DNA of 64,000 nucleotides from contig JAQSCZ010000094.1 in assembly GCA_029945665.1 (NCBI GenBank), positions 9,336 to 73,335 of the forward strand, read 5' to 3'. This stretch comes from a bacterium (GTDB lineage Bacteria; Bacteroidota; Bacteroidia; NS11-12g; UBA955). Positions 1 through 64,000 of this stretch are shown here, piece by piece. The position numbers and the translations under genes are program-made. Below the pieces are notes generated by a model, which worked only from the letters and a program-made list of their open reading frames with translations, was not told the origin of the DNA and ran no database searches. Numbering within the stretch: the first letter of the stretch is position 1; each line of letters begins with the position of its first letter.

Positions 1-3000
1 TTAGCTACCTCGGTTTGTCCTGCTAAATAATAAGCCGCTGCCAATCGCCATTGCGCACACAAAGCCAAGCCCTTTTCTTCACGCATTCTATTCATTGCAC
101 CCAACTCTGCACTACCCGCCAAAGCCAATACATATAAACGATACGCTTGTATGTGTTGATTGGATGCCTCGCCATGATCGTAATAATAGGTATTGTTATG
201 AATGTCCCAATTCTTTGCTCTTTCTGTTTGAAATTTCACCCATTTACTTTTCATATTAACAGGCAAACTATAACCTGATTTTTCTGCTTCTAACATAAAA
301 TGCCCCGCATAATTTGAGCCCCATTCACTTTCTTCTATTTCTCCAGGCCAGTATGAGAAACCGCCATTCGAAGTTTGAAATAATTGCAAACGTCTTAAAC
401 CTGCTCTTATATTTTTAGCAATTCTATCTTTCTGTGTCGTTTTTAAATCCATTAAATTAGAAACAAATAATTGAGGGAATACAGATGAAGTTGTTTGCTC
501 GATACAACCGTGCGGATAACTGATTAAATAATCCATGCGTTTATCTAATCCGATTGAAGGACGGTTAGACACTTCGACCACCATTTGATTGGTTCCAGAC
601 AAACCAGTATATTTAACTATATCGCTTATACTTTTACCTGCTTGTAATAAATATTCATTGGCAACAGTTACTTTTGGATTGGCAATTCTCACATCTAATT
701 CGATTGTTTGTGTCGCTTTTTCTTTACCACTAGTCGCTATTATTTTCACTCTTGCAACACCTGTTTTTTCAGCCACATTTAATTTAAAATTCAATACTTC
801 GTCTCCAGTCGTTTTGAAAAAACAATTTTGTTTATTACTACCATCAATTGTTAAAAATTCATTCACTTGTATTTCAACTTTCACATCTTTTACATGTTGT
901 TCCATTGCAAAAATATCGACCGGTAAATAAACAGATTCTTTTGGTCCCAATACCCGCGGCAGCGTAGCAATAACCATCAATGGTTTTTTTACGGCAACTG
1001 TTTTTTCTGCACTGCCATAAGCGCCTTCATTTTGTGCCACTATCATTACACGCACCGAGCCCGAATAATTAGGAAGTTCAATTGCATGGCTCTTTTGTTG
1101 ACCAGCACTTAAATAATAAGGACCAATAAATTTCACCATTGGTTTAAAACGGTTGGCCTTTACTCCCTTACCCGACAATCCATCGCCATCGCCTCCAATA
1201 CTCAACAGCTTATCGAGCTTGCCTGCATAAGCGCCTATCACCGCATCATACATGTCCCAAGTTTTTACACCCAATGCTTCCTTCGCATAAAATGTTTGCC
1301 AAGGTTCGGGTGTTTTAAAACGTGTTAAATCCAACAAACCTTCGTCAACAATTGCCAATGTATAGGCCATTGGTTGGCCTTGCAATTCTTTTACCACGAC
1401 ATTTACTTTGCGCTCAGGCTCCCAAACATTCGCCATTACCAACAGCGGCTTTAAATGCGTTTTAGGATCATCAATATTTAATGAAATAACTCCATACATG
1501 CGAATTGGTAAATCATTTTTTGTATTCGCATGCGGCTGCACCAAAGTAACATGCACGTATGCATTTGGACTCATATCTGCTGTGGCTTTAAATGTATATT
1601 TGGTTTCGCCAGCTTGTGTATTAATCCATGTTTTCTTAATTACTCTCGAACCCGTTTCAATGCTTACTAAGGCCTTGCCTGCCGCTGAAGATGGGAAAGA
1701 CAATTGTATATTTTCGCCGACCGTATATTGTGTTTTATCGCATGAGAAATTCAACATCGTAGAATTATCATGACCGGTTCTATTGCCACGGCTCCAAGAA
1801 GGCCAATCAACTACCACTACTTTTCCTGTTTGATGTCCGCCTTTTATATCTGAAACAGTTACCAAGTATCTACCATAATCCTCCTCGCCAACTCTAAATT
1901 TAAATTGGGCTTTTCCATTCAACGTTTTTATCATGCTATCTTTAATAACAATTGCACTTGAGCGAGAGACATAAGCAGCCATATCATCTTCATCATCTTC
2001 GTACCACCAACGCCATTGCAGTTTGTATATTTTTAGTTGTACTTGGTCGGCATTTACGGCTGCACCATCTGCATTCACTGTCGCTATTTCGAACAGGTGA
2101 CTACTTGAAGTACTCAATGGATTATTTTTTGTATCGGGTGTTCTTAATCCAACATAGGTTGTATAAGGTGAATAAGGTGCGCTAAATCGATCGACACTAA
2201 AATCACCACCTTCTTCGAATACGCGGGTTACAAAATTAGCTCTTAGCAATCCCGGAGCTGTTTTACCGGCCGAAAATCCTGAAACAATTCCAGCATTGCC
2301 CGCTTCGTTTAAATGCCCATCGTACAACATTATTTCATCGCCATAATAAGTGCGCAGCGGCGAATCAAATACAAAATTATGATAGCCATCGAACTTGGTT
2401 TCAGTTTGACTTAATGAAACATTCACCACTGCTCTTAAATTTTTAGCAATGGCTCCGTGCAACCAAAGCGCACGCAACTGTGCAATGGTATCCGATTTAT
2501 TTGCATTGATTTTTGCTTGTTTCAAATCAAAATATATTTTCAAACGATTGGGTTTTACCGTCTCTATTTTTACATTTTTTGTGAACGAACGGTTGCCAAT
2601 TTTTGCAACTGCCATGTAAGTTCCCGTTACCGCTTCGTCGGATGTTGCAGTTCTGAAATCATACAAACCATGCACATTCTCCGATTTGGCTTGCTGATAA
2701 ACAATTTTACCATTGGGATCTTGCAATTCAAATTTAACAGGATAGTTGGCAGGCAATTTTTTCTCTTTATCTTCTAAAATGAAATTCAAATACAAGGAAT
2801 CTCCAGGACGCCAAACACCGCGCTCGCCATAGATAAAACCTTTGATTCCTTTTTGAACCACTTCGCCTTCAACATCAAATTTACTCAATGAATTGGCATT
2901 GCCATCTAATAGTTTTAAATACCCTCTTTGTTTGCCCGAACTGGCCACCATTAAAAATGGTTTTTCTTTCAATTGCACATCCATCATACCTTCTGCATTG

Positions 3001-4724
3001 GTTAGCCCTTTTGCAATTATTTGTTTGGCATAATCAAAATAAGTCACCTCACAATTGCCAACAGGTTGTGCCGTTATCAAATTAGAAATAAATGCATGTG
3101 CGGTTTTATCCTCATCAAGTTTATAAATCATGCCCAAATCTGAAGCGAGAATATTTCTGCTCACCGCTTTTCCATCATAATAATTATCATCACATGTAGA
3201 ATAATTATCGGTATAATAATAACCCCAATTTTCATACCCTCCATCGAAACTGTAACGGTCCCAATTGTTTTCATTCCAATGGCTATTGAACCTATCAAGA
3301 ACTGAATTGGATGAACTTTCTGTTTCCTCTTCTTCAGTGGTTTCTTCCTCATCGCAATTGCACAAAGCATACGATTTATTAAATTTGATACTTACGCGAT
3401 ATATCGCTCCAGGATCAGGATTGATAAGGGTTCCCAAATCTATCACATGGGTATTCCATTGTTTTAAATTTTTTGTTTTATCTTCATTTAATTCAATCTT
3501 TTTCTCTGCTATCACTTTTCCCACTCTTGTCAATCCATCTTCTCCATCTAAATCATTAACTTGCAAAAACTGATGGATATTATTTTGAAATATTTTTATA
3601 ACTCTCACATCTACCGCTTTCAAACTAACTGCTCTGAATGGAAAAATGAGTCCCCCAGAATTCGGTAAAACAGAACCATTCCCCACTAATTTAACACGTG
3701 GTTTTAGTTCTTCGAAAATTAAACCTTCGCTGTAGGGTTGGTTCATGTGAAAACCTTTAACACTTTTAATGCCCGTGGAAACTTTTAATGTTTTTAGACC
3801 TTCCAATCGCAATCCAGGATATACTTTTACCAAATTACCTTCTATAGAGTAGGTCATATTATCTGCACCTTCGAGTGTTATAATTCCTCTTAAGTTTTGA
3901 TTGTAAGCAATGGGTTCTCCAAAATACAATTCAATGGTTTGATCGTCCTCATCAATTACCTTAGAATTAGTCACCGTAAAATCACCCATAGCGGGAATAT
4001 CAACGATTTGTTTTCCTGCAGAAATAGATTGTATGGGCTCACCATTCCAAGTTAGCTCAATGACTCCTTTATCTTTCCCTCTTTTTATGCTATCAATATA
4101 AAAATAAAAACCATTTTGACTGCTAGCATACACCCATCTTAGTTTTGCATTCTGTCCATTTAAAACAGCCTTCATTGTTTCTTTAATAGCAGCAGTATCT
4201 GCAAAATCGGAAGTTGTAATACGACCCGTTAATTTTTGCCATTCCGAGTTATTATCATCATAGGTTCTTAACCCATCAATTGCTACGGTCATGTTCTGAG
4301 GATAAGAAGCAAACTGAAAAACAAATTCTTCGAAATCTGATTTCACGCTTGCCACTTTTTCGAGTTGAAAAGTAGCGGTATAAAACTGATTAACTGGCAA
4401 TGGCTGATCGGGCACAAACTCAATAACTCTCTCGTTAATCCATACTGCTTTGCCTTTTATTCTAGGTTCAAATTCAAAAATACTTTCCAATAAATTTGAA
4501 TCAGGCAGTGTTCTTAAACCTTTTGAACTGCTAGGACAAGCCTCGGCCAACTCGATACGAATGGCATGCTTGCGACTAATATTCCCCGAAGTATAGCCAG
4601 AAACATATTTTCCATATTCAGGATTAACTGCAATGTATTGCGGCTTTTTATTGAGGCAAGAAGCAAGAAAAAATAAACTACCAAGCAGTATGAGTAGTAA
4701 AAGGGTTTTAAATGAAATTTGCAT
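1..4724 (-). CDS. alpha-2-macroglobulin family lipoprotein (partial; C-terminus runs off the left edge)
   Basis: Absent from the ORF track, apparently because it is edge-truncated. My translation from ATG at 4724 gives MQISFKTLLLLILLGSLFFLASC (signal peptide plus lipobox Cys). The track lists no minus-strand fragment in this frame between 1 and 4724, so the frame stays open. Thioester motif YPHGCIEQTTSS is read at about 481-520 (CIEQ = 495-506). The C-proximal stretch CAQWRLAAAYYLAGQ lies at the left edge. Confidence 0.85.
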   Translation of the reverse strand, partial: MQISFKTLLLLILLGSLFFLASCLNKKPQYIAVNPEYGKYVSGYTSGNISRKHAIRIELAEACPSSSKGLRTLPDSNLLESIFEFEPRIKGKAVWINERVIEFVPDQPLPVNQFYTATFQLEKVASVKSDFEEFVFQFASYPQNMTVAIDGLRTYDDNNSEWQKLTGRITTSDFADTAAIKETMKAVLNGQNAKLRWVYASSQNGFYFYIDSIKRGKDKGVIELTWNGEPIQSISAGKQIVDIPAMGDFTVTNSKVIDEDDQTIELYFGEPIAYNQNLRGIITLEGADNMTYSIEGNLVKVYPGLRLEGLKTLKVSTGIKSVKGFHMNQPYSEGLIFEELKPRVKLVGNGSVLPNSGGLIFPFRAVSLKAVDVRVIKIFQNNIHQFLQVNDLDGEDGLTRVGKVIAEKKIELNEDKTKNLKQWNTHVIDLGTLINPDPGAIYRVSIKFNKSYALCNCDEEETTEEEETESSSNSVLDRFNSHWNENNWDRYSFDGGYENWGYYYTDNYSTCDDNYYDGKAVSRNILASDLGMIYKLDEDKTAHAFISNLITAQPVGNCEVTYFDYAKQIIAKGLTNAEGMMDVQLKEKPFLMVASSGKQRGYLKLLDGNANSLSKFDVEGEVVQKGIKGFIYGERGVWRPGDSLYLNFILEDKEKKLPANYPVKFELQDPNGKIVYQQAKSENVHGLYDFRTATSDEAVTGTYMAVAKIGNRSFTKNVKIETVKPNRLKIYFDLKQAKINANKSDTIAQLRALWLHGAIAKNLRAVVNVSLSQTETKFDGYHNFVFDSPLRTYYGDEIMLYDGHLNEAGNAGIVSGFSAGKTAPGLLRANFVTRVFEEGGDFSVDRFSAPYSPYTTYVGLRTPDTKNNPLSTSSSHLFEIATVNADGAAVNADQVQLKIYKLQWRWWYEDDEDDMAAYVSRSSAIVIKDSMIKTLNGKAQFKFRVGEEDYGRYLVTVSDIKGGHQTGKVVVVDWPSWSRGNRTGHDNSTMLNFSCDKTQYTVGENIQLSFPSSAAGKALVSIETGSRVIKKTWINTQAGETKYTFKATADMSPNAYVHVTLVQPHANTKNDLPIRMYGVISLNIDDPKTHLKPLLVMANVWEPERKVNVVVKELQGQPMAYTLAIVDEGLLDLTRFKTPEPWQTFYAKEALGVKTWDMYDAVIGAYAGKLDKLLSIGGDGDGLSGKGVKANRFKPMVKFIGPYYLSAGQQKSHAIELPNYSGSVRVMIVAQNEGAYGSAEKTVAVKKPLMVIATLPRVLGPKESVYLPVDIFAMEQHVKDVKVEIQVNEFLTIDGSNKQNCFFKTTGDEVLNFKLNVAEKTGVARVKIIATSGKEKATQTIELDVRIANPKVTVANEYLLQAGKSISDIVKYTGLSGTNQMVVEVSNRPSIGLDKRMDYLISYPHGCIEQTTSSVFPQLFVSNLMDLKTTQKDRIAKNIRAGLRRLQLFQTSNGGFSYWPGEIEESEWGSNYAGHFMLEAEKSGYSLPVNMKSKWVKFQTERAKNWDIHNNTYYYDHGEASNQHIQAYRLYVLALAGSAELGAMNRMREEKGLALCAQWRLAAAYYLAGQTEVA

Positions 4725-5100
4725 ATTAAATTTGATTGATAGGACAAAGGTGAGGTCTGATAGAAAACTATTTAAGCCCTTTTATAGGATGTTGGTTATA
4801 AATTATTATGTGTGCGGATATGGCAATTATTTGCTTTTTTTCTTTGAAGGAATTCTTTTATACCTATTGTTAATAGCTTTTCGAATGGACTTTTCTCTTG
4901 CTTTGCAAAAAAGTTATCATACGATAGGTTATGTCAAACTATTAAGTTATCGAAAATTAATTCCCTCTGGTCATGAGATCGCTTCACTAAGTTCGAAAAC
5001 CTATCTGGCATGGGTATAACTCAACTGTAATAAGGAACCATTCTATCAGGTTGATTCACCCTATTTTTAATTATCTTTGAATTTTATTACAATTAATTGA

Positions 5101-5865
5101 ATGTCAAAAATTGGTTTAGTACTCTCTGGAGGCGGCACCAGATGCATTGCGCATTTGGGAATTATAAAAGCCTTGAATGAATTTGATATCCATCCGAATA
5201 TTATATCGGGTACCAGTGGAGGTGCTGCTGTTGGTGCTTTTTTAACAAAAGGGTATAGTCCCGAGAAAATTACCGAAATAATTAAGAACGGTAAGCTCTT
5301 TGATTTTAAACATTTTTTATTTGGCAAAGCAGGCTTATTCAATATGTCACTATTCGAAAATTTAATTCTCGAACACTTCCCTGAAAACACTTTCGAAAGT
5401 TTGAAAATACCATTGGTAGTAAATGCAACCGACATTATCAATGGCGTACCTATTTATTTTTCGAAAGGCCAGTTATCCACTGCCATCATAGCTTCCTCTT
5501 GTATTCCTGTAATATTCGAACCCATTGAATACAATGGCTATTTATTGGTAGATGGTGGTGTGCTCAACAATTTACCCATTGAACCTATCATCGATCAATG
5601 TGACAAGCTTATTGGCATTCATGTTAACTCGGTAAGCACCCGCAAAAAAGACTTGCGCATGAAGGATATGCTCGATCGCAGTTTCCATTTTGCATTGCGC
5701 AGCTCCATTATTCAGAAAATCAATTTATGCGACTTGTTTCTTGAGCCGCCGCACATGACCCAATATGGCATGTTCGACTTTGAAAAAAGCGAAGAGATAT
5801 TTAATTATGCTTACCAGTATGCCATCGATCAAAAAGAATCAATTTTAGCTTTCAAAGCTTTATAG
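5101..5865 (+). CDS. patatin-like phospholipase
   Basis: Oxyanion motif SGGGTRC, nucleophile elbow GTSGG and catalytic Asp in VDGGV, in the canonical order. Confidence 0.9.
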   Translation: MSKIGLVLSGGGTRCIAHLGIIKALNEFDIHPNIISGTSGGAAVGAFLTKGYSPEKITEIIKNGKLFDFKHFLFGKAGLFNMSLFENLILEHFPENTFESLKIPLVVNATDIINGVPIYFSKGQLSTAIIASSCIPVIFEPIEYNGYLLVDGGVLNNLPIEPIIDQCDKLIGIHVNSVSTRKKDLRMKDMLDRSFHFALRSSIIQKINLCDLFLEPPHMTQYGMFDFEKSEEIFNYAYQYAIDQKESILAFKAL

Positions 5866-5867
5866 TT

Positions 5868-6704
5868 TTACCATTGTACCAAGGCACCTAAACCCACTTT
5901 TGAAAACATACCATACAGTTTGTTTTTAATGGACAGGCTTTTTATAGTCCCCCATTTTTTATGAAATTTCAAATGTCCATCCAATAATTTTTCATTCTTT
6001 AAAATCCAGCTATAACCTTCAGTGTAAAGATAGGTCGGCAAATCGGGGCGTTGCAACTTCAGGTCTTTAAAGGCATCTGCGCCTTCTTCTTTTTTTGTTG
6101 CTGTATTCTCTCCTCCTATATGTTCAACTATTGAATTTAACACCAAAGCATGGGGGATATGGTGTTTTTTTAATGTCATAGCGTAATCATCATCGGCATA
6201 ATAGAAATCAAACTGCTCATCAAGCAAACCTATTTTATCAAATAAAATTTTTTCGGCTACCAAACACCAGCCCTTGAAATGCTTGCGAACATCATAGCCT
6301 TTCAAAAACATACCACTCGGTATGTTTTCTTCGGGTTGCACCGGACAAAAAGATTTGAATTTGGGGTATTGGGCTTGCACTTTGGCAATGGCCGTGTACC
6401 AGCCTTGATGAAAGATTAAATCATTGTTGCAAAGTGCTAGCATTGTTTGAGTGGCCTCTTGAATTCCAATATTTAAATAGGCATGGAAATTAAATGGTAC
6501 TGCAGGCACTATTACTTTTACATTATCGGGATAAGCAAAGCCATCGGTTAAATAATTGCGATTGCTTTCAACAAGTATGATTTCAAGTTCACATGTATTT
6601 ACAAAATCTTCCGATTGAATGAGTGTGCGAATACAATCAAGTGTCATGCGGTGAATTTTTTCACTGCGGGTATAACTGAGAATGACAACTGAAAGACCTT
6701 CCAT
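5868..6704 (-). CDS. glycosyltransferase family 2-like protein
   Basis: N-terminal VVILSYTRSE...LVESN pattern typical of GT-A/GT2 enzymes; 278 aa. Confidence 0.7.
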   Translation of the reverse strand: MEGLSVVILSYTRSEKIHRMTLDCIRTLIQSEDFVNTCELEIILVESNRNYLTDGFAYPDNVKVIVPAVPFNFHAYLNIGIQEATQTMLALCNNDLIFHQGWYTAIAKVQAQYPKFKSFCPVQPEENIPSGMFLKGYDVRKHFKGWCLVAEKILFDKIGLLDEQFDFYYADDDYAMTLKKHHIPHALVLNSIVEHIGGENTATKKEEGADAFKDLKLQRPDLPTYLYTEGYSWILKNEKLLDGHLKFHKKWGTIKSLSIKNKLYGMFSKVGLGALVQW

Positions 6705-6809
6705 ACTTGCAATAATAATTTATTTTTAGTGAGTGTGGAATAAGTTTGTCATCTTATTTGCCAAAGCTCAAATAAGTCGCCAAACCCATAGTGTCATAGA
6801 TACACATAT

Positions 6810-6865
6810 CCGATGTTGCGACTTCATCGCAACATCGGTTACCAATATATTACCCCTACGGGGTA
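6810..6865. repeat. two adjacent perfect stem-loops in the GT2/gpsA divergent intergenic region
   Basis: CCGATGTTGCGA-cttca-TCGCAACATCGG (6810-6838) and TACCCC-tac-GGGGTA (6851-6865). A third hairpin, TTTTTATTGT-gca-ACAATAAAAA, lies at 6905-6927. Confidence 0.6.
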
Positions 6866-7100
6866 GATAACCTTTTGAGGTATCTCAAATAATTTCTTAT
6901 GCGATTTTTATTGTGCAACAATAAAAAACTTATCTGCACTTATCAATGGTCATAGAAACCATAAACCCACACATACCCAAATATAGCAATAAATTTCCGA
7001 ATTCAACAAAAAAAAACTTATGACACTTATGTGGTAATCAATCCTCGTGCTTATAGTTAACCCCCTTTAATAATACTCATGGAGCAACCTTAATGTAATT

Positions 7101-7108
7101 TATTTTTG
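7101..7108 (+). promoter_or_regulatory. candidate Bacteroidota -7 box (TATTTTTG) upstream of gpsA
   Basis: Matches TAnnTTTG and lies 36 nt before the GTG start. No clear -33 TTTG was seen. Confidence 0.35.
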
Positions 7109-7144
7109 TTTCAAAATTGAAACACACTAAATTCGCCCACAACA

Positions 7145-8152
7145 GTGGTTAATCAAATTAAAAAAATTGCAGTGATAGGCAATGGCAGTTGGGCCACCGC
7201 CTTAATAAAAATAATGAGTGACAGCAATGCGCCAATTAGCATTCATTGGGCACTCAGAAAGGAAGAAGATGTTAATTTTATTAATAATTACGGGCATAAT
7301 CCGCGCTATCTAGCCGATGTCCGATTAAATTTTGATAAAGTAAGCATTAGCAATAATCTAGCTGTCACAGTTAAAGAGGCCGATATGGTACTGATTGCTG
7401 TACCTTCCGCATTTGTTCACAGTGTACTAAGTGAATTAGAACCAGAGGCTCTTAAAAACAAAATAATTCTATCAGCTGTAAAAGGCGTGATTCCAGAAAC
7501 CCACCAAATTATCAGTCATTATTTACAAGAAACCTGGGGTGTAGCTAAAGAACATATTGCAGCCGTTAGCGGACCATGCCACGCTGAAGAAGTTGCCATG
7601 GAAAAACTGAGTTTCCTAACCATTGCCTCTATTAACGAAATAACTGCTGAACACATTGCCAACCTATTAAGTTGCCATTATATTTTATGTAAAACAACCA
7701 CCGATATAGATGGTATTGAATATTCTTCGGTGCTTAAAAATATATATGCCATAGCATGCGGTATTTGTCATGGGATTGGCTACGGCGACAATTTTCAAGC
7801 GGTTTTGGTATCAAGTGCTGCCAGAGAAATTGAACGCTTCTTAGATGCCAGTCACCAAACCCACCGTGATGTTAAAGAGAATGCCTACTTAGGCGATTTA
7901 TTGGTAACTGCTTATTCACAGTTTAGCAGAAATAGAACCTTTGGCAACATGTTAGGCAAAGGCTATAATGTTAAAAGCGCCCAAATGGAAATGAACATGA
8001 TAGCCGAAGGTTATTATGCCACCAAAACCATGCACGATATTAATGAAGATGTTAAATCGGACATGCCCATATTGGATGCCGTTTTTGAAATTATCTATCA
8101 AAATGCCTCGACCAAAAAAACAATGGCTGCTTTGACAGAGAAACTGGTGTAG
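7145..8152 (+). CDS. gpsA: NAD(P)H-dependent glycerol-3-phosphate dehydrogenase
   Basis: N-terminal Rossmann motif IAVIGNGSWATAL; GPCHAEEV and NMIAEGY blocks typical of GpsA; 335 aa. Confidence 0.93.
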   Translation: MVNQIKKIAVIGNGSWATALIKIMSDSNAPISIHWALRKEEDVNFINNYGHNPRYLADVRLNFDKVSISNNLAVTVKEADMVLIAVPSAFVHSVLSELEPEALKNKIILSAVKGVIPETHQIISHYLQETWGVAKEHIAAVSGPCHAEEVAMEKLSFLTIASINEITAEHIANLLSCHYILCKTTTDIDGIEYSSVLKNIYAIACGICHGIGYGDNFQAVLVSSAAREIERFLDASHQTHRDVKENAYLGDLLVTAYSQFSRNRTFGNMLGKGYNVKSAQMEMNMIAEGYYATKTMHDINEDVKSDMPILDAVFEIIYQNASTKKTMAALTEKLV

Positions 8153-8179
8153 GGTCATGATATATCATGACCCTACACC
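8146..8179. terminator. 34-bp perfect palindrome between convergent gpsA and the symporter gene (likely bidirectional terminator; member of a repeat family)
   Basis: GGTGTAGGGTCATGATA / TATCATGACCCTACACC. It overlaps the gpsA TAG stop (8150-8152). The core GGTCATGATATATCATGACC recurs at 21542-21563 and 21590-21609. Confidence 0.65.
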
Positions 8180-8185
8180 CGAACA

Positions 8186-9415
8186 CTAATGATGTATTGC
8201 TTCCCCTTCCATCTTGCTGACAGCTACCGTGGCAATGGCATTACCCACTACATTGGTAGCAGTGCGACCCATATCTAAAAACTGATCGATAGGCAATAGC
8301 AAAGCCAAGCCTGCTTCGGGAATATTAAAACTTGAGATAGTAGCTGCAATAACAACTAACGAAGCTCGAGGCACGCCTGCTATCCCTTTGCTTGTTATCA
8401 TTAATACCAGTAGCATTGTAATTTGCTGACCAGTGGTTAAATCAACACCATAGGCTTGAGCAATCAACAATGAACCAAAGGTCATATACATCATACTGCC
8501 ATCTAAATTAAAAGAATAGCCTAAGGGCAAAACAAAGCTGGTAATTTTTTCTTTGATACCAAATCTATCCAATTGATTTAATAATTTTGGGTAAGCGGAT
8601 TCACTACTTGCGGTAGCAAAAGCCAACATCAAAGGTTCTTTAATATGACTTAATAAACTCCAAACTTTATGCTTTATAAATGCATAACCAAAACCCAACA
8701 ATACAATCCACAACACTAACAAACCTAAATAAAACATACCGATTAGTTTGCTGTATTGCACCAGTATACCTATCCCTTTTTCTGCTACAACAATAGAGAT
8801 TGAACTGAAGACAGCAAAAGGAGCAATCCACATAATCATATTGGTTAATTTTAACATGGCATGGGCCAAACTATCCATCAGTTTTACCATTGGCTCTCCT
8901 TTCTCTCCTATGCCCGCTAAAGCCAGTCCAAAAAAGATGGAGAATATCACAATTTGCAAAACCATTTTATGACTTGACAGGGCTACAAAAATATTTTCAG
9001 GAATTAATTGATCCACAAAATGGGCCAATGTAAATCCTTCTGTCGTTGGTATAGAAGTGATTGCTTGGGTTGGTAATTGCCCGACAAACTGATCGCCAGG
9101 GCGCAATACATTAACCAATATTAATCCCAATGTCAATGAAATTAAACTCGCAAAAATAAACCAACCGATGGTTTTAACACCCATGCGGCCAACCGTTTTA
9201 GCATCGCCAATACTTGCCACACCAACCACAAGCGTACTCAATACCAGCGGTCCAATAATCAATTTAATTAATTTCAAAAAGATAACACTGCCAAAAGAGG
9301 CAATGCCCGCATAGTGCTTAATTGCTTGAGCACTTGCATTCAAATTCACAACGGAGCCTACAACTATTCCTAGCAATAATCCTAAGATTATTAAATGTGT
9401 TAATTTTATTTTCAT
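8186..9415 (-). CDS. dicarboxylate/amino acid:cation symporter (DAACS family)
   Basis: Multi-pass membrane protein of 409 aa. It has an ATASSESAYP block (SSSE-type motif) and the C-terminal DxxRTxxNVxGN motif (DMGRTATNVVGN). Confidence 0.88.
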   Translation of the reverse strand: MKIKLTHLIILGLLLGIVVGSVVNLNASAQAIKHYAGIASFGSVIFLKLIKLIIGPLVLSTLVVGVASIGDAKTVGRMGVKTIGWFIFASLISLTLGLILVNVLRPGDQFVGQLPTQAITSIPTTEGFTLAHFVDQLIPENIFVALSSHKMVLQIVIFSIFFGLALAGIGEKGEPMVKLMDSLAHAMLKLTNMIMWIAPFAVFSSISIVVAEKGIGILVQYSKLIGMFYLGLLVLWIVLLGFGYAFIKHKVWSLLSHIKEPLMLAFATASSESAYPKLLNQLDRFGIKEKITSFVLPLGYSFNLDGSMMYMTFGSLLIAQAYGVDLTTGQQITMLLVLMITSKGIAGVPRASLVVIAATISSFNIPEAGLALLLPIDQFLDMGRTATNVVGNAIATVAVSKMEGEAIHH

Positions 9416-9489
9416 TATTTTAAACCATCATTCCTCCCGATAGAAAATACCGTCTTATCCATCTTCATTCTCTACAAACTTACAAAAAA

Positions 9490-10851
9490 CTACCCAAACA
9501 AATATTCAAAAGCTTCTTCTATTTTTCCGATGCTAATGATTTTCATTTTAGTCTTCATTTCATCTATACCTTTGTTGTATTTAGAAACCATAATTTCTTT
9601 GAAACCTAATTTCTCTGCTTCACTTACCCTTTGTTCTATACGCGATACTGCGCGCACCTCGCCACTCAATCCAACCTCTCCCGCAAAAGCAATCTCAGGA
9701 TTTACAGGCAAGTTTTCGTAGGATGATAAAATGGCCGCAATGATACCTAAATCCAACCCAGGATCTTCCATTTTCATACCACCTGCAATATTTACAAATA
9801 CATCTTTAGCACCCAATTGAAACCCACATCTTTTTTCCAACACCGCTAATAACATGCTCAATCTACGCAAGTCAAAACCATTGCTAGTTCTTTGTGGGGT
9901 GCCATATACCGCACTGCTTACCAATGCTTGTGTTTCTAATAAAATTGGCCGAATACCTTCTACCGCGCAACTAATCGTAATGCCGCTTAAGTTTTCTTCT
10001 CTTTCACTAATCAATATCTCAGATGGATTTTCAATTTCGCGCAATCCGCTACCACGCATTTCGTAAATACCAATTTCACTGGCCGAACCAAAACGGTTTT
10101 TCAAGGTTCTTAATATTCTGTAATTATAATGCCTATCACCCTCAAATTGCAAGACCGTATCCACCATGTGCTCCAATACTTTTGGACCCGCAATATTTCC
10201 ATCTTTATTAATATGGCCAATTAAAAAAACTGGTACATTAGTCGCTTTTGCAAATCGCAATAATTCAGCGGTACATTCTTTAATCTGACTGATACTACCT
10301 GGTGGCGAATCAATATTTTCTGATGACAAAGTTTGCACCGAATCGATGATTAAAATCTCAGGTTCATCGTGCTGTAAATAACTCAATAAATTACTCAATG
10401 AAGTTTCACACATCACATAGCAATTCTCATTACTTATACCAATGCGTTCAGCCCTCATTTTAAGTTGACTCTCGCTTTCTTCACCACTAATGTACAATAC
10501 TTTTTTCTGAACATTTAAAGCCAATTGCAACAGCAATGTTGATTTTCCTATACCAGGCTCACCTCCTATCAAGGTGATAGAACCTGTTACCAAGCCACTG
10601 CCCAGTACTCTGTTCAATTCATTATCAGGTAAAATCAAACGGGTTTCATGCCCTTCTATAATTTCATTTATCTTTTTTGGTTCTGCTTTATGTTGTGGAT
10701 TTTTGCCCCACAATTTTTTCTCAGTACCACTTTTATTTACAACTTCTTCGGTAAAACTATTCCAAGCCTCACATGATGGGCATTTCCCCAGCCATTTATT
10801 TGCGACATGACCACACTCTTTACAAAAAAATTTTACAATTGCCTTTGCCAT
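9490..10851 (-). CDS. radA: DNA repair protein RadA
   Basis: N-terminal zinc ribbon CKECGHVANKWLGKCPSC, Walker A GEPGIGKST, KNRFG motif (LKNRFG) and a Lon-like C-terminal domain. Confidence 0.95.
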   Translation of the reverse strand: MAKAIVKFFCKECGHVANKWLGKCPSCEAWNSFTEEVVNKSGTEKKLWGKNPQHKAEPKKINEIIEGHETRLILPDNELNRVLGSGLVTGSITLIGGEPGIGKSTLLLQLALNVQKKVLYISGEESESQLKMRAERIGISNENCYVMCETSLSNLLSYLQHDEPEILIIDSVQTLSSENIDSPPGSISQIKECTAELLRFAKATNVPVFLIGHINKDGNIAGPKVLEHMVDTVLQFEGDRHYNYRILRTLKNRFGSASEIGIYEMRGSGLREIENPSEILISEREENLSGITISCAVEGIRPILLETQALVSSAVYGTPQRTSNGFDLRRLSMLLAVLEKRCGFQLGAKDVFVNIAGGMKMEDPGLDLGIIAAILSSYENLPVNPEIAFAGEVGLSGEVRAVSRIEQRVSEAEKLGFKEIMVSKYNKGIDEMKTKMKIISIGKIEEAFEYLFG

Positions 10852-11032
10852 TTTTAATTATGCAAATGTGCAGTTTAAATCATAATAATTTTTCGAAGTT
10901 TACAATTCGTTTAAAAAGAATTTAAGATTAAGTGGAATATATTCAACTTCCAGTTTTATGTATTAAAAAAAAATGACCAACAATATAATTTACCTTTTTG
11001 TCGTTAACGGTATTTAATCTATATTTACCTAT

Positions 11033-12169
11033 ATGAAAAATTTACTAATCGCACTTGCTATCTGCTTTTCTAGCGCAATCCAAGCGCAAACTGTTATTGG
11101 ACCACCATTAGAAAACCCTGTACACAATACCATTCAGTTGGCTTTATTACTCGATGTAAGCAATAGCATGGATGGCCTTATCGACCAAGCAAAGGCTGAA
11201 TTATGGTCGATTGTTAACGAGGCTTCCAAAGCGTCTAAGAATGGACATGCCGCCCGACTAGAAATTGCCCTTTTTGAATATGGCCGTTCTACCCTTACCC
11301 TTCAAAGCGGCTATGTTAGAAAATTGGTAGATTATACCACCGACTTAGATACCATTTCAGAAGTATTATTTAGCTTAAAGACAGCTGGAGGTGATGAGTA
11401 TTGCGGCGAGGTGATTCAAAAAAGTTTAGCAGAATTAAAATGGCAAGATAATACTAACATGTACCGCGTTATTTTTATTGCTGGCAATGAACCATTTAAC
11501 CAAGGTAAATTAACCTACAATAGCGCATGTGCCAATGCATCCGAAAAACGCATTATCATTAACACCATCCATTGCGGCGATTCATTACAAGGTGTTAAAG
11601 AATTTTGGAAAGAAGGGGCTACAATTGGACAAGGCGAATATTTTTACATCAATCAAAATGCAACCAGTTTTATTCAAGTTGAAACACCTTATGACTCACT
11701 TATTCAACTATACAACGATAGTTTAAACACCACTTACATGGGCTACGGCAAAATGGGAACATACTATTGGAGCAATCAACTAAAACAAGATAAAAATGCA
11801 AAAACAATGAGCAAAGAAGTGGCCATTAAACGCGCTGAAACGAAATCGAAAAAATCAAGTTATTCGAATAAAAAATGGGATGTTGTAGATGCATCTACCG
11901 CTGATTCTACTTGGATTAAAAATACAAAAGATGAAGATTTACCCGAAGTAATGAAAGGCAAGACAATAGATGAGAAAAAAATAATTATTAAAGGCAATGA
12001 CACCCGAAGAATCTATTACTCTCAACAAATTGCCCTGTTGAATAAACAACGTCAAGCTTTTTTAGCAAATATAAAAAGAAACAAACCTGCTGAACGCACT
12101 TTGGGAACCGCTTTAATTAAGGCTATTAGAAGTCAAGCCATGGCTAAGGGTTTTGTATTTACCGACTAG
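11033..12169 (+). CDS. secreted von Willebrand factor type A (vWA) domain protein
   Basis: Signal peptide MKNLLIALAICFSSAIQAQ; MIDAS DxSxS in LLLDVSNSMDG; later TAGGDEY and IAGNEP blocks; Lys-rich C-terminal half. Confidence 0.8.
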   Translation: MKNLLIALAICFSSAIQAQTVIGPPLENPVHNTIQLALLLDVSNSMDGLIDQAKAELWSIVNEASKASKNGHAARLEIALFEYGRSTLTLQSGYVRKLVDYTTDLDTISEVLFSLKTAGGDEYCGEVIQKSLAELKWQDNTNMYRVIFIAGNEPFNQGKLTYNSACANASEKRIIINTIHCGDSLQGVKEFWKEGATIGQGEYFYINQNATSFIQVETPYDSLIQLYNDSLNTTYMGYGKMGTYYWSNQLKQDKNAKTMSKEVAIKRAETKSKKSSYSNKKWDVVDASTADSTWIKNTKDEDLPEVMKGKTIDEKKIIIKGNDTRRIYYSQQIALLNKQRQAFLANIKRNKPAERTLGTALIKAIRSQAMAKGFVFTD

Positions 12170-12173
12170 TTTC

Positions 12174-13034
12174 TTATCGAATACAAGCTCTTAAGCAGAG
12201 CAAACCCACCACCAATATCCTAAACAACATGACCACATTGCTATTGGCTCCAGCGCCAGGACTTAAATACGCTTTGTGATTATCTTTAATCAGTCTCTTA
12301 TTTTCCGGGTCACAATTCAACCACAATAAATTTTTGCTGATAGCCCTTACAAACGAAATATCCTTTTGCTGAATACGCACCGTGAAATTAATAACACTTA
12401 CTGAAATATTATTGCGACTTATAGAGAACTCCTCGGGCAATTCATTGAGAAACAAATAAAAATCGAGTCGTTTTAAAAATTTAACATGCTCATACTTGCC
12501 CTTCTTGTAAGTTTCATTGCTCACACTGTCAATTAAATCTTCAATATGATCTAAAGTTGAACCAACAATATCATACACATCTTCCACATTTTCCATACCC
12601 AAGTGATTAATGAACCTGATGATTTTGTGAGGTATTGTAAAATCAAGATTATTCAGGTGGTATTTCAAAGATGTTAATTCCGCTTCTAGTAAAATTGATT
12701 TTGCATGCGATGTTGTTGACGCATCGTCAAAAACAACCGATAGCACTTCAACAGGATTTGAGGCCTTTCTGGGATTTTCGCAGAAATTCAAAATATCTTT
12801 ATTTTTAAATAACTGCACATGCGTATCCAAATCCTCTAAATTTTTTAAGGTATCTATTTGATTAATAATTTCATCTTTGGTGTATTCTTGCTTATTAACT
12901 TTAATGGTTATCTGACGCGTTAAATTAAACTCAGCCAACAACTTTTTGCGCAAGCGTACCAATGCTTCTTGATCTAATAGTTTGACATCTACATCAAAAC
13001 TTTCGAGGATATGTAACGGTGATTGATAACTCAA
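12174..13034 (-). CDS. hypothetical tail-anchored protein (third gene of the Hsp70 operon)
   Basis: 286 aa. The N-terminal segment SPLHILESFDVDVKLLDQEALVRLRKKLLAEF resembles J-domain helices I-II, but there is no HPD anywhere. A single hydrophobic segment, VVMLFRILVVGLLCLRACIR, sits at the extreme C-terminus. The start is 14 nt after the Hsp70 stop. Confidence 0.6.
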   Translation of the reverse strand: MSYQSPLHILESFDVDVKLLDQEALVRLRKKLLAEFNLTRQITIKVNKQEYTKDEIINQIDTLKNLEDLDTHVQLFKNKDILNFCENPRKASNPVEVLSVVFDDASTTSHAKSILLEAELTSLKYHLNNLDFTIPHKIIRFINHLGMENVEDVYDIVGSTLDHIEDLIDSVSNETYKKGKYEHVKFLKRLDFYLFLNELPEEFSISRNNISVSVINFTVRIQQKDISFVRAISKNLLWLNCDPENKRLIKDNHKAYLSPGAGANSNVVMLFRILVVGLLCLRACIR

Positions 13035-13048
13035 TTTAATTATTTTTT

Positions 13049-15559
13049 TTATGACCCTAATCCAGTGCCTTTAATTTTTTCAATCTCAGTTTGTTCATCT
13101 TTAAGCTCAGCCCATATTTTTTTACAAATGGCCAAGAGTTCATTGTGATTGGTTTTTTCCATTGCCTTTTCGCCTTGGTCTAACAATTTTCTAGCTGCCT
13201 TCTCATTTGTAAATGCACTTGCAGGAAGACCCTGCAAATACACAAAATGATTGATTAACATAGATGGCACATTATATACCAATTTGCTATAAAACTTATC
13301 TAATTTCATGTAAAATCCATTCAAATTAAAATGATTCGTCGACTTCATGATTTCAGGATTGGTATCTAATAAAATTTTATATTCTTCTCGGATATTATCG
13401 GGAATATCATTGTGAAAATTCATCACTTGATCAATGTGCAACTTCATGTTTTGGATTTTTTCCTTCTTCTCATAAACAGGACTGTTGTTTAAGCCAACAT
13501 TGTAGTATTGAGTAGCTACTCTTCGTTTCTGCTCCTCTAATTGGTATTTGCGTTCATCCATATCTGCTTCTCTTAAAGTCGAAGCATCTTTTATTAAAGC
13601 ATTACAGACTTCTAAAATATCATTTAAAAAGGAAGCCTTTTCATAATCATCGCCTTCTAAAACTTTTTCAATTGAACGGTTAATTTCGTTGCGCAAAGTT
13701 CTAAGTTCCTCTCTCAATTTTGAAATACTGATGTACTTTTCCATTGGATTGAAAATATGATTGAAGCTTTGATTCGTAAAGGTTAAAACTGCATTCACAC
13801 TTATTTCTCTGCTCTCCGAAATTTCAAGCGTAATCTCTACATCAGAACCAAAAACTAAATCGCTTTCTAACATGCTTCCATTAATTTCAATTACGCCAAT
13901 TACCTTATTAGCACTTGGATGCACGGATTGGTTCCCTTCGAGTATATTGATAATTAAACTATCTGTTGAGCCTTTTTTAATGGTTCTCGACAATTCTTTG
14001 AACATCGTTTTCTTTAAAGGCAAGATGCTATTTCGCGCAAAAATAACCTCGCTAATCGTGGTGTTATTATTCATATCATCTACCTCTATGCAAATATCCT
14101 CTGGCAGGGTTTGTCCATACAAGGAAAACAGGCCTTGGGTAATTTCTATTTTCGCATTTGGAATGGCCAATTCAGTATTCAATTCATCATACAATTTAAT
14201 AGTAAAAATATTCACTGCATTGGCTTTTAACATCACAAACTCCCCAATTTTAATGGCTGCATTTTTTATCCCGGAATCATAGCCTCCATCAGCTCTTGCA
14301 ATTCTATAAGTACAATTGGATGGCAAGTTTTCAAATAATGCGGTAACATACTCCTCCATATCCTTGGTTGTTTTATTGTAAGCGACCTGCAATTGCACAT
14401 CGCTCTCTATGGCCGTTTCATTGGGCGTTTCGATTAACTTAGTAGGCAAAGTTTTAATTTTAGCCCCTGCGTAGTAGGCTGCTCCAACCGCTACTGCCGT
14501 CGATGGATCGGCCGAAAAATTAACAGGAATACCCGTGCTTTCCCCAATGCGTTTTCTCACGTATGGAATTATTGTGCTGCCCCCTATTAAAATAATATTT
14601 TTTATTTCATAGGGTGCAATGTTATTGCGATCAAATAATTTCTGTATGAAGGCTAAAGTGTAGTCAATTTTTGGTTCAATTAATTTCTCAAATTCCACAC
14701 GTGTTATTTCAAAATAAATATCCCTTGCAGCCTCTCCTTCTATTTCGAATGTAAATTCTATCTCAGCAGTGTCGTTAATACTAAGTTCCTTTTTTGCTTC
14801 TTCGGCTTTTAATAGCAGAATATAATAGAGCTTTTCATAAGGACCATTGCGCTGATTAATTAAACTATCGATATCACCCTTTCCTGTAATTTCCTTTAGG
14901 CGAGGCAATATAAGTTGGGTCACTATCATTTGATCTAAATCTACGCCACCCAAAAAATTATCACCTTCATGGTCAACCACGCGCATTTCATCATTATCGA
15001 TGGTGATTAAAGCAATATCAAAAGTACCTCCACCTAAATCGTACACAAGCCATTTACCAAGACTTCCAGCATCATTCATTTTCTCGTTAAAAAAGGCAAG
15101 TGAAGCCGCAATAGGTTCTTGTAACAATACAACTTCTTCGAATCCAGCTTCTCTACCAGCCTCTTTGGTGGCGTTGCATTGCACGGTATCAAAACTGGCC
15201 GGAATTGTTATAACAATGCTGCTAGGCTTTTGAACTTCGGGAATAAAATTTTTGAGTTCTTTTAATACCATTGCCGACAATCCTATTGGCGAATAGTAAG
15301 TCATTAAAGAGGGTATCAAATATTTTTCAGAGGTCCCCATTTTGCGTTTGAATGCAGAGAACACATTCAGCGGATCTTTCACAATATATTCTCTTGCTTT
15401 ATCGCCTACAATGATTCTTTCACCGCGAAAAGCCACACAACTTGGCAAGGTCTCTTTGTATCCAACAGGATTCTTAAAAACCTCTACTTTGCCTTTGCTA
15501 TATTTTGCAATTAATGAATTGGTAGTCCCCAAATCAATGCCGTAATCAATTGTTTCCAT
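13049..15559 (-). CDS. Hsp70-family ATPase, non-canonical long paralogue (836 aa)
   Basis: Actin-fold ATPase motifs GIDLGTTNS, VYDLGGGTFD and LIGGSTIIP. A beta-rich SBD-like middle region is followed by a helical C-terminal extension of roughly 230 aa. The canonical DVLLLDV-type linker was not seen. Confidence 0.9.
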   Translation of the reverse strand: METIDYGIDLGTTNSLIAKYSKGKVEVFKNPVGYKETLPSCVAFRGERIIVGDKAREYIVKDPLNVFSAFKRKMGTSEKYLIPSLMTYYSPIGLSAMVLKELKNFIPEVQKPSSIVITIPASFDTVQCNATKEAGREAGFEEVVLLQEPIAASLAFFNEKMNDAGSLGKWLVYDLGGGTFDIALITIDNDEMRVVDHEGDNFLGGVDLDQMIVTQLILPRLKEITGKGDIDSLINQRNGPYEKLYYILLLKAEEAKKELSINDTAEIEFTFEIEGEAARDIYFEITRVEFEKLIEPKIDYTLAFIQKLFDRNNIAPYEIKNIILIGGSTIIPYVRKRIGESTGIPVNFSADPSTAVAVGAAYYAGAKIKTLPTKLIETPNETAIESDVQLQVAYNKTTKDMEEYVTALFENLPSNCTYRIARADGGYDSGIKNAAIKIGEFVMLKANAVNIFTIKLYDELNTELAIPNAKIEITQGLFSLYGQTLPEDICIEVDDMNNNTTISEVIFARNSILPLKKTMFKELSRTIKKGSTDSLIINILEGNQSVHPSANKVIGVIEINGSMLESDLVFGSDVEITLEISESREISVNAVLTFTNQSFNHIFNPMEKYISISKLREELRTLRNEINRSIEKVLEGDDYEKASFLNDILEVCNALIKDASTLREADMDERKYQLEEQKRRVATQYYNVGLNNSPVYEKKEKIQNMKLHIDQVMNFHNDIPDNIREEYKILLDTNPEIMKSTNHFNLNGFYMKLDKFYSKLVYNVPSMLINHFVYLQGLPASAFTNEKAARKLLDQGEKAMEKTNHNELLAICKKIWAELKDEQTEIEKIKGTGLGS

Positions 15560-15560
15560 T

Positions 15561-15863
15561 TTATTTCTTTTTGGCCTCTACCATTACGATGCCTTGTTGA
15601 ACAATCACATTATTTTGATAAATAATTGGTTTTACTATTTGGGTAATGGTCATATCATGGCCCATTTCTCCCACAATATTGGCCATCACATCGGTGCGGG
15701 TATCGGTATATTTTTCGCCAATGGGCAATTGGTATACGAGGCCCATGCCTTCCCATACCGACTTTATTCTTTGTATAATTCTTTGAATACTTTCGTCTTT
15801 CTCCGCTCCCAACTTCAATTCAAGCAAAGCAAACTGGTTCATGATGGTGAGTGTTTCTTTCAT
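15561..15863 (-). CDS. GrpE-like nucleotide exchange factor, C-terminal domain only (100 aa)
   Basis: The pattern G-L-x-YQLPIGEKYTD...ITQIVKPIIYQNNVIVQQGIVMV matches the GrpE C-terminal beta-domain signature (G..fDP..H.A...V..GY...v.R.A.V.V). The long N-terminal helix is missing. The stop is 1 nt before the Hsp70 ATG. Confidence 0.55.
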   Translation of the reverse strand: MKETLTIMNQFALLELKLGAEKDESIQRIIQRIKSVWEGMGLVYQLPIGEKYTDTRTDVMANIVGEMGHDMTITQIVKPIIYQNNVIVQQGIVMVEAKKK

Positions 15864-15878
15864 GTATTTTTATCCTTT

Positions 15879-15886
15879 CAAACATA
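15879..15886 (-). promoter_or_regulatory. candidate -7 box TATGTTTG upstream of the GrpE-like/Hsp70 operon
   Basis: The reverse complement of CAAACATA matches TAnnTTTG and ends 15 nt before the ATG at 15863. No convincing -33 element was seen. Confidence 0.35.
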
Positions 15887-16029
15887 CAAATTGGTTTTAA
15901 AATAAAAAAGTATTAGCCTTATTAGATTTAAGTTTTTCAATAAAACAAAGATTCTAAATTACTTTTATCGGCTGTCATTGTTATAATTTACTTTAAAATG
16001 CTTTGTTTTGAAGTGGATTTCCCATTATT

Positions 16030-17196
16030 ATGAATGTAATTTTATTCGACGATCAACAAACGGAGCATTTAAGTCCTTTCACCTTAACGCGAGCAGCAGC
16101 AGATATGCGTTGTGGAATTTTAACCATTGCCGAAAAGTGGGCAAAACACTTAGGTCATGATATCAGCATTATGGCCCAAGAACATTTGGCAAAAAAATAT
16201 CCACACCAAATTGAAGCAGATAACCTTTTTATCAATGGCAGAGCATTGCCGCAGCAACATTTAATAGATGCCATTTATTTATTAAACATGGGTGAAGCTT
16301 TAATGCACAACAATATTTTATTGGCTTATCGAGGCGAATATTTTAGCCATCAATTTTTAAATACTTTTGAATACGCCGAAGCGGTAATCATTAGCCGAAT
16401 TCACCATCTTTTTACCTACAACCAACAAGAAATTGTGAATGACTTTTTACTCCTAACCAAAGGCAGAGAATCAGGCATTCTAAGTGCGAGCAATACGCAT
16501 TTTGGCGAATACCCCATTTTTCTAGAAAAGGGGGTTAAAGCCGAAGCGGCTATATTTAACACCACCGAAGGGCCCATATACTTGGGTATTGACAGCGAAG
16601 TAATGGAAGGCGCTATGATACGCGGACCTTTTGCTTTGTGCGAACATTCAACAGTCAAAATGGGTGCTAAAATTTATACTGGCACTACCGTAGGGCCGCA
16701 TAGCAAAGTGGGTGGAGAAATTAGCAACTCTGTTATTTTCGGTTATTCAAACAAAGGACATGATGGCTTCTTAGGCAATTCCGTTTTAGGTGAATGGTGT
16801 AATCTTGGCGCCGATACCAACAATAGCAATCTTAAAAACAATTACGAGGATGTTAAATTATGGAACTATGCGACTCAAAATTTTGAACGCACAGGCCTAC
16901 AATTTTGTGGCTTAATGATGGGCGACCACAGCAAATGCGGCATTAATACCATGTTCAATACTGGCACTGTAGTAGGTGTTTCAGCCAATATATTTGGTTC
17001 GGGATTTCCGCGAAATTTTGTCCCTTCATTTGCCTGGGGCGGTGCATCGGGCTTCGAAACTTATCAGCCGAAAAAAGCCTTTCAAACAGCCGAAAAAGTA
17101 ATGCAAAGAAGAGGACTTATCTTATCAGAAATTGATAAAGAAATTTTAGAAACTATATTTGCAAAAGAAAGTAATTACAGAACCTGGGAAAAATAA
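16030..17196 (+). CDS. GlmU-like putative sugar nucleotidyltransferase with left-handed beta-helix
   Basis: N-terminal MNVILFDD...LTRAAADMRCGILTI; hexapeptide-repeat region GAKIYTGTTVGPHSKVGGEISNSVIFGYSNKGHDGFLGNSVLGEW. Confidence 0.72.
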   Translation: MNVILFDDQQTEHLSPFTLTRAAADMRCGILTIAEKWAKHLGHDISIMAQEHLAKKYPHQIEADNLFINGRALPQQHLIDAIYLLNMGEALMHNNILLAYRGEYFSHQFLNTFEYAEAVIISRIHHLFTYNQQEIVNDFLLLTKGRESGILSASNTHFGEYPIFLEKGVKAEAAIFNTTEGPIYLGIDSEVMEGAMIRGPFALCEHSTVKMGAKIYTGTTVGPHSKVGGEISNSVIFGYSNKGHDGFLGNSVLGEWCNLGADTNNSNLKNNYEDVKLWNYATQNFERTGLQFCGLMMGDHSKCGINTMFNTGTVVGVSANIFGSGFPRNFVPSFAWGGASGFETYQPKKAFQTAEKVMQRRGLILSEIDKEILETIFAKESNYRTWEK

Positions 17197-17200
17197 ACTT

Positions 17201-17962
17201 ATGACAAATAGAAAAAAAATAGCCGCTGGCAATTGGAAAATGCACAAAACCTTCGCAGAAGGCCAAGGATTAGCTCAAGAAATTAGAACAATGAGCGAAA
17301 CAGAATTAATGAATGATGCCCAATTATTAATTTTTCCGCCATACATCCATTTACAAGGACTAGCCAAACAATTGGAAGGGTCTAAAATTGGAATTGGCGC
17401 GCAAAATATCAATCAATTTGAACAAGGTGCATACACTGGCGAAGTATCAGCTAGTATGCTAAAATCGATTGGGATTCATTATACTTTGGTGGGGCATAGC
17501 GAACGCAGACAATATTATAACGAAACCAATGAAAGTTGCGCTGCCAAAATTTCAATTGCGTTAAAGCATAACATCGTTCCTGTATATTGCATTGGTGAGA
17601 CATTGGCCGAACGCGAAGCCAACGAACATTTCAATATTGTAGAGACACAATTAGGGGCTTTGAAAGGATTGAGTACTGAAGATATTTCAAAATGCATATT
17701 GGCGTATGAACCAGTTTGGGCCATCGGCACTGGCGTTACTGCCTCTTCTGCCCAAGCGAATGAAATGCATGTGCACATTAGAAAAGTAATATCAGACTTA
17801 TTTAACGAAAATATTGCCCAAGGCATTTCCATTTTATATGGTGGCAGTGTAAAACCAGACAATGCAAAAGAACTATTTGCGCAATCTGATATAGATGGTG
17901 CCTTAATAGGCGGGGCAGCTTTGGCTTCAAGAGATTTTATAAACATCGCCAAATCATTTTAA
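17201..17962 (+). CDS. tpiA: triose-phosphate isomerase
   Basis: AAGNWKMH, GHSERR and AYEPVWAIGTG motifs. I moved the start to the internal ATG at 17201, because the track start at 17159 overlaps the upstream gene. Confidence 0.95.
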   Translation: MTNRKKIAAGNWKMHKTFAEGQGLAQEIRTMSETELMNDAQLLIFPPYIHLQGLAKQLEGSKIGIGAQNINQFEQGAYTGEVSASMLKSIGIHYTLVGHSERRQYYNETNESCAAKISIALKHNIVPVYCIGETLAEREANEHFNIVETQLGALKGLSTEDISKCILAYEPVWAIGTGVTASSAQANEMHVHIRKVISDLFNENIAQGISILYGGSVKPDNAKELFAQSDIDGALIGGAALASRDFINIAKSF

Positions 17963-17965
17963 GGT

Positions 17966-18604
17966 TTGCCAACTTTTCCTAGCATCAAAGAATTGCAGGG
18001 TTTCAAGGTTGTTTTTTTCGACCTCGACAATACCATTTACCCCTATGAACCTGCGCACAAAGCCGCTTTAAATTCGGCTTTAACAAAATTTGCATTCCAC
18101 TACGATTTAGATATGGACACGGCAAACAACTTATACCGCGAGGCACGTAAAATTATCAACCAACGTTTGCATGGACAAGCAGCCTCGCACAGTCGGTTAC
18201 TCTATTTCAAAGAAATGTTGACGGCGTTAAATCACAACACCCAATTTTCGGATGCCTTACAATTTGAAAAAATATATTGGCAAGAATTTTTGACTGAAAT
18301 GATTGTTTTTCCCGAAGCGTTAAAGCTCATTAAACAATTGAACAAACGCGGTATTGTGCTAGGTATTATTACCGACCTGACCGCACAAATTCAATTGCAA
18401 AAAATGAAAAAACTAAAGCTTGAAACTTATTTTTCTCACATCATAACTTCAGAAGAAATAGGTGTTGAAAAACCCCATTCAGCTATTTTCAGACATGCCC
18501 TTAATTTATTTGAGGTTGATGGCGATCAATGTGCCATGATTGGCGACAATATAAAGACTGACCAAGGCGCTGAAAATTTAGGGATGAAATTTTATTTGGT
18601 TTAA
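17966..18604 (+). CDS. HAD-superfamily hydrolase
   Basis: Motif I FFDLDNTIY and motif IV GDNIKTD; TTG start as given in the track. Confidence 0.78.
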   Translation: MPTFPSIKELQGFKVVFFDLDNTIYPYEPAHKAALNSALTKFAFHYDLDMDTANNLYREARKIINQRLHGQAASHSRLLYFKEMLTALNHNTQFSDALQFEKIYWQEFLTEMIVFPEALKLIKQLNKRGIVLGIITDLTAQIQLQKMKKLKLETYFSHIITSEEIGVEKPHSAIFRHALNLFEVDGDQCAMIGDNIKTDQGAENLGMKFYLV

Positions 18605-18617
18605 AATACAATAAATT

Positions 18618-19226
18618 ATGACTGCTAATAATGACGTTGCACATGATAAGTTAATCGCTTATTTTGAAAAACGCACCCCGCTTACAGAAAGCGACAAGCA
18701 GTTAATACGTAAATTATACACGATAAAAAAACTTAAGAAAAAGGAATTCTTATTCCGTCAAGGCGAATATTGCAAATATGAAGGCTTCGTTACTGCTGGG
18801 GCTTTCCGATTATTTTATACCGATGATAAAGGCTTAGAGCATGTTTTGTATTTTGCTTTTGAAAATTGGTGGGTAGGCGACATGGCTTCCTTTTATGAAC
18901 ACGAACCTTCTGCATTAAATGTACAAGCCTTGCAAGAAAGTGAGCTCTTAGTAATAGATGAGCAACACAAAGAACAATTATACGCACAAATACCTGCACT
19001 TGAAAAAGTTTTCCGAGTGATTACACAAAAGCATTTAACAGTTCTTCAAAAAAGATTTTTAGTGACCGTAAGTGCGAATGCGGAAGCGCGTTTTAACGAA
19101 TTGATTCAGCGTTGTCCAACCATAGAACAACTGGTGCCTCAGCATCAGATAGCCTCCTACTTGGGCATTTTACCCGAATCGCTCAGCCGCATGAAGAAGC
19201 AGATTGCGAAGAGAGAGATGGGGTGA
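18618..19226 (+). CDS. Crp/Fnr family transcriptional regulator
   Basis: cNMP-binding-like N-terminal domain and C-terminal HTH (QIASYLGILPESLSRMKKQI). Confidence 0.85.
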   Translation: MTANNDVAHDKLIAYFEKRTPLTESDKQLIRKLYTIKKLKKKEFLFRQGEYCKYEGFVTAGAFRLFYTDDKGLEHVLYFAFENWWVGDMASFYEHEPSALNVQALQESELLVIDEQHKEQLYAQIPALEKVFRVITQKHLTVLQKRFLVTVSANAEARFNELIQRCPTIEQLVPQHQIASYLGILPESLSRMKKQIAKREMG

Positions 19227-19358
19227 TTTGATGATGCGCTATCACACGAAGCTTGTCGAAGTGTAGCGATTTGATAATGCTCTGTCACACTGAGCTTGTC
19301 GAAGTGTAGCGATTTGATGATGCTCCGTCACACTGAGCTTGTCGAAGTGTGGCGATTT
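19225..19358. repeat. 43-bp tandem repeat, 3 full copies plus a partial one
   Basis: Copies at 19225-19267, 19268-19310 and 19311-19353. The consensus is GATTTGATGATGCkCyrTCACACkrAGCTTGTCGAAGTGTrGC. Each unit can fold (CACACT...AGTGTG). The array begins inside the Crp stop codon. Confidence 0.9.
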
Positions 19359-19450
19359 ATTCACTCCAAAAAAGTCTTAACATACATCAAGGAATTGGGG
19401 GTAGCCATTGTTGTAAATTTGCACTCAATAAATCATTAAAAAAAACCAAT

Positions 19451-19999
19451 ATGAGTACTACATCAACAACAACTACCAAATGGTCAGTTGACAGCATGCA
19501 CAGCGAAATCGGATTCAAAGTAAAACACATGATGATCACCAATGTGAATGGATCGTTTGGCACATATACAATTACTTCAGAAACCAATGGAGAAGACTTA
19601 ACCAATGCAAATATCCAATTTACTGCAAAGGTTGATTCAATTAACACAGGTGTTGCTGATAGAGACGCGCACTTAAAATCTGACGATTTCTTTAATGCAG
19701 AAACCTATCCTGAAATCACTTTTAAGAGCACTTCATTAACCAAAGTAGATGGCGAGCAATATGAATTAATTGGCGACCTTACCATCCGTGACATTACAAG
19801 AACCGAAAAATTCAATGTTGAATATTCTGGCTTAGTAGTAGATCCTTATGGTCAAGTTAAAACTGGTTTTGTAGTTGAAGGTAAAATTAAAAGAAGCGAT
19901 TTTAATTTAAAATGGAGCGCAATTACCGAAGCTGGAAGTATTGTTGTTAGCGACGATATTAAAATCCATGCAGAAGTTCAAATGATCAAACATGCTTAA
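19451..19999 (+). CDS. YceI family polyisoprenoid-binding protein
   Basis: KWSVDSMHSEIGFKVKHMMITNVNGSF signature. I moved the start to ATG 19451, because the track ORF start at 19349 lies inside the tandem repeat. Confidence 0.88.
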   Translation: MSTTSTTTTKWSVDSMHSEIGFKVKHMMITNVNGSFGTYTITSETNGEDLTNANIQFTAKVDSINTGVADRDAHLKSDDFFNAETYPEITFKSTSLTKVDGEQYELIGDLTIRDITRTEKFNVEYSGLVVDPYGQVKTGFVVEGKIKRSDFNLKWSAITEAGSIVVSDDIKIHAEVQMIKHA

Positions 20000-20052
20000 T
20001 TAAGCTTGTTCCTATTCAGAATTTAGACTTGTAATTATTGTTAATTCAGATA

Positions 20053-20084
20053 AATCCGTCAATTCATTTTGGCGGATTTTTTTT
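20053..20084 (+). terminator. Rho-independent terminator after yceI
   Basis: Stem ATCCGTCAA / TTGGCGGAT (one G-U pair) followed by a T8 run. Confidence 0.7.
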
Positions 20085-20352
20085 ATTGTGTCCAAGCAAT
20101 AATGGCTAGCAGCATGAAAATAGCAATGTTTACTATCTGGGATATAAGTACCCATTTTATAAGTTTAAAATCAAATTGATATTTGTAAAAATGAGGATCA
20201 GCGATATATTGATTCAATCGCTTAATAGAAATCACTTTTCCTCCATAAGCATCTAAAACGCCTTTCAAGCCTAAGCGAGTAAGCATAAACAAAAGTGCGA
20301 ACTGACCAACACCAAGCAGAATGGCTATTATATTTAGTGAAATTTGTAGCAC
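20083..20352 (-). CDS. small hypothetical membrane protein
   Basis: 89 aa with two hydrophobic segments and a GTG start; no recognisable motif. Confidence 0.4.
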   Translation of the reverse strand: MLQISLNIIAILLGVGQFALLFMLTRLGLKGVLDAYGGKVISIKRLNQYIADPHFYKYQFDFKLIKWVLISQIVNIAIFMLLAIIAWTQ

Positions 20353-20464
20353 TATTTAGTAACTCAAAAATAGGTATATTTCAGAGATTGTTTTGCCTAA
20401 TAAATCCCTAGCTTTTAATCTCGCTCTATTCTATGTGAATGTATCAGATTAAGTCCAATACATT

Positions 20465-21535
20465 ATGAATCCAAATGATTACCTTTGCATTTGTATTTTG
20501 ACAGATAAAAAAGACATACGCAGCATTCCCATTGCAACACTCATTGAACAGTTTGAGACCGAAGGACAGAAAGCATTTCGCGCCAAACAAGTCCACGAGT
20601 GGCTTTGGAAGAAAGGCGCCCGCTCGTTTGATGAAATGACTAACCTTTCGCTTGAATTTAGGGTGTGGCTAAATGAAAATTACACCTTGCATTTGGTGAG
20701 TATTCACACCACCCAAACAAGCACCGATGGCACCATTAAATTGGCATTAAAACTCCACGACGACGCCATTGTTGAAGGTGTACTCATTCCAACCGAAAAA
20801 AGAATGACCGCTTGTGTGAGTTCACAAGTGGGCTGCAGCCTAAGCTGTAAATTTTGTGCAACTGGTTTTCTAAAACGCATGCGTAATTTAGAAGCTTCGG
20901 AAATTTACGACCAGGTATTACTCATCCATCAGTTAGCGCTTAAAACCTACAACATCCCCCTTACCAACATTGTATTCATGGGCATGGGCGAACCACTTTT
21001 GAATTACAACAATGTATTGAGTAGTATCGAAAAAATTACTTCTCCCGAAGGTTTGGGTATGTCGCCACATCGCATTACGGTTTCTACTGCGGGCATTGCC
21101 AAAATGATTAAGAAATTAGCGGATGATGAAGTGCGTTTTAATTTGGCCCTCTCATTGCATGCCGCTACCAATGAAAAACGAAGTGCCATTATGCCTATTA
21201 ATGACACCAATCCATTGGAAGATTTAACAGAGGCCTTGCAATATTTTTACCGAAAAACACGCAATAAAATCACTTTAGAATATGCGGTAATGAATGACAC
21301 CAACGACAGCGCAGAAGAAGCAGACGAACTTATTAAATTTGCAAAGAAGGTACATTGTAAAGTTAATTTAATCGAATACAACGCCATCGATTTAGCCGAT
21401 TACCAAAGCAGTGACAAAGATAAAATTGCTAAATTTGCCGAACGTGTTGAAGCCAAAGGCATAGTGGTAAACATCCGCAGAAGTAGAGGCAAAGACATTG
21501 ATGCAGCTTGCGGACAATTAGCTAATAAAATATAA
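20465..21535 (+). CDS. rlmN: 23S rRNA (adenine2503-C2)-methyltransferase RlmN (radical SAM)
   Basis: CSLSCKFCATG radical-SAM cluster, FRAKQVHEWLW N-terminal motif and GMGEPL block. Confidence 0.95.
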   Translation: MNPNDYLCICILTDKKDIRSIPIATLIEQFETEGQKAFRAKQVHEWLWKKGARSFDEMTNLSLEFRVWLNENYTLHLVSIHTTQTSTDGTIKLALKLHDDAIVEGVLIPTEKRMTACVSSQVGCSLSCKFCATGFLKRMRNLEASEIYDQVLLIHQLALKTYNIPLTNIVFMGMGEPLLNYNNVLSSIEKITSPEGLGMSPHRITVSTAGIAKMIKKLADDEVRFNLALSLHAATNEKRSAIMPINDTNPLEDLTEALQYFYRKTRNKITLEYAVMNDTNDSAEEADELIKFAKKVHCKVNLIEYNAIDLADYQSSDKDKIAKFAERVEAKGIVVNIRRSRGKDIDAACGQLANKI

Positions 21536-21541
21536 ACAGAA

Positions 21542-21609
21542 GGGTCATGATATATCATGACCCGGACCAATATAAAACACAAACATTACGGTCATGATAT
21601 ATCATGACC
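21542..21609. repeat. two copies of the palindromic element GGTCATGATATATCATGACC between rlmN and era
   Basis: GGGTCATGATATATCATGACCC at 21542-21563 and GGTCATGATATATCATGACC at 21590-21609. The core is the same as at 8153-8172. Confidence 0.85.
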
Positions 21610-21640
21610 CAAACATAAAAATATAAACAACCAAACAACC

Positions 21641-22519
21641 ATGGCCCATAAAGCAGGATTTGTAAACATCATAGGAAAACCCAACGCAGGTAAAAGCACC
21701 CTAAGCAACGCCTTAATAGGCGAGCAATTGAGTATTATTACACCTAAGGCCAGTACCACTCGCCATAGAATTAAAGGCATTATCAATACCGATGAATACC
21801 AGTTGATATTATCGGATACCCCTGGCATTATTGATCCAGCCTATAAGCTACACGATAGCATGATGACTGCCGTAAAGGAAAGCGTAGAAGATGCAGATTT
21901 ATTAATTGTACTAGTTGATGTTACCAATGCCGATTTAACAGAAGACCATTTGGCCCTTATTGCCAAAGCAACCTGCCCTGTCATCTTAATAGTCAACAAG
22001 GTTGACCTTTCTACCCCAGATAAAGTATTAAGCGTGATGAATGACTTGAAAGAAAAAATTAAGCCAGTAGAAGTATTTGCCCTTTCGATTACTTCCGGAT
22101 TAAATACTGAATCATTGATTAAAACCATGGCGGCCTATTTACCTGAGCATGAGGCTTTTTTCCCTAAAGACCAATTGACCGATCGCAATACACGATTTTT
22201 TGTATCGGAAATGATTCGCGAGAAAATCTTTAAACACTACGAACAGGAGATTCCCTATAGCACCGAAGTAATTGTTCACGACTACAAAGAAGAACCCAAT
22301 ATCGATAAAATATACGCCTTTATTATTGTTGAGCGCGACTCACAAAAAGGCATTATCATTGGCAAAAATGGCGAAGGCATTAAGCGCATAGGAACCGAAG
22401 CACGCAAAGACATTGAAGCCTTTGTTCAGAAAAAAGTATTCTTAGATTTAAGAGTAAAAGTAGAAGAAAATTGGCGCAAAGATGACCTTAAACTTAAGCA
22501 CTGGGGTTATATAGATTAA
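21641..22519 (+). CDS. era: GTPase Era
   Basis: G1 GKPNAGKST, G3 DTPG, G4 NKVD and a C-terminal KH domain (IIGKNGEGIKRIG). Confidence 0.95.
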   Translation: MAHKAGFVNIIGKPNAGKSTLSNALIGEQLSIITPKASTTRHRIKGIINTDEYQLILSDTPGIIDPAYKLHDSMMTAVKESVEDADLLIVLVDVTNADLTEDHLALIAKATCPVILIVNKVDLSTPDKVLSVMNDLKEKIKPVEVFALSITSGLNTESLIKTMAAYLPEHEAFFPKDQLTDRNTRFFVSEMIREKIFKHYEQEIPYSTEVIVHDYKEEPNIDKIYAFIIVERDSQKGIIIGKNGEGIKRIGTEARKDIEAFVQKKVFLDLRVKVEENWRKDDLKLKHWGYID

Positions 22520-22997
22520 GCCACAGATTCACAGATTATAATTGTGAAACCAATATTTCACAAACACAAAGACATAAAATTGATTAAGCCACAGATTCAC
22601 AGATTATAATTGTGAAACCAATATTTCACAAAAAAAAAGACATGAAATTGATTAAGCCACAGATTCACAGATTTTAATTGCGAAACCAAAATTTCTCAAA
22701 AATATAGACATAAAAAAGTCTCAAGTTGACTTGATGTTTTTATTTAATTTCATTGCAGATTAATGTTATTTAATCTGCGGTATTTTATTCTTTTAAAATC
22801 AATCTGTGAATCTGTGACTAATATAGATTGAGCCACAAACACACTGATTTTAATTGTGAAACCATTATTTCACAAAAAAAAAGTCGCAAAAAAAACCTCA
22901 ATGCATGTTGATGTTTTTTGTTTTAAATAAGTTGCAGATTAATGTTATTTAATCTGTGGTATTTTCTTCTTTTAAAATTAATCTATGAATCTGTGGC
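22514..22997. repeat. composite repeat region: 68-bp direct repeats plus two ~170-bp MITE-like units with ~18-bp terminal inverted repeats
   Basis: 68-bp units start at 22514, 22582 and 22650. The full units span 22650-22818 and 22826-22997. Their ends are GCCACAGATTCACAGATT and AATCTGTGAATCTGTGAC (or ...GTGGC). Internal hairpins are TTGTGAAA..TTTCACAA and GCAGATTAA..TTAATCTGC. Confidence 0.85.
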
Positions 22998-23014
22998 TAT
23001 AGTTTCTTCATAAA

Positions 23015-23401
23015 TTAATTCAAAGGCGGATACATGATTTTATCTCTTACAATAATGGCTGTTTGAAATTGATCCTTCAACTCGTTGAACAAACCCATGC
23101 ACTCCATTCTGTTCTTAAATAAACCAACATAAACTTTAAAATTAGGCTCTTCCCAAACGACTTCGCTATATTGTCTGTACATAGCGTCATACATAGCTTT
23201 TTGAGATTCTGCTTTGTTGCGATTATCGCCTCTAAAAATCAAAATATGATAGCCATCCATTTTAGCATCTGGATGTTTTCTTGCAGCTGTACGACTCCAT
23301 ATTAGACCATCTAGCCCAACAGGTTTTATAACATTGATAACACCTTGTGATTTTAATTCACAGAAGACCATTAAACTTAATATTAAAAATATTCCTTTCA
23401 T
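23015..23401 (-). CDS. SPOR domain-containing protein
   Basis: Signal peptide, then GYHILIFRGDNRNKAE...FKVYVGLFKNRMEC...AIIVRD, which matches the SPOR repeat pattern. The start is 4 nt downstream of the secA stop. Confidence 0.7.
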   Translation of the reverse strand: MKGIFLILSLMVFCELKSQGVINVIKPVGLDGLIWSRTAARKHPDAKMDGYHILIFRGDNRNKAESQKAMYDAMYRQYSEVVWEEPNFKVYVGLFKNRMECMGLFNELKDQFQTAIIVRDKIMYPPLN

Positions 23402-23404
23402 ATC

Positions 23405-26400
23405 TTATTTTTGTTTTTTAGTGTCGCGTTCCATTTTTCTTCGGTCGGCTCTGCTCATTTTCATCCCATCATCTTCGCCCATTCCACCCAACATTTCTGG
23501 CATACCAGAAGGGGCTGAAAGCTCGTCGTTACGGGTTAATTTCATTTTACTCATATCTGTTCTTTGAAGCTGAGCAGCCTGTCTTACCTTAGTATCTTCT
23601 TCAACGGCAATCTTCGCTTTGAACAACATGGCCAGAATTTTTTCGTTCATTCTAGACACCATGCTTTGGTATAATTTAAAGGACTCGATTTTATAAATCA
23701 ACAAAGGATCTTTTTGCTCGTAAGTAGCATTATTAGCCGATTGTTTTAATTCATCTAATTCTCTTAAATGGTCCTTCCACTCATCATCTAAAGTCTCTAA
23801 ACAAATATTCTTTTCGTATTCCAAATTCAACTGTTGACCTTTTGATTCAACTGCTTTAGATAAATAAATAGGTATACCAAAGTTTTTAATTCCATCTGAA
23901 AAAGGCACCATTACAAACCCTACTTTCGATCCTTCTGATGCATATATTTTACTTAACACTGGCATTGCGGTTTCACGCAATTGCAATTGTCTGTGGTTAT
24001 AGGCTTCTTGCAAAGTATCATATAATTTATCGGCCAAAGGTTCAACCTTACCGTTCTTAAATTCTTCGGCAGTAAATGGAATTTCAACAGCAAACTCTAG
24101 TGCCAATTCTAAGGATAAACCTTCGAAGTCATCGCTCGATTTTGCTAAGCCCACTTTTTCATCGCACCAATCGGAGAGCATGTTTTGTAAATCCAAAGCC
24201 AAGCGATCGCCAAACAACGCATTTTTTCTGCGTTTATATATGACAGTTCTTTGCTTGTTCATGACATCATCATATTCCAACAAACGCTTACGCATTCCAA
24301 AGTTATTTTGCTCTACTTTCTTCTGACTTCTTTCAATGGTTTTACTCATCAGTGAATGTTGTATCACTTCACCTTCTTTGTAACCAAATCGATCCATCAA
24401 TTTAGAAGCTCTATCGCTACCAAACTTACGCATTAAATCATCCTCGAGTGATACAAAGAATAAGGATGACCCAGGATCACCTTGTCTACCTGCACGACCT
24501 CTTAACTGTCTATCTACCCTACGCGAATCGTGACGCTCGGTACCAACAATGGCCAAACCACCAGCTTTTTTTACTGCATCACCAATCTTAATATCTGTAC
24601 CCCTACCCGCCATGTTAGTAGCAATGGTAACAGCACCCGACTGACCAGCCTCTGCAACTACTTCGGCCTCGCGTTGATTTTGTTTCGCATTCAATACATT
24701 GTGTTTGATATTTCTCAACTTTAACATCCTTGAAAGCAACTCCGATATTTCTACCGATGTCGTACCTACAAGAACCGGGCGACCTTCAGCCGTTAATTTA
24801 ACAACTTCTTCTATTACCGCATTATATTTTTCACGTTTGGTTTTGTAAATTTGATCCTCCATGTCATTACGCGCTATGGCACGGTTGGTTGGAATTACCA
24901 CAACATCTAATTTATAAATTTCCCAGAACTCACCAGCCTCTGTCTCCGCTGTACCAGTCATACCCGCCAACTTGTGATACATTCTGAAATAGTTTTGTAA
25001 AGTTATTGTAGCAAAAGTTTGCGTTGCTGCTTCTACTTTTACATTTTCTTTCGCTTCAATCGCTTGGTGCAATCCATCGCTATAACGGCGACCTTCCAAC
25101 ACACGACCCGTTTGCTCGTCTACAATTTTTACTTTACCATCGGCCAAAATATACTCAATGTCCTTTTCAAATAAAGTATAAGCTTTTAACAACTGATTAA
25201 TAGAGTGAATACGCTCTGATTTGATTGAGAAATTGCGCATCAATTCTTCCTTACGCTCTATTTTTTCTTCGGCAGTCATAGTAGACTTTTCGATATCTGC
25301 AATCTCGCTACCCACATCTGGGATAATAAAGAAATCTTTTTCTTCGCCCGACTGTGTAATCATTTCAATACCTTTATCGGTCAATTCGACTTGGTTGTTT
25401 TTCTCATCAATTACAAAATACAATTCTGAATCGGCCTTCGGCATTTCCCGTTGTTGATCCTGCAAATAATAATTTTCAGTTTTTTGTAAAACGGCCTTCA
25501 TGCCTTGCTCACTCAAGAATTTAATAATGGCTTTATTTTTAGGCAAGCCTCTAAAAGCTCTTAACAAAGCCAATCCGCCCATGCCTTCTTTATCGCCAGT
25601 ATTACCTGCTTCAATTAATTTTTTGGCATCATTTAAAAATGTATTAACTGCTTTTTTCTGAGCTTCTACCAATCGCTCTATTCTCGATTTAAGATTAACA
25701 TATTCTTGCACATCACCACGCGGCACAGGCCCCGAAATAATTAAGGGTGTACGGGCATCGTCAATTAACACAGAATCCACTTCATCCACCATCGCAAAAT
25801 GGTGTTTGCGTTGCACCAATTCTTCAGGTGTATGACTCATGTTATCTCTTAAATAATCAAATCCGAATTCGTTATTTGTTCCGTAAATAATATCTGCTGT
25901 ATAGGCCTTTCTGCGCTCATCACTATTGGGACGGTGGTAATCGATACAATCCACAGTTAAACCATGAAATTGAAACAAAGGACCATTCCATTCACAGTCT
26001 CTTCGCGCCAAATAATCATTCACAGTAACAATGTGCACCCCTTTCCCTGCAAGGGCATTCAGGTAGGCCGGCAAGGTTGACACCAATGTTTTACCTTCAC
26101 CAGTACCCATCTCAGCAATTTTACCTTGGTGCAATACCATACCACCAATTAATTGAACATCATAATGTACCATGTTCCATTTTACTAAGCCACCTGCGGC
26201 ATCCCACTCATTGGCGTAATATGCTTTATCACCATTAATGGTTACAAAATCTTTTGATTTTGCCAGCGCTCTATCCATATCGGTGGCTATTACTTCTATT
26301 TTATCATTCTCGCTTAAACGTTTTGCAGTTTGTTTAATAACAGCAAAGGCTTCGGGCAAAATTTCGAGCAATGACTTTTCAAGCACTTGGTCGGATTCCT

Positions 26401-26695
26401 TTTCAAGTCTGTCTATTTCTGCATAAAGTCTATCTTTTTCAAAGACTTCTTCGGTTGGTAATTGGGAAATCTCTGCCTTAATGGCATTTATTTTCTCTTC
26501 TATTTCGCTTAAATCTTCGGCAATCCTCGATTTAAATTCTAGTGTTTTAGCTCTTAACTCGTCATTACTAAGGGTATTATAGGAATTAAAAAATTCATTG
26601 ATTGAAGCAATGGCAGGGCGCATTTGCTGAACGTCTTTTTCGCTCTTGCTGCCACCTAGCAATTTGGTAAAGCTTTTAAGGATACTGTTGATCAT
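23405..26695 (-). CDS. secA: preprotein translocase ATPase SecA
   Basis: 1096 aa with the DEAD-like MVDEVDSVLIDDARTPLIISG block, EMGTGEGKT Walker A and TNMAGRGTDI. Confidence 0.97.
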   Translation of the reverse strand: MINSILKSFTKLLGGSKSEKDVQQMRPAIASINEFFNSYNTLSNDELRAKTLEFKSRIAEDLSEIEEKINAIKAEISQLPTEEVFEKDRLYAEIDRLEKESDQVLEKSLLEILPEAFAVIKQTAKRLSENDKIEVIATDMDRALAKSKDFVTINGDKAYYANEWDAAGGLVKWNMVHYDVQLIGGMVLHQGKIAEMGTGEGKTLVSTLPAYLNALAGKGVHIVTVNDYLARRDCEWNGPLFQFHGLTVDCIDYHRPNSDERRKAYTADIIYGTNNEFGFDYLRDNMSHTPEELVQRKHHFAMVDEVDSVLIDDARTPLIISGPVPRGDVQEYVNLKSRIERLVEAQKKAVNTFLNDAKKLIEAGNTGDKEGMGGLALLRAFRGLPKNKAIIKFLSEQGMKAVLQKTENYYLQDQQREMPKADSELYFVIDEKNNQVELTDKGIEMITQSGEEKDFFIIPDVGSEIADIEKSTMTAEEKIERKEELMRNFSIKSERIHSINQLLKAYTLFEKDIEYILADGKVKIVDEQTGRVLEGRRYSDGLHQAIEAKENVKVEAATQTFATITLQNYFRMYHKLAGMTGTAETEAGEFWEIYKLDVVVIPTNRAIARNDMEDQIYKTKREKYNAVIEEVVKLTAEGRPVLVGTTSVEISELLSRMLKLRNIKHNVLNAKQNQREAEVVAEAGQSGAVTIATNMAGRGTDIKIGDAVKKAGGLAIVGTERHDSRRVDRQLRGRAGRQGDPGSSLFFVSLEDDLMRKFGSDRASKLMDRFGYKEGEVIQHSLMSKTIERSQKKVEQNNFGMRKRLLEYDDVMNKQRTVIYKRRKNALFGDRLALDLQNMLSDWCDEKVGLAKSSDDFEGLSLELALEFAVEIPFTAEEFKNGKVEPLADKLYDTLQEAYNHRQLQLRETAMPVLSKIYASEGSKVGFVMVPFSDGIKNFGIPIYLSKAVESKGQQLNLEYEKNICLETLDDEWKDHLRELDELKQSANNATYEQKDPLLIYKIESFKLYQSMVSRMNEKILAMLFKAKIAVEEDTKVRQAAQLQRTDMSKMKLTRNDELSAPSGMPEMLGGMGEDDGMKMSRADRRKMERDTKKQK

Positions 26696-26951
26696 AAAGG
26701 TACAAAGATATTAATTTAAATGATTTATAGGAGGTGTAAATGCAATGAGTTTGCCAAAAAAATCGAGCAATAGATTTTATGACTAATTGTCAAGATTATT
26801 TTTATGTAAAACTTAGCATTATCGCTCCTGTGTCATTGTTGGTGTTGTTTGCTTCGCTAGAGAATGTTCTTCAACAATCTCCGCCTAAATTCTCGACTTT
26901 GTCAATACTATAAAGGGTTAGTTCTAAACGTGTGGCTTCGCCCATTCTTCT

Positions 26952-26980
26952 CATACTTTTTGCATTGACCAAAAAGTATG
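26952..26980. repeat. 11-bp-stem hairpin
   Basis: CATACTTTTTG-cattgac-CAAAAAGTATG; no flanking T-run on either strand. Confidence 0.6.
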
Positions 26981-27023
26981 CAAAAAGTCTAGTCGCGACA
27001 TGAATTTATTTTTCTTCGAAAAA

Positions 27024-27122
27024 TTTTTTTGAGACTCATTTTTTTTACCACTGAGAGTGATCTCTTTGAGCCCGCTCAAAGAGCTTCTCTCGTGGCACCA
27101 AAAAAAATTTCATCTCAAAAAA
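27024..27122. repeat. ~100-bp imperfect palindrome
   Basis: Matched blocks are TTTTTTGAGA/TCTCAAAAAA, T8/A8, ACTGAGAG/CTCTCGTGG and the core CTCTTTGAGC-cc-GCTCAAAGAG (27062-27083). Confidence 0.6.
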
Positions 27123-27299
27123 CCAATGCCTGTCAACGACAACTACCCCTTCGAAAACCCTATTGGAAAACTTAAACGTTAACGGATTCTAATGTATTTA
27201 TTTTATTAGTCCCAATTAGTCCATTTTTCCTTTTTCTCTCTAATTTAATATCAACTATGAAGGAATTGAACACGAATAACCACCGAGAATATCGGTGCT

Positions 27300-27339
27300 T
27301 ATTAAAACAAAAATATCAGAACCCGCCTGAGGCGGGTTC
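27300..27339 (-). terminator. Rho-independent terminator after the 109-aa gene
   Basis: GC-rich stem GAACCCGCC-tga-GGCGGGTTC (27319-27339). On the minus strand it is followed by TGATATTTTTGTTTT. Confidence 0.65.
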
Positions 27340-27423
27340 AACAAGGAGTTCCCTCAAACCTATGTTGAATTGTAAGTACTTTAAAAATTTGCGCAAAAAG
27401 ATGTTCCCCAAAGTTACCCAACC

Positions 27424-27753
27424 TCATTCCCCCAATTGACTTGCAATATAGGCATCTTCAGGCGCTAAAGTATCTATCATCACATCAACCCAATCATTTT
27501 CTGCTATTGTTTCTGGAGCATTGTAATATCGCACTTGGTATTTTTTATTTTGATATTCATATTCAATTTCAGCATACTTCCCTATTCCAATCACTACCCC
27601 TTTAATTACCTTCCCATTTTTATTAATCCTTGTCATTTCATTTTTGCCATACCATTTCGAAAACAGGGGTCCTAATGTAACAACTGAAGTCAATAATAAA
27701 ACAAAAAGAATGATCTGTATTGTTTCATTGTTTTTAGGTGTAATTTTTTTCAT
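27424..27753 (-). CDS. small N-terminally membrane-anchored hypothetical protein
   Basis: 109 aa with one TM (IQIILFVLLLTSVVTLGPLF) followed by a soluble beta-rich region. It may be DUF3592-like; I cannot confirm this. Confidence 0.45.
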   Translation of the reverse strand: MKKITPKNNETIQIILFVLLLTSVVTLGPLFSKWYGKNEMTRINKNGKVIKGVVIGIGKYAEIEYEYQNKKYQVRYYNAPETIAENDWVDVMIDTLAPEDAYIASQLGE

Positions 27754-27917
27754 TGTAACTTATTCGCAAAATATTTGGCTCTTGCAAAGCATCAGCAAAT
27801 ATAAAATAATTTAATGATCGCAATTTAACAAATGCACAAAAAGTACGCCTTAAAAAAACATACCAATCGGTATGTTTTATAACTCTAATTAAATTTGAAG
27901 AAATATTCTATAAAGTT

Positions 27918-28325
27918 ATGTTAAGAAAAAATTATCCTGGTATTTACAAGTGGGCTTATGCAACGAGAAGAGAGAAGGAACTCATCTCTATTCAAGAGCA
28001 AAATCAGATACCCAAACAAACCAAAAGCAATTGGCGAAAACTATCGTCCGCAGAAATTTATTTATTAGAAGAGGATTTACAAATTAGGCAGCAACTGGAG
28101 GAACTGTATCAAAAACAAGATTTAAGTTGGTATAAAAAGAAACGCTTTTTCAACAAAATGGCCCGTTTAAATTTTCTAATGATAGATTTAATTGGCCACG
28201 ATAAATATTTAAAAATACTAGGGAAAACAAAAAAAGAATTTGTTTCTTTAATTGAGGAATACTCGGAATTTATACCCAAGAAAAAATTACTAATTTGTTT
28301 AAACTCAGTAATAATCGTTATATGA
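27918..28325 (+). CDS. IS orfA (135 aa, putative DNA-binding/accessory protein)
   Basis: Its position and frame relative to the DDE ORF. The sequence itself has no motif I recognise. Confidence 0.5.
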   Translation: MLRKNYPGIYKWAYATRREKELISIQEQNQIPKQTKSNWRKLSSAEIYLLEEDLQIRQQLEELYQKQDLSWYKKKRFFNKMARLNFLMIDLIGHDKYLKILGKTKKEFVSLIEEYSEFIPKKKLLICLNSVIIVI

Positions 28326-29209
28326 CATGGTATTCACAAGTAAATTTCGATTGCAAATCCAGTAAACTTAAATTGTGTGCGAAACAGCACCCGTATCAAA
28401 TTACAAGTAATGAATTTAAAACAATAGAATCATGCTTGCTCGACCCTTATTATGAAACATGGCCAAAGAGCGCCATTCACAGCAATCTTTTAAAGCTTGG
28501 TAAAATAACCATTTCTCGTTCTACATTTTATAAGCACGCACAGCAAATAATGCCTTCAAAAGAGCGAAAAAAAAGTAGAAAAAAGGGATATCGTCCACTG
28601 CGTGCCTCCTATGTAAATAAATATTGGCACATGGACATTAGTTATTTTAATACCGACAATAATCAACGCAGTTTTATTTATGCCATCATAGACAATTATT
28701 CAAGAAAAATAATTGCTTGGAAATGTGAACAGGAAATAAGTAAAATCCATATTGGTTCTGTTATCAATGAGGCATTAAAACTGACATCTTTGACACAACT
28801 TAATTTGGTCACAGATGGTGGTAAAGAAAATGTCAATCAATACATTCAGAATTTAATTTTGCAATATTATGAACAAAGCGGAATTGATATAGAACATAAA
28901 ATTGCCTTAAAAACCATCAGGCAATCAAATTCTATGATTGAGCGTTTTTTTAGAATTATGAAATCAAACTATTTATATTTCAATGTACCATACTCTCATC
29001 AGGAATTATGTTTAGCACTTGAAAAAATAATTCATGAATACAACTTTTTACGACCCCATTATGCACTCAACCACTTAACACCTGCAGAATGTTTTGATGG
29101 CAAACAATTTCCTGATATTTCAAAAAGAATTAAACGCGCTAGAAAACAAAGATTTAAAAAGAATAAAAATTGTAACTGCACTTTATGCATTTGCGATGAA
29201 CCTGATTGA
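28295..29209 (+). CDS. DDE (rve/integrase-core) transposase orfB
   Basis: YWHMDISYF (first D), LVTDGGKEN (second D), SNSMIERFF (E) and the C-terminal RPHYALNHLTPAE motif typical of the retroviral-integrase superfamily. Confidence 0.8.
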   Translation: MFKLSNNRYMTWYSQVNFDCKSSKLKLCAKQHPYQITSNEFKTIESCLLDPYYETWPKSAIHSNLLKLGKITISRSTFYKHAQQIMPSKERKKSRKKGYRPLRASYVNKYWHMDISYFNTDNNQRSFIYAIIDNYSRKIIAWKCEQEISKIHIGSVINEALKLTSLTQLNLVTDGGKENVNQYIQNLILQYYEQSGIDIEHKIALKTIRQSNSMIERFFRIMKSNYLYFNVPYSHQELCLALEKIIHEYNFLRPHYALNHLTPAECFDGKQFPDISKRIKRARKQRFKKNKNCNCTLCICDEPD

Positions 29210-29345
29210 ATAAAATAAAATTTTAAAATAACGTTGATAGTTCCTATTTTTGAATTAAATGGTCCCTAATAAGGGACCATGCCTTCGGAAAACACCAAAT
29301 TTCCGAACATGACTAGGTTTACAAGTATAAAAAATGAATGAAAAA

Positions 29346-29912
29346 CTATCCAATTTTAAAATTCACAGGGGGTTCGAGTCCCTCTTTCTCCAGGGCAGGG
29401 CTTTCCGTTATTTTTTCGTGTACGGCAAGACTGCTATTATTGTGCCGAGTAATACCGGTAATTGTATTGCCGTTAATATCTTTACTAGCCAACACAAACT
29501 GAATACCTGTATTAACAGCAGGGCTGCCTGTAAGATCATAATTGCTGTAATCTCTATTCAGCTCTTCAATCTGGTGTTCAATCTGCGCATCGGCAATATT
29601 GGTAGTACTATTGTTGTAAACCACATGCACCACTACTGGAATTACGAATTTTGTTTTAGGACAATTGGGTCCAGTTACAATACAAGTCGAGCAGGGTGGG
29701 GTAACAGAAGGATTAGGTAAATGAGACCCAGTGGGGTTTTGGCTGCGATAATATTTAACTACCTGCCTGAAATTAAGCATTCGCCCATCGTATCGAAATG
29801 AATCCAAGGCTCTGATGGCTTGTTCCGAGACATTGGTGCCACAGGTGTCTGTTTGCGCTTTCACACTAAAATTCAAAAGCAGGAGAAAGAAAATGTAAAT
29901 GATTTTATTCAT
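29346..29912 (-). pseudogene. truncated M43/pappalysin-type zinc metalloprotease (N-terminal ~155 aa only)
   Basis: Signal peptide MNKIIYIFFLLLLNFSVKAQ. IPVVVHVVYNNSTTNIADAQIEHQIEELNRDYS and GIQFVLASKDINGNTITGITR resemble the N-terminal half of the family. No HExxH zinc motif occurs before the stop, and the reading frame then runs through the tRNA-like fragment. Confidence 0.5.
29365..29392 (+). other. orphan tRNA 3' fragment (T-arm plus acceptor 3' strand), tRNA-Ser-like
   Basis: GGGGG-TTCGAGT-CCCTC followed by TTTCTCC-A. The upstream 60 nt are AT-rich and have no D or anticodon arm, so this is not an intact tRNA. Confidence 0.55.
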
Positions 29913-30005
29913 GATAATGATGATTTGGGTGCAATATATACAAAAAGACACAAATGCGCCAAATCTGGCGTAAATATAGTATGAATTTAATTTTCGCTTT
30001 GCTGT

Positions 30006-30227
30006 GTGCAAAATGACAAGAGATTTATAAGGTTAGGATTGAAGATTAAAGAGCTTAGAATTAAGGCTGGATATACAAGTTATGAAAATTTTGCAATGGA
30101 TCATGGCTTTGCAAGGCGATACTATTGGTCAGTGGAAAAAGGTCGGAGCTTTAGTATGAATTATTTCTTTAAAATATTAGATGCTTTAGAAACTACACCA
30201 GAAAAATTTTTTCAAAACTGGGATTAA
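30006..30227 (+). CDS. XRE-family helix-turn-helix transcriptional regulator
   Basis: LGLKIKELRIKAGYTSYENFA...YYWSVEKGRSFSMNYFFKILDAL is a classic Cro/C1 HTH; 73 aa with a GTG start. Confidence 0.8.
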   Translation: MQNDKRFIRLGLKIKELRIKAGYTSYENFAMDHGFARRYYWSVEKGRSFSMNYFFKILDALETTPEKFFQNWD

Positions 30228-30258
30228 TATGTTATATTTGTGTTCATACGAACGTACA

Positions 30259-32279
30259 ATGTTAGTCCGGCACTTATTTTTTTCATGTTATCTCTTTTTT
30301 AGTTTAAATTCATTATTAGGCCAATCAGATACACAGTATTGGTATTTTGGCTATAACGCAGGGATTAAGTTTACCAAGAGCAATTATCAAGTAGATACTA
30401 AGGGACAAATAAATACAGGAGAAGGGACACGTAGTATTGATTTAGGAGATGGAGTTTTTTTTTATTCAGATGGCGAATCTATTTTTAATAAGAATCATCA
30501 CAAAATAAAAGGGATTTCATTGAGAGGTGAGCCAAGTTCAACACAAGCGGCAATGTTTATTAAACATGAAGATAATGATTCTATTATTTTTTTACTTACA
30601 AATTCAACATCTACCACTGCGGGGACTGATTGTCCTTCTTTTTATTATGAATTGAAAATTGAAAATGATACATCATTACAACTGAAGCAAGGCTTTAGTT
30701 TAAACCAGTTTGGCTCAGAAAAGACAAGTTCTATTCTACATAAAAATTGTAGAGATATTTGGATAGTGTCACATAAATTTACAGGTATTGAATATTATAC
30801 CTATTTAATTAATAAAAACGGGTTGATTCAATGTAAAACATCATCATTATTAGGGTCAAATTATAAGACATCATCTAACCCTGGCCAAGGCCAGATTAAA
30901 TTTAGTACAAATGGAAATTATATAGCGGCATCATCCAGTGCTCTTGGAAAGGTTGACTTATTCCATTTTGATAATTCTTCAGGAAAATTATCCAGCCCTA
31001 TCATTCTTGATATTTTTTTTAATCATGGTATTGAATTTTCGCTCAATGAAAGATACTTGTATGTTACTAATATTCAAGGTAAGTTATTTCAATATGATTT
31101 GACTATTTGGGATTCTGCAAGTATTAAGGCAACAGAAAAAACAATAACTTCTCAAGGTGTTAAAACCATATCCCCACTACAAATGTGTACAAATGGTAAA
31201 ATATATTGGAGTCATAATGATTCGGGCTATTTAGCGGTAATTAATGACCCTGATAGTTCCGGCAATAAATGTAATTTTACTTTTAGGGGAATTTACCTTA
31301 ATGGAAAAAAGAGTGCAGGAGGAGTTCCCGCATTCAATCAAAGCTATTTCTATACTCCTGCAATAAATTACAGCTATGAGATGGAATGTATAGGCAATAG
31401 TGTAAAATTTTGGGGAAATGATACCTTTTCAGCTAATACACACAATTGGCAAGTGAGGAAGTTGGCAATTGGCACTTGGCAAAGTGTAAGCAACAGTAAA
31501 AGCTTTACCTATGCTTTTGCAGATACAGGAAGGTATGATATCAGGTACATAGCGGGTAATGGTACAAAAAGGGATACAGTTATTAAAACCATAACCATTT
31601 ACCCTAAAATTAATAAGCAGTTTTTGGGCAAGGACACGACATATACAACAGGTTCCTCAATCAACAAGATACTGAAAACTCCCAACGGAATGCACTGCCA
31701 TCTATGGCTGAATGACAGCAGCGGTTTAAGCACTTTCACCGCAGATACAACAGGTATATATATATATGCAAAGTAACTAATCAGGCTTTTTGTGAAATTA
31801 TAGATACAATAATTATAAAGGAATGTATCGATAATTTAACAACACCAAGCATATTCAGAATTAAAGATACATTGTACACTTATAATCAATTGGCTGATAG
31901 TTTTGTATGGTTCAGGAACAATATTCAATATAAAATTACCCAAAAACCATTTATCAAACTTTCCGATACCGGTACTTATAGGGTGGAAGCGGCAAAGAAA
32001 GATCATTGCAATCGAAGCAGTACCAGTATTTATGTAAACAAATTAGGTGTTAATTCTATTAGTTTACAAGAAGCGGGAATTAGACTATACCCCAATCCGA
32101 CCAATGAAAAAGTATTTATTCAATCAGAAAAAGATTTTAAATTGCTGATAACAGATATAACTGGAAAGATAATTCTTGATATTGAAAATGTACCGGAGGT
32201 TAGTTTACCTAAAGGAATGTACCTTTTTAGGTTTTTGGTTAATCAATCTATGATAGTAGAAAAGGTTATAGTTTGGTAA
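30259..32279 (+). pseudogene. T9SS cargo protein split by a frameshift at a (TA)6 tract (track ORFs 30229-31776 and 31872-32279)
   Basis: N-terminal signal peptide MLVRHLFFSCYLFFSLNSLLGQ and a YWYFGYNAGIKF family motif. The C-terminal ORF ends in a Por/T9SS type A sorting domain (IRLYPNPTNEKVFIQ...GMYLFRF...VIVW). Frame 0 is open from 31716, and removing 2 nt joins the two parts. Confidence 0.7.
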
Positions 32280-32676
32280 TTGGCTCTCCACAAGATTTAC
32301 GTTATAAATCTGTCAAAAAAGTTCGACATTTCGCGCATTGCTTCCGGGGGAGCATTCTTCTATGTTCGACCCAGCTTACGGTGGAAAAGAGCTTGCCAAG
32401 AAATTACAGGAATATCTTGAAGCTAGTAAATTTGAATCCAATTGATTCATTTAGAAATTAAACAACCGCACAAAAGTAATTATTATGTCTTTTGTGCAAT
32501 CGACTTTTTTATCCTTTATACCAATAAACAAAATTGATTTCGGATTTTAATTATTTTAGAAAGTTTAAATTACTTCCATTCCAAATTTTTACGACTCATA
32601 GAATATATGATGAGAACATAAACATTGCAAAATAAATCATCTGTTGGTCGATTGAAAAAAAAAACTAAACAAAAAA

Positions 32677-32704
32677 AACGGAACATCATCTCAGACATTC
32701 CGTT
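32677..32704 (-). terminator. Rho-independent terminator after the DUF4382-like gene
   Basis: Stem AACGGAA / TTCCGTT, followed on the minus strand by a T7-G-TTT run; 64 nt past the stop. Confidence 0.55.
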
Positions 32705-32767
32705 TTTATAAAACTACTAAAACACTAAACTTTCTAAAACTATATAAAAGGTATCAAACTCCCTTTT

Positions 32768-33559
32768 TTACTTAACTGTAATGAGGCCAACATTCGTTAT
32801 TGCTCCGATGGTTACACCTACTCCTAATATAGCAGTATCAGTGTATGGAGCTTTTGGCATAACTAAAACTTTATAACTTCCTGCAGATAATCCGCCAATA
32901 TAAAAAGTACCAGTAAGCGTATCGGTATAGGTACTAAATGAATCGGTTCCTGAAATTGCATACACTGCAGGATGTGCTAAAAGAGGTAATACCAAGCCCT
33001 GAATTGAACCTGTTGTGGCCTTTGTAACAACCCTTATCACAGGTTTAAGCATATATTTACCATTACCTGTTGCCACAATAGATTTATCTGCATCAAAATC
33101 CAATAACATATTATAATCAACACCAGCTAATAGCTCGGCATGCACTTGCAATTTAAGTCCCGACTGTTGCGCACTTGGGGTAGTCAATAGATAGGTTGTA
33201 CCTTTAACAACAACTTTGTTATTATCGCCAAGTATTAACCGTATTTGAGAGACATTTCCCACTGCTACTTGACCATTGGCAATTAGTGTATCTTTTCCAT
33301 TGGTTAAATCTAGCAGATTATAAATTCCTGCCTTTACATTTAATGCTACCCATCCGTTAACATCTGAGTTGACTTCGGCACCAATAATTTCTACATATAC
33401 GGCATCATAATCACCTGGGGCATCTGTCATACGCATATTAAATGTAGATTTTTGTGATTCGGAAGATGAAGTTCCAGAGGAAGATGTTTCATTTTTTTTA
33501 CAAGCTGAAAATAGCAATATGCTAATTAAAACCAAAAGCTTGCTATTAATTAAGGCCAT
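32768..33559 (-). CDS. DUF4382-like lipoprotein
   Basis: I moved the start to ATG 33559 (MALINSKLLVLISILLFSAC lipobox). MRMTDAPGDYDAVYVEIIGAEV...LKLQVHAEL...YMLKPVIRV matches the DUF4382 pattern as I remember it. Confidence 0.7.
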   Translation of the reverse strand: MALINSKLLVLISILLFSACKKNETSSSGTSSSESQKSTFNMRMTDAPGDYDAVYVEIIGAEVNSDVNGWVALNVKAGIYNLLDLTNGKDTLIANGQVAVGNVSQIRLILGDNNKVVVKGTTYLLTTPSAQQSGLKLQVHAELLAGVDYNMLLDFDADKSIVATGNGKYMLKPVIRVVTKATTGSIQGLVLPLLAHPAVYAISGTDSFSTYTDTLTGTFYIGGLSAGSYKVLVMPKAPYTDTAILGVGVTIGAITNVGLITVK

Positions 33560-33861
33560 CTTGCCTATTTTACCAAAAGGTGTATCGTTTTCTATTACAC
33601 CCTTCTTGCTGTCGATTAAAATTTTATAAATATTCATACCAAGAATGAAACACGTTTAGTGCCAAGAAAAATAATTAAAATAAATTAACCACAACCTATT
33701 GATTTAATGTATGTTAGCAAATTTACTTAGAAAAATTTGTTAAAAACACCAACCTATTTATATGTCAAATTGATAATTGTCAATCATTTTGAGAAAATAC
33801 ACAAGAAATGACTTTGCAAAAACATGAATAACATGTCTTACAAAGATTCTTTAAAATTAAC

Positions 33862-33896
33862 AAAAAAAAATCCCATCAGCCTAGACTGTTGGGATT
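33862..33896 (-). terminator. Rho-independent terminator after tsf
   Basis: On the minus strand, AAAATCCCAACAG-tctagg-CTGATGGGATTTT (one mismatch) runs into a T-run totalling 11 T. Confidence 0.65.
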
Positions 33897-33919
33897 TTAA
33901 AATATAACTTAAATTTAAA

Positions 33920-34765
33920 TTAAGCGCCTAAAGCAACTCTTTTGAAACTTTTTACTACTAAACCTGCTTCTGTATCAGTTAGCATTTTAGCAATAGTTTT
34001 AGAACTATCTTTAACAAACTCTTGGTTCATCAAAGTATATTCTTTGTAGAATTTATTCAATCTACCTAAAGCAATTTTCTCAGCCATTTCAGCTGGTTTG
34101 CCTTCAGCAATTGCTTGGTCTTTTCCAACTTCAATTTCTCTAGCGATTGTTTCTTTAGAAACTTCACTTTCGTTTAAAGCGATTGGATTCATTGCAGCAA
34201 TTTGCATAGCAGTATCTTTACCAGCTGCAGTGTTTGCGTCGCTGGCAGGATTATTCATCTCTACCAATACACCCATTCTGTTTCCAGCATGAATATAAGC
34301 TACTACATTTTCACCATTTATAATTTCATATTTAGAAACATCTAATTTCTCACCAGTTTTACCCATCAAATCAATTAAGGTTTGCTCCAAAGCCACACCA
34401 TTGATAGTAGAAGCTTTTAAGGCCTCAAGATTTGCTGGTTTTGAATTTATTGCATACTGCGCGATATCGTTAGCTGCTTTTAAGAAATCGTCAGTTTTAG
34501 CTACAAAATCTGTTTCACAATTTAACTCAATGATAATTCCTGTTTTTCTATCTTCTGAAGTCAATGCAATGACTGCACCTTCTTTAGCTGCTCTATCAGC
34601 CCTGTTCATAGAAATTTTTTGACCTTTTTTTCTTAAAAAATCGATCGCTGCTTCAAAGTCTCCGTTGCTTTCAGTAAGGGCTTTTTTACAATCCATCATA
34701 CCTGCACCGGTCATTTGACGCAATTTATTTACATCTGCTGCACTTATTGTTGACATATTACTCAT
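33920..34765 (-). CDS. tsf: translation elongation factor Ts
   Basis: VNKLRQMTGAGMMDCKKAL UBA-like N-terminus; 281 aa; located downstream of rpsB. Confidence 0.97.
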   Translation of the reverse strand: MSNMSTISAADVNKLRQMTGAGMMDCKKALTESNGDFEAAIDFLRKKGQKISMNRADRAAKEGAVIALTSEDRKTGIIIELNCETDFVAKTDDFLKAANDIAQYAINSKPANLEALKASTINGVALEQTLIDLMGKTGEKLDVSKYEIINGENVVAYIHAGNRMGVLVEMNNPASDANTAAGKDTAMQIAAMNPIALNESEVSKETIAREIEVGKDQAIAEGKPAEMAEKIALGRLNKFYKEYTLMNQEFVKDSSKTIAKMLTDTEAGLVVKSFKRVALGA

Positions 34766-34782
34766 GTTATCCTTTTGTAAAA

Positions 34783-35532
34783 TTAAGCTTCTGCACTTTC
34801 TTTTTCTGTCTTAGATTTTTCAATCTCAGCAGAATCTTTGTCTTTCTTTCTTTCGGCCATACCTTCTTCGATAGCTGCTACGATATAATCAACGATAAAT
34901 TTAATTGATTTTGAAGAATCGTCATTACATGGAATTGGGAAATCGATGTTAGTAGGATCGCTATTGGTATCAACCATGGCAATAGTTGGCATGTTTAATT
35001 TCATAGCTTCTGCTACTGCTAAATGCTCGCGTTTTACGTCAACGATAAACAATGCAGATGGCAAACGCGACATGTCAGCAATACCACCTAATACTTTGGT
35101 TAATTTTGCCTTTTCACGCTCCAACATTAATTTTTCTTTTTTGTTGATATTGGCATAAGTACCGTCTACAGCCATTTTATCAATGGTTTGCATTTTTTTG
35201 ATTGACTTACGAACTGTAGCAAAATTGGTTAACATACCACCCAACCATCTTTCAACCGCGAACGGCATGGCAGTTTGAGCAGCAGCTTCCTTAATGATAT
35301 CTTTTGCTTGTTTTTTAGTGGCTACAAATAAAATTTTGCGACCTGATTTAACCATGCTCTTGATAGCAGCACCTGCTTCTTCTAATTTAACAGCAGTTTT
35401 GTGTAAATCGATGATATGAATTCCATCTTGCTCCATAAAAATGTATGGTGCCATTTTGGGATTCCATTTGCGGGTAAGGTGTCCGAAATGACAACCCGCT
35501 TCCAATAATTGTTCTTGTGATACTGAAGACAT
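34783..35532 (-). CDS. rpsB: 30S ribosomal protein S2
   Basis: LLEAGCHFGHLTRKWNPKM signature. Confidence 0.97.
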   Translation of the reverse strand: MSSVSQEQLLEAGCHFGHLTRKWNPKMAPYIFMEQDGIHIIDLHKTAVKLEEAGAAIKSMVKSGRKILFVATKKQAKDIIKEAAAQTAMPFAVERWLGGMLTNFATVRKSIKKMQTIDKMAVDGTYANINKKEKLMLEREKAKLTKVLGGIADMSRLPSALFIVDVKREHLAVAEAMKLNMPTIAMVDTNSDPTNIDFPIPCNDDSSKSIKFIVDYIVAAIEEGMAERKKDKDSAEIEKSKTEKESAEA

Positions 35533-35544
35533 TTGTAATAAATA

Positions 35545-35931
35545 TTAACGTTTGCTGAATTGAAATCTTTTTCTTGCTTTCTTTTGACCTGGTTTCTTTC
35601 TTTCAACCATTCTGTCATCTCTTGTTAACAAACCAAGAGGCTTTAAGGCCAAACGATTTTCTACGTCAATTTCACAAAGAGATTTTGAAATAGCCAACCG
35701 AATTGCTTCTGCTTGACCAGTAACACCACCGCCATCAACATTAATTTTAATGTCGAATTTACCAACGTTGTCGGTAACTTGTAATGGTTGCATTACTTTG
35801 AATTGGTTTACAATTGTAGTGAAATAGGCATCGTATGATTTGTTATTAATCATGATGGCACCAGTCCCTGGTGTCATATAAATACGAGCAATTGAGGTTT
35901 TTCTTCTACCTGATGTATTTGTAACTTCCAT
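35545..35931 (-). CDS. rpsI: 30S ribosomal protein S9
   Basis: GGGVTGQAEAIRLAISKSL and the C-terminal KKARKRFQFSKR. Confidence 0.97.
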   Translation of the reverse strand: MEVTNTSGRRKTSIARIYMTPGTGAIMINNKSYDAYFTTIVNQFKVMQPLQVTDNVGKFDIKINVDGGGVTGQAEAIRLAISKSLCEIDVENRLALKPLGLLTRDDRMVERKKPGQKKARKRFQFSKR

Positions 35932-35946
35932 GTTATTTTGTATGGA

Positions 35947-36396
35947 TTATAATTTAATTTTTAATGGTTTCGGCTGTTGTGCTTCGTGCGGATGTGAATC
36001 ACCTTCGTAAACAAATAGGTTGGTGTACATTTTGCTACCCAATTTATTTTTAGGCAACATTCCTTTCACTGCTTCTTCAATCAATTTGATTGGCTTTTTA
36101 TTCACTAGGTCGCCCGCAGTGATTCTTTTTTGCCCCCCAGGAAAACCAGAATAAGTGATGTATTCTTTGGTGGCTAATTTGCTTCCAGAAAGTTTTACCT
36201 TTCCTGCATTGATAACGATTACGCAATCTCCGTTGTCGGAGTTTGGGGTATAATCAGTTTTATTTTTGCCAATCAGGGCAGCAGCTATCTGGGTTGATAA
36301 ACGACCAAGTATTTTATCACTTGCATCAACTACATACCAATTCTTCTGAATGGTTGCTTTATTAGCATAAACGGTTTTGTAACTTATTGAATCCAC
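35947..36396 (-). CDS. rplM: 50S ribosomal protein L13
   Basis: WYVVDASDKILGRLSTQIA signature. Confidence 0.97.
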   Translation of the reverse strand: MDSISYKTVYANKATIQKNWYVVDASDKILGRLSTQIAAALIGKNKTDYTPNSDNGDCVIVINAGKVKLSGSKLATKEYITYSGFPGGQKRITAGDLVNKKPIKLIEEAVKGMLPKNKLGSKMYTNLFVYEGDSHPHEAQQPKPLKIKL

Positions 36397-36427
36397 GACT
36401 TTATTATGTTGAAAAAATTAAGGGTTG

Positions 36428-36459
36428 CAAAATTAGATAATCATTATTGAAATACCAAA
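36428..36459 (-). promoter_or_regulatory. candidate Bacteroidota sigma-A promoter for rplM-rpsI-rpsB-tsf
   Basis: Minus strand reads TTTG (36459-36456), a 20-nt spacer, then TAATTTTG (36435-36428). The box ends 31 nt before the rplM ATG. This matches the TTTG / TAnnTTTG architecture. Confidence 0.55.
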
Positions 36460-36473
36460 CAGTATTCCACTTT

Positions 36474-37607
36474 TTATTTAACAGTGCTTGCGATTTCTTC
36501 ATAAACCCTTGCTAATACTTGCTTTTCTGTGGCCCAATTGTAATATTTTTTTACAGCTAATTTTCCGTTTTGAGCCATCTGTTCACTTTTTTCGACATCC
36601 CTGTGCATACTTTCAATGGCTTCGGAAAGCGCAATTGCCGAAAAAGGATCTATACACTTGCCCGAATTATTCCCCTCAATTACCCCTTTATAAAGCGGAA
36701 AATTGGAGGTAATCACAGGCAAACCAATCGCCATATATTCGAATAATTTGGTAGGATAGCTGTCTGTGGAATTTTTCATAGGCCAAATAATGCATAAGCC
36801 CATGCTGCAATGTTTTGCATACTTATAACCCTCTTCTAAAGACAACCTGCCATGAAAATGCAGTTGACCTTCAACTTCGGTATAATATGGCAAAGCTTTA
36901 ATCTTTGTTTCTAAATCGCTATAAAGCTCGCCCACACAGTGGAAATCGTATATTTCACCTTTCATTTTCAATAGATGTATGGCTTCTATGATTTGCAAAA
37001 TGCCTCTATTTTCAAGCACAATTCCTATATAAAATACACTTTTTACATTCTGAAACTGCCCTTGTTCATAGGATTTAAAAAAATCGAGATCGCAAAAATT
37101 TTGAACGGTTGCAAACCGCTTTGAAAGCTCCAAGTAGCGATTTTGGTATGATTTTTCGGCCAATACAATATAAAAATATCGACAAGCCATTTTTTCAAAA
37201 AAATGAAATAATAGATAAGCCAATCTTTGATGCCTTATCCATGGTTTATCAAAAATATCCTCCGCTATATTCTCATGCACATCCCATATCACTTGCTTTC
37301 CAGCTAGTTTTAATAATAACCCACAAGGAATTAATTCAGGATCGTGTAAATGATAAACCTTAGCACCAATCCGCATGGCTTTAAAAAACATAATTAGCCA
37401 ACCAAACGACACCCTTAATTTCCTATTGTGAATGCGTTTGAAAGGAATAATTTCAATACCCTTGAAGGTTTCAGCTTTCTCATGTACTGCTATTAAACTC
37501 ACCTTATAGGTTGTTTTCAATGATTGACACATGCGATAGAATATGCGCGTATCAAGCGCAAAATGCACAGAACTAAGGTGACATATTTTAATAGGAGATG
37601 GTTTCAA
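36474..37607 (-). CDS. glycosyltransferase family 4-like protein
   Basis: GT-B fold pattern with a C-terminal E-x7-E-like region (PTKLFEYMAIGLPVITS). Confidence 0.75.
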   Translation of the reverse strand: MKPSPIKICHLSSVHFALDTRIFYRMCQSLKTTYKVSLIAVHEKAETFKGIEIIPFKRIHNRKLRVSFGWLIMFFKAMRIGAKVYHLHDPELIPCGLLLKLAGKQVIWDVHENIAEDIFDKPWIRHQRLAYLLFHFFEKMACRYFYIVLAEKSYQNRYLELSKRFATVQNFCDLDFFKSYEQGQFQNVKSVFYIGIVLENRGILQIIEAIHLLKMKGEIYDFHCVGELYSDLETKIKALPYYTEVEGQLHFHGRLSLEEGYKYAKHCSMGLCIIWPMKNSTDSYPTKLFEYMAIGLPVITSNFPLYKGVIEGNNSGKCIDPFSAIALSEAIESMHRDVEKSEQMAQNGKLAVKKYYNWATEKQVLARVYEEIASTVK

Positions 37608-37681
37608 TAGGAAGTAGAAAAAGTAATATAATCCTAAAGTAATCCTTTAAGAAGGAATGCTCTAAAAATCTATTTATGAAT

Positions 37682-38668
37682 TTATTTCTTAATGAACGCT
37701 CTACCCAGAGGATCTTCGTAAAGTTTTTCTTTACTAAGTGATTTAAAATAAGCATAGGTTATTTTTAATCCCTCAGCACGACTTACTTTTGGCTCCCAAC
37801 CCAAAATGGCCCTCGCCTTTGTTATATCTGGCTGTCTTTGTTTAGGATCATCTGTTGGCAATGGCTTGAAAATTATTTTCTGATCAGTACCAGTTAATTT
37901 GATAATCTCTTCGGCAAAATCCTTAATGGTTATTTCATCCGGATTACCAATATTTACTGGATCTGCGCAATCGCTCAATAACAATCTATAAATACCTTCT
38001 ACTAAATCATCGACATAACAGAAAGAACGGGTTTGACTGCCATCGCCAAAGGCTGTAAGGTCTTCGCCTCTTAATGCCTGACCGATAAATGCAGGCAATA
38101 CTCTGCCATCATTCAGTCGCATACGTGGACCATAAGTATTAAATATTCTTACAATGCGTGTTTCTAATCCATGGTAAGTGTGATAGGCCATGGTCATAGC
38201 CTCTTGGAATCTTTTCGCCTCATCGTATACGCCTCGAGGACCTACAGGATTAACATTGCCCCAATAATCTTCAGTTTGAGGATGTACTTGTGGATCTCCA
38301 TAAACCTCACTGGTGGATGCAATTAACAAACGTGCACTTTTCTGTTTTGCTAATCCTAATAAATTATGAATTCCCAATGATCCCACTTTTAAAGTTTGTA
38401 TAGGAATTTTTAAATAATCAATAGGACTTGCTGGCGAGGCAAAGTGAAGGATATAATCTAACTTACCAGGTACATGAACAAACTTTGATACATCGTGGTG
38501 ATAAAACTCAAAATGCTCCAATTTGAACAAATGATCGATGTTGTGTAAATCGCCTGTAATTAAATTATCCATTCCAATTACATGGTAACCTTCTTTTATA
38601 AATCTATCGCAAAGGTGAGAGCCCAAAAAGCCTGCTGCACCTGTAATTAATACTCTTTTTTGTGTCAT
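37682..38668 (-). CDS. UDP-glucuronate decarboxylase (UDP-xylose synthase-type SDR)
   Basis: [12 protein letters not shown] Rossmann motif, catalytic YDEAKR (YxxxK) and STSEVYGDP, typical of UXS/ArnA-C-type decarboxylases. Confidence 0.88.
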
Positions 38669-38669
38669 T

Positions 38670-39992
38670 TTATTTTATAATTTCTCTACCTATGCATTCG
38701 TAATGGTAACCCAAATTTTTCATATCTGCTGGCTCATAAATGTTTCGTCCATCAAATATTGCTTTCTGATTTAATTGACTTGCTATTTGAATAAAATCTG
38801 GTGAACGGAATTCAGGCCACTCGGTAACTACTACCAATGCATCTGCATTCTCTAAAGTTTGATACATATCATTACAATAGGTGATCGTATCACCCAATAT
38901 TCTTTGCGCTTCGTGCATTGCTACCGGATCGTATGCAGCAATACTTACGCCTGCATTTAGTAACTGTTCGATTAATACCAAACTAGGAGCTTCGCGCATA
39001 TCGTCAGTCTTAGGTTTGAAAGACAATCCCCACAATGCAATTTTTTTACCTTTTAATTCTCTAAAATAATTAGATAATTTTGTAAACATAACGTGCTTTT
39101 GTGCATCATTTACATCTTCTACAGCTTGCAGTACCTTCATTTTATACCCGTTCTCCGAGGCTGTTTTAATTAAGGCTTTCACATCTTTTGGAAAGCAACT
39201 TCCACCATATCCAATACCTGGATATATAAATTTCTGCCCAATTCTGCTATCACTTCCAATGCCTTTGCGGACCATGTTTACATCTGCGCCCATAATCTCA
39301 CATAAATTAGCAATGTCATTCATAAAACTAATTTTAGTTGCAAGCATACTATTGGCAGCATATTTAGTCATTTCAGCACTTGGAATATCCATAAAAATAC
39401 AAGGATGGCCATTTAATAAAAATGGTTTATATAAACGTGTCATCACCTCTTCTGCTTTAGTAGACTCAACGCCTATTACAATTCTATCAGGCTTCATAAA
39501 GTCATCAATAGCCGCGCCTTCTTTTAAAAATTCAGGATTACTTGCAACATCAAAACCAATTGTAGATCCGCGTTTCGCTAGCGCTTCTGATAAAGCAGCT
39601 TTTACTTTATTGGCAGTACCAACTGGAACAGTACTTTTAGTAACTACCACTAAATAATCTTTCATATAGGTTCCAATATCATTGGCCACTCCCAGCACAT
39701 ATTTCAAATCTGCACTACCATCTTCATCTGGTGGTGTTCCTACCGCAATGAAAGCGGCTTCACAATCGCCAATACTATCTTTCAAACTACTAGAAAATTG
39801 AAGACGACCTTTTTTAAAATTACGCTCTACCATTTCTTCCAAACCGGGTTCATAAATTGGTAAAATTCCTTTCTTAAGATTCTCAATTTTATTAACATCA
39901 ATATCGATGCAAACAACGTTAATACCAACTTCGGCAAAACATGTGCCTGTTACGAGTCCTACGTATCCTGTTCCTACTACAGCTACTTTCAT
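38670..39992 (-). CDS. ugd: UDP-glucose 6-dehydrogenase
   Basis: [13 protein letters not shown]-terminus and the catalytic Cys block [10 protein letters not shown]. Confidence 0.92.
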
Positions 39993-40044
39993 TTTTTTGT
40001 ATTTTTATGTTTTAAATTTTTATTTGTTGTTTAAAATATTATTC

Positions 40045-41181
40045 TCATGCTTTAAAATAATTAAGAACGGTTTCTATTACATAATCTACTTGCTGTTCAT
40101 CCATGTCTGTACCAATAGGCAAACTCACAACATGCGAAGCAATAGATTCGCAAATTGGCAAACTCACAGCTTGGATATAGGCATTCTGTTGATGAATTGG
40201 CAGTGGATAATAAACCATGGTTGGTATACCCTTTAATTTCATAGCAGTTCTAAAATCCTCAATATTCATATCACAGGTTTGCAAGGTATATTGATGATAT
40301 ACATGCGTTGTATTTTTAGCAACTATTGGCGGCATTAAATGGCTGTGATTTTTAAACGCCTCAGTATATTTTGCAGCCACTGCTTGGCGCTCCGCGTTAA
40401 AAGAATTCAATAAAGGCAACTTAACCAACAGCACCGCTGCTTGGATCGTATCCAATCGAGAATTGATACCAATGGCATCATGTATATATTTTATCTTTTG
40501 ACCATGATTGGCAATCATTTGAACCCGCTCTTCTAGGGCATCATTATTGGTAAACACAGCACCACCATCGCCATAGCAACCCAAATTCTTAGATGGGAAA
40601 AATGAAGTGGTGGCAAGATGCCCAATGGTTCCAGACTTACATATTCTACCATCTGAGTATGTGTATTCTGCACCAATCGATTGTGCATTATCTTCTATAA
40701 CGTAGAGGTTATGCTTTTCGGCAATGGCCATTATTGTTTCCATGTCGGCACATTGACCAAATAAATGCACAGGTATGATTGCTTTTGTGTTGGCCGTTAT
40801 ATGTTTCTCAATTTCCAGAGGATTCAGGTTAAACGTTTGCGGATTAACTTCGGCAAAAACAGGTTTTAATTTCAACAACAAACACGCTTCTGCAACTGCT
40901 ATATATGAAAAACCTGGGGTAATAACTTCTGAGCCTTCTGGCAATCCTAAAGCCATTAGTGCAATTTGCAACGCATCAGTGCCATTTGCACAAGGAATTA
41001 CGTGTTTAACGCTTAAATATTCTGCTAAATCTTTTGAAAATTGCTTAACAGGAGCTCCATTTATATAATTGGCTTGATCAAGAACCGATTGCATAGATAA
41101 ATTAATATCCGTCTTTAAACGCTGATACTGACTGACTAAATCGACCATTTGAATGGGTTTCATTTCTGCTTTAATTTCCAC
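40045..41181 (-). CDS. DegT/DnrJ/EryC1/StrS-family sugar aminotransferase
   Basis: CANGTDALQIAL and the PLP-Lys region SFFPSKNLGCYGDGGAV. Confidence 0.9.
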   Translation of the reverse strand: MEIKAEMKPIQMVDLVSQYQRLKTDINLSMQSVLDQANYINGAPVKQFSKDLAEYLSVKHVIPCANGTDALQIALMALGLPEGSEVITPGFSYIAVAEACLLLKLKPVFAEVNPQTFNLNPLEIEKHITANTKAIIPVHLFGQCADMETIMAIAEKHNLYVIEDNAQSIGAEYTYSDGRICKSGTIGHLATTSFFPSKNLGCYGDGGAVFTNNDALEERVQMIANHGQKIKYIHDAIGINSRLDTIQAAVLLVKLPLLNSFNAERQAVAAKYTEAFKNHSHLMPPIVAKNTTHVYHQYTLQTCDMNIEDFRTAMKLKGIPTMVYYPLPIHQQNAYIQAVSLPICESIASHVVSLPIGTDMDEQQVDYVIETVLNYFKA

Positions 41182-41250
41182 TTTGGGGCAAATATAATCA
41201 TTGAAAATGATATTTAAGTTAGTATCTTTCTGCTATGTGAAAGCCATTTT

Positions 41251-42057
41251 TTGTTTTATATTTGCAGTATTGTGTTAAAATTTTGTTCCTTTACGTTTTG
41301 TTTTTTGTTCACATACTTTTTTTCTTCAGCGCAAGATTCTTCAAAAAGATCTATCAAACCTGAGTATAGAAACATCGTATTAATAACCCTCAACTTTGCC
41401 AGACATACTCCACTTGGCACCATGCAAGAGCGATTTGGTGCTAGCAATACCTATGGCATTGGAACTGGTTATAAATTTGGGCACAATTGGCAATTCAACG
41501 CTGGTGTAGACTTGCTATTCAGCGGCAAAGTGAAAGAAAATGGCATGTTTGATAGTATTACCGGCGCTAGTAATAGTATGATTGATGCCAATGGCAACCT
41601 TGCAGTGGTTCGATTATACGAACGCGGCTATATGTTTCATTTTGATTTCGGCAAGATTATACAAATGGATCGCATTCATAGAAACTCTGGACTCTTATTT
41701 ACAGCCGGTGTTGGGATGATGTCACATAAAATTAAATTCCAATTTACTCGTAATATTATGCCACAACTTGAGAATGGCATCTACAAGGGATACGACAGAA
41801 TGAGCAATGGCTTAATGCTCAGAGGTTTTGCTGGCTACCAACGCATGGAACCAAATGAATTTTTTAGTTTTTATGGCGGCATTGAATATCTTAAAGGTTA
41901 TACCAGAAACAGAAGAACAATAAATTACGACACAAGAATGCCTGACAATCGCTTGCGAAACGACATTCTTCTAGGAGTAAAAATCGGCGTCATATTTACC
42001 ATCACTGGTCGCACTGCTGGTAAGAAAAAAGGCGAAGAAGAAAAATTCTACCAATAA
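41251..42057 (+). CDS. hypothetical outer-membrane beta-barrel-like protein
   Basis: Signal-like N-terminus ending FFSSAQ; alternating aromatic/Gly-rich beta-strand-like pattern. Confidence 0.45.
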   Translation: MFYICSIVLKFCSFTFCFLFTYFFSSAQDSSKRSIKPEYRNIVLITLNFARHTPLGTMQERFGASNTYGIGTGYKFGHNWQFNAGVDLLFSGKVKENGMFDSITGASNSMIDANGNLAVVRLYERGYMFHFDFGKIIQMDRIHRNSGLLFTAGVGMMSHKIKFQFTRNIMPQLENGIYKGYDRMSNGLMLRGFAGYQRMEPNEFFSFYGGIEYLKGYTRNRRTINYDTRMPDNRLRNDILLGVKIGVIFTITGRTAGKKKGEEEKFYQ

Positions 42058-42066
42058 AATCCACGT

Positions 42067-43293
42067 ATGCGTATACTATATTTTATAACCATAAAATTAG
42101 TCGAATGGCTACTCCCTGCCTTTGTGATGATTTTCAAATCGCAGAAATTAAAATTATTTTTGGATGGGCAAAAACAGACATCCAAATTAGCCGAATTTCC
42201 AATGACCCCCAACCGCTATTGGTTTCATTGCGCTAGCCTAGGTGAATTTGAACAAGCTCGGCCTGTGATAGAAAACATAAAGCGCATTAATAGCGAAATA
42301 CATATCGTTATTTCATTCTTCTCTCCATCGGGCTATGAACTGAGAAAAAACTATGAACTAGCCGAAGCTGTTTTCTACCTGCCATTAGACACCCCTGCCA
42401 ACGCGAAAAAAATTATTGAGAAAATAAAGCCAACAAAAGTAATTTTTATAAAATATGAAATTTGGCCCTCTCTATTAAAAGGCCTATTTCTTAAAAACGT
42501 CCCGGTTTACTTAATATCAGCAAACTTTCGTCAAAACCAAGCGATATTTGGTATTTTCGGACAATGGTTATTCAAACTTTTGCCCCAGTACAAACATATT
42601 TTTTTGCAAAATAGAGATTCCTATAATTTGCTAAAAAGCAAAGGATTAACGAATATCAGTATAAGTGGCGACACCAGATTCGACCGTGTCTTAGAAAACG
42701 CAAAACAAGTGAAGAAAAACGAGGTACTTGAGCAATTCAAAGACCATCAAACAATACTCATATTAGGCAGTAGTTGGCCAAAAGAAGAAGAACTTTTATT
42801 CCAATACTTGCAATCACATCCCAAACCCAATTTCAAAATAATTATAGCGCCTCATGATATCAGCGACAAGCACATTGAAGCTATTCAGCACAAATTCAAA
42901 GAATATTCGCCTCAATTATTTACCAATTATACGAACTCTCAAGCACAAAATATACTCATATTGAATACCATTGGTCATTTAGCAAGTGCTTATTATTATG
43001 CTGACATGGCTTTTATTGGCGGCGGCTTTACTGGCCAACTTCACAATATCCTCGAGCCATTATCCTTTGGCGTTCCTGTATTCGCTGGGCCCATTCATAC
43101 CAAATTTCCGGAGGCAGAAATGGCAAAATTAGCCGGTATTTTCTTTGATGTCTCTGATCTAACTGAATTAGATAATTTAATTCTGAAAACAAAATCTAAC
43201 AACCTGAAAAAAGTGGCATTGGCTTTTATTGATTCAAACTCAGGAGCTACGCTATCAGTAGTTAATAGCATTTTGCAGTCAGATATAACATGA
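42067..43293 (+). CDS. waaA: 3-deoxy-D-manno-octulosonic acid (Kdo) transferase
   Basis: WFHCASLGEFEQARPVIE signature, N-terminal membrane anchor, 408 aa. Confidence 0.88.
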   Translation: MRILYFITIKLVEWLLPAFVMIFKSQKLKLFLDGQKQTSKLAEFPMTPNRYWFHCASLGEFEQARPVIENIKRINSEIHIVISFFSPSGYELRKNYELAEAVFYLPLDTPANAKKIIEKIKPTKVIFIKYEIWPSLLKGLFLKNVPVYLISANFRQNQAIFGIFGQWLFKLLPQYKHIFLQNRDSYNLLKSKGLTNISISGDTRFDRVLENAKQVKKNEVLEQFKDHQTILILGSSWPKEEELLFQYLQSHPKPNFKIIIAPHDISDKHIEAIQHKFKEYSPQLFTNYTNSQAQNILILNTIGHLASAYYYADMAFIGGGFTGQLHNILEPLSFGVPVFAGPIHTKFPEAEMAKLAGIFFDVSDLTELDNLILKTKSNNLKKVALAFIDSNSGATLSVVNSILQSDIT

Positions 43294-43427
43294 TTTATAT
43301 CCTATAAATTTATTTAAAATTATGATTTATAAGCGTACCTTTACACCCTTTAATAATCCAATAAATCAGGTTAATTTTAAAGATAAGACCTGAAAATTAT
43401 TAAGAGAGTATTTAACTTTAAAGCAGC

Positions 43428-44405
43428 ATGTCCATTCACAATATACGTTTAGAAGTAATGCAAACCATTGAAAAATCAATGCCTGAATTACTTGTACAAT
43501 ATCTTAAACCAATCGAAGAAAACTGGCAACCAGCAGAACTTTTACCTGATGCAAATAGTCCTGAATTTTTTGAGGAAATTAGAGAAATACAAGAACTTTC
43601 TAAAGAAATGGGTTATGATTTATGGGCTGTTCTTATTGGAGATACTATTACCGAAGAGGCTTTGCCTACTTATGAGTCATGGTTAATGTCCGTAGATGGT
43701 GTTGACAACGAAGGCAGAAATGGCTGGTCGCAATGGGTAAGAAGTTGGACTGCCGAAGAAAACCGACATGGCGATTTGCTTAACAAATATTTATATTTAT
43801 CAGGCCGCGTTAATATGCGCGAAATGGAGGTATCAACCCAATATTTAATTAGCGATGGTTTTGATATCGGCACAGGCAAAGACCCATACAAAAATTTTAT
43901 TTATACTAGTTTTCAAGAATTAGCTACCAATATTTCTCACCGCAGAGTTGGCACCTTAGCAAAAAAAGCTGGCAATATTCGACTTTCTAAAATTTGTGGT
44001 TTAATATCGGCAGATGAGGCCCGTCATGCTAAAGCGTATGCTGATTTTGTTTCGCGAATATTTAAAATGGATCCAAGTGAAATGATGTTAGCATTTGAAC
44101 ACATGATGCGCAAAAAAATTGTAATGCCTGCGCATTTTATGAGAGAAACGGGCAGCGCTATTGGAGAAATTTGGGGCCACTTTTCGGATGCTGCACAAAG
44201 AATTCAAGTCTATACTACCCAGGATTATATTGCTATTTTCAATGCCTTACTAAACCAATGGGAAATCGGCACTATGACTGGCTTAAATGAAAAAGCAGAA
44301 AAGGCCAGAGATTATGTGATGAAACTTCCTCAACGTTTGCAAAACATAGCAGAACGCACCAAAACACCTGAGCTGCAATACGAGTTTAAGTGGATTGGGA
44401 TTTAG
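43428..44405 (+). CDS. soluble acyl-ACP desaturase (di-iron, plant/actinobacterial type)
   Basis: Two (D/E)ExxH di-iron motifs: WTAEENRHGDLLNKYLYLSGR and SADEARHAKAY. Confidence 0.88.
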   Translation: MSIHNIRLEVMQTIEKSMPELLVQYLKPIEENWQPAELLPDANSPEFFEEIREIQELSKEMGYDLWAVLIGDTITEEALPTYESWLMSVDGVDNEGRNGWSQWVRSWTAEENRHGDLLNKYLYLSGRVNMREMEVSTQYLISDGFDIGTGKDPYKNFIYTSFQELATNISHRRVGTLAKKAGNIRLSKICGLISADEARHAKAYADFVSRIFKMDPSEMMLAFEHMMRKKIVMPAHFMRETGSAIGEIWGHFSDAAQRIQVYTTQDYIAIFNALLNQWEIGTMTGLNEKAEKARDYVMKLPQRLQNIAERTKTPELQYEFKWIGI

Positions 44406-44671
44406 GGTTCTAATGAGTCTATACCAACTCCCTTGAATGCTTGTATAAGTCGATTCCTATTTTCCTTGGTGTCTTTTAACCAAATATCCAAATCACCTGT
44501 TGCTCTTGGATTCGCATATGTATTTACTGCAAATCCGCCCACTAATAAATACTCGACTTTATTTATCTCAAGTTGTTTTAAAAAATCAAAAACAATATCA
44601 TCAAATAAGTCCATTGCCTTTTTGATTAAATACAATTCCTTTCCCTTGAGGTTTCTTGATTGGACGTCCAT
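44402..44671 (-). CDS. short nucleotidyltransferase-fold protein (possibly truncated)
   Basis: LLVGGFAVNTYANPRATGDLDIW fits the minimal NTase G[GS]x9-13DxD pattern. It is only 89 aa and overlaps the desaturase stop by 4 nt. Confidence 0.45.
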   Translation of the reverse strand: MDVQSRNLKGKELYLIKKAMDLFDDIVFDFLKQLEINKVEYLLVGGFAVNTYANPRATGDLDIWLKDTKENRNRLIQAFKGVGIDSLEP

Positions 44672-44771
44672 TATTAAAAGCTATTGCAAGCTTATTAACA
44701 CGCATCATTATTTCCCACTTCTCTTCGTTACTTAATTTTAAATATGCTATATCTCTTTTTGATTGTGCCAT
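44601..44771 (-). CDS. small hypothetical protein (56 aa) overlapping the NTase ORF by 71 nt
   Basis: I moved the start to ATG 44771 (MAQSKRDIAYLKLSNEEKWEIMMRV...). No motif was recognised. Confidence 0.3.
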   Translation of the reverse strand: MAQSKRDIAYLKLSNEEKWEIMMRVNKLAIAFNNGRPIKKPQGKGIVFNQKGNGLI

Positions 44772-44788
44772 TAAAAAAAAATAAGTAA

Positions 44789-46765
44789 TTACATATTTCT
44801 GCGATACTGTCCACCAACTTCGAAAAGTGCACTTGTAATTTGACCCAAGGAACAAATCTTACATGTATCCATCAACGCTTCGAACAAGTTGCCATTTTGA
44901 ATGGCTATCTCTTGCAAATGCCTCAACTCTTTGGCTATTTTATCCCCATTGCGATCGTGCAAATCATTTAACATCGCAATTTGATATTGTTTTTCCTCTT
45001 CTGTTGCGCGTATTACTTCCTTAGGTAATACAGTTGGTGAACCTTTGCTGCTCAAAAATGTATTCACGCCTATAATAGGAAATTCACCCGTATGTTTCAA
45101 AGTTTCATAATACAAACTTTCTTCTTGTATTTTACCACGTTGATACATGGTTTCCATAGCTCCAAGTACTCCGCCTCTTTCAGTGATTCGATCAAATTCC
45201 ACTAAAACAGCCTCTTCAACTAAATCTGTTAACTCTTCGATTATAAATGAGCCTTGAATAGGATTTTCATTTTTTGACAAGCCCAACTCTTTATTAATAA
45301 TTAATTGAATCGCCATCGCTCTTCGAACCGATTCTTCTGTAGGTGTTGTTATGGCCTCGTCATAAGCATTGGTGTGTAAACTATTACAATTATCGTATAT
45401 GGCATACAATGCTTGTAGTGTGGTTCTAATGTCATTGAAATCTATTTCTTGTGCGTGTAAACTGCGGCCACTGGTTTGAATATGGTATTTCAGCATTTGA
45501 CTGCGTTCGTTGGCTCCATATTTATCGCGCATCGCTTTTGCCCATATTTTACGAGCCACTCTACCAATTACGGCATACTCAGGATCGATACCATTGCTAA
45601 AAAAGAACGAAAGATTCGGACCAAATTCATTGATATCCATTCCGCGACTTAAGTAATATTCTACATAAGTAAAACCATTGGCTAAGGTAAATGCCAATTG
45701 CGATATTGGATTCGCTCCGGCTTCGGCAATGTGATAACCACTGATTGAAACAGAATAAAAATTTCTAACTTTATTGGTTATAAAATATTCTTGAACATCA
45801 CCCATTAAACGCAAGGCGAACTCAGTACTAAATATACAAGTATTCTGGGCTTGGTCTTCTTTTAAAATATCTGCTTGCACTGTTCCTCTCACTTGCGCCA
45901 GCGTATACGTTTTAATTTCATTGTAAATATTCAAGGGCAAAACTTGATCGCCAGTAACACCTAGCAACATAAGTCCTAAACCATCATTACTTTCAGGCAA
46001 TGTGCCTTGGTATACAGGAACCGTTTGGCCTTTTGCTTTGAAGATGTCTGCAATTTTCTGCTTAACTTCTGCTTCCAACCCATTTTTTTGAATATATAAT
46101 TCACATTGTTGATCGATGGCAGCATTCATGAAATAGCCCAACAGCATTGGCGCAGGACCATTAATAGTCATGGATACAGAGGTCTTTGGATCGGCCAAAT
46201 TAAAACCACTGTACAATTTCTTTGCATCATCTAGACAACAAATACTAACCCCAGAATTCCCAATCTTACCATAAATATCAGGTCGAACATGTGGATCATT
46301 GCCGTATAAAGTAACACTATCAAATGCAGTTGACAATCTTTTTGCAGGCATCCCCAAACTTACGTAGTGAAATCTCCGGTTGGTCCGCTCCGGTCCACCT
46401 TCACCGGCAAACATTCGGGCTGGGTCCTCTCCTTCTCTTTTAAAAGGATAAATTCCGGCAGTGTAAGGAAACTCTCCTGGCACATTTTCTTGCAATTGCC
46501 ATCTTAAGCGATCGCCCCAAGCTTTAAATTTAGGCATGGCAATTTTGGGCACTTGGGTATGACTTAAACTTTCGCTGTGGGTTTTGATTCTTATTTCTTT
46601 ATCGCGCACTTTAAAGATATAGTCTTCGTTTTTATATTTTTCAACAAGTGCATCCCATTGGGCAACAAGGTCTTTATTTTCTGGACTCAATTTGCGCTCC
46701 AATAAAAGCAATTGCTGCTCTAGTGCATTTACTAATGATTTATCCGACATTTCTGTTGATGACAT
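44789..46765 (-). CDS. methylmalonyl/isobutyryl-CoA mutase-family catalytic (substrate-binding) subunit
   Basis: [56 protein letters not shown] and [24 protein letters not shown] are typical of Icm/IcmF-type mutases. I moved the start to ATG 46765. No B12-binding DxHxxG domain is present. Confidence 0.82.
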
Positions 46766-46867
46766 ATTTATACCCGACAAAGGTAAGAAAGAAAATGAAA
46801 ACCTGAATTGAATTTTAAGTCCTAAATATCTTTTATAAATATTTAGGGAACTCCTTATTTTTGCAAC

Positions 46868-47347
46868 ATGATTCAAAGACTTCAGAGCCTCTATTTATTA
46901 TTCAACGCACTATTAGGATTAGGATACGTCACTTTTAATATAGAATTGGCTGGATACATCACTGATATTGGAGGAGAAAAGAAGACACTTACAATTGGCT
47001 CTAGTTTTATTAAGAATTCTCTAGTTTCTGCTGGAATTGAGTTAAATATTTGGTCCATTACCTCCTTTCTATTACTTTCCATTTATTCGTTTTTTTTAAT
47101 TTTCATGTATAAAAATTTAGAGAAACAACTGCGTTATGTACGCCTCAACTTTATTGCAATCATCATCGGTCTTTCAGGTATATTCTTTTCAGTAATCTTT
47201 GCTATCAATGGCGATGACTCAACTATTGACTTAAATTTTTCTAAAAGCTTGTTTTTAACACTTTTGACACTTTTTTTTAATTTCTTAGCCTACCGAGGAA
47301 TCAAAAGAGATATAGCTTTAATAGGGTCTGCCGACCGATTAAGATAG
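46868..47347 (+). CDS. DUF4293-like integral membrane protein
   Basis: [17 protein letters not shown]-terminus and about 4-5 TM segments. Confidence 0.6.
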
Positions 47348-47430
47348 CATAAAACTAGATTGAATTGTTCTAAATTACAGCATTGTAGAGAAAATGTATT
47401 TTTTTTTTTACAATTCATCAAAAATAACAA

Positions 47431-47438
47431 TAAATTTG
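47431..47438 (+). promoter_or_regulatory. candidate -7 box TAAATTTG upstream of the cytochrome oxidase cluster
   Basis: Matches TAnnTTTG and lies 40 nt before the coxII ATG. The -33 element is not evident. Confidence 0.4.
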
Positions 47439-47478
47439 CGCACAACTTAAAAAGACCATTTCAAGTTTTTACCCAAGA

Positions 47479-49023
47479 ATGAACACAACAACAAAAAACA
47501 TTTTCAAACTAGCATTAGTGGCAGGAATTATCTTCTTTGCTGCTTCTCTGATTTCTAAATCGGTAGATATTCATCAATTAAACTTTGAGAATTATTCTGC
47601 TGCCACCATTGAGAAACCATTATTTGGTACAGATGAAATGGTTTATGAAGCTCCAAAAGAATTACCAGCCAACGATGCCATTGCGACGAAAGTTAAATGG
47701 TCCTTGTTGTTTTTTGTAATTGTTTTGATTTTGGTCATTGCTAATGCATTTGACATCAGTGAATTAACGTCAAAATTAACTGGCAAAAAAACCATCGATG
47801 CAAACAAAGTAAATAAATGGTTAATGTTAATTTTCTTAATAGTCGGCTTAGCTGCAGTTGCATGGGAATACTCAGAACATGGCAAACATGTCTTATTGGG
47901 AAATGCATCCAGTGAGCATGGTGCCATTTATGACAGTATGTTTAGTATCACATTGATATTAACTACCATCGTTTTTGTTATTACTCAAATACTATTATTC
48001 TATTTTTCATTCAGATATTCAAAAAAGGAAGGTCAAAAAGCATTGTATTATGCCCACAACAATCGTTTAGAAGTATTTTGGACTTTAATTCCAGCGATTG
48101 TTTTAACTTTATTGGTTTTAAGAGGTCACCAAACATGGCGATCAATTGTATATGCCGATGTTGATGGCACAAAGTCTACTAATATTGAAATATTTGCTTT
48201 CCAATTCGGTTGGAATGCGAGATATGCTGGGGATGATGGCATTTTGGGTGTGGCTGATTACAAATTCATTTCAGGTAAAAATAAATTAGGTTTAGCCAAT
48301 TCATCAGAAGTAGATTCTTTACTAGTTGAATTAAGAGCTGCTTTGGTTGCAGATAACAATGCGATACAAGCTTTACCACAAACCCTAGAACAATTGCAAA
48401 AAGATTGGCAAAGTGCAAAAGACATGCAAGATAATGAAGCGATGTCTTCAATTACCAAAGAAATTGACGAGATTAAAACAGGTGATCGCTTAGATGAGCT
48501 TGAAGCCTCTATTAATAGAAAGACGAAGCAAATTGAGCGAATTGAAGCCATTAAAAAAGACCCTAAGGTATTTGCAACATTCTTTACAAAAGCAGAAGAA
48601 GATGATGTTATTACCCAAGAAGTACACTTGGTTAAAGACAAATTAGTGACCTTCAAATTTAGATCAAGGGATATAATTCACAGTGCTTGGTTACCTCATT
48701 TCCGTGTTCAAATGAACGTGGTACCGGGTATGCCGACCAAATTCACTTTCATGCCAACTAAAACTACCAAAGAGGCGAAAGCAGAAAATGGAGAAGATTT
48801 TGATTATTATCTGTATTGCAATAAAATTTGTGGCACTTCACACTATAACATGAAAATGAAAGTAGTTATTGAATCACAAGAAGAAGTTGATGCTTGGTTG
48901 AAAACACAACAAATGGCTTTTAAGGCAATGCCCGCTTCGGCAGCTTCACCGGTTGTAGAAATTAAACCTGATTCAGTATCAAGCACAAAGGACACAATTG
49001 TAAAAAAATTAGCTTTAAAATAA
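47479..49023 (+). CDS. cytochrome c oxidase subunit II (CuA) with extra N-terminal TMs and an internal coiled-coil insertion
   Basis: Cupredoxin CuA ligands HSAWLPHF and C-NKI-C-GTS-H-YN-M. The gene lies directly upstream of coxI. Confidence 0.88.
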   Translation: MNTTTKNIFKLALVAGIIFFAASLISKSVDIHQLNFENYSAATIEKPLFGTDEMVYEAPKELPANDAIATKVKWSLLFFVIVLILVIANAFDISELTSKLTGKKTIDANKVNKWLMLIFLIVGLAAVAWEYSEHGKHVLLGNASSEHGAIYDSMFSITLILTTIVFVITQILLFYFSFRYSKKEGQKALYYAHNNRLEVFWTLIPAIVLTLLVLRGHQTWRSIVYADVDGTKSTNIEIFAFQFGWNARYAGDDGILGVADYKFISGKNKLGLANSSEVDSLLVELRAALVADNNAIQALPQTLEQLQKDWQSAKDMQDNEAMSSITKEIDEIKTGDRLDELEASINRKTKQIERIEAIKKDPKVFATFFTKAEEDDVITQEVHLVKDKLVTFKFRSRDIIHSAWLPHFRVQMNVVPGMPTKFTFMPTKTTKEAKAENGEDFDYYLYCNKICGTSHYNMKMKVVIESQEEVDAWLKTQQMAFKAMPASAASPVVEIKPDSVSSTKDTIVKKLALK

Positions 49024-49077
49024 TCAAAACCTTTCATTAATTGTTAAAATAATAACGAATAGTATATATCCATAAAA

Positions 49078-50985
49078 ATGAGTACAGAAACGTTAACCGC
49101 AACACACACACAACATGCTGAGCACGCTCACCATGAGCACCACGAGCCATCATTCATAAGGAAGTACGTTTTTAGTACCGACCATAAAATGATTTCTAAA
49201 CAATTCCTTATTACTGGTATCATTATGGGTTGTTTGGGTATGGTAATGTCATTATTATTCAGAATTCAGTTGGCTTGGCCTGATGAATCCTTTGGATTTT
49301 TAGAAACCTTGTTGGGCAGATGGGCCAAAGGCGGTAAGATTGATCCAAATTATTACATGGCGTTAGTTACCATTCATGGCACTATTATGGTGTTTTATGT
49401 TTTAACTGCTGGCCTTAGTGGCACATTTAGTAATTTATTAATTCCTCTACAAGTGGGTGCAAGAGACATGGCATCTCCATTTATGAATATGCTTTCATAT
49501 TGGTTTTTCTTCCTTTCTTCTTGCGTTTTATTATCTTCTTTTGGCGTTGAAACAGGTCCTGCCTCTTCAGGTTGGACAGTATACCCTCCATTAAGTGCAC
49601 TTCAAAAAGCAATGCCTGGTTCTGGTTTGGGTACTACCTTGTGGTTAGTGGCCATCATATTGTTTATTGTTTCAGCATTATTGGGTGGTATTAATTATAT
49701 CGTAACTGTTTTAAACATGCGTACTAAAGGTATGTCAATGAACAGATTACCTTTGACAATTTGGGCTTTTTTATTAACGGCTGTGTTAGGTTTATTGTCA
49801 TTCCCAGTATTACTAGGTGCTGGTTTATTCTTAATTTTTGATAGAAGCTTTGGAACAAGTTTTTATCTGAGTGATATTTATTTGAATGGTATTGGTGCCT
49901 TAACAAACAGTGGAGGTAGCCCAATTATGTACCAACACTTATTCTGGTTTCTAGGTCATCCTGAGGTATACATTATTTTGTTACCTGCGTTAGGAATTAC
50001 TTCAGAGGTTATTGCAACAAACGCACGTAAGCCAATCTTTGGTTACAGTGCAATGGTTATCTCTTTGTTAAGTATTGCTGTATTGTCATTTATTGTATGG
50101 GGTCACCACATGTTTATTACAGGTATGAATCCATTCCTTGGAACAGTCTTTATGTATGTAACGCTAATCATTGCGGTTCCTTCTGCTGTTAAAACATTCA
50201 ATTACTTGGCAACCCTATGGAAAGGTAATATCAGGTTTACGCCAGCCATGTTATTTGCAATTGGCTTAGTTTCCTTCTTTATTTCAGGTGGATTAACTGG
50301 TATCTATTTAGGTAATGCCGCCCTAGATGTTCAATTACACGATAGTTATTTTGTTGTTGCTCACTTCCACTTGGTAATGGGTAGCGCAGCTATATTTGGG
50401 ATGTTCAGTGGTATTTATCATTGGTTTCCTAAAATGTTTGGTAGAATGATGAATAGCACACTAGGCAGCATGCACTTTTGGTTAACATTTGCATCCGCTT
50501 ACATGGTTTTCTTCCCAATGCACTTTATGGGATTAGCTGGTGTTCCTCGTAGATACTACCAATTTTCCTTAATACCAGAATTTGGTATTTGGATGAACGT
50601 GAATATTTTTATTACAGTAGCTGCTTTTCTTGGTGGTGCTGCGCAAATATTATTTTTATATAATTTCTTTAGAAGTATATTCAAAGGTAAGCCTGCAGTG
50701 CAAAACCCTTGGGAATCAAATACAATCGAATGGAGTACGCCTGTTAAGCACTTACACGGTAACTGGCCAGGTGAAATCCCTACTGTTTACAGAGGCCCTC
50801 ATGAGTATAGTCGTCCAGATAGAGAATTGGATTATTTCCCTCAAAATGAAATAGGCAATGGCGAACCAATTCATTATGAAGGTCCAGCTGAGGTTCAAAA
50901 AACATACGTAACAGATAGTAAAGATAGCGCTTCCAAAGTATTCTTCTCCTCTTTCGCGTATTTATTTTTGTTGAAAAAAGCATAA
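49078..50985 (+). CDS. ctaD: cytochrome c oxidase subunit I
   Basis: WFLGHPEVYIILLPALG, WGHHMFITG and HDSYFVVAHFH heme-copper motifs. Confidence 0.97.
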   Translation: MSTETLTATHTQHAEHAHHEHHEPSFIRKYVFSTDHKMISKQFLITGIIMGCLGMVMSLLFRIQLAWPDESFGFLETLLGRWAKGGKIDPNYYMALVTIHGTIMVFYVLTAGLSGTFSNLLIPLQVGARDMASPFMNMLSYWFFFLSSCVLLSSFGVETGPASSGWTVYPPLSALQKAMPGSGLGTTLWLVAIILFIVSALLGGINYIVTVLNMRTKGMSMNRLPLTIWAFLLTAVLGLLSFPVLLGAGLFLIFDRSFGTSFYLSDIYLNGIGALTNSGGSPIMYQHLFWFLGHPEVYIILLPALGITSEVIATNARKPIFGYSAMVISLLSIAVLSFIVWGHHMFITGMNPFLGTVFMYVTLIIAVPSAVKTFNYLATLWKGNIRFTPAMLFAIGLVSFFISGGLTGIYLGNAALDVQLHDSYFVVAHFHLVMGSAAIFGMFSGIYHWFPKMFGRMMNSTLGSMHFWLTFASAYMVFFPMHFMGLAGVPRRYYQFSLIPEFGIWMNVNIFITVAAFLGGAAQILFLYNFFRSIFKGKPAVQNPWESNTIEWSTPVKHLHGNWPGEIPTVYRGPHEYSRPDRELDYFPQNEIGNGEPIHYEGPAEVQKTYVTDSKDSASKVFFSSFAYLFLLKKA

Positions 50986-51035
50986 ATTTAGTAACGATTC
51001 TGAATTCATTTTCAGAGTAATAAACTAAAATTAAA

Positions 51036-52082
51036 ATGAACTTTAAAACATTAAACCGAAGATTTGGCATACTAACCATTTCTTCGGTTTTTTTATTATT
51101 AATAGCTGGTGGTGTTGTTCGAAGCACCGGTAGTGGCATGGGGTGCCCAGATTGGCCAAAATGTTTTGATGGTTATACACCCCCGACTAATATAAATCAG
51201 CTACCCACCAATTACCGCGATGTATATGTAGAAAAGCGCGTTAAAAAAACAATCAAGTTTGCGAAATTAATGCACAAACTAGGCTTTGAAAAAGAGGCGG
51301 ATCAACTCCTAAACGACCCTGTATTATATCTACCTGAGGATTTTAATACGAAAAAAGCATGGACAGAATATATTAACCGAATTATCGGTGTGCTTTCAGG
51401 CTTGTTTTCACTTGGCTTTTTCATAACCCTGTTCAAAACCAGATTCTATAGTCATAAAACAAAATTCTGGACTGGTATAGGTGGCTTTGTTTTAATGTTG
51501 TTCAACGGTTGGCTTGGCAGTATCGTCGTGGCTACCAATCTATTTCCAATCATAGTTACCATACACTATCTTTTGGCTTATGCGGCGCTTACACTATTAA
51601 TGATAAGTGTTCTTGAGGCGAGGGGAAATGAATCAACCCAAATTTTATTAAAATATAAGTGGTTTTATCTGTTTCTAATTCTTTTTAGTCTTGTTCAAAT
51701 AAGTTACGGAACTCAGCTAAGACAGCTAAGTGATTTCAGTTTAAAAAACGGCAGTTTATATACCAATGGCCAAGTCAATTTACAAACGCTAGGATCGGTA
51801 TTTATTTGGCATCGAATTTTTGCTATCGCATTAATTCTATTCAGCATTTTTCCTATCATTCAATTGAGGAAATTGAAAGATAAAAAATGGCGCAATATTG
51901 CGCTTGCAATTCCTGTAACCTTTATTATTCAATACATTAGTGGTATACTCAATTTAAGATACAATTTCCCATTCGTTCCACAGGTATCACATATATTTTT
52001 TGCAGGTGTAGTTTTTGGACTTTCGTTGTATATTTGCATCTCTAATTTTTCATCCCAAAACAATGCTTCAAACCTTGGATAA
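51036..52082 (+). CDS. ctaA: heme A synthase (COX15/CtaA family)
   Basis: GGVVRSTGSGMGCPDWPKCF N-terminal motif; multi-TM. Confidence 0.85.
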   Translation: MNFKTLNRRFGILTISSVFLLLIAGGVVRSTGSGMGCPDWPKCFDGYTPPTNINQLPTNYRDVYVEKRVKKTIKFAKLMHKLGFEKEADQLLNDPVLYLPEDFNTKKAWTEYINRIIGVLSGLFSLGFFITLFKTRFYSHKTKFWTGIGGFVLMLFNGWLGSIVVATNLFPIIVTIHYLLAYAALTLLMISVLEARGNESTQILLKYKWFYLFLILFSLVQISYGTQLRQLSDFSLKNGSLYTNGQVNLQTLGSVFIWHRIFAIALILFSIFPIIQLRKLKDKKWRNIALAIPVTFIIQYISGILNLRYNFPFVPQVSHIFFAGVVFGLSLYICISNFSSQNNASNLG

Positions 52083-52977
52083 TCAAACGGATCATATTGT
52101 GAAACCAGAACCATTAAGCAAGGCTTATTTTAAAGATTATCTACAACTTAGTAAATTTAGACTAAGTACAACGGTTGTAGGTACGACCCTTATTGCTTAT
52201 TTCCTCGGTATTTATAAGGTAGGAATCAGTATCGATTGGTTGACTATATTTGGCCTCACATTTGGCGGCATGTTTGTTACTGCTTCGGCCAATGGGTTCA
52301 ACCAAGTATACGAAAAGGATGAAGATAAGCTAATGACTAGAACACAAGATAGACCTGTCGCTAATGGCAGAATGTCTGTGAATGATGCCATGGTTTTCAG
52401 TTCAGTTTTAGGCGTTTTAGGCTTACTAATGCTCGCTTATTACACAAATTCTGCCTGTGCTTTGCTTGGTTTAATTTCTATATTTACCTATACCTTATGC
52501 TATACACCAATGAAAAAAAATACACCTTTAGCTGTATTTGTTGGAGCCATACCAGGCGCCTTGCCTCCTGCTATTGGATGGGTAGCTGTAACAGGAAATT
52601 TCGATATGATTGCTTGGCTCTTATTTGTAATTCAATTTTTTTGGCAATTTCCACATTTCTGGGCCATTGCCTGGATATTAGAAGATGATTATCGAAAAGC
52701 TGGCTATACATTGTTGCCAAATTATGCAGGTCGAACCAAACGAAATGCCTTACAAACTGTTTGGTATTCAATGATACTTATAATTGTCAGTATTTATCCA
52801 ATCGTAATCGATTTTACAAGTCTATATTCACTTATAGTTATTATACCAATAGGTGCTTACTTACTGTTTAGAGCCTTTATGTTTTATCATAAAACAACTG
52901 TAGAAAGTGCGCGCTCCCTTATGTTTGCCACTTTAATATATATGCCTTCAATTTTATTAAGTTATTTATTCAATTAA
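52063..52977 (+). CDS. cyoE: protoheme IX farnesyltransferase (heme O synthase)
   Basis: UbiA-type prenyltransferase motif NQVYEKDEDKLMTRTQDRP. I moved the start to ATG 52063. Confidence 0.9.
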   Translation: MLQTLDNQTDHIVKPEPLSKAYFKDYLQLSKFRLSTTVVGTTLIAYFLGIYKVGISIDWLTIFGLTFGGMFVTASANGFNQVYEKDEDKLMTRTQDRPVANGRMSVNDAMVFSSVLGVLGLLMLAYYTNSACALLGLISIFTYTLCYTPMKKNTPLAVFVGAIPGALPPAIGWVAVTGNFDMIAWLLFVIQFFWQFPHFWAIAWILEDDYRKAGYTLLPNYAGRTKRNALQTVWYSMILIIVSIYPIVIDFTSLYSLIVIIPIGAYLLFRAFMFYHKTTVESARSLMFATLIYMPSILLSYLFN

Positions 52978-52981
52978 AATT

Positions 52982-53572
52982 ATGTCTACCTCATCTGTCA
53001 ATAACACTCCAAAAGAGTTCAGCCCCAAAACCTTTGTCATCTGGCTTTTTATGGTTGCCAGTACAATGCTATTCCTTGCCTTTTGCAGTGCATACTTTGT
53101 GCACCAAGGTGATGGATTGCTCAATAATGCATGGCTAAAATTTGATTTGCCTTTTGAATTTTGGATTAGTGCAATTATAGTTATCGTTTCTAGCTTTTTT
53201 ATGCAAATGGCTTATAGAGCTGCTCAAAGAGATGATATTTATAAAATACCATCGTTGTTAACTATCACACTTATTTGCGGAATTGCTTTTTGTATCTCCC
53301 AATTTTACGGTTGGATAAACCTAATGGACCGGGGATTATTCCTCTCCAATAAGGAACCAGCAGAAATTTCGGCGTCTTTTGTGTATGTAATTAGTGCCGC
53401 ACACTTTGCACATATAATTGGCGGATTAGTATTATTAACCGTTGGTATTGTTAGAGCTTCGAGATTACAAATACATAAAAAAAACATGGTGTTTATAAAT
53501 ATTTGCAAAACATATTGGCATTTTTTAGGAATACTATGGATTTTGTTGTTATTATTTCTTTATTTCGCATAA
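52982..53572 (+). CDS. cytochrome c oxidase subunit III family protein (first of two)
   Basis: 5-TM protein with HFAHIIGG and YWHFLGILW blocks. Confidence 0.78.
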   Translation: MSTSSVNNTPKEFSPKTFVIWLFMVASTMLFLAFCSAYFVHQGDGLLNNAWLKFDLPFEFWISAIIVIVSSFFMQMAYRAAQRDDIYKIPSLLTITLICGIAFCISQFYGWINLMDRGLFLSNKEPAEISASFVYVISAAHFAHIIGGLVLLTVGIVRASRLQIHKKNMVFINICKTYWHFLGILWILLLLFLYFA

Positions 53573-53593
53573 TATTTAACAGCTAAAACAGTA

Positions 53594-54346
53594 ATGTCTA
53601 ATTCAGCAACAATATCACCAAAATTATGGGCCGGTGGCCGTTCTCCCTTTAATGTAAGTTATGGTAAACTGATGATGTGGGTTTTCCTATTATCGGATGC
53701 ATTCACATTTTCATCCTTATTAGTAGGTTACGGAGCAATTCGCTTTAGCTACTCAGGTTCTTCTACCCCTTGGCCTGATCCATCTGCAATTTTTAATCAC
53801 TTTCCTGGTTTTCACGGTTTTTATTTACCCCTATTATTTGTAAGTTTGATGACTTTCATTTTGATTGGCTCTTCTGTTACTATGGTTTTAGCCGTTGAGG
53901 CAGGGCACAGAAAATCAAAAGCAGAAGTTTCAAAATACATGATCTTAACCATAATTGGAGGTGCTGCATTCTTAGGTTGTCAAGCTTGGGAGTGGTCGCA
54001 ATTTATTCACGAAGGTGGAAGATTGGACACAAACAATTTTGGTATCACTGCTCAAGGTTATACGCATTTGCATGAAGCTGGTAAATTTGGTAATCACTTC
54101 GAATGGATGGCAGGTGACCGCCAACCTGGTCCTGTGCCATTTGCTTCTTTATTCTTTATTGTAACTGGATTTCACGGGTTCCACGTTTTAAGCGGTGTTA
54201 TTATCAATATCATCATTTGGTTGAATGTTATTCGTGGCACATACGAGCGCAGAGGTCATTACGAAATGGTTGAAAAGGTAGGACTATACTGGCACTTTGT
54301 TGATTTAGTATGGGTCTTTGTTTTCACATTCTATTATCTAATCTAA
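53594..54346 (+). CDS. cytochrome c oxidase subunit III
   Basis: GFHGFHVLSGVI and LYWHFVDLVWVFVF signatures. Confidence 0.9.
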   Translation: MSNSATISPKLWAGGRSPFNVSYGKLMMWVFLLSDAFTFSSLLVGYGAIRFSYSGSSTPWPDPSAIFNHFPGFHGFYLPLLFVSLMTFILIGSSVTMVLAVEAGHRKSKAEVSKYMILTIIGGAAFLGCQAWEWSQFIHEGGRLDTNNFGITAQGYTHLHEAGKFGNHFEWMAGDRQPGPVPFASLFFIVTGFHGFHVLSGVIINIIIWLNVIRGTYERRGHYEMVEKVGLYWHFVDLVWVFVFTFYYLI

Positions 54347-54371
54347 TTTTAATTATAAACACATTCACATC

Positions 54372-54719
54372 ATGAGTAACGAACATCATCACGCGGCAGA
54401 AGGCGAATATATACCTGAAACCTATATTCCACATCCTGAAACACATGGCACTAAAACCTTGTGGAAAGTATTTTTCATTCTCTTATTTATTACCATTATC
54501 GACTTTGCTATTTATTTTATAGCTCCTGCAGGATTAGGTAGAAATATAGTTTTTGTAGCTTTAGGACTCGTAAAGGCTGTATTAATAGTAGGTATATTTA
54601 TGCACCTTAATTACGAAGCAAAATTCCTTAGATGGATGATAGCATTGCCAGCAGCTGTATTTATCTCTTACCTTGCTTGGTTACTCCTATTGGAAGGCAG
54701 TTTTGTTAGTACCTATTAA
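54372..54719 (+). CDS. cytochrome c oxidase subunit IV family protein
   Basis: 115 aa with 3 TMs; its position after coxIII; the FMHL motif region. Confidence 0.7.
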   Translation: MSNEHHHAAEGEYIPETYIPHPETHGTKTLWKVFFILLFITIIDFAIYFIAPAGLGRNIVFVALGLVKAVLIVGIFMHLNYEAKFLRWMIALPAAVFISYLAWLLLLEGSFVSTY

Positions 54720-54722
54720 GAA

Positions 54723-55412
54723 ATGAATCAAGAAATTAAGAAACGCCCTAACTTTAAAGTTCTGGGCGTTTTGTTTTTAATAATAGGATTGCCCATTTTA
54801 TGGATTATCCTTAATAAAACCGGTGAACATTATACACGTCCACTTCCATTTTTAGGTGAAAAAGAGTTAGCTCCAAATGGCGATACCATTTACCACACCA
54901 TAGATAATTTTAGATTAGTAAATCAAAATGGAGATTCTGTTACCCTTGCAACCTACCAAAACAAGATAATTTTAGCCAGCTTCTTTTTCGCTAGCTGTGA
55001 AACTGTTTGTCCTAAAATGAACGAATTTATCAGTCAACATATTTATAGAGAATTTGCAAAAGATACTTCTATTCAATTTCTTAGTTTTACAGTTGATCCA
55101 GAGCATGATAGTGCAACAGTGTTGCTTAAGTATGCAGATCAATACTTGGCAAAATTCCCGAATTGGCAATTTTTAACTGGCAATAGAAAACGAATTTATG
55201 ACTTAGCTGCCACCAGCTTTTTAATTCCAGGGGCACAAGGTGAGCATCAAGGTATGTTCCATAGCAGCCAGATTGTTTTGGTAGATAAAAATTTAAGAAT
55301 TAGAGGTGCCTTTGAAACTGGCGGTCAATTAGATAAAAGTGCCATCATAGATGCAGTTAGAAATCTTAAATTAGAATATAAGCCCAATGCAAAACATAAA
55401 GAAAAACGATAA
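54723..55412 (+). CDS. SCO-family copper chaperone/thiol-disulfide protein
   Basis: N-terminal TM, CxxxC copper site FFFASCETVCPKM and a downstream His (MFHSSQIVLVD). Confidence 0.9.
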   Translation: MNQEIKKRPNFKVLGVLFLIIGLPILWIILNKTGEHYTRPLPFLGEKELAPNGDTIYHTIDNFRLVNQNGDSVTLATYQNKIILASFFFASCETVCPKMNEFISQHIYREFAKDTSIQFLSFTVDPEHDSATVLLKYADQYLAKFPNWQFLTGNRKRIYDLAATSFLIPGAQGEHQGMFHSSQIVLVDKNLRIRGAFETGGQLDKSAIIDAVRNLKLEYKPNAKHKEKR

Positions 55413-55920
55413 ACTCGCCAATATCATAATACTCACCTTATCAGCCGTTGTTTTTGCATTGGTTGTATTAATGAGAAAAGTGAAAATAGATTTAGGCTTC
55501 GACTTCGACACCCATATCTTCCCACAATTGAGTGCCTTCTTAAATTCTATTGTTGCCGTTTTATTAATTGCAGGACTTATTGCAGTTAAACAAAGGAAAT
55601 TAGAATTACACAAAAAATTAATGCTGAGCGCTTTGGTTTGTTCCATTTTATTCCTTGTTACTTATGTACTTTATCATTTTACCACTGTTGAAACCAAATA
55701 CGGCGGAGAAGGGTTAGCTAAAGGCATATACTACTTCATACTCTTAACCCACATTAGTTTGGCTGGCATTATACTTCCGTTTATACTTTTTGCAGTCTAT
55801 AGAGGCCTAACAGGCGAATATAGCAGGCACAAGAAACTAACTAGATATGTGTGGCCTATTTGGTTCTACGTTTCTGTTACAGGCGTGGTGGTTTACTTTA
55901 TGATTTCTCCATTTTATTAA
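55387..55920 (+). CDS. DUF420 (CtaM-like) membrane protein
   Basis: 4-TM protein of 177 aa in the oxidase cluster. I assign it to the family by pattern and context only. Confidence 0.7.
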   Translation: MQNIKKNDKLANIIILTLSAVVFALVVLMRKVKIDLGFDFDTHIFPQLSAFLNSIVAVLLIAGLIAVKQRKLELHKKLMLSALVCSILFLVTYVLYHFTTVETKYGGEGLAKGIYYFILLTHISLAGIILPFILFAVYRGLTGEYSRHKKLTRYVWPIWFYVSVTGVVVYFMISPFY

Positions 55921-55975
55921 TCATGATTTTAGTCAATGCTGTATAAAACAATTAACTAAGCATTATCTTTGTACC

Positions 55976-56215
55976 ATGGTTAAAAAAATAGTCTTTTTCG
56001 TAATTTCAATTACTTGCTTTTTATCCGAATTATCGGCACAATGCCCAATGTGCAAAGCCAGTGTTGAAAGCAATCAAAGCATGGGTGGCAAAAGTGTCGG
56101 TATGGGACTAAATACAGGCATCTTATTGTTACTTTCTTCGGTTTATATTATCGTGTTTACTGTAGGTATACTTTGGTATAGAAACTACAAACGCTCATTA
56201 CCAACTAATGCCTAA
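55976..56215 (+). CDS. small secreted/membrane protein with CPMC motif
   Basis: Signal peptide ending SAQ, immediately followed by CPMCK, then one C-terminal TM; 79 aa. Confidence 0.45.
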   Translation: MVKKIVFFVISITCFLSELSAQCPMCKASVESNQSMGGKSVGMGLNTGILLLLSSVYIIVFTVGILWYRNYKRSLPTNA

Positions 56216-56588
56216 AACACCTTCTTTATTTGGCAGCATGCTTGGGTGTAAATGTCCTCGCTGCAGAACCGGTAATATGTTTAAATATCCAACCTACGAT
56301 ATTTTTCATTTTAGTCAGGCAAACGACCATTGTCCGCATTGCAATCTTAAATATGAACATGAAACAGGTTTCTTTTGGGGTGCCATGTATATTAGCTATA
56401 GCTTTAGTTCAGGCTTAATGATTGTATTTGGAATTATCGCCATTAACAATGATTGGACGTTTACCAATATCTTAATCACAATTATCAGTATGGCATTGTT
56501 ATTCACACCTTTTTTCTTTCGATATGCAAGAGTGATAATGATGTATAATATTTCGCCTAATCGGAGATTCGATCCAAAGTATCTGTAA
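56208..56588 (+). CDS. DUF983-like zinc-ribbon membrane protein
   Basis: CPRCRTG...CPHC four-Cys ribbon followed by two TMs. Confidence 0.65.
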   Translation: MPKTPSLFGSMLGCKCPRCRTGNMFKYPTYDIFHFSQANDHCPHCNLKYEHETGFFWGAMYISYSFSSGLMIVFGIIAINNDWTFTNILITIISMALLFTPFFFRYARVIMMYNISPNRRFDPKYL

Positions 56589-56615
56589 GATTTTTAATTT
56601 TAATAAAAAGCCTAA

Positions 56616-57881
56616 TTAGGTTTTTAATTTTTTCTTCTTGGCACTAGGGAATAAGATGTTATTCAATATTAATCTATAACCCGGACTGTTAGGAAACAAC
56701 GCCAAATTGGTTGGTGGCTCTCCTACCATGTGTTGGTAATCTTCTGGATCATGACCACCATAAAACGTCCAAGTGCCCTTACCCATATTGCCATGGATAT
56801 ACCGCGCTTCATCGGCTGATTTATTCTCGCCTAATATAAGCACTTCACTCTTAATAAATTCTTTTCTAAACGCCGTGGTTTGGCCCATGAAGCCTTTGAT
56901 AGTTTGGGTATGGTTCTGGCAAAGCATCGTTGGCACAATATCCCATTTTGCACTATAGTCGAACAACGTAAAGTAATCGTCTCTTTCTTCAACCATGCGT
57001 TGCTGGGTATTATCAATGCTAGCGTGTTCATAGGCATAGGGACTGCGTTCCAAAAGAAAATCACGGAAGGCAAAGCAATTATCATAGTTCAGCTTATTTT
57101 GGGCATCGGGATCTGCACCATCGCCATCGAACATTGCCTCGCATATATCGACACCATCGGCAGCTAAAGCTATATCGTAAGTATCTGTAGCGCTGCACAT
57201 GGCGAATAAATAACCACCGCCAATACAAAAATCTCTTATTTTTTTAGCCACCGCTAGTTTCATTTGAGAAACTTTAGCGAAACCGTTGCGCGCAGCACAG
57301 GCTTCATTCTCCTTCACATCTTCCATGTACCAAGGTGTACTTCTATAGCTGTACCAAAACTTCCCGTACTGCCCAGTGAAATCCTCATGGTGTAAATGCA
57401 ACCAATCGTATTGGGCTAATTTATCAGTTAGCACATCATCGTCAAAAACCTTCTCATAAGGTATTTCGGCATATTCTAAAACCATGGTTACAGCATCATC
57501 CCAAGGTTGTTTATTTTTAGGTGTATAAACAGCAATCTTTGGCGCTTTTAGTAGTTTTACGCTCTCCATATTCACTTCTGGATTGCTTATTTCGGCCATT
57601 ATAGAATTCGCTTTAGCTTCCGTCACCACATCGTAACTAACGCCTCTTATCTTACATTCATTTTCATAAGCTACTTCGAAAGGAAACATAAAACTACCTC
57701 CATCGTAATTCAGTAGCCAATCTACCTCGCCGCCTTTTTGTAAAATCCAAAAAGCGATACCATAGGATTTTAAATGGTCTTTTTGATTCTCATCCATGCC
57801 AATTAAAATATGCAAGGCGCTTGCCCGATAACTACTGAAAGTTATGAGCAATAAAAAAAGGACTTTAAATTTAGACTTCAT
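56616..57881 (-). CDS. conserved secreted hypothetical protein (421 aa)
   Basis: Signal peptide MKSKFKVLFLLLITFSSYRASA. The LIGMDENQKDHLKSYGIAFWIL...WLLNYDGGSF family pattern is one I recall being loosely annotated as asparagine synthetase B-like. Confidence 0.55.
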   Translation of the reverse strand: MKSKFKVLFLLLITFSSYRASALHILIGMDENQKDHLKSYGIAFWILQKGGEVDWLLNYDGGSFMFPFEVAYENECKIRGVSYDVVTEAKANSIMAEISNPEVNMESVKLLKAPKIAVYTPKNKQPWDDAVTMVLEYAEIPYEKVFDDDVLTDKLAQYDWLHLHHEDFTGQYGKFWYSYRSTPWYMEDVKENEACAARNGFAKVSQMKLAVAKKIRDFCIGGGYLFAMCSATDTYDIALAADGVDICEAMFDGDGADPDAQNKLNYDNCFAFRDFLLERSPYAYEHASIDNTQQRMVEERDDYFTLFDYSAKWDIVPTMLCQNHTQTIKGFMGQTTAFRKEFIKSEVLILGENKSADEARYIHGNMGKGTWTFYGGHDPEDYQHMVGEPPTNLALFPNSPGYRLILNNILFPSAKKKKLKT

Positions 57882-57939
57882 TATTTAATACAATACAAAC
57901 CCAATGCCGTAAAGGCTATACCAACAAAGTTAGTAAATA
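57876..57939. repeat. 64-bp near-identical copy (61/64) of the crcB 3' end (partner at 59601-59664)
   Basis: Direct alignment by eye gives 26 identical nt, then 3 mismatches in the next 38. Weaker similarity continues for about 35 nt further (to roughly 57973 and 59700). The left copy encodes the remnant FTNFVGIAFTALGLYCIK*. Confidence 0.85.
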
Positions 57940-57991
57940 AAAAAGTATAACGCAATATAGTTTGTATTATTTTATTGCACTCTTCGACAAA

Positions 57992-59554
57992 TTACTCTTT
58001 AATTATTTTTTGAACAGATACCGCTTCCCCATTCGTAGTTTTTATAACAAGCGTATACATTGAAGCTTTGTAAAATTGTAAATCAATTTGCGGGTTAGAA
58101 TCATTTACTTTTAAATTTTGAACTAATAGACGACCATATAAATCATAAACATCTATCAAATAATCCTTGCCATGACTTATACTAACATTAAATTTACCAT
58201 TCGATGGATTAGGATAAATACTAAAATTAAATTTATTATGAGATATGACGTTTGTTGGCCGCCTAATATATTTAGAAGTATCGTGGTCCAAAATAAGAAC
58301 TTTATAGTCTTTTAATTCAATACTGTTTGGAATATTTGAACATAATGGAACATTAGGATAACTGTTCGAATTAGTTACCTCATTTAAATCCTTATCATAT
58401 TTCATTAGTACAACACTATAATTACCATTGTCATTAAAATAGGAATACAAAACGATACTACTATCGCTATCCCAAAACCCATGCAAGTAACCTAAATTAA
58501 CACCTATTTGCTTTTTTAATAATTTATTTAAGTTTAAGTCATAAATATATCCATAAATAGTGTGGAATTCGGGATCATTATTTTGACCTGTAAACATATA
58601 AATTTTTCCATTAGAAGAAACTAACTGGCAGCTGGGAAATTCAGTATAACTCGTATCGGTAAAAAACCTTGACTCCTTGTCAATTTGATTGTTAGAATTA
58701 TCGACAATAGCGACTGTTCCGGCCCCTAGTACATTCGGATTTTTTGAGATATCTTTAGAACGATCGTAGATTAAAATAACACTTTTATTTTCATTTTCCA
58801 ACTTACCAATAGATGTAGACATACTAAAATTATTACTATCTATATATCTATAATAATTAAATTTAAATCTAGTAATATCTGTATTACAACTCCCAAAAAA
58901 ACCTTTGAGATAAACATCATTAACATTTGTGTTTGGTGGATGAGCTCCATTACTTCCTGCAAACAAAAGTTCATTATTAACTATTTGAAAAGTTTCAAGC
59001 TCTTCTTCAATATAATGAACATTTTTAATTGTATCATTTTCTAAATTTACCAAGGCAGTTCCTCCACCCCATTTATTCCGAGAAACATAATAAATTAGGG
59101 TTTTCCTCGATAAATCATAATTTGCAAAACCAAACACTCTGCTGAAAGAGTCTCTCGTATTTTTATGTTCAATTTTTGTAAAATTAATCGGCTTGAAACA
59201 TGAATCTAACTCAAAAAAACAACCTTCTTCAAGTAAAAAGTTAGTGCCAAGACTGCCAGAAACAAGGAGTTTACCATTTAAAACACTTAAACCATAAATA
59301 TAAAAATCAGGATAGTCTCTGCTTTTGATATTAATCGTTTTTATTATTTGAGCGTTTTTATTTACAATGGCTATATTATAACTATTGAAATTTTGATAAT
59401 ATGCTATAAGATAATGGTCGTTCCATTCAACAACACCCCTATCCAAAATATTTTCAAAAGTACTTACATTTCCAATTTTTAGATTCCAATTCTGCCCCCT
59501 TGCGAGGGGGCAAAACCAGAATATTAAAAATGAATATAAAAATGATTTTAACAT
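57992..59554 (-). CDS. T9SS C-terminal-sorting-domain cargo protein (520 aa)
   Basis: Signal peptide, an Asn/Tyr-rich body and a C-terminal FSIYPNPSNGKFNVSI...YDLYGRLL...MYTLVIKT type A Por tail. The region looks very AT-rich by eye. Confidence 0.8.
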   Translation of the reverse strand: MLKSFLYSFLIFWFCPLARGQNWNLKIGNVSTFENILDRGVVEWNDHYLIAYYQNFNSYNIAIVNKNAQIIKTINIKSRDYPDFYIYGLSVLNGKLLVSGSLGTNFLLEEGCFFELDSCFKPINFTKIEHKNTRDSFSRVFGFANYDLSRKTLIYYVSRNKWGGGTALVNLENDTIKNVHYIEEELETFQIVNNELLFAGSNGAHPPNTNVNDVYLKGFFGSCNTDITRFKFNYYRYIDSNNFSMSTSIGKLENENKSVILIYDRSKDISKNPNVLGAGTVAIVDNSNNQIDKESRFFTDTSYTEFPSCQLVSSNGKIYMFTGQNNDPEFHTIYGYIYDLNLNKLLKKQIGVNLGYLHGFWDSDSSIVLYSYFNDNGNYSVVLMKYDKDLNEVTNSNSYPNVPLCSNIPNSIELKDYKVLILDHDTSKYIRRPTNVISHNKFNFSIYPNPSNGKFNVSISHGKDYLIDVYDLYGRLLVQNLKVNDSNPQIDLQFYKASMYTLVIKTTNGEAVSVQKIIKE

Positions 59555-59605
59555 TATTTTTCATTAAAATATAGGTCAATTCGATTCTATCTTGTTAATA
59601 CTTCA

Positions 59606-59971
59606 TTATTTAATACAATACAAACCAAATGCTGCAAAGGCTATACCAACAAAGTTAGTAAATAGTACATACAATAACGCCAAAGTTGTTTGATTATTTT
59701 TCCAAAGTTGCACAAATTCGATAGCAAAGGAGGAGAAGGTTGTAAAGCCACCCAAAATACCTGTTATTAAAAACAAGGCATACACCTCGTTCACCTTGAA
59801 TTTATTTAACAAACCTACTACTAAACCAATGCAAAAACAGCCCAAAACATTGACAATAAATGTGGTAGTTGGAAAATGAATACCATCTGATTTACCTATA
59901 AAAAGACTTATTAAATATCTTAAACTAGAGCCTAAGCCACCACCTAAAAAGACAATTAACAAGGCTTTCAT
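59606..59971 (-). CDS. crcB: fluoride ion channel CrcB/FluC
   Basis: GGGLGSSLRY and GILGGFTTFSSF motifs; 121 aa; 4 TM. Confidence 0.92.
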   Translation of the reverse strand: MKALLIVFLGGGLGSSLRYLISLFIGKSDGIHFPTTTFIVNVLGCFCIGLVVGLLNKFKVNEVYALFLITGILGGFTTFSSFAIEFVQLWKNNQTTLALLYVLFTNFVGIAFAAFGLYCIK

Positions 59972-60885
59972 TATGGATGGCGTACTAATTGTTGTTTTAC
60001 AATTTCAAGACCCTCATCAAAACTATGCGGCTGATAATTCAACACGCGCATGGCCTTATCTAATTTAAATCCAGTAATAGGTGGTCGCTTTGCAGGTTGA
60101 TTTAAGTTGGTAGAACTTGACCGCTTAATTAAAGTTGCATCGAGCTCATAATAATTAGCAATGGCATTTACCAAATCAAAAATATTCATAAAATCTTTAC
60201 CCGAAATATTAAACAGACCTTGTGCATTCTGATCTTCGGCTAAAAAACAACCCATGGCTAAATCTTCGGCCAGCGTTGGTGTTCTAAATTGATCGTCTAC
60301 TACATTAATCGATTGCCCTTTTTCTAATGCACCTTTGGCCCAAAGTACAATATTACTGCGGCTCATATCGTGCACAACACCATAAACTAAAACAGTTCTT
60401 AAAATGGCCCAATGATCGGCATGTGTTTTCACCATGTCCTCTCCTTTTAATTTCGACCAACCATAATAACTCAATGGCAAAGCTTCGTCCTCTTCACTAT
60501 AAGGACCATTTTTACCATCGAAAATAAAATCGGTAGAGATATGGATAAAGTGCGCATTTGCTTTTTTACAAGCCTCTGCCAAGTATTTAACCGCATCTAC
60601 ATTCAATGCATCACAAGCTTCTTTTTCTGTTTCGCAGGCATCTACATTGGTCATGGCGGCTGTATTAATAACACAATCAGGTTGAAAGCGATTGATGACT
60701 TCTTCTACTTCCGCTTGTTTAGTAATATCTAATGAAGCATAAATAAAATTATTGCGATGAGGATAGCGACAGTCCCCTAATGCAGTAGCTATTAAAGTTT
60801 TATTAGGTTTGGTTAAATATAAATCAATGAGCTTTTGTCCCAATAAGCCATTGGCACCTGTAATTAAAATTTTCTTATTCGCCAT
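59971..60885 (-). CDS. RmlD-like SDR (dTDP-4-dehydrorhamnose reductase family)
   Basis: ILITGANGLLGQ Rossmann motif, a YGWSK (YxxxK) catalytic motif and a substrate-binding-domain pattern. Its stop overlaps the crcB ATG by 1 nt (TAATG). Confidence 0.8.
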   Translation of the reverse strand: MANKKILITGANGLLGQKLIDLYLTKPNKTLIATALGDCRYPHRNNFIYASLDITKQAEVEEVINRFQPDCVINTAAMTNVDACETEKEACDALNVDAVKYLAEACKKANAHFIHISTDFIFDGKNGPYSEEDEALPLSYYGWSKLKGEDMVKTHADHWAILRTVLVYGVVHDMSRSNIVLWAKGALEKGQSINVVDDQFRTPTLAEDLAMGCFLAEDQNAQGLFNISGKDFMNIFDLVNAIANYYELDATLIKRSSSTNLNQPAKRPPITGFKLDKAMRVLNYQPHSFDEGLEIVKQQLVRHP

Positions 60886-60948
60886 TGTGCAAATGTAAGC
60901 CCTGAAACTTTAAAAATTAAATGCCAGCATGGTTGATTATTTAAAGTA

Positions 60949-61908
60949 TTAGAAATTATACCTCAATTCAAAGCCGGCAACAAATTTCCGAGTAAGGCCG
61001 TCTGGTCGAACTTCGCGAACAAGAATCGGCGATGCAAAACGCACAGTAATTGACCAATTGTCATTAAAGGTATAGGTTAGTGAAATGGGTATATTGATTG
61101 TTAAACCTTGAGAACCGTGAATTGCTCTTTCTACACCATTCCTATCAACCAATCTATCGTGTAAGAGATGATAGATTGCTAATACCCCGGCGGTGGCAGT
61201 AATATGCTTTTTATATTTAAATATTTTATCGGCTTTCAAAACTAAATCAGGTCTTCTAATTAAATGGTAGGATGAAAAATATTGATATGTTTTGGTCGCT
61301 CCCATTGATATAAGTGCTGTATCAAAGCCATTTTTATTAAATTGAAAGAGCGGCACTTGAACGCCAAAGGCAAACAACCATTTTTCTTTGTACAACATAT
61401 CGGCGCCAATTAATAAATCATGGGTACCCAAACTGCTTTGATAAGGCATAGGCAAAGCATTGATGCCATTTTCAACGTTTATCGTTCGCGATTGATTGGA
61501 ATTGTTTACACCAATTCTGGCACCAATATTCAAAGCCATTTGCCATTTATTAGTATCGCGAAAACGATAGGTATAAACACCCGTAACATCACCCAGTCCG
61601 CTATTGGCTCCCAAATTTCCATTGGCTGAAAAATAAGGAAGCTTTAGTTGTACCGTACTTTTTTTACTCAATCTAAGCATACCTTCTAACTGTGGCGTAA
61701 AAATTTTAACATTCTGTTCTCCCACGCCAACTTGTAGGTTTAGCGTAACACTTCCTTTATCAATTTTACCATGTGTTGAATTCATACCACCCGCAGTACA
61801 AATTCCTGCATCACTACAACCTTGTGATAGCAATGGATTACGTGGATTCAGCAACAAGGTGAACAAGACTAAAAAACACAGACTTTTATTGAGATTATAC
61901 AATTTCAT
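60949..61908 (-). CDS. outer-membrane beta-barrel protein (MetA-pathway/transporter-like)
   Basis: Signal peptide, a GLGD motif (NSGLGDVTGVY), and a C-terminal strand ELRYNF ending in Phe. Confidence 0.55.
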   Translation of the reverse strand: MKLYNLNKSLCFLVLFTLLLNPRNPLLSQGCSDAGICTAGGMNSTHGKIDKGSVTLNLQVGVGEQNVKIFTPQLEGMLRLSKKSTVQLKLPYFSANGNLGANSGLGDVTGVYTYRFRDTNKWQMALNIGARIGVNNSNQSRTINVENGINALPMPYQSSLGTHDLLIGADMLYKEKWLFAFGVQVPLFQFNKNGFDTALISMGATKTYQYFSSYHLIRRPDLVLKADKIFKYKKHITATAGVLAIYHLLHDRLVDRNGVERAIHGSQGLTINIPISLTYTFNDNWSITVRFASPILVREVRPDGLTRKFVAGFELRYNF

Positions 61909-62033
61909 AGCCTCGAAAATAACAAATTATTTGTTACTGAATGTTAATTAATAATTAAGCCTAATTTATTCACTCAATACATCTAACTGTATTTCAATTA
62001 GTTACAAAAAAACATTTTATATTTTTCCACAAA

Positions 62034-62058
62034 GTGGGGGAAAGTGGAGAAAAGTGGA
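62034..62058 (+). promoter_or_regulatory. putative MraZ operator: three GTGG(G/A) direct repeats with 10-nt periodicity
   Basis: GTGGG at 62034-38, GTGGA at 62044-48 and GTGGA at 62054-58, each preceded by AAA. The last repeat ends 41 nt upstream of the mraZ ATG. Confidence 0.6.
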
Positions 62059-62099
62059 TTTTTTGGTTTTACCTTTACCGAAAATTAATTTCAATCGGA

Positions 62100-62594
62100 A
62101 TGGCTAGGTTTATCGGAGAATTTGAGTGTAAAATTGACAACAAGGGTCGCATTATCTTGCCGGCTAAGTTGCGCTCGCAAATACCTGACAAGGATGCCAA
62201 GGCAATGGTAATAAACCGTGGATTTGAAAAGTGTTTGGTGCTTTATACCAATGCTGATTGGAACATGGAGACCGAAAAACTAACCGTTTTAAATGATTTT
62301 AGAAGAGATGCAAGAAAGTTCATCCGTCAGTTTAACAACGGCGCCAACATCGTTCCTATTGATGCTTCTAGTCGCATAAACATTCCCAATAGCTTAGCAG
62401 AATATGCTTCCTTAAAAGACGATATTATCATTTCGTGCTATAACCACAAAATAGAAATATGGAACAAAGCACACTTCGAGGAAGAATTGAAATTCGATGA
62501 TCAAGAATTCTCTCGCATGGCGGAAGAGTTGATGGGCAATTCAAATAACACTAACACCCCTAAAGGACCTGAAGCTGATGGTAAAACCAATTGA
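62100..62594 (+). CDS. mraZ: transcriptional regulator MraZ
   Basis: Two SpoVT/AbrB-like halves: DNKGRIILPAKLR and SSRINIPNSL. I moved the start to ATG 62100. Confidence 0.95.
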   Translation: MARFIGEFECKIDNKGRIILPAKLRSQIPDKDAKAMVINRGFEKCLVLYTNADWNMETEKLTVLNDFRRDARKFIRQFNNGANIVPIDASSRINIPNSLAEYASLKDDIIISCYNHKIEIWNKAHFEEELKFDDQEFSRMAEELMGNSNNTNTPKGPEADGKTN

Positions 62595-63492
62595 AGCATA
62601 CCACATACCGGCAATGTTGTCTGAATGTATTAATGGACTTGACATTAAAGAGGATGGTACCTATGTCGATGTAACCTTTGGAGGAGGCGGTCATTCAAAA
62701 GCAATACTGAATGCCTTAGGACCGAAGGGCAAATTATACGCGTTCGATCAAGACAACGATGCGGTGCAAAATTTACCTGATGATGAGCGTCTTGTTTTTA
62801 TCAATCATAACTTTAAATACATCAGTCAGTTTTTAGCTTATTTAAATGCAATACCTGTCGACGGCATTATGGCCGACCTAGGCATATCTTCTTATCAGAT
62901 TAATGAGGGAGAGAAAGGCTTTGCGCATCGCTTAGAAGGCAATTTAGACATGCGTATGGACAAGCAAGCAACGGTATCTGCAAGCGATGTAATTAATAAT
63001 TACACCGAAGCACAATTGCTCAAAGTATTTAGAACTTATGGCGAAATAAACAACGCTTATAAATTGGTACAAACACTGATCGATGTGCGCAAAACAGCAC
63101 CCATTATTACCATTTCAGATTTTAAAACTGCAATTAAAAACTGCACACCACCAAGAGAAGAAAGTAAATACTTATCACAGGTATTTCAAGCGTTAAGAAT
63201 AGAAGTAAACGAGGAAATGAAAGCGCTTGAAACATTGCTTTCGGCGTCTACACTATTGCTTAAAAAAGGCGGTCGATTAGTGGTATTGAGTTACCATTCA
63301 TTGGAAGACCGTTTAGTGAAAAACTTTATAAACTCGGGAAATACAGAAGGCGAAGTAGAAAAAGATTTTTTCGGTCAAACCAACATCCCATTTAAAGCCA
63401 TTATTAAAAAACCGATGGTGCCTAGCGATCAAGAAATATTAGATAACAAGCGCGTAAGAAGTGCCAAATTAAGAATTGCTGAAAAACGTTGA
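62578..63492 (+). CDS. rsmH: 16S rRNA (cytosine1402-N4)-methyltransferase RsmH
   Basis: DVTFGGGGHS and ADLGISSYQ motifs. Confidence 0.95.
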   Translation: MVKPIEAYHIPAMLSECINGLDIKEDGTYVDVTFGGGGHSKAILNALGPKGKLYAFDQDNDAVQNLPDDERLVFINHNFKYISQFLAYLNAIPVDGIMADLGISSYQINEGEKGFAHRLEGNLDMRMDKQATVSASDVINNYTEAQLLKVFRTYGEINNAYKLVQTLIDVRKTAPIITISDFKTAIKNCTPPREESKYLSQVFQALRIEVNEEMKALETLLSASTLLLKKGGRLVVLSYHSLEDRLVKNFINSGNTEGEVEKDFFGQTNIPFKAIIKKPMVPSDQEILDNKRVRSAKLRIAEKR

Positions 63493-63872
63493 ATCAATTC
63501 AAGAAAAATATAGCCAGTGAAAACGAAGTAAAAACACCAATTAATCCAGGTGCAGACGAAGCTTTGAAAAAGGCAAGTGAGTTTACTTTCTTTATTGACA
63601 AAGAAAACATTGGGAAAACCCTTCCAGCTATTATCATGGGTGTATTTGTTGCGATAGTCTATATATCACTTTCGCATTACCATGTGAAAAGTTTGAAACA
63701 GAAAGAAGAGTTGAAAAGAGAATTGAATGAATTGCGCTCTGAATATATTACTGTAAAAAGCAGCTTGATGAAAAAAAGCAATCAGAGCGAAGTAGCCAAA
63801 GAATTAGAAACCGAAGGCATTAAAGAATTAAGGACACCTCCTAACATTATAGAAATCGAAAACAAAAAGTGA
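63489..63872 (+). CDS. FtsL-like cell-division protein
   Basis: A single TM (LPAIIMGVFVAIVYISL) followed by a coiled coil, positioned between rsmH and ftsI; TTG start as in the track. Confidence 0.65.
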   Translation: MNQFKKNIASENEVKTPINPGADEALKKASEFTFFIDKENIGKTLPAIIMGVFVAIVYISLSHYHVKSLKQKEELKRELNELRSEYITVKSSLMKKSNQSEVAKELETEGIKELRTPPNIIEIENKK

Positions 63873-64000
63873 GTAATCTAAAAAAAGCCATATTGATTCG
63901 CGCCTGGGTTGCCTTTATCATGGTATTGATATTGGCAGGAGGCGTTGTATGGCAAATTATTACCCTTCAATTTACACAAAAAGAAAAATACTTAGCTATT
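63869..64000 (+). CDS. ftsI: penicillin-binding protein (FtsI/PBP3-like), N-terminal fragment running off the right edge
   Basis: My translation from the GTG overlapping the ftsL stop gives VSNLKKAILIRAWVAFIMVLILAGGVVWQIITLQFTQKEKYLAI (a TM anchor). It occupies the canonical dcw position. It is not in the ORF track because it is edge-truncated. Confidence 0.65.
   Translation, partial: MSNLKKAILIRAWVAFIMVLILAGGVVWQIITLQFTQKEKYLAI

Follow-up and report, generated by a model that had tools for sequence, protein, structure and literature searches.

Three adjacent genes at positions 12174–15863 of a 64,000-nt stretch of Bacteroidota DNA (hereafter, the window) encode an Hsp70 between two small proteins. 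An earlier note, made from the sequence, proposed a dedicated, membrane-tethered module consisting of a mini-GrpE, an Hsp70 paralogue and an HPD-less partner.

Organization of the locus

All three genes lie on the minus strand: gene 1 (15561–15863; 100 aa, ATG start), gene 2, encoding the Hsp70 (13049–15559; 836 aa, ATG start), and gene 3 (12174–13034; 286 aa, TTG start). Direct reading gives gaps of 1 nt between genes 1 and 2 and 14 nt between genes 2 and 3, confirming the tight spacing described earlier. Homologues of gene 3 open with the same M-x-Y-x-S-P sequence as gene 3 itself, which supports its TTG start. Housekeeping genes (radA, a glmU-like gene, tpiA and secA) flank the module, and its position is unchanged in related genomes. 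The GC contents of genes 1, 2 and 3 (0.389, 0.360 and 0.341) do not deviate significantly from that of the window (0.369 ± 0.023, 42 long ORFs), and the AT-richness previously ascribed to the module is therefore not borne out.

The intergenic region upstream of gene 1 (15864–16029, minus strand) is the presumed location of the promoter. It contains TATGTTTG at 15879–15886, which fits the Bacteroidetes −7 consensus, TAnnTTTG. This consensus occurs 101 times in the window versus 100.6 expected by chance, so the match is statistically uninformative.

Recurrence of the trio in Bacteroidota

For the synteny counts, 91 related loci were collapsed at 95% identity into 74 non-redundant groups. A gene-1 homologue of ~100 aa lies directly upstream of the Hsp70 gene, on the same strand, in 58 of the 60 non-redundant loci with room for it, and 39 of 43 loci have a gene-3 homologue next to the Hsp70 gene, inside the flanks. 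The trio thus recurs across Bacteroidota at dozens of independent loci, an arrangement that is more than chance and that upholds the co-occurrence of both small genes with orthologues of gene 2. Since gene 3 is absent beside the Hsp70 gene in 4 of the 43 loci and often lies on the opposite strand (convergent in 22 of the 39 loci having it), its coupling is looser than that of gene 1; the idea of one operon stands generally for genes 1 and 2, but not for gene 3. Six of the 39 loci carry two or three gene-3 paralogues in tandem beside a single Hsp70 gene.

No other neighbour family recurs beyond small sets of loci, and the flanking genes vary among Spirosoma, Chitinophaga and other genomes. At two loci (L037 and L038) a gene pair is inserted between genes 1 and 2; from its N-terminal sequence alone, the first gene of the pair reads as a putative C5 DNA methyltransferase. 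The Bacteroidota relatives listed show 44–53% conservation over the full length. Gene 3 has diverged more rapidly than any neighbouring gene and is the fastest-evolving of the three, with 47% identity in a syntenic relative versus 73% for gene 2.

Gene 1 is predicted to adopt a truncated GrpE fold

Sequence comparison reveals no similarity of gene 1 to GrpE, and neither Pfam nor NCBIfam gives a GrpE match. Its AF2 model, built from an 84-sequence alignment, has a pLDDT of 92.6 and a pTM of 0.81 and contains two helices (residues 2–18 and 24–39) and six strands. The top 12 Foldseek matches of the model in the PDB are exclusively GrpE (structures 4ani, 9bls, 9a81, 8gb3, 3a6m, 1dkg and 9blt), with probabilities of 0.98–1.00 for eleven of them and 0.82 for the twelfth, TMq values of 0.44–0.61 over ~76–112 aligned columns, and modest E-values of 1.6e-3 and weaker. 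Matches after these twelve have probabilities of at most 0.05. Because all twelve are GrpE, the mini-GrpE idea is supported.

Specifically, residues 2–39 of the model form a helical hairpin, the counterpart of GrpE's half of the four-helix bundle, and residues 40–100 form the β-domain; the N-terminal disordered region and the long paired helix of GrpE are absent, in agreement with the earlier view of gene 1 as the C-terminal β-domain of GrpE without its long helix. Almost all of the 196 gene-1 clusters at 50% identity are ~100 aa. The predicted fold and the gene context together support homology with GrpE, and gene 1 is a predicted nucleotide exchange factor.

Gene 2 combines a conserved ATPase with divergent downstream regions

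The nucleotide-binding domain (NBD) of gene 2 (residues 1–370; 14450–15559, minus strand) is defined by matches to Pfam HSP70, which covers residues 7–365 only (E = 2.9e-67; profile positions 3–373 of 599), and to DnaK NBDs in the PDB (8e-52). The actin-fold ATPase motifs DLGTTNS, DLGGGTFD and IGGSTIIP noted earlier are present in the translation. In addition, none of 18 family members departs from D8, T11, K70, E171, D194, T199 and D201 (DnaK numbering), and the NBD looks catalytically intact. With every catalytic residue invariant, gene 2 would be expected to cycle nucleotide and therefore to have use for an exchange factor. Gene 2 is in no DnaK, HscA or HscC clade. Its NBD is 31–34% identical to those of E. 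coli DnaK, HscA and HscC, and it scores 220 bits against the DnaK equivalog and 210 bits against the HscA equivalog, ~3-fold short of the cut-offs of 648–822 bits. These values agree with a dedicated, non-housekeeping module.

Downstream of the NBD, no VLLLD-type linker is found in gene 2 or 17 relatives aligned with DnaK, HscA and HscC, corroborating the reported lack of a canonical interdomain linker. Family alignments instead define residues 371–487 (14099–14449, minus strand), in which a variable spacer at the linker position is followed by a conserved, family-specific domain of ~90 aa (YNKTT..EEY..YRI.R.DGGYDSG..); hhalign shows no relation of this region to SBDβ, and it has no Pfam or PDB match. 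Weak but consistent matches, in the same register by three methods, suggest that residues 488–612 (13724–14098, minus strand) form a divergent SBDβ-like domain. With the family profile, hhalign places residues 506–598 on DnaK 411–496 (P = 0.026) and gives an SBDβ match to a DnaK/HscA/HscC profile with E = 0.0034 over 97 columns; the excised region gives the best value, E = 0.0014, in a single comparison. BLASTP finds the same register with DnaK 411–538 (E = 0.22) and, in HscC, a match to an overlapping part of SBDβ at residues 358–453 (E = 1.6), and HMMER finds no SBDβ match in residues 488–612.

The C-terminal extension inferred before is present: ~225 residues (613–836; 13052–13723, minus strand), conserved in family alignments, follow the SBDβ-like region. 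HMMER matches it to helical proteins, and only weakly, and the extension is probably helical and would comprise a lid and extra helices. Gene 2 ends in a conserved K-I-K-G-T-G-L-G-S (nt 13052–13078); as terminal motif, main-clade members have GTG(L/I)G and those of a second clade (K/R)IGF(Y).

The J-domain/allosteric surface of the NBD is altered as well. Across 18 members (DnaK numbering), R167 is replaced by V/L, R151 by S/C, D148 by T, Y145 by S, N170 by Q, T173 by I and E217 by R/K. R167 is the partner of Asp35 of the HPD motif, and the roles of R167, the L391 linker residue and D148 have been described (PMC8215388); all three residues are lost across the gene 2 family. Judged from these alignments, gene 2 has lost the J-domain-receiving surface. 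The earlier proposal of a partner that cannot use the HPD mechanism is upheld, and the result goes beyond it, in that the Hsp70 residues receiving the HPD are lost as well.

Gene 3 is a helical, membrane-anchored protein

The AF2 model of gene 3 (pLDDT 83.6, pTM 0.74) is nearly all helical, with one β-hairpin at residues 43–52. The model and homologues define a putatively cytoplasmic all-α domain (residues 1–240; 12315–13034, minus strand), which opens with an invariant, exposed motif, M-x-Y-x-S-P-L (also given as L/F), ahead of the first helix, and includes a basic helix, RLRKKLLAEF. The family has no Pfam model, and Foldseek against the PDB lists only weak matches to helical-repeat proteins (best E = 0.22).

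The resemblance of the N-terminus to J-domain helices I–II, suggested earlier, is not supported: Pfam DnaJ does not match gene 3 even at E ≤ 10, hhalign gives no J-domain signal, and no J-domain, Pam16 or Tim44 is among the 50 Foldseek matches listed. The absence of an HPD, by contrast, extends from gene 3 to the first 120 residues of all 82 homologues in the surveyed loci. Furthermore, neither the ORFs of the window nor those of 90 related loci with flanks of up to 5–6 kb yielded a J-domain protein, whether by phmmer with E. coli DnaJ (E ≤ 1e-3) or with an HMM of four E. coli J-domains (E ≤ 1).

The single C-terminal transmembrane (TM) helix described before is real, spanning residues 263–283 (12186–12248, minus strand; Kyte-Doolittle hydropathy 1.9–2.35), and the protein ends in ..LRA-C-IR. 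Together with adjacency to the Hsp70 gene, this substantiates a syntenic, membrane-anchored partner. A TM segment occupies the equivalent relative position in 60 of ~69 distinct family members, 38 of these 60 having a Cys at or just beyond its outer end. About half of the family is not tail-anchored and carries a variable tail of 50–270 residues after the TM segment. In one homologue (L011) this tail is a TonB_C domain (PF03544, E = 5e-18), which suggests an N-in/C-out topology for gene 3.

Proposed mechanism and alternative explanations

We consider it probable that the trio constitutes a self-contained, membrane-associated, specialised Hsp70 system that works without a J-domain protein, presumably acting on its clients at the cytoplasmic face of the inner membrane. 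Gene 2 would be an active Hsp70 ATPase with a divergent substrate-binding domain, an extra domain at the linker position and a long C-terminal extension closing in a conserved peptide. Gene 1 would be its private exchange factor, a GrpE pared down to its ATPase-contacting portion, the four-helix-bundle half and the β-domain; it probably dimerises through its two helices and would pry ADP from the gene 2 NBD. The conserved helical domain of gene 3 may bind the Hsp70, either through the C-terminal peptide of gene 2 or with the invariant SPL motif at its own N-terminus presented to the substrate-binding domain. Gene 3 would thereby hold the chaperone at the membrane or guide it there, in the role that the tail-anchored DjlB/DjlC play for E. 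coli HscC.

Gene 3 might instead be a dedicated client, the Hsp70 and mini-GrpE keeping gene-3 proteins and their paralogues soluble for membrane insertion or regulating the cytoplasmic domain. Tail-anchored proteins expose their sole membrane segment after translation ends, and the TM segment of gene 3 lies at or near its C-terminus. Moreover, the exposed M-x-Y-x-S-P-L/F motif recalls a specific Hsp70 recognition peptide, two or three tandem paralogues share a single Hsp70 in six loci, gene 3 diverges fastest (47% versus 73% identity for gene 2), and DnaK is listed as one of the factors that guide DjlC to the membrane (PMC8215388). However, the 50–270 residues after the TM segment in about half of the family make co-translational insertion possible, and gene 3's own function, and the upkeep of a whole Hsp70 system, would be left unexplained. 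We regard client status as rather unlikely; adaptor and client roles are not mutually exclusive.

A role for gene 2 as an Hsp110-like helper of the housekeeping DnaK, acting through NBD–NBD contacts with J-domain coupling given up, is improbable. Its 836 aa fall in the Hsp110 size range, and its extra domain beside SBDβ and long C-terminal extension are typical of Hsp110 architecture. Gene 2 also lacks the Hsp70 linker motif and J-domain coupling features, as does Hsp110 according to PMC13580251, which proposes such a role for NBD-containing DnaK derivatives of complex bacteria. An exchange factor would need none of its own, yet a GrpE-fold gene adjoins gene 2 in 58 of 60 loci; gene 2 has its own membrane partner and all its catalytic residues, and no dnaK lies near it in any locus. 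Least credible is a conflict or anti-phage module in which the Hsp70 ATPase controls a membrane effector. Some conflict systems predicted in Actinobacteria and Firmicutes do include Hsp70 and GrpE genes (PMC7159879), gene 3 outpaces all its neighbours in evolution and has variable tails, and the first gene of the L037/L038 pair between genes 1 and 2 may be a methyltransferase. But PADLOC matches neither the three proteins nor a vWA neighbour, leaving the earlier suggestion of a defence role without support; PHROG matches neither gene 1 nor gene 3, no toxin or nuclease domain is recognisable, base composition is ordinary, the flanks are housekeeping genes, the module keeps its position in related genomes, and 44–53% full-length conservation among the Bacteroidota relatives listed is what a cellular function passed on vertically would typically show.

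Comparison with known systems

GAP1-N2 GTPase-centred conflict systems of Actinobacteria and Firmicutes likewise bring Hsp70 and GrpE genes together in a non-housekeeping neighbourhood (PMC7159879); the GTPase, DnaJ fusion and FNIII repeats around which they are built are all missing from the triad loci. Bacterial NBD-containing DnaK derivatives and Hsp110 resemble gene 2 in being large, lacking the linker motif and having lost or modified DnaJ-binding features; the accessible part of PMC13580251 calls the function of these derivatives in bacteria still open, and surveys Myxococcus, Anaeromyxobacter and E. coli without mention of the present Bacteroidota family, of a mini-GrpE or of a partner in the membrane.

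HscA–HscB–IscU, a dedicated Hsp70 with a single client family and a short invariant motif, is the model for gene 3 as a client. HscA acts on the LPPVK motif of IscU; as points of difference, it uses a J-protein (HscB, HPD present), keeps R167 and the linker, and has neither a GrpE partner nor a membrane link. The mitochondrial import motor (mtHsp70, Mge1, Pam18/Pam16 and Tim44) resembles the proposed triad system in its membrane-tethered Hsp70 and GrpE-type exchange factor, and one of its membrane partners, Pam16, is J-like and lacks an HPD; that motor still depends on Pam18, which has a true J-domain, and on a canonical Hsp70 whose linker is intact. As in DnaK–DnaJ–GrpE, a catalytically complete Hsp70 ATPase is encoded beside a GrpE-fold gene. 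In contrast to that set, the triad has no J-protein and no VLLLD linker, gene 2 carries an extra domain and ~225 additional C-terminal residues and falls ~3-fold below the DnaK and HscA equivalog thresholds, and the predicted exchange factor is half-size, without GrpE's disordered N-terminus and long helix pair (PMC8215388).

Unlike gene 2, HscC preserves R167, R151 and D148, and the segment at its linker position, VILTD, still contains the Asp; the NBDs are 31% identical and the remainder is unalignable beyond the weak SBDβ stretch. HscC is not known to use GrpE, whereas the triad has a private GrpE-fold gene. A genuine J-domain, carrying HPE in place of HPD, is present in DjlB and DjlC but not in gene 3, and DjlC stimulates HscC. 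HscC works with DjlB/DjlC at the plasma membrane, and their C-terminal anchoring, mentioned in the earlier note, is confirmed by the literature (PMC8215388) and by their tails as read from the sequences. In both systems a specialised, non-housekeeping Hsp70 is encoded beside its partners, more than one partner paralogue may adjoin a single Hsp70, the partners run from an interaction module at the N-terminus through a middle domain to a membrane anchor at the C-terminus, and function is presumed at the cytoplasmic face of the inner membrane (PMC8215388).

Organization of the triad locus

The triad occupies positions 12174–15863 of the minus strand and comprises three tightly packed ORFs: gene 1 (15561–15863, 100 aa), gene 2 (13049–15559, 836 aa) and gene 3 (12174–13034, 286 aa). 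Direct reading of the sequence gives gaps of 1 nt between genes 1 and 2 and 14 nt between genes 2 and 3. Gene 3 begins with TTG, a start codon that is credible because homologues share the N-terminal motif M-x-Y-x-S-P. The triad is surrounded by ordinary chromosomal genes, including those for a RadA-type ATPase, a glmU-like transferase, triosephosphate isomerase and SecA. Assignment of the DNA to Bacteroidota follows from a protein that bears a type IX secretion sorting domain. An earlier note, made from the sequence alone, had described the triad as AT-rich relative to its neighbours, but the GC contents of genes 1, 2 and 3 (0.389, 0.360 and 0.341, respectively) are not odd when set against the 42 long ORFs of the window (0.369 ± 0.023).

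A TAnnTTTG motif located 5′ of gene 1 was considered as a promoter signal and discarded, its frequency in the window being at chance level. Convergent with gene 3 and 4 nt from it lies a plus-strand gene (11033–12169) whose 378-aa product starts with a signal-peptide-like segment and weakly matches vWA and DUF1194. This vWA gene was rejected as a conserved partner; it is found only in the closest relatives (L002–L004), is absent from the relative L005 and from distant loci, and is therefore placed outside the module. Elsewhere in the window, a low-GC ORF (0.313; 28295–29209, plus strand) carries integrase core domains (rve and rve_3) and is probably an insertion-sequence transposase, while the lowest-GC long ORF (0.287; 57992–59554, minus strand) encodes 520 aa, in which the only Pfam match is a C-terminal sorting domain of type IX secretion. 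A 1574-aa ORF (3–4724, minus strand) encodes a bacterial alpha-2-macroglobulin and is possibly incomplete, because it lies at the extreme edge of the window.

Recurrence and synteny of the triad

Full-length relatives of gene 2 are common (~830 aa, 44–53% identity), and their named carriers include Spirosoma, Chitinophaga, Flavisolibacter and Flaviaesturariibacter. We collected 90 related loci, of which 5 came from genomes, 5 from look-ups of distant homologues and 80 from a metagenome scan. Scanning genome contigs with the single gene-2 protein returned only 5 close relatives; the wider set came from the metagenome scan with the family alignment, the query being a profile that covered the C-terminal half of gene 2, which is specific to the family. 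The ORFs of the 90 loci were searched with iterated HMMs of all three proteins, and the loci were collapsed to 74 groups at 95% identity.

Among the 74 groups, 58 of the 60 loci with room for it have a gene-1 homologue immediately upstream of the Hsp70 on the same strand, and 39 of the 43 loci with room have a gene-3 homologue within the flanks. Gene 3 is convergent downstream (22 loci), same-strand downstream (12 loci) or upstream (5 loci), and is present in 2–3 copies at 6 of the 39. All-against-all clustering of the related loci revealed no further recurrent neighbour, and the flanking genes vary between distant genomes. Genes 1 and 2 are therefore a near-obligate pair, which gene 3 often joins, though in a looser association. 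These counts agree with the dedicated module proposed in the earlier note. Its proposal of a single operon stands for genes 1 and 2, which share a strand, but not for gene 3 as a rule, given the 22 convergent arrangements.

The triad diverges faster than its flanks in syntenic relatives. Specifically, BLASTP comparison of the window with L005 (L005:5692–9377) gives identities of 97% for RadA, 92% for the GltP-like gene and 90% for TpiA, against 73% for gene 2, 72% for gene 1 and 47% for gene 3; dS is saturated. The divergence could be due to fast evolution or to in-place replacement of the cassette.

The related loci also contain several variants. In one lineage, a two-gene insert (L037:1080–3792 and L038:667–3379) separates genes 1 and 2 by 2.9 kb and encodes proteins of 444 aa and 466 aa, the former with an N-terminus (..ELFAGVGGF..) that by eye resembles a C5 DNA methyltransferase. 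In a second clade (L064, L068, L072, L073, L081, L085, L086 and L089), the gene order is 3-1-2 and the gene-1 ORFs are longer as called (118–162 aa, with start codons as predicted). Most gene-3 homologues of this clade have no clear transmembrane segment (TM) within ~110 residues past the conserved domain; in L064 and L089, a hydrophobic segment occurs farther along, near residue 380. A 1168-aa ORF (L061:3–3509) is an apparent fusion of genes 2 and 3. We rejected it as a natural (Rosetta-stone) fusion, since its gene-3 part begins only at profile position 146, and it is therefore probably a deletion or an assembly join. Similarly, the ‘long’ 971-aa gene 2 of locus L076 was dismissed as an over-extended ORF in GC-rich DNA.

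Gene 2 is an Hsp70 with altered coupling residues

The Pfam HSP70 model (PF00012) matches gene 2 over residues 7–365 only (E = 2.9e-67), and DnaK nucleotide-binding domain (NBD) structures in the PDB match it at 8e-52. The NBD is 31–34% identical to those of E. coli DnaK, HscA and HscC, and the similarity is confined to this domain. Because the identity to each of the three is so low, gene 2 belongs, as judged from sequence, to no DnaK, HscA or HscC clade. In addition, its scores on the DnaK and HscA equivalog models (220 and 210 bits, respectively) fall well under the cut-offs of 648–822, in accordance with the earlier assignment of gene 2 as a non-housekeeping Hsp70.

We aligned 18 gene-2 family members with E. 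coli DnaK, HscA and HscC. The seven catalytic residues D8, T11, K70, E171, D194, T199 and D201 (DnaK numbering) are invariant in the 18 members, and the ATPase motifs are intact, as first read. Seven other residues, all invariant in E. coli DnaK, HscA and HscC, are changed in the family: R167 to V or L, R151 to S or C, D148 to T, Y145 to S, N170 to Q, T173 to I and E217 to R or K. The canonical interdomain linker VLLLD, which had not been found in gene 2 on first inspection, is missing from all 18 aligned members, where a variable spacer takes its place. In the J-domain–DnaK interaction, Asp35 of the J-domain tripeptide HPD bonds to R167 and His33 to the backbone at L391 in the linker; D148 belongs to the route by which the signal reaches the catalytic centre (PMC8215388). 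In light of these roles, the replaced residues and the lost linker argue that the J-domain-receiving surface is dismantled across the gene-2 family.

Past the NBD, gene 2 consists of the variable spacer, a conserved ~90-aa domain, residues 488–612 and ~225 more residues. HMMER searches of Pfam and the PDB and hhalign comparison with the DnaK substrate-binding beta-domain (SBDβ) detected no relatives of the ~90-aa domain, and hhalign comparison likewise led us to reject residues 396–487 as a duplicated SBDβ. Residues 488–612 align with DnaK SBDβ by hhalign at E = 0.026, 0.0034 and 0.0014 in one register, with weak BLASTP segments; a HMMER search of the PDB and Pfam with the profile of the C-terminal half did not find the DnaK SBD. 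At the extreme C-terminus, the main clade ends in GTG(L/I)G and the second clade in (K/R)IGF(Y), and this conservation suggests a docking peptide.

Gene 1 is predicted to be a half-size GrpE

Gene 1 has no match at E ≤ 1 in Pfam or NCBIfam, GrpE (PF01025) included, and none of 35 family members matches the GrpE profile at E ≤ 10. Similarly, phmmer against the PDB and hhalign against E. coli GrpE returned nothing. An exhaustive HMMER profile search defined a family of 196 clusters at 50% identity, nearly all ~100 aa, among which no group of GrpE-length relatives was apparent when judged by lengths rather than match by match.

With every sequence route negative, the link to GrpE came from structure prediction alone. 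The AlphaFold2 model, built from an 84-sequence alignment of representative-search matches, has a pLDDT of 92.6 and contains helices 2–18 and 24–39 followed by a six-stranded beta-domain. In a Foldseek search of the PDB with this model, the top 12 matches are all GrpE chains, from 7 entries and 5 organisms (Geobacillus kaustophilus, human mitochondria, Mycobacterium tuberculosis, Thermus thermophilus and E. coli); a GrpE–DnaK integrative model is also among them. Eleven of the chains have Foldseek probabilities of 0.98–1.00 and the twelfth 0.82, and all lower matches are at ≤ 0.05; the query TM-scores are 0.44–0.61, with most alignments spanning ~100 columns. Since the top matches are GrpE only, the model has a GrpE fold, in support of the mini-GrpE first proposed for this gene. 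According to the model, gene 1 is a GrpE of which only two parts remain, the four-helix-bundle half and the beta-domain. GrpE functions as a dimer and speeds nucleotide release from its cognate Hsp70. On the predicted fold, and in the context of its position directly upstream of gene 2, gene 1 is a predicted nucleotide exchange factor for gene 2.

Gene 3 represents a membrane-anchored family

Gene 3 has no match in Pfam, NCBIfam, PADLOC or PHROG. Members of its family share a ~240-aa N-terminal domain and, ~25–40 residues further on, a single hydrophobic segment (residues 263–283 of 286 in gene 3), past which they end within a few residues, as in the window, or run for up to ~270 residues more. 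In a 446-aa homologue (L011:6349–7689), the tail past the TM matches the TonB C-terminal domain (PF03544; E = 5e-18). Such a domain normally works in the periplasm, in contact with outer-membrane transporters, and its presence in this tail therefore orients gene 3 with the N-terminus inside and the tail outside. The hydrophobic segment agrees with the single C-terminal TM originally attributed to gene 3. In the L011 protein, the cytoplasmic domain associated with the Hsp70 is thus connected to a module on the periplasmic side. Among the other 44 long homologues, the tails contain no recognisable domain except for a marginal UNC-93 match (E = 5.7e-4).

The earlier note had likened the N-terminus of gene 3 to helices I–II of a J-domain, and this likeness was not supported by our searches. 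The DnaJ profile (PF00226) gives no match to gene 3 at E ≤ 1, to any of 15 members at E ≤ 10 or to any of 45 at E ≤ 0.001, and three attempts to align gene 3 with E. coli J-domains by hhalign yielded nothing. The AlphaFold2 model (pLDDT 83.6) is nearly all helical with one hairpin (43–52), which follows helices 6–13 and 22–38 and precedes helices 53–64 and 69–77. Foldseek returned only weak matches to helical-repeat proteins, with no J-domain among the 50 matches listed. HPD is absent from gene 3 by direct reading, as already noted from the sequence, and none of the 82 homologues has it within its first 120 residues. The N-terminal order of helix, basic helix, loop and helix is compatible with a degenerate, loop-replaced J-domain, but none of these searches backs one. 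We assign gene 3 to a new family; the only annotation given to it and to its relatives is ‘hypothetical protein’, and the four close relatives of gene 1 are unnamed.

In 38 of 60 gene-3 family members, including those of loci L024, L026, L030, L046 and L050, a Cys is found where the TM ends on the outer side or just past that point. Its context is often lipobox-like (..VAT|CNN.., ..AFT|CNS.., ..IAA|CSS..; ..LRA|CIR in the window, 12174–12200). Long forms have an Asn/Ser-rich stretch after the Cys, and short forms have just 0–5 residues. The motif might mark a site of lipoprotein-type modification that is internal, lying behind a cytoplasmic domain of 270 aa.

A private Hsp70 cycle and its alternatives

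Neither phmmer with E. coli DnaJ (E ≤ 1e-3) nor an HMM of four E. coli J-domains (E ≤ 1) detected a J-domain protein in the ORFs of the window or of the 90 related loci. The best-supported reading, which we regard as reasonably probable, is that the triad runs a private Hsp70 cycle. Gene 2 would hydrolyse ATP, gene 1 would exchange its nucleotide, and gene 3 would tether the chaperone at the cytoplasmic face of the inner membrane, much as the tail-anchored DjlB and DjlC are thought to tether HscC at the membrane (PMC8215388). Two contacts are conceivable: the conserved peptide at the gene-2 C-terminus may dock on the gene-3 helical domain, and the invariant SPL motif at the gene-3 N-terminus may enter the gene-2 SBD. 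The same N-terminal motif, together with the tandem paralogues and the tail anchor, would fit gene 3 as a dedicated client, a role that we rate as unlikely. A bolder possibility, in our estimate distinctly improbable, is an Hsp70 without any J-domain in which the membrane-spanning gene-3 family replaces the J-protein and couples ATP hydrolysis to variable periplasmic modules, one of them a TonB C-terminal domain. If true, the gene-3-linked Hsp70 would be an ATP-driven device that passes force or signals across the envelope or processes proteins there.

An Hsp110-like helper role has been proposed for bacterial DnaK derivatives (PMC13580251). For gene 2 to be such a helper of DnaK is very unlikely, however, given its predicted dedicated exchange factor and intact catalysis. 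The defence or conflict role raised in the earlier note is less credible still: genes 1–3 and the vWA neighbour have no PADLOC match at E ≤ 1, no effector domain was found, the composition of the triad is ordinary, and its syntenic position is stable.

Significance and comparison with known systems

Hsp70s are generally held to need J-domain proteins that couple client binding to ATP hydrolysis. In the present family of widespread bacterial Hsp70s, the ATPase site and a private, predicted exchange factor are retained, yet three features are jointly missing: the J-domain, the arginine that receives HPD, and the linker between the domains. If active, the triad would represent another way of driving the Hsp70 cycle, and gene 1 would define the smallest working GrpE. 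We found no published description of the triad family in the literature searched. Since neither gene 1 nor gene 3 is covered by a Pfam or NCBIfam model, and gene 3 with its relatives is annotated as hypothetical, the triad offers a provisional functional context for a few hundred Bacteroidota hypothetical-protein clusters, and cultivable carriers such as Spirosoma and Chitinophaga make the system open to experiment.

The triad is still an Hsp70 system, set apart by three things: a GrpE of half size, the loss of J-coupling features throughout the family, and membrane partners that form a new family. GrpE has a disordered N-terminus and an unusually long alpha-helical dimerisation domain (PMC8215388). 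Gene 1 is predicted to share the C-terminal fold of GrpE, with two four-helix-bundle helices and a compact beta-domain, but has neither the disordered N-terminus nor the long helix, whose absence had already been noted from the sequence; the protein is 100 aa in all, its model opens with a short helical hairpin, and the family is ~100 aa throughout. The J-domains of E. coli DjlB (L095:3416–4843) and DjlC (L095:6213–7664) read HPE, not HPD (..SFHPETDPQG.. and ..LCHPETDPQG..), and a hydrophobic tail ends both proteins. Gene 3 resembles DjlB and DjlC in having a single C-terminal membrane anchor and the bulk of the protein in the cytoplasm.
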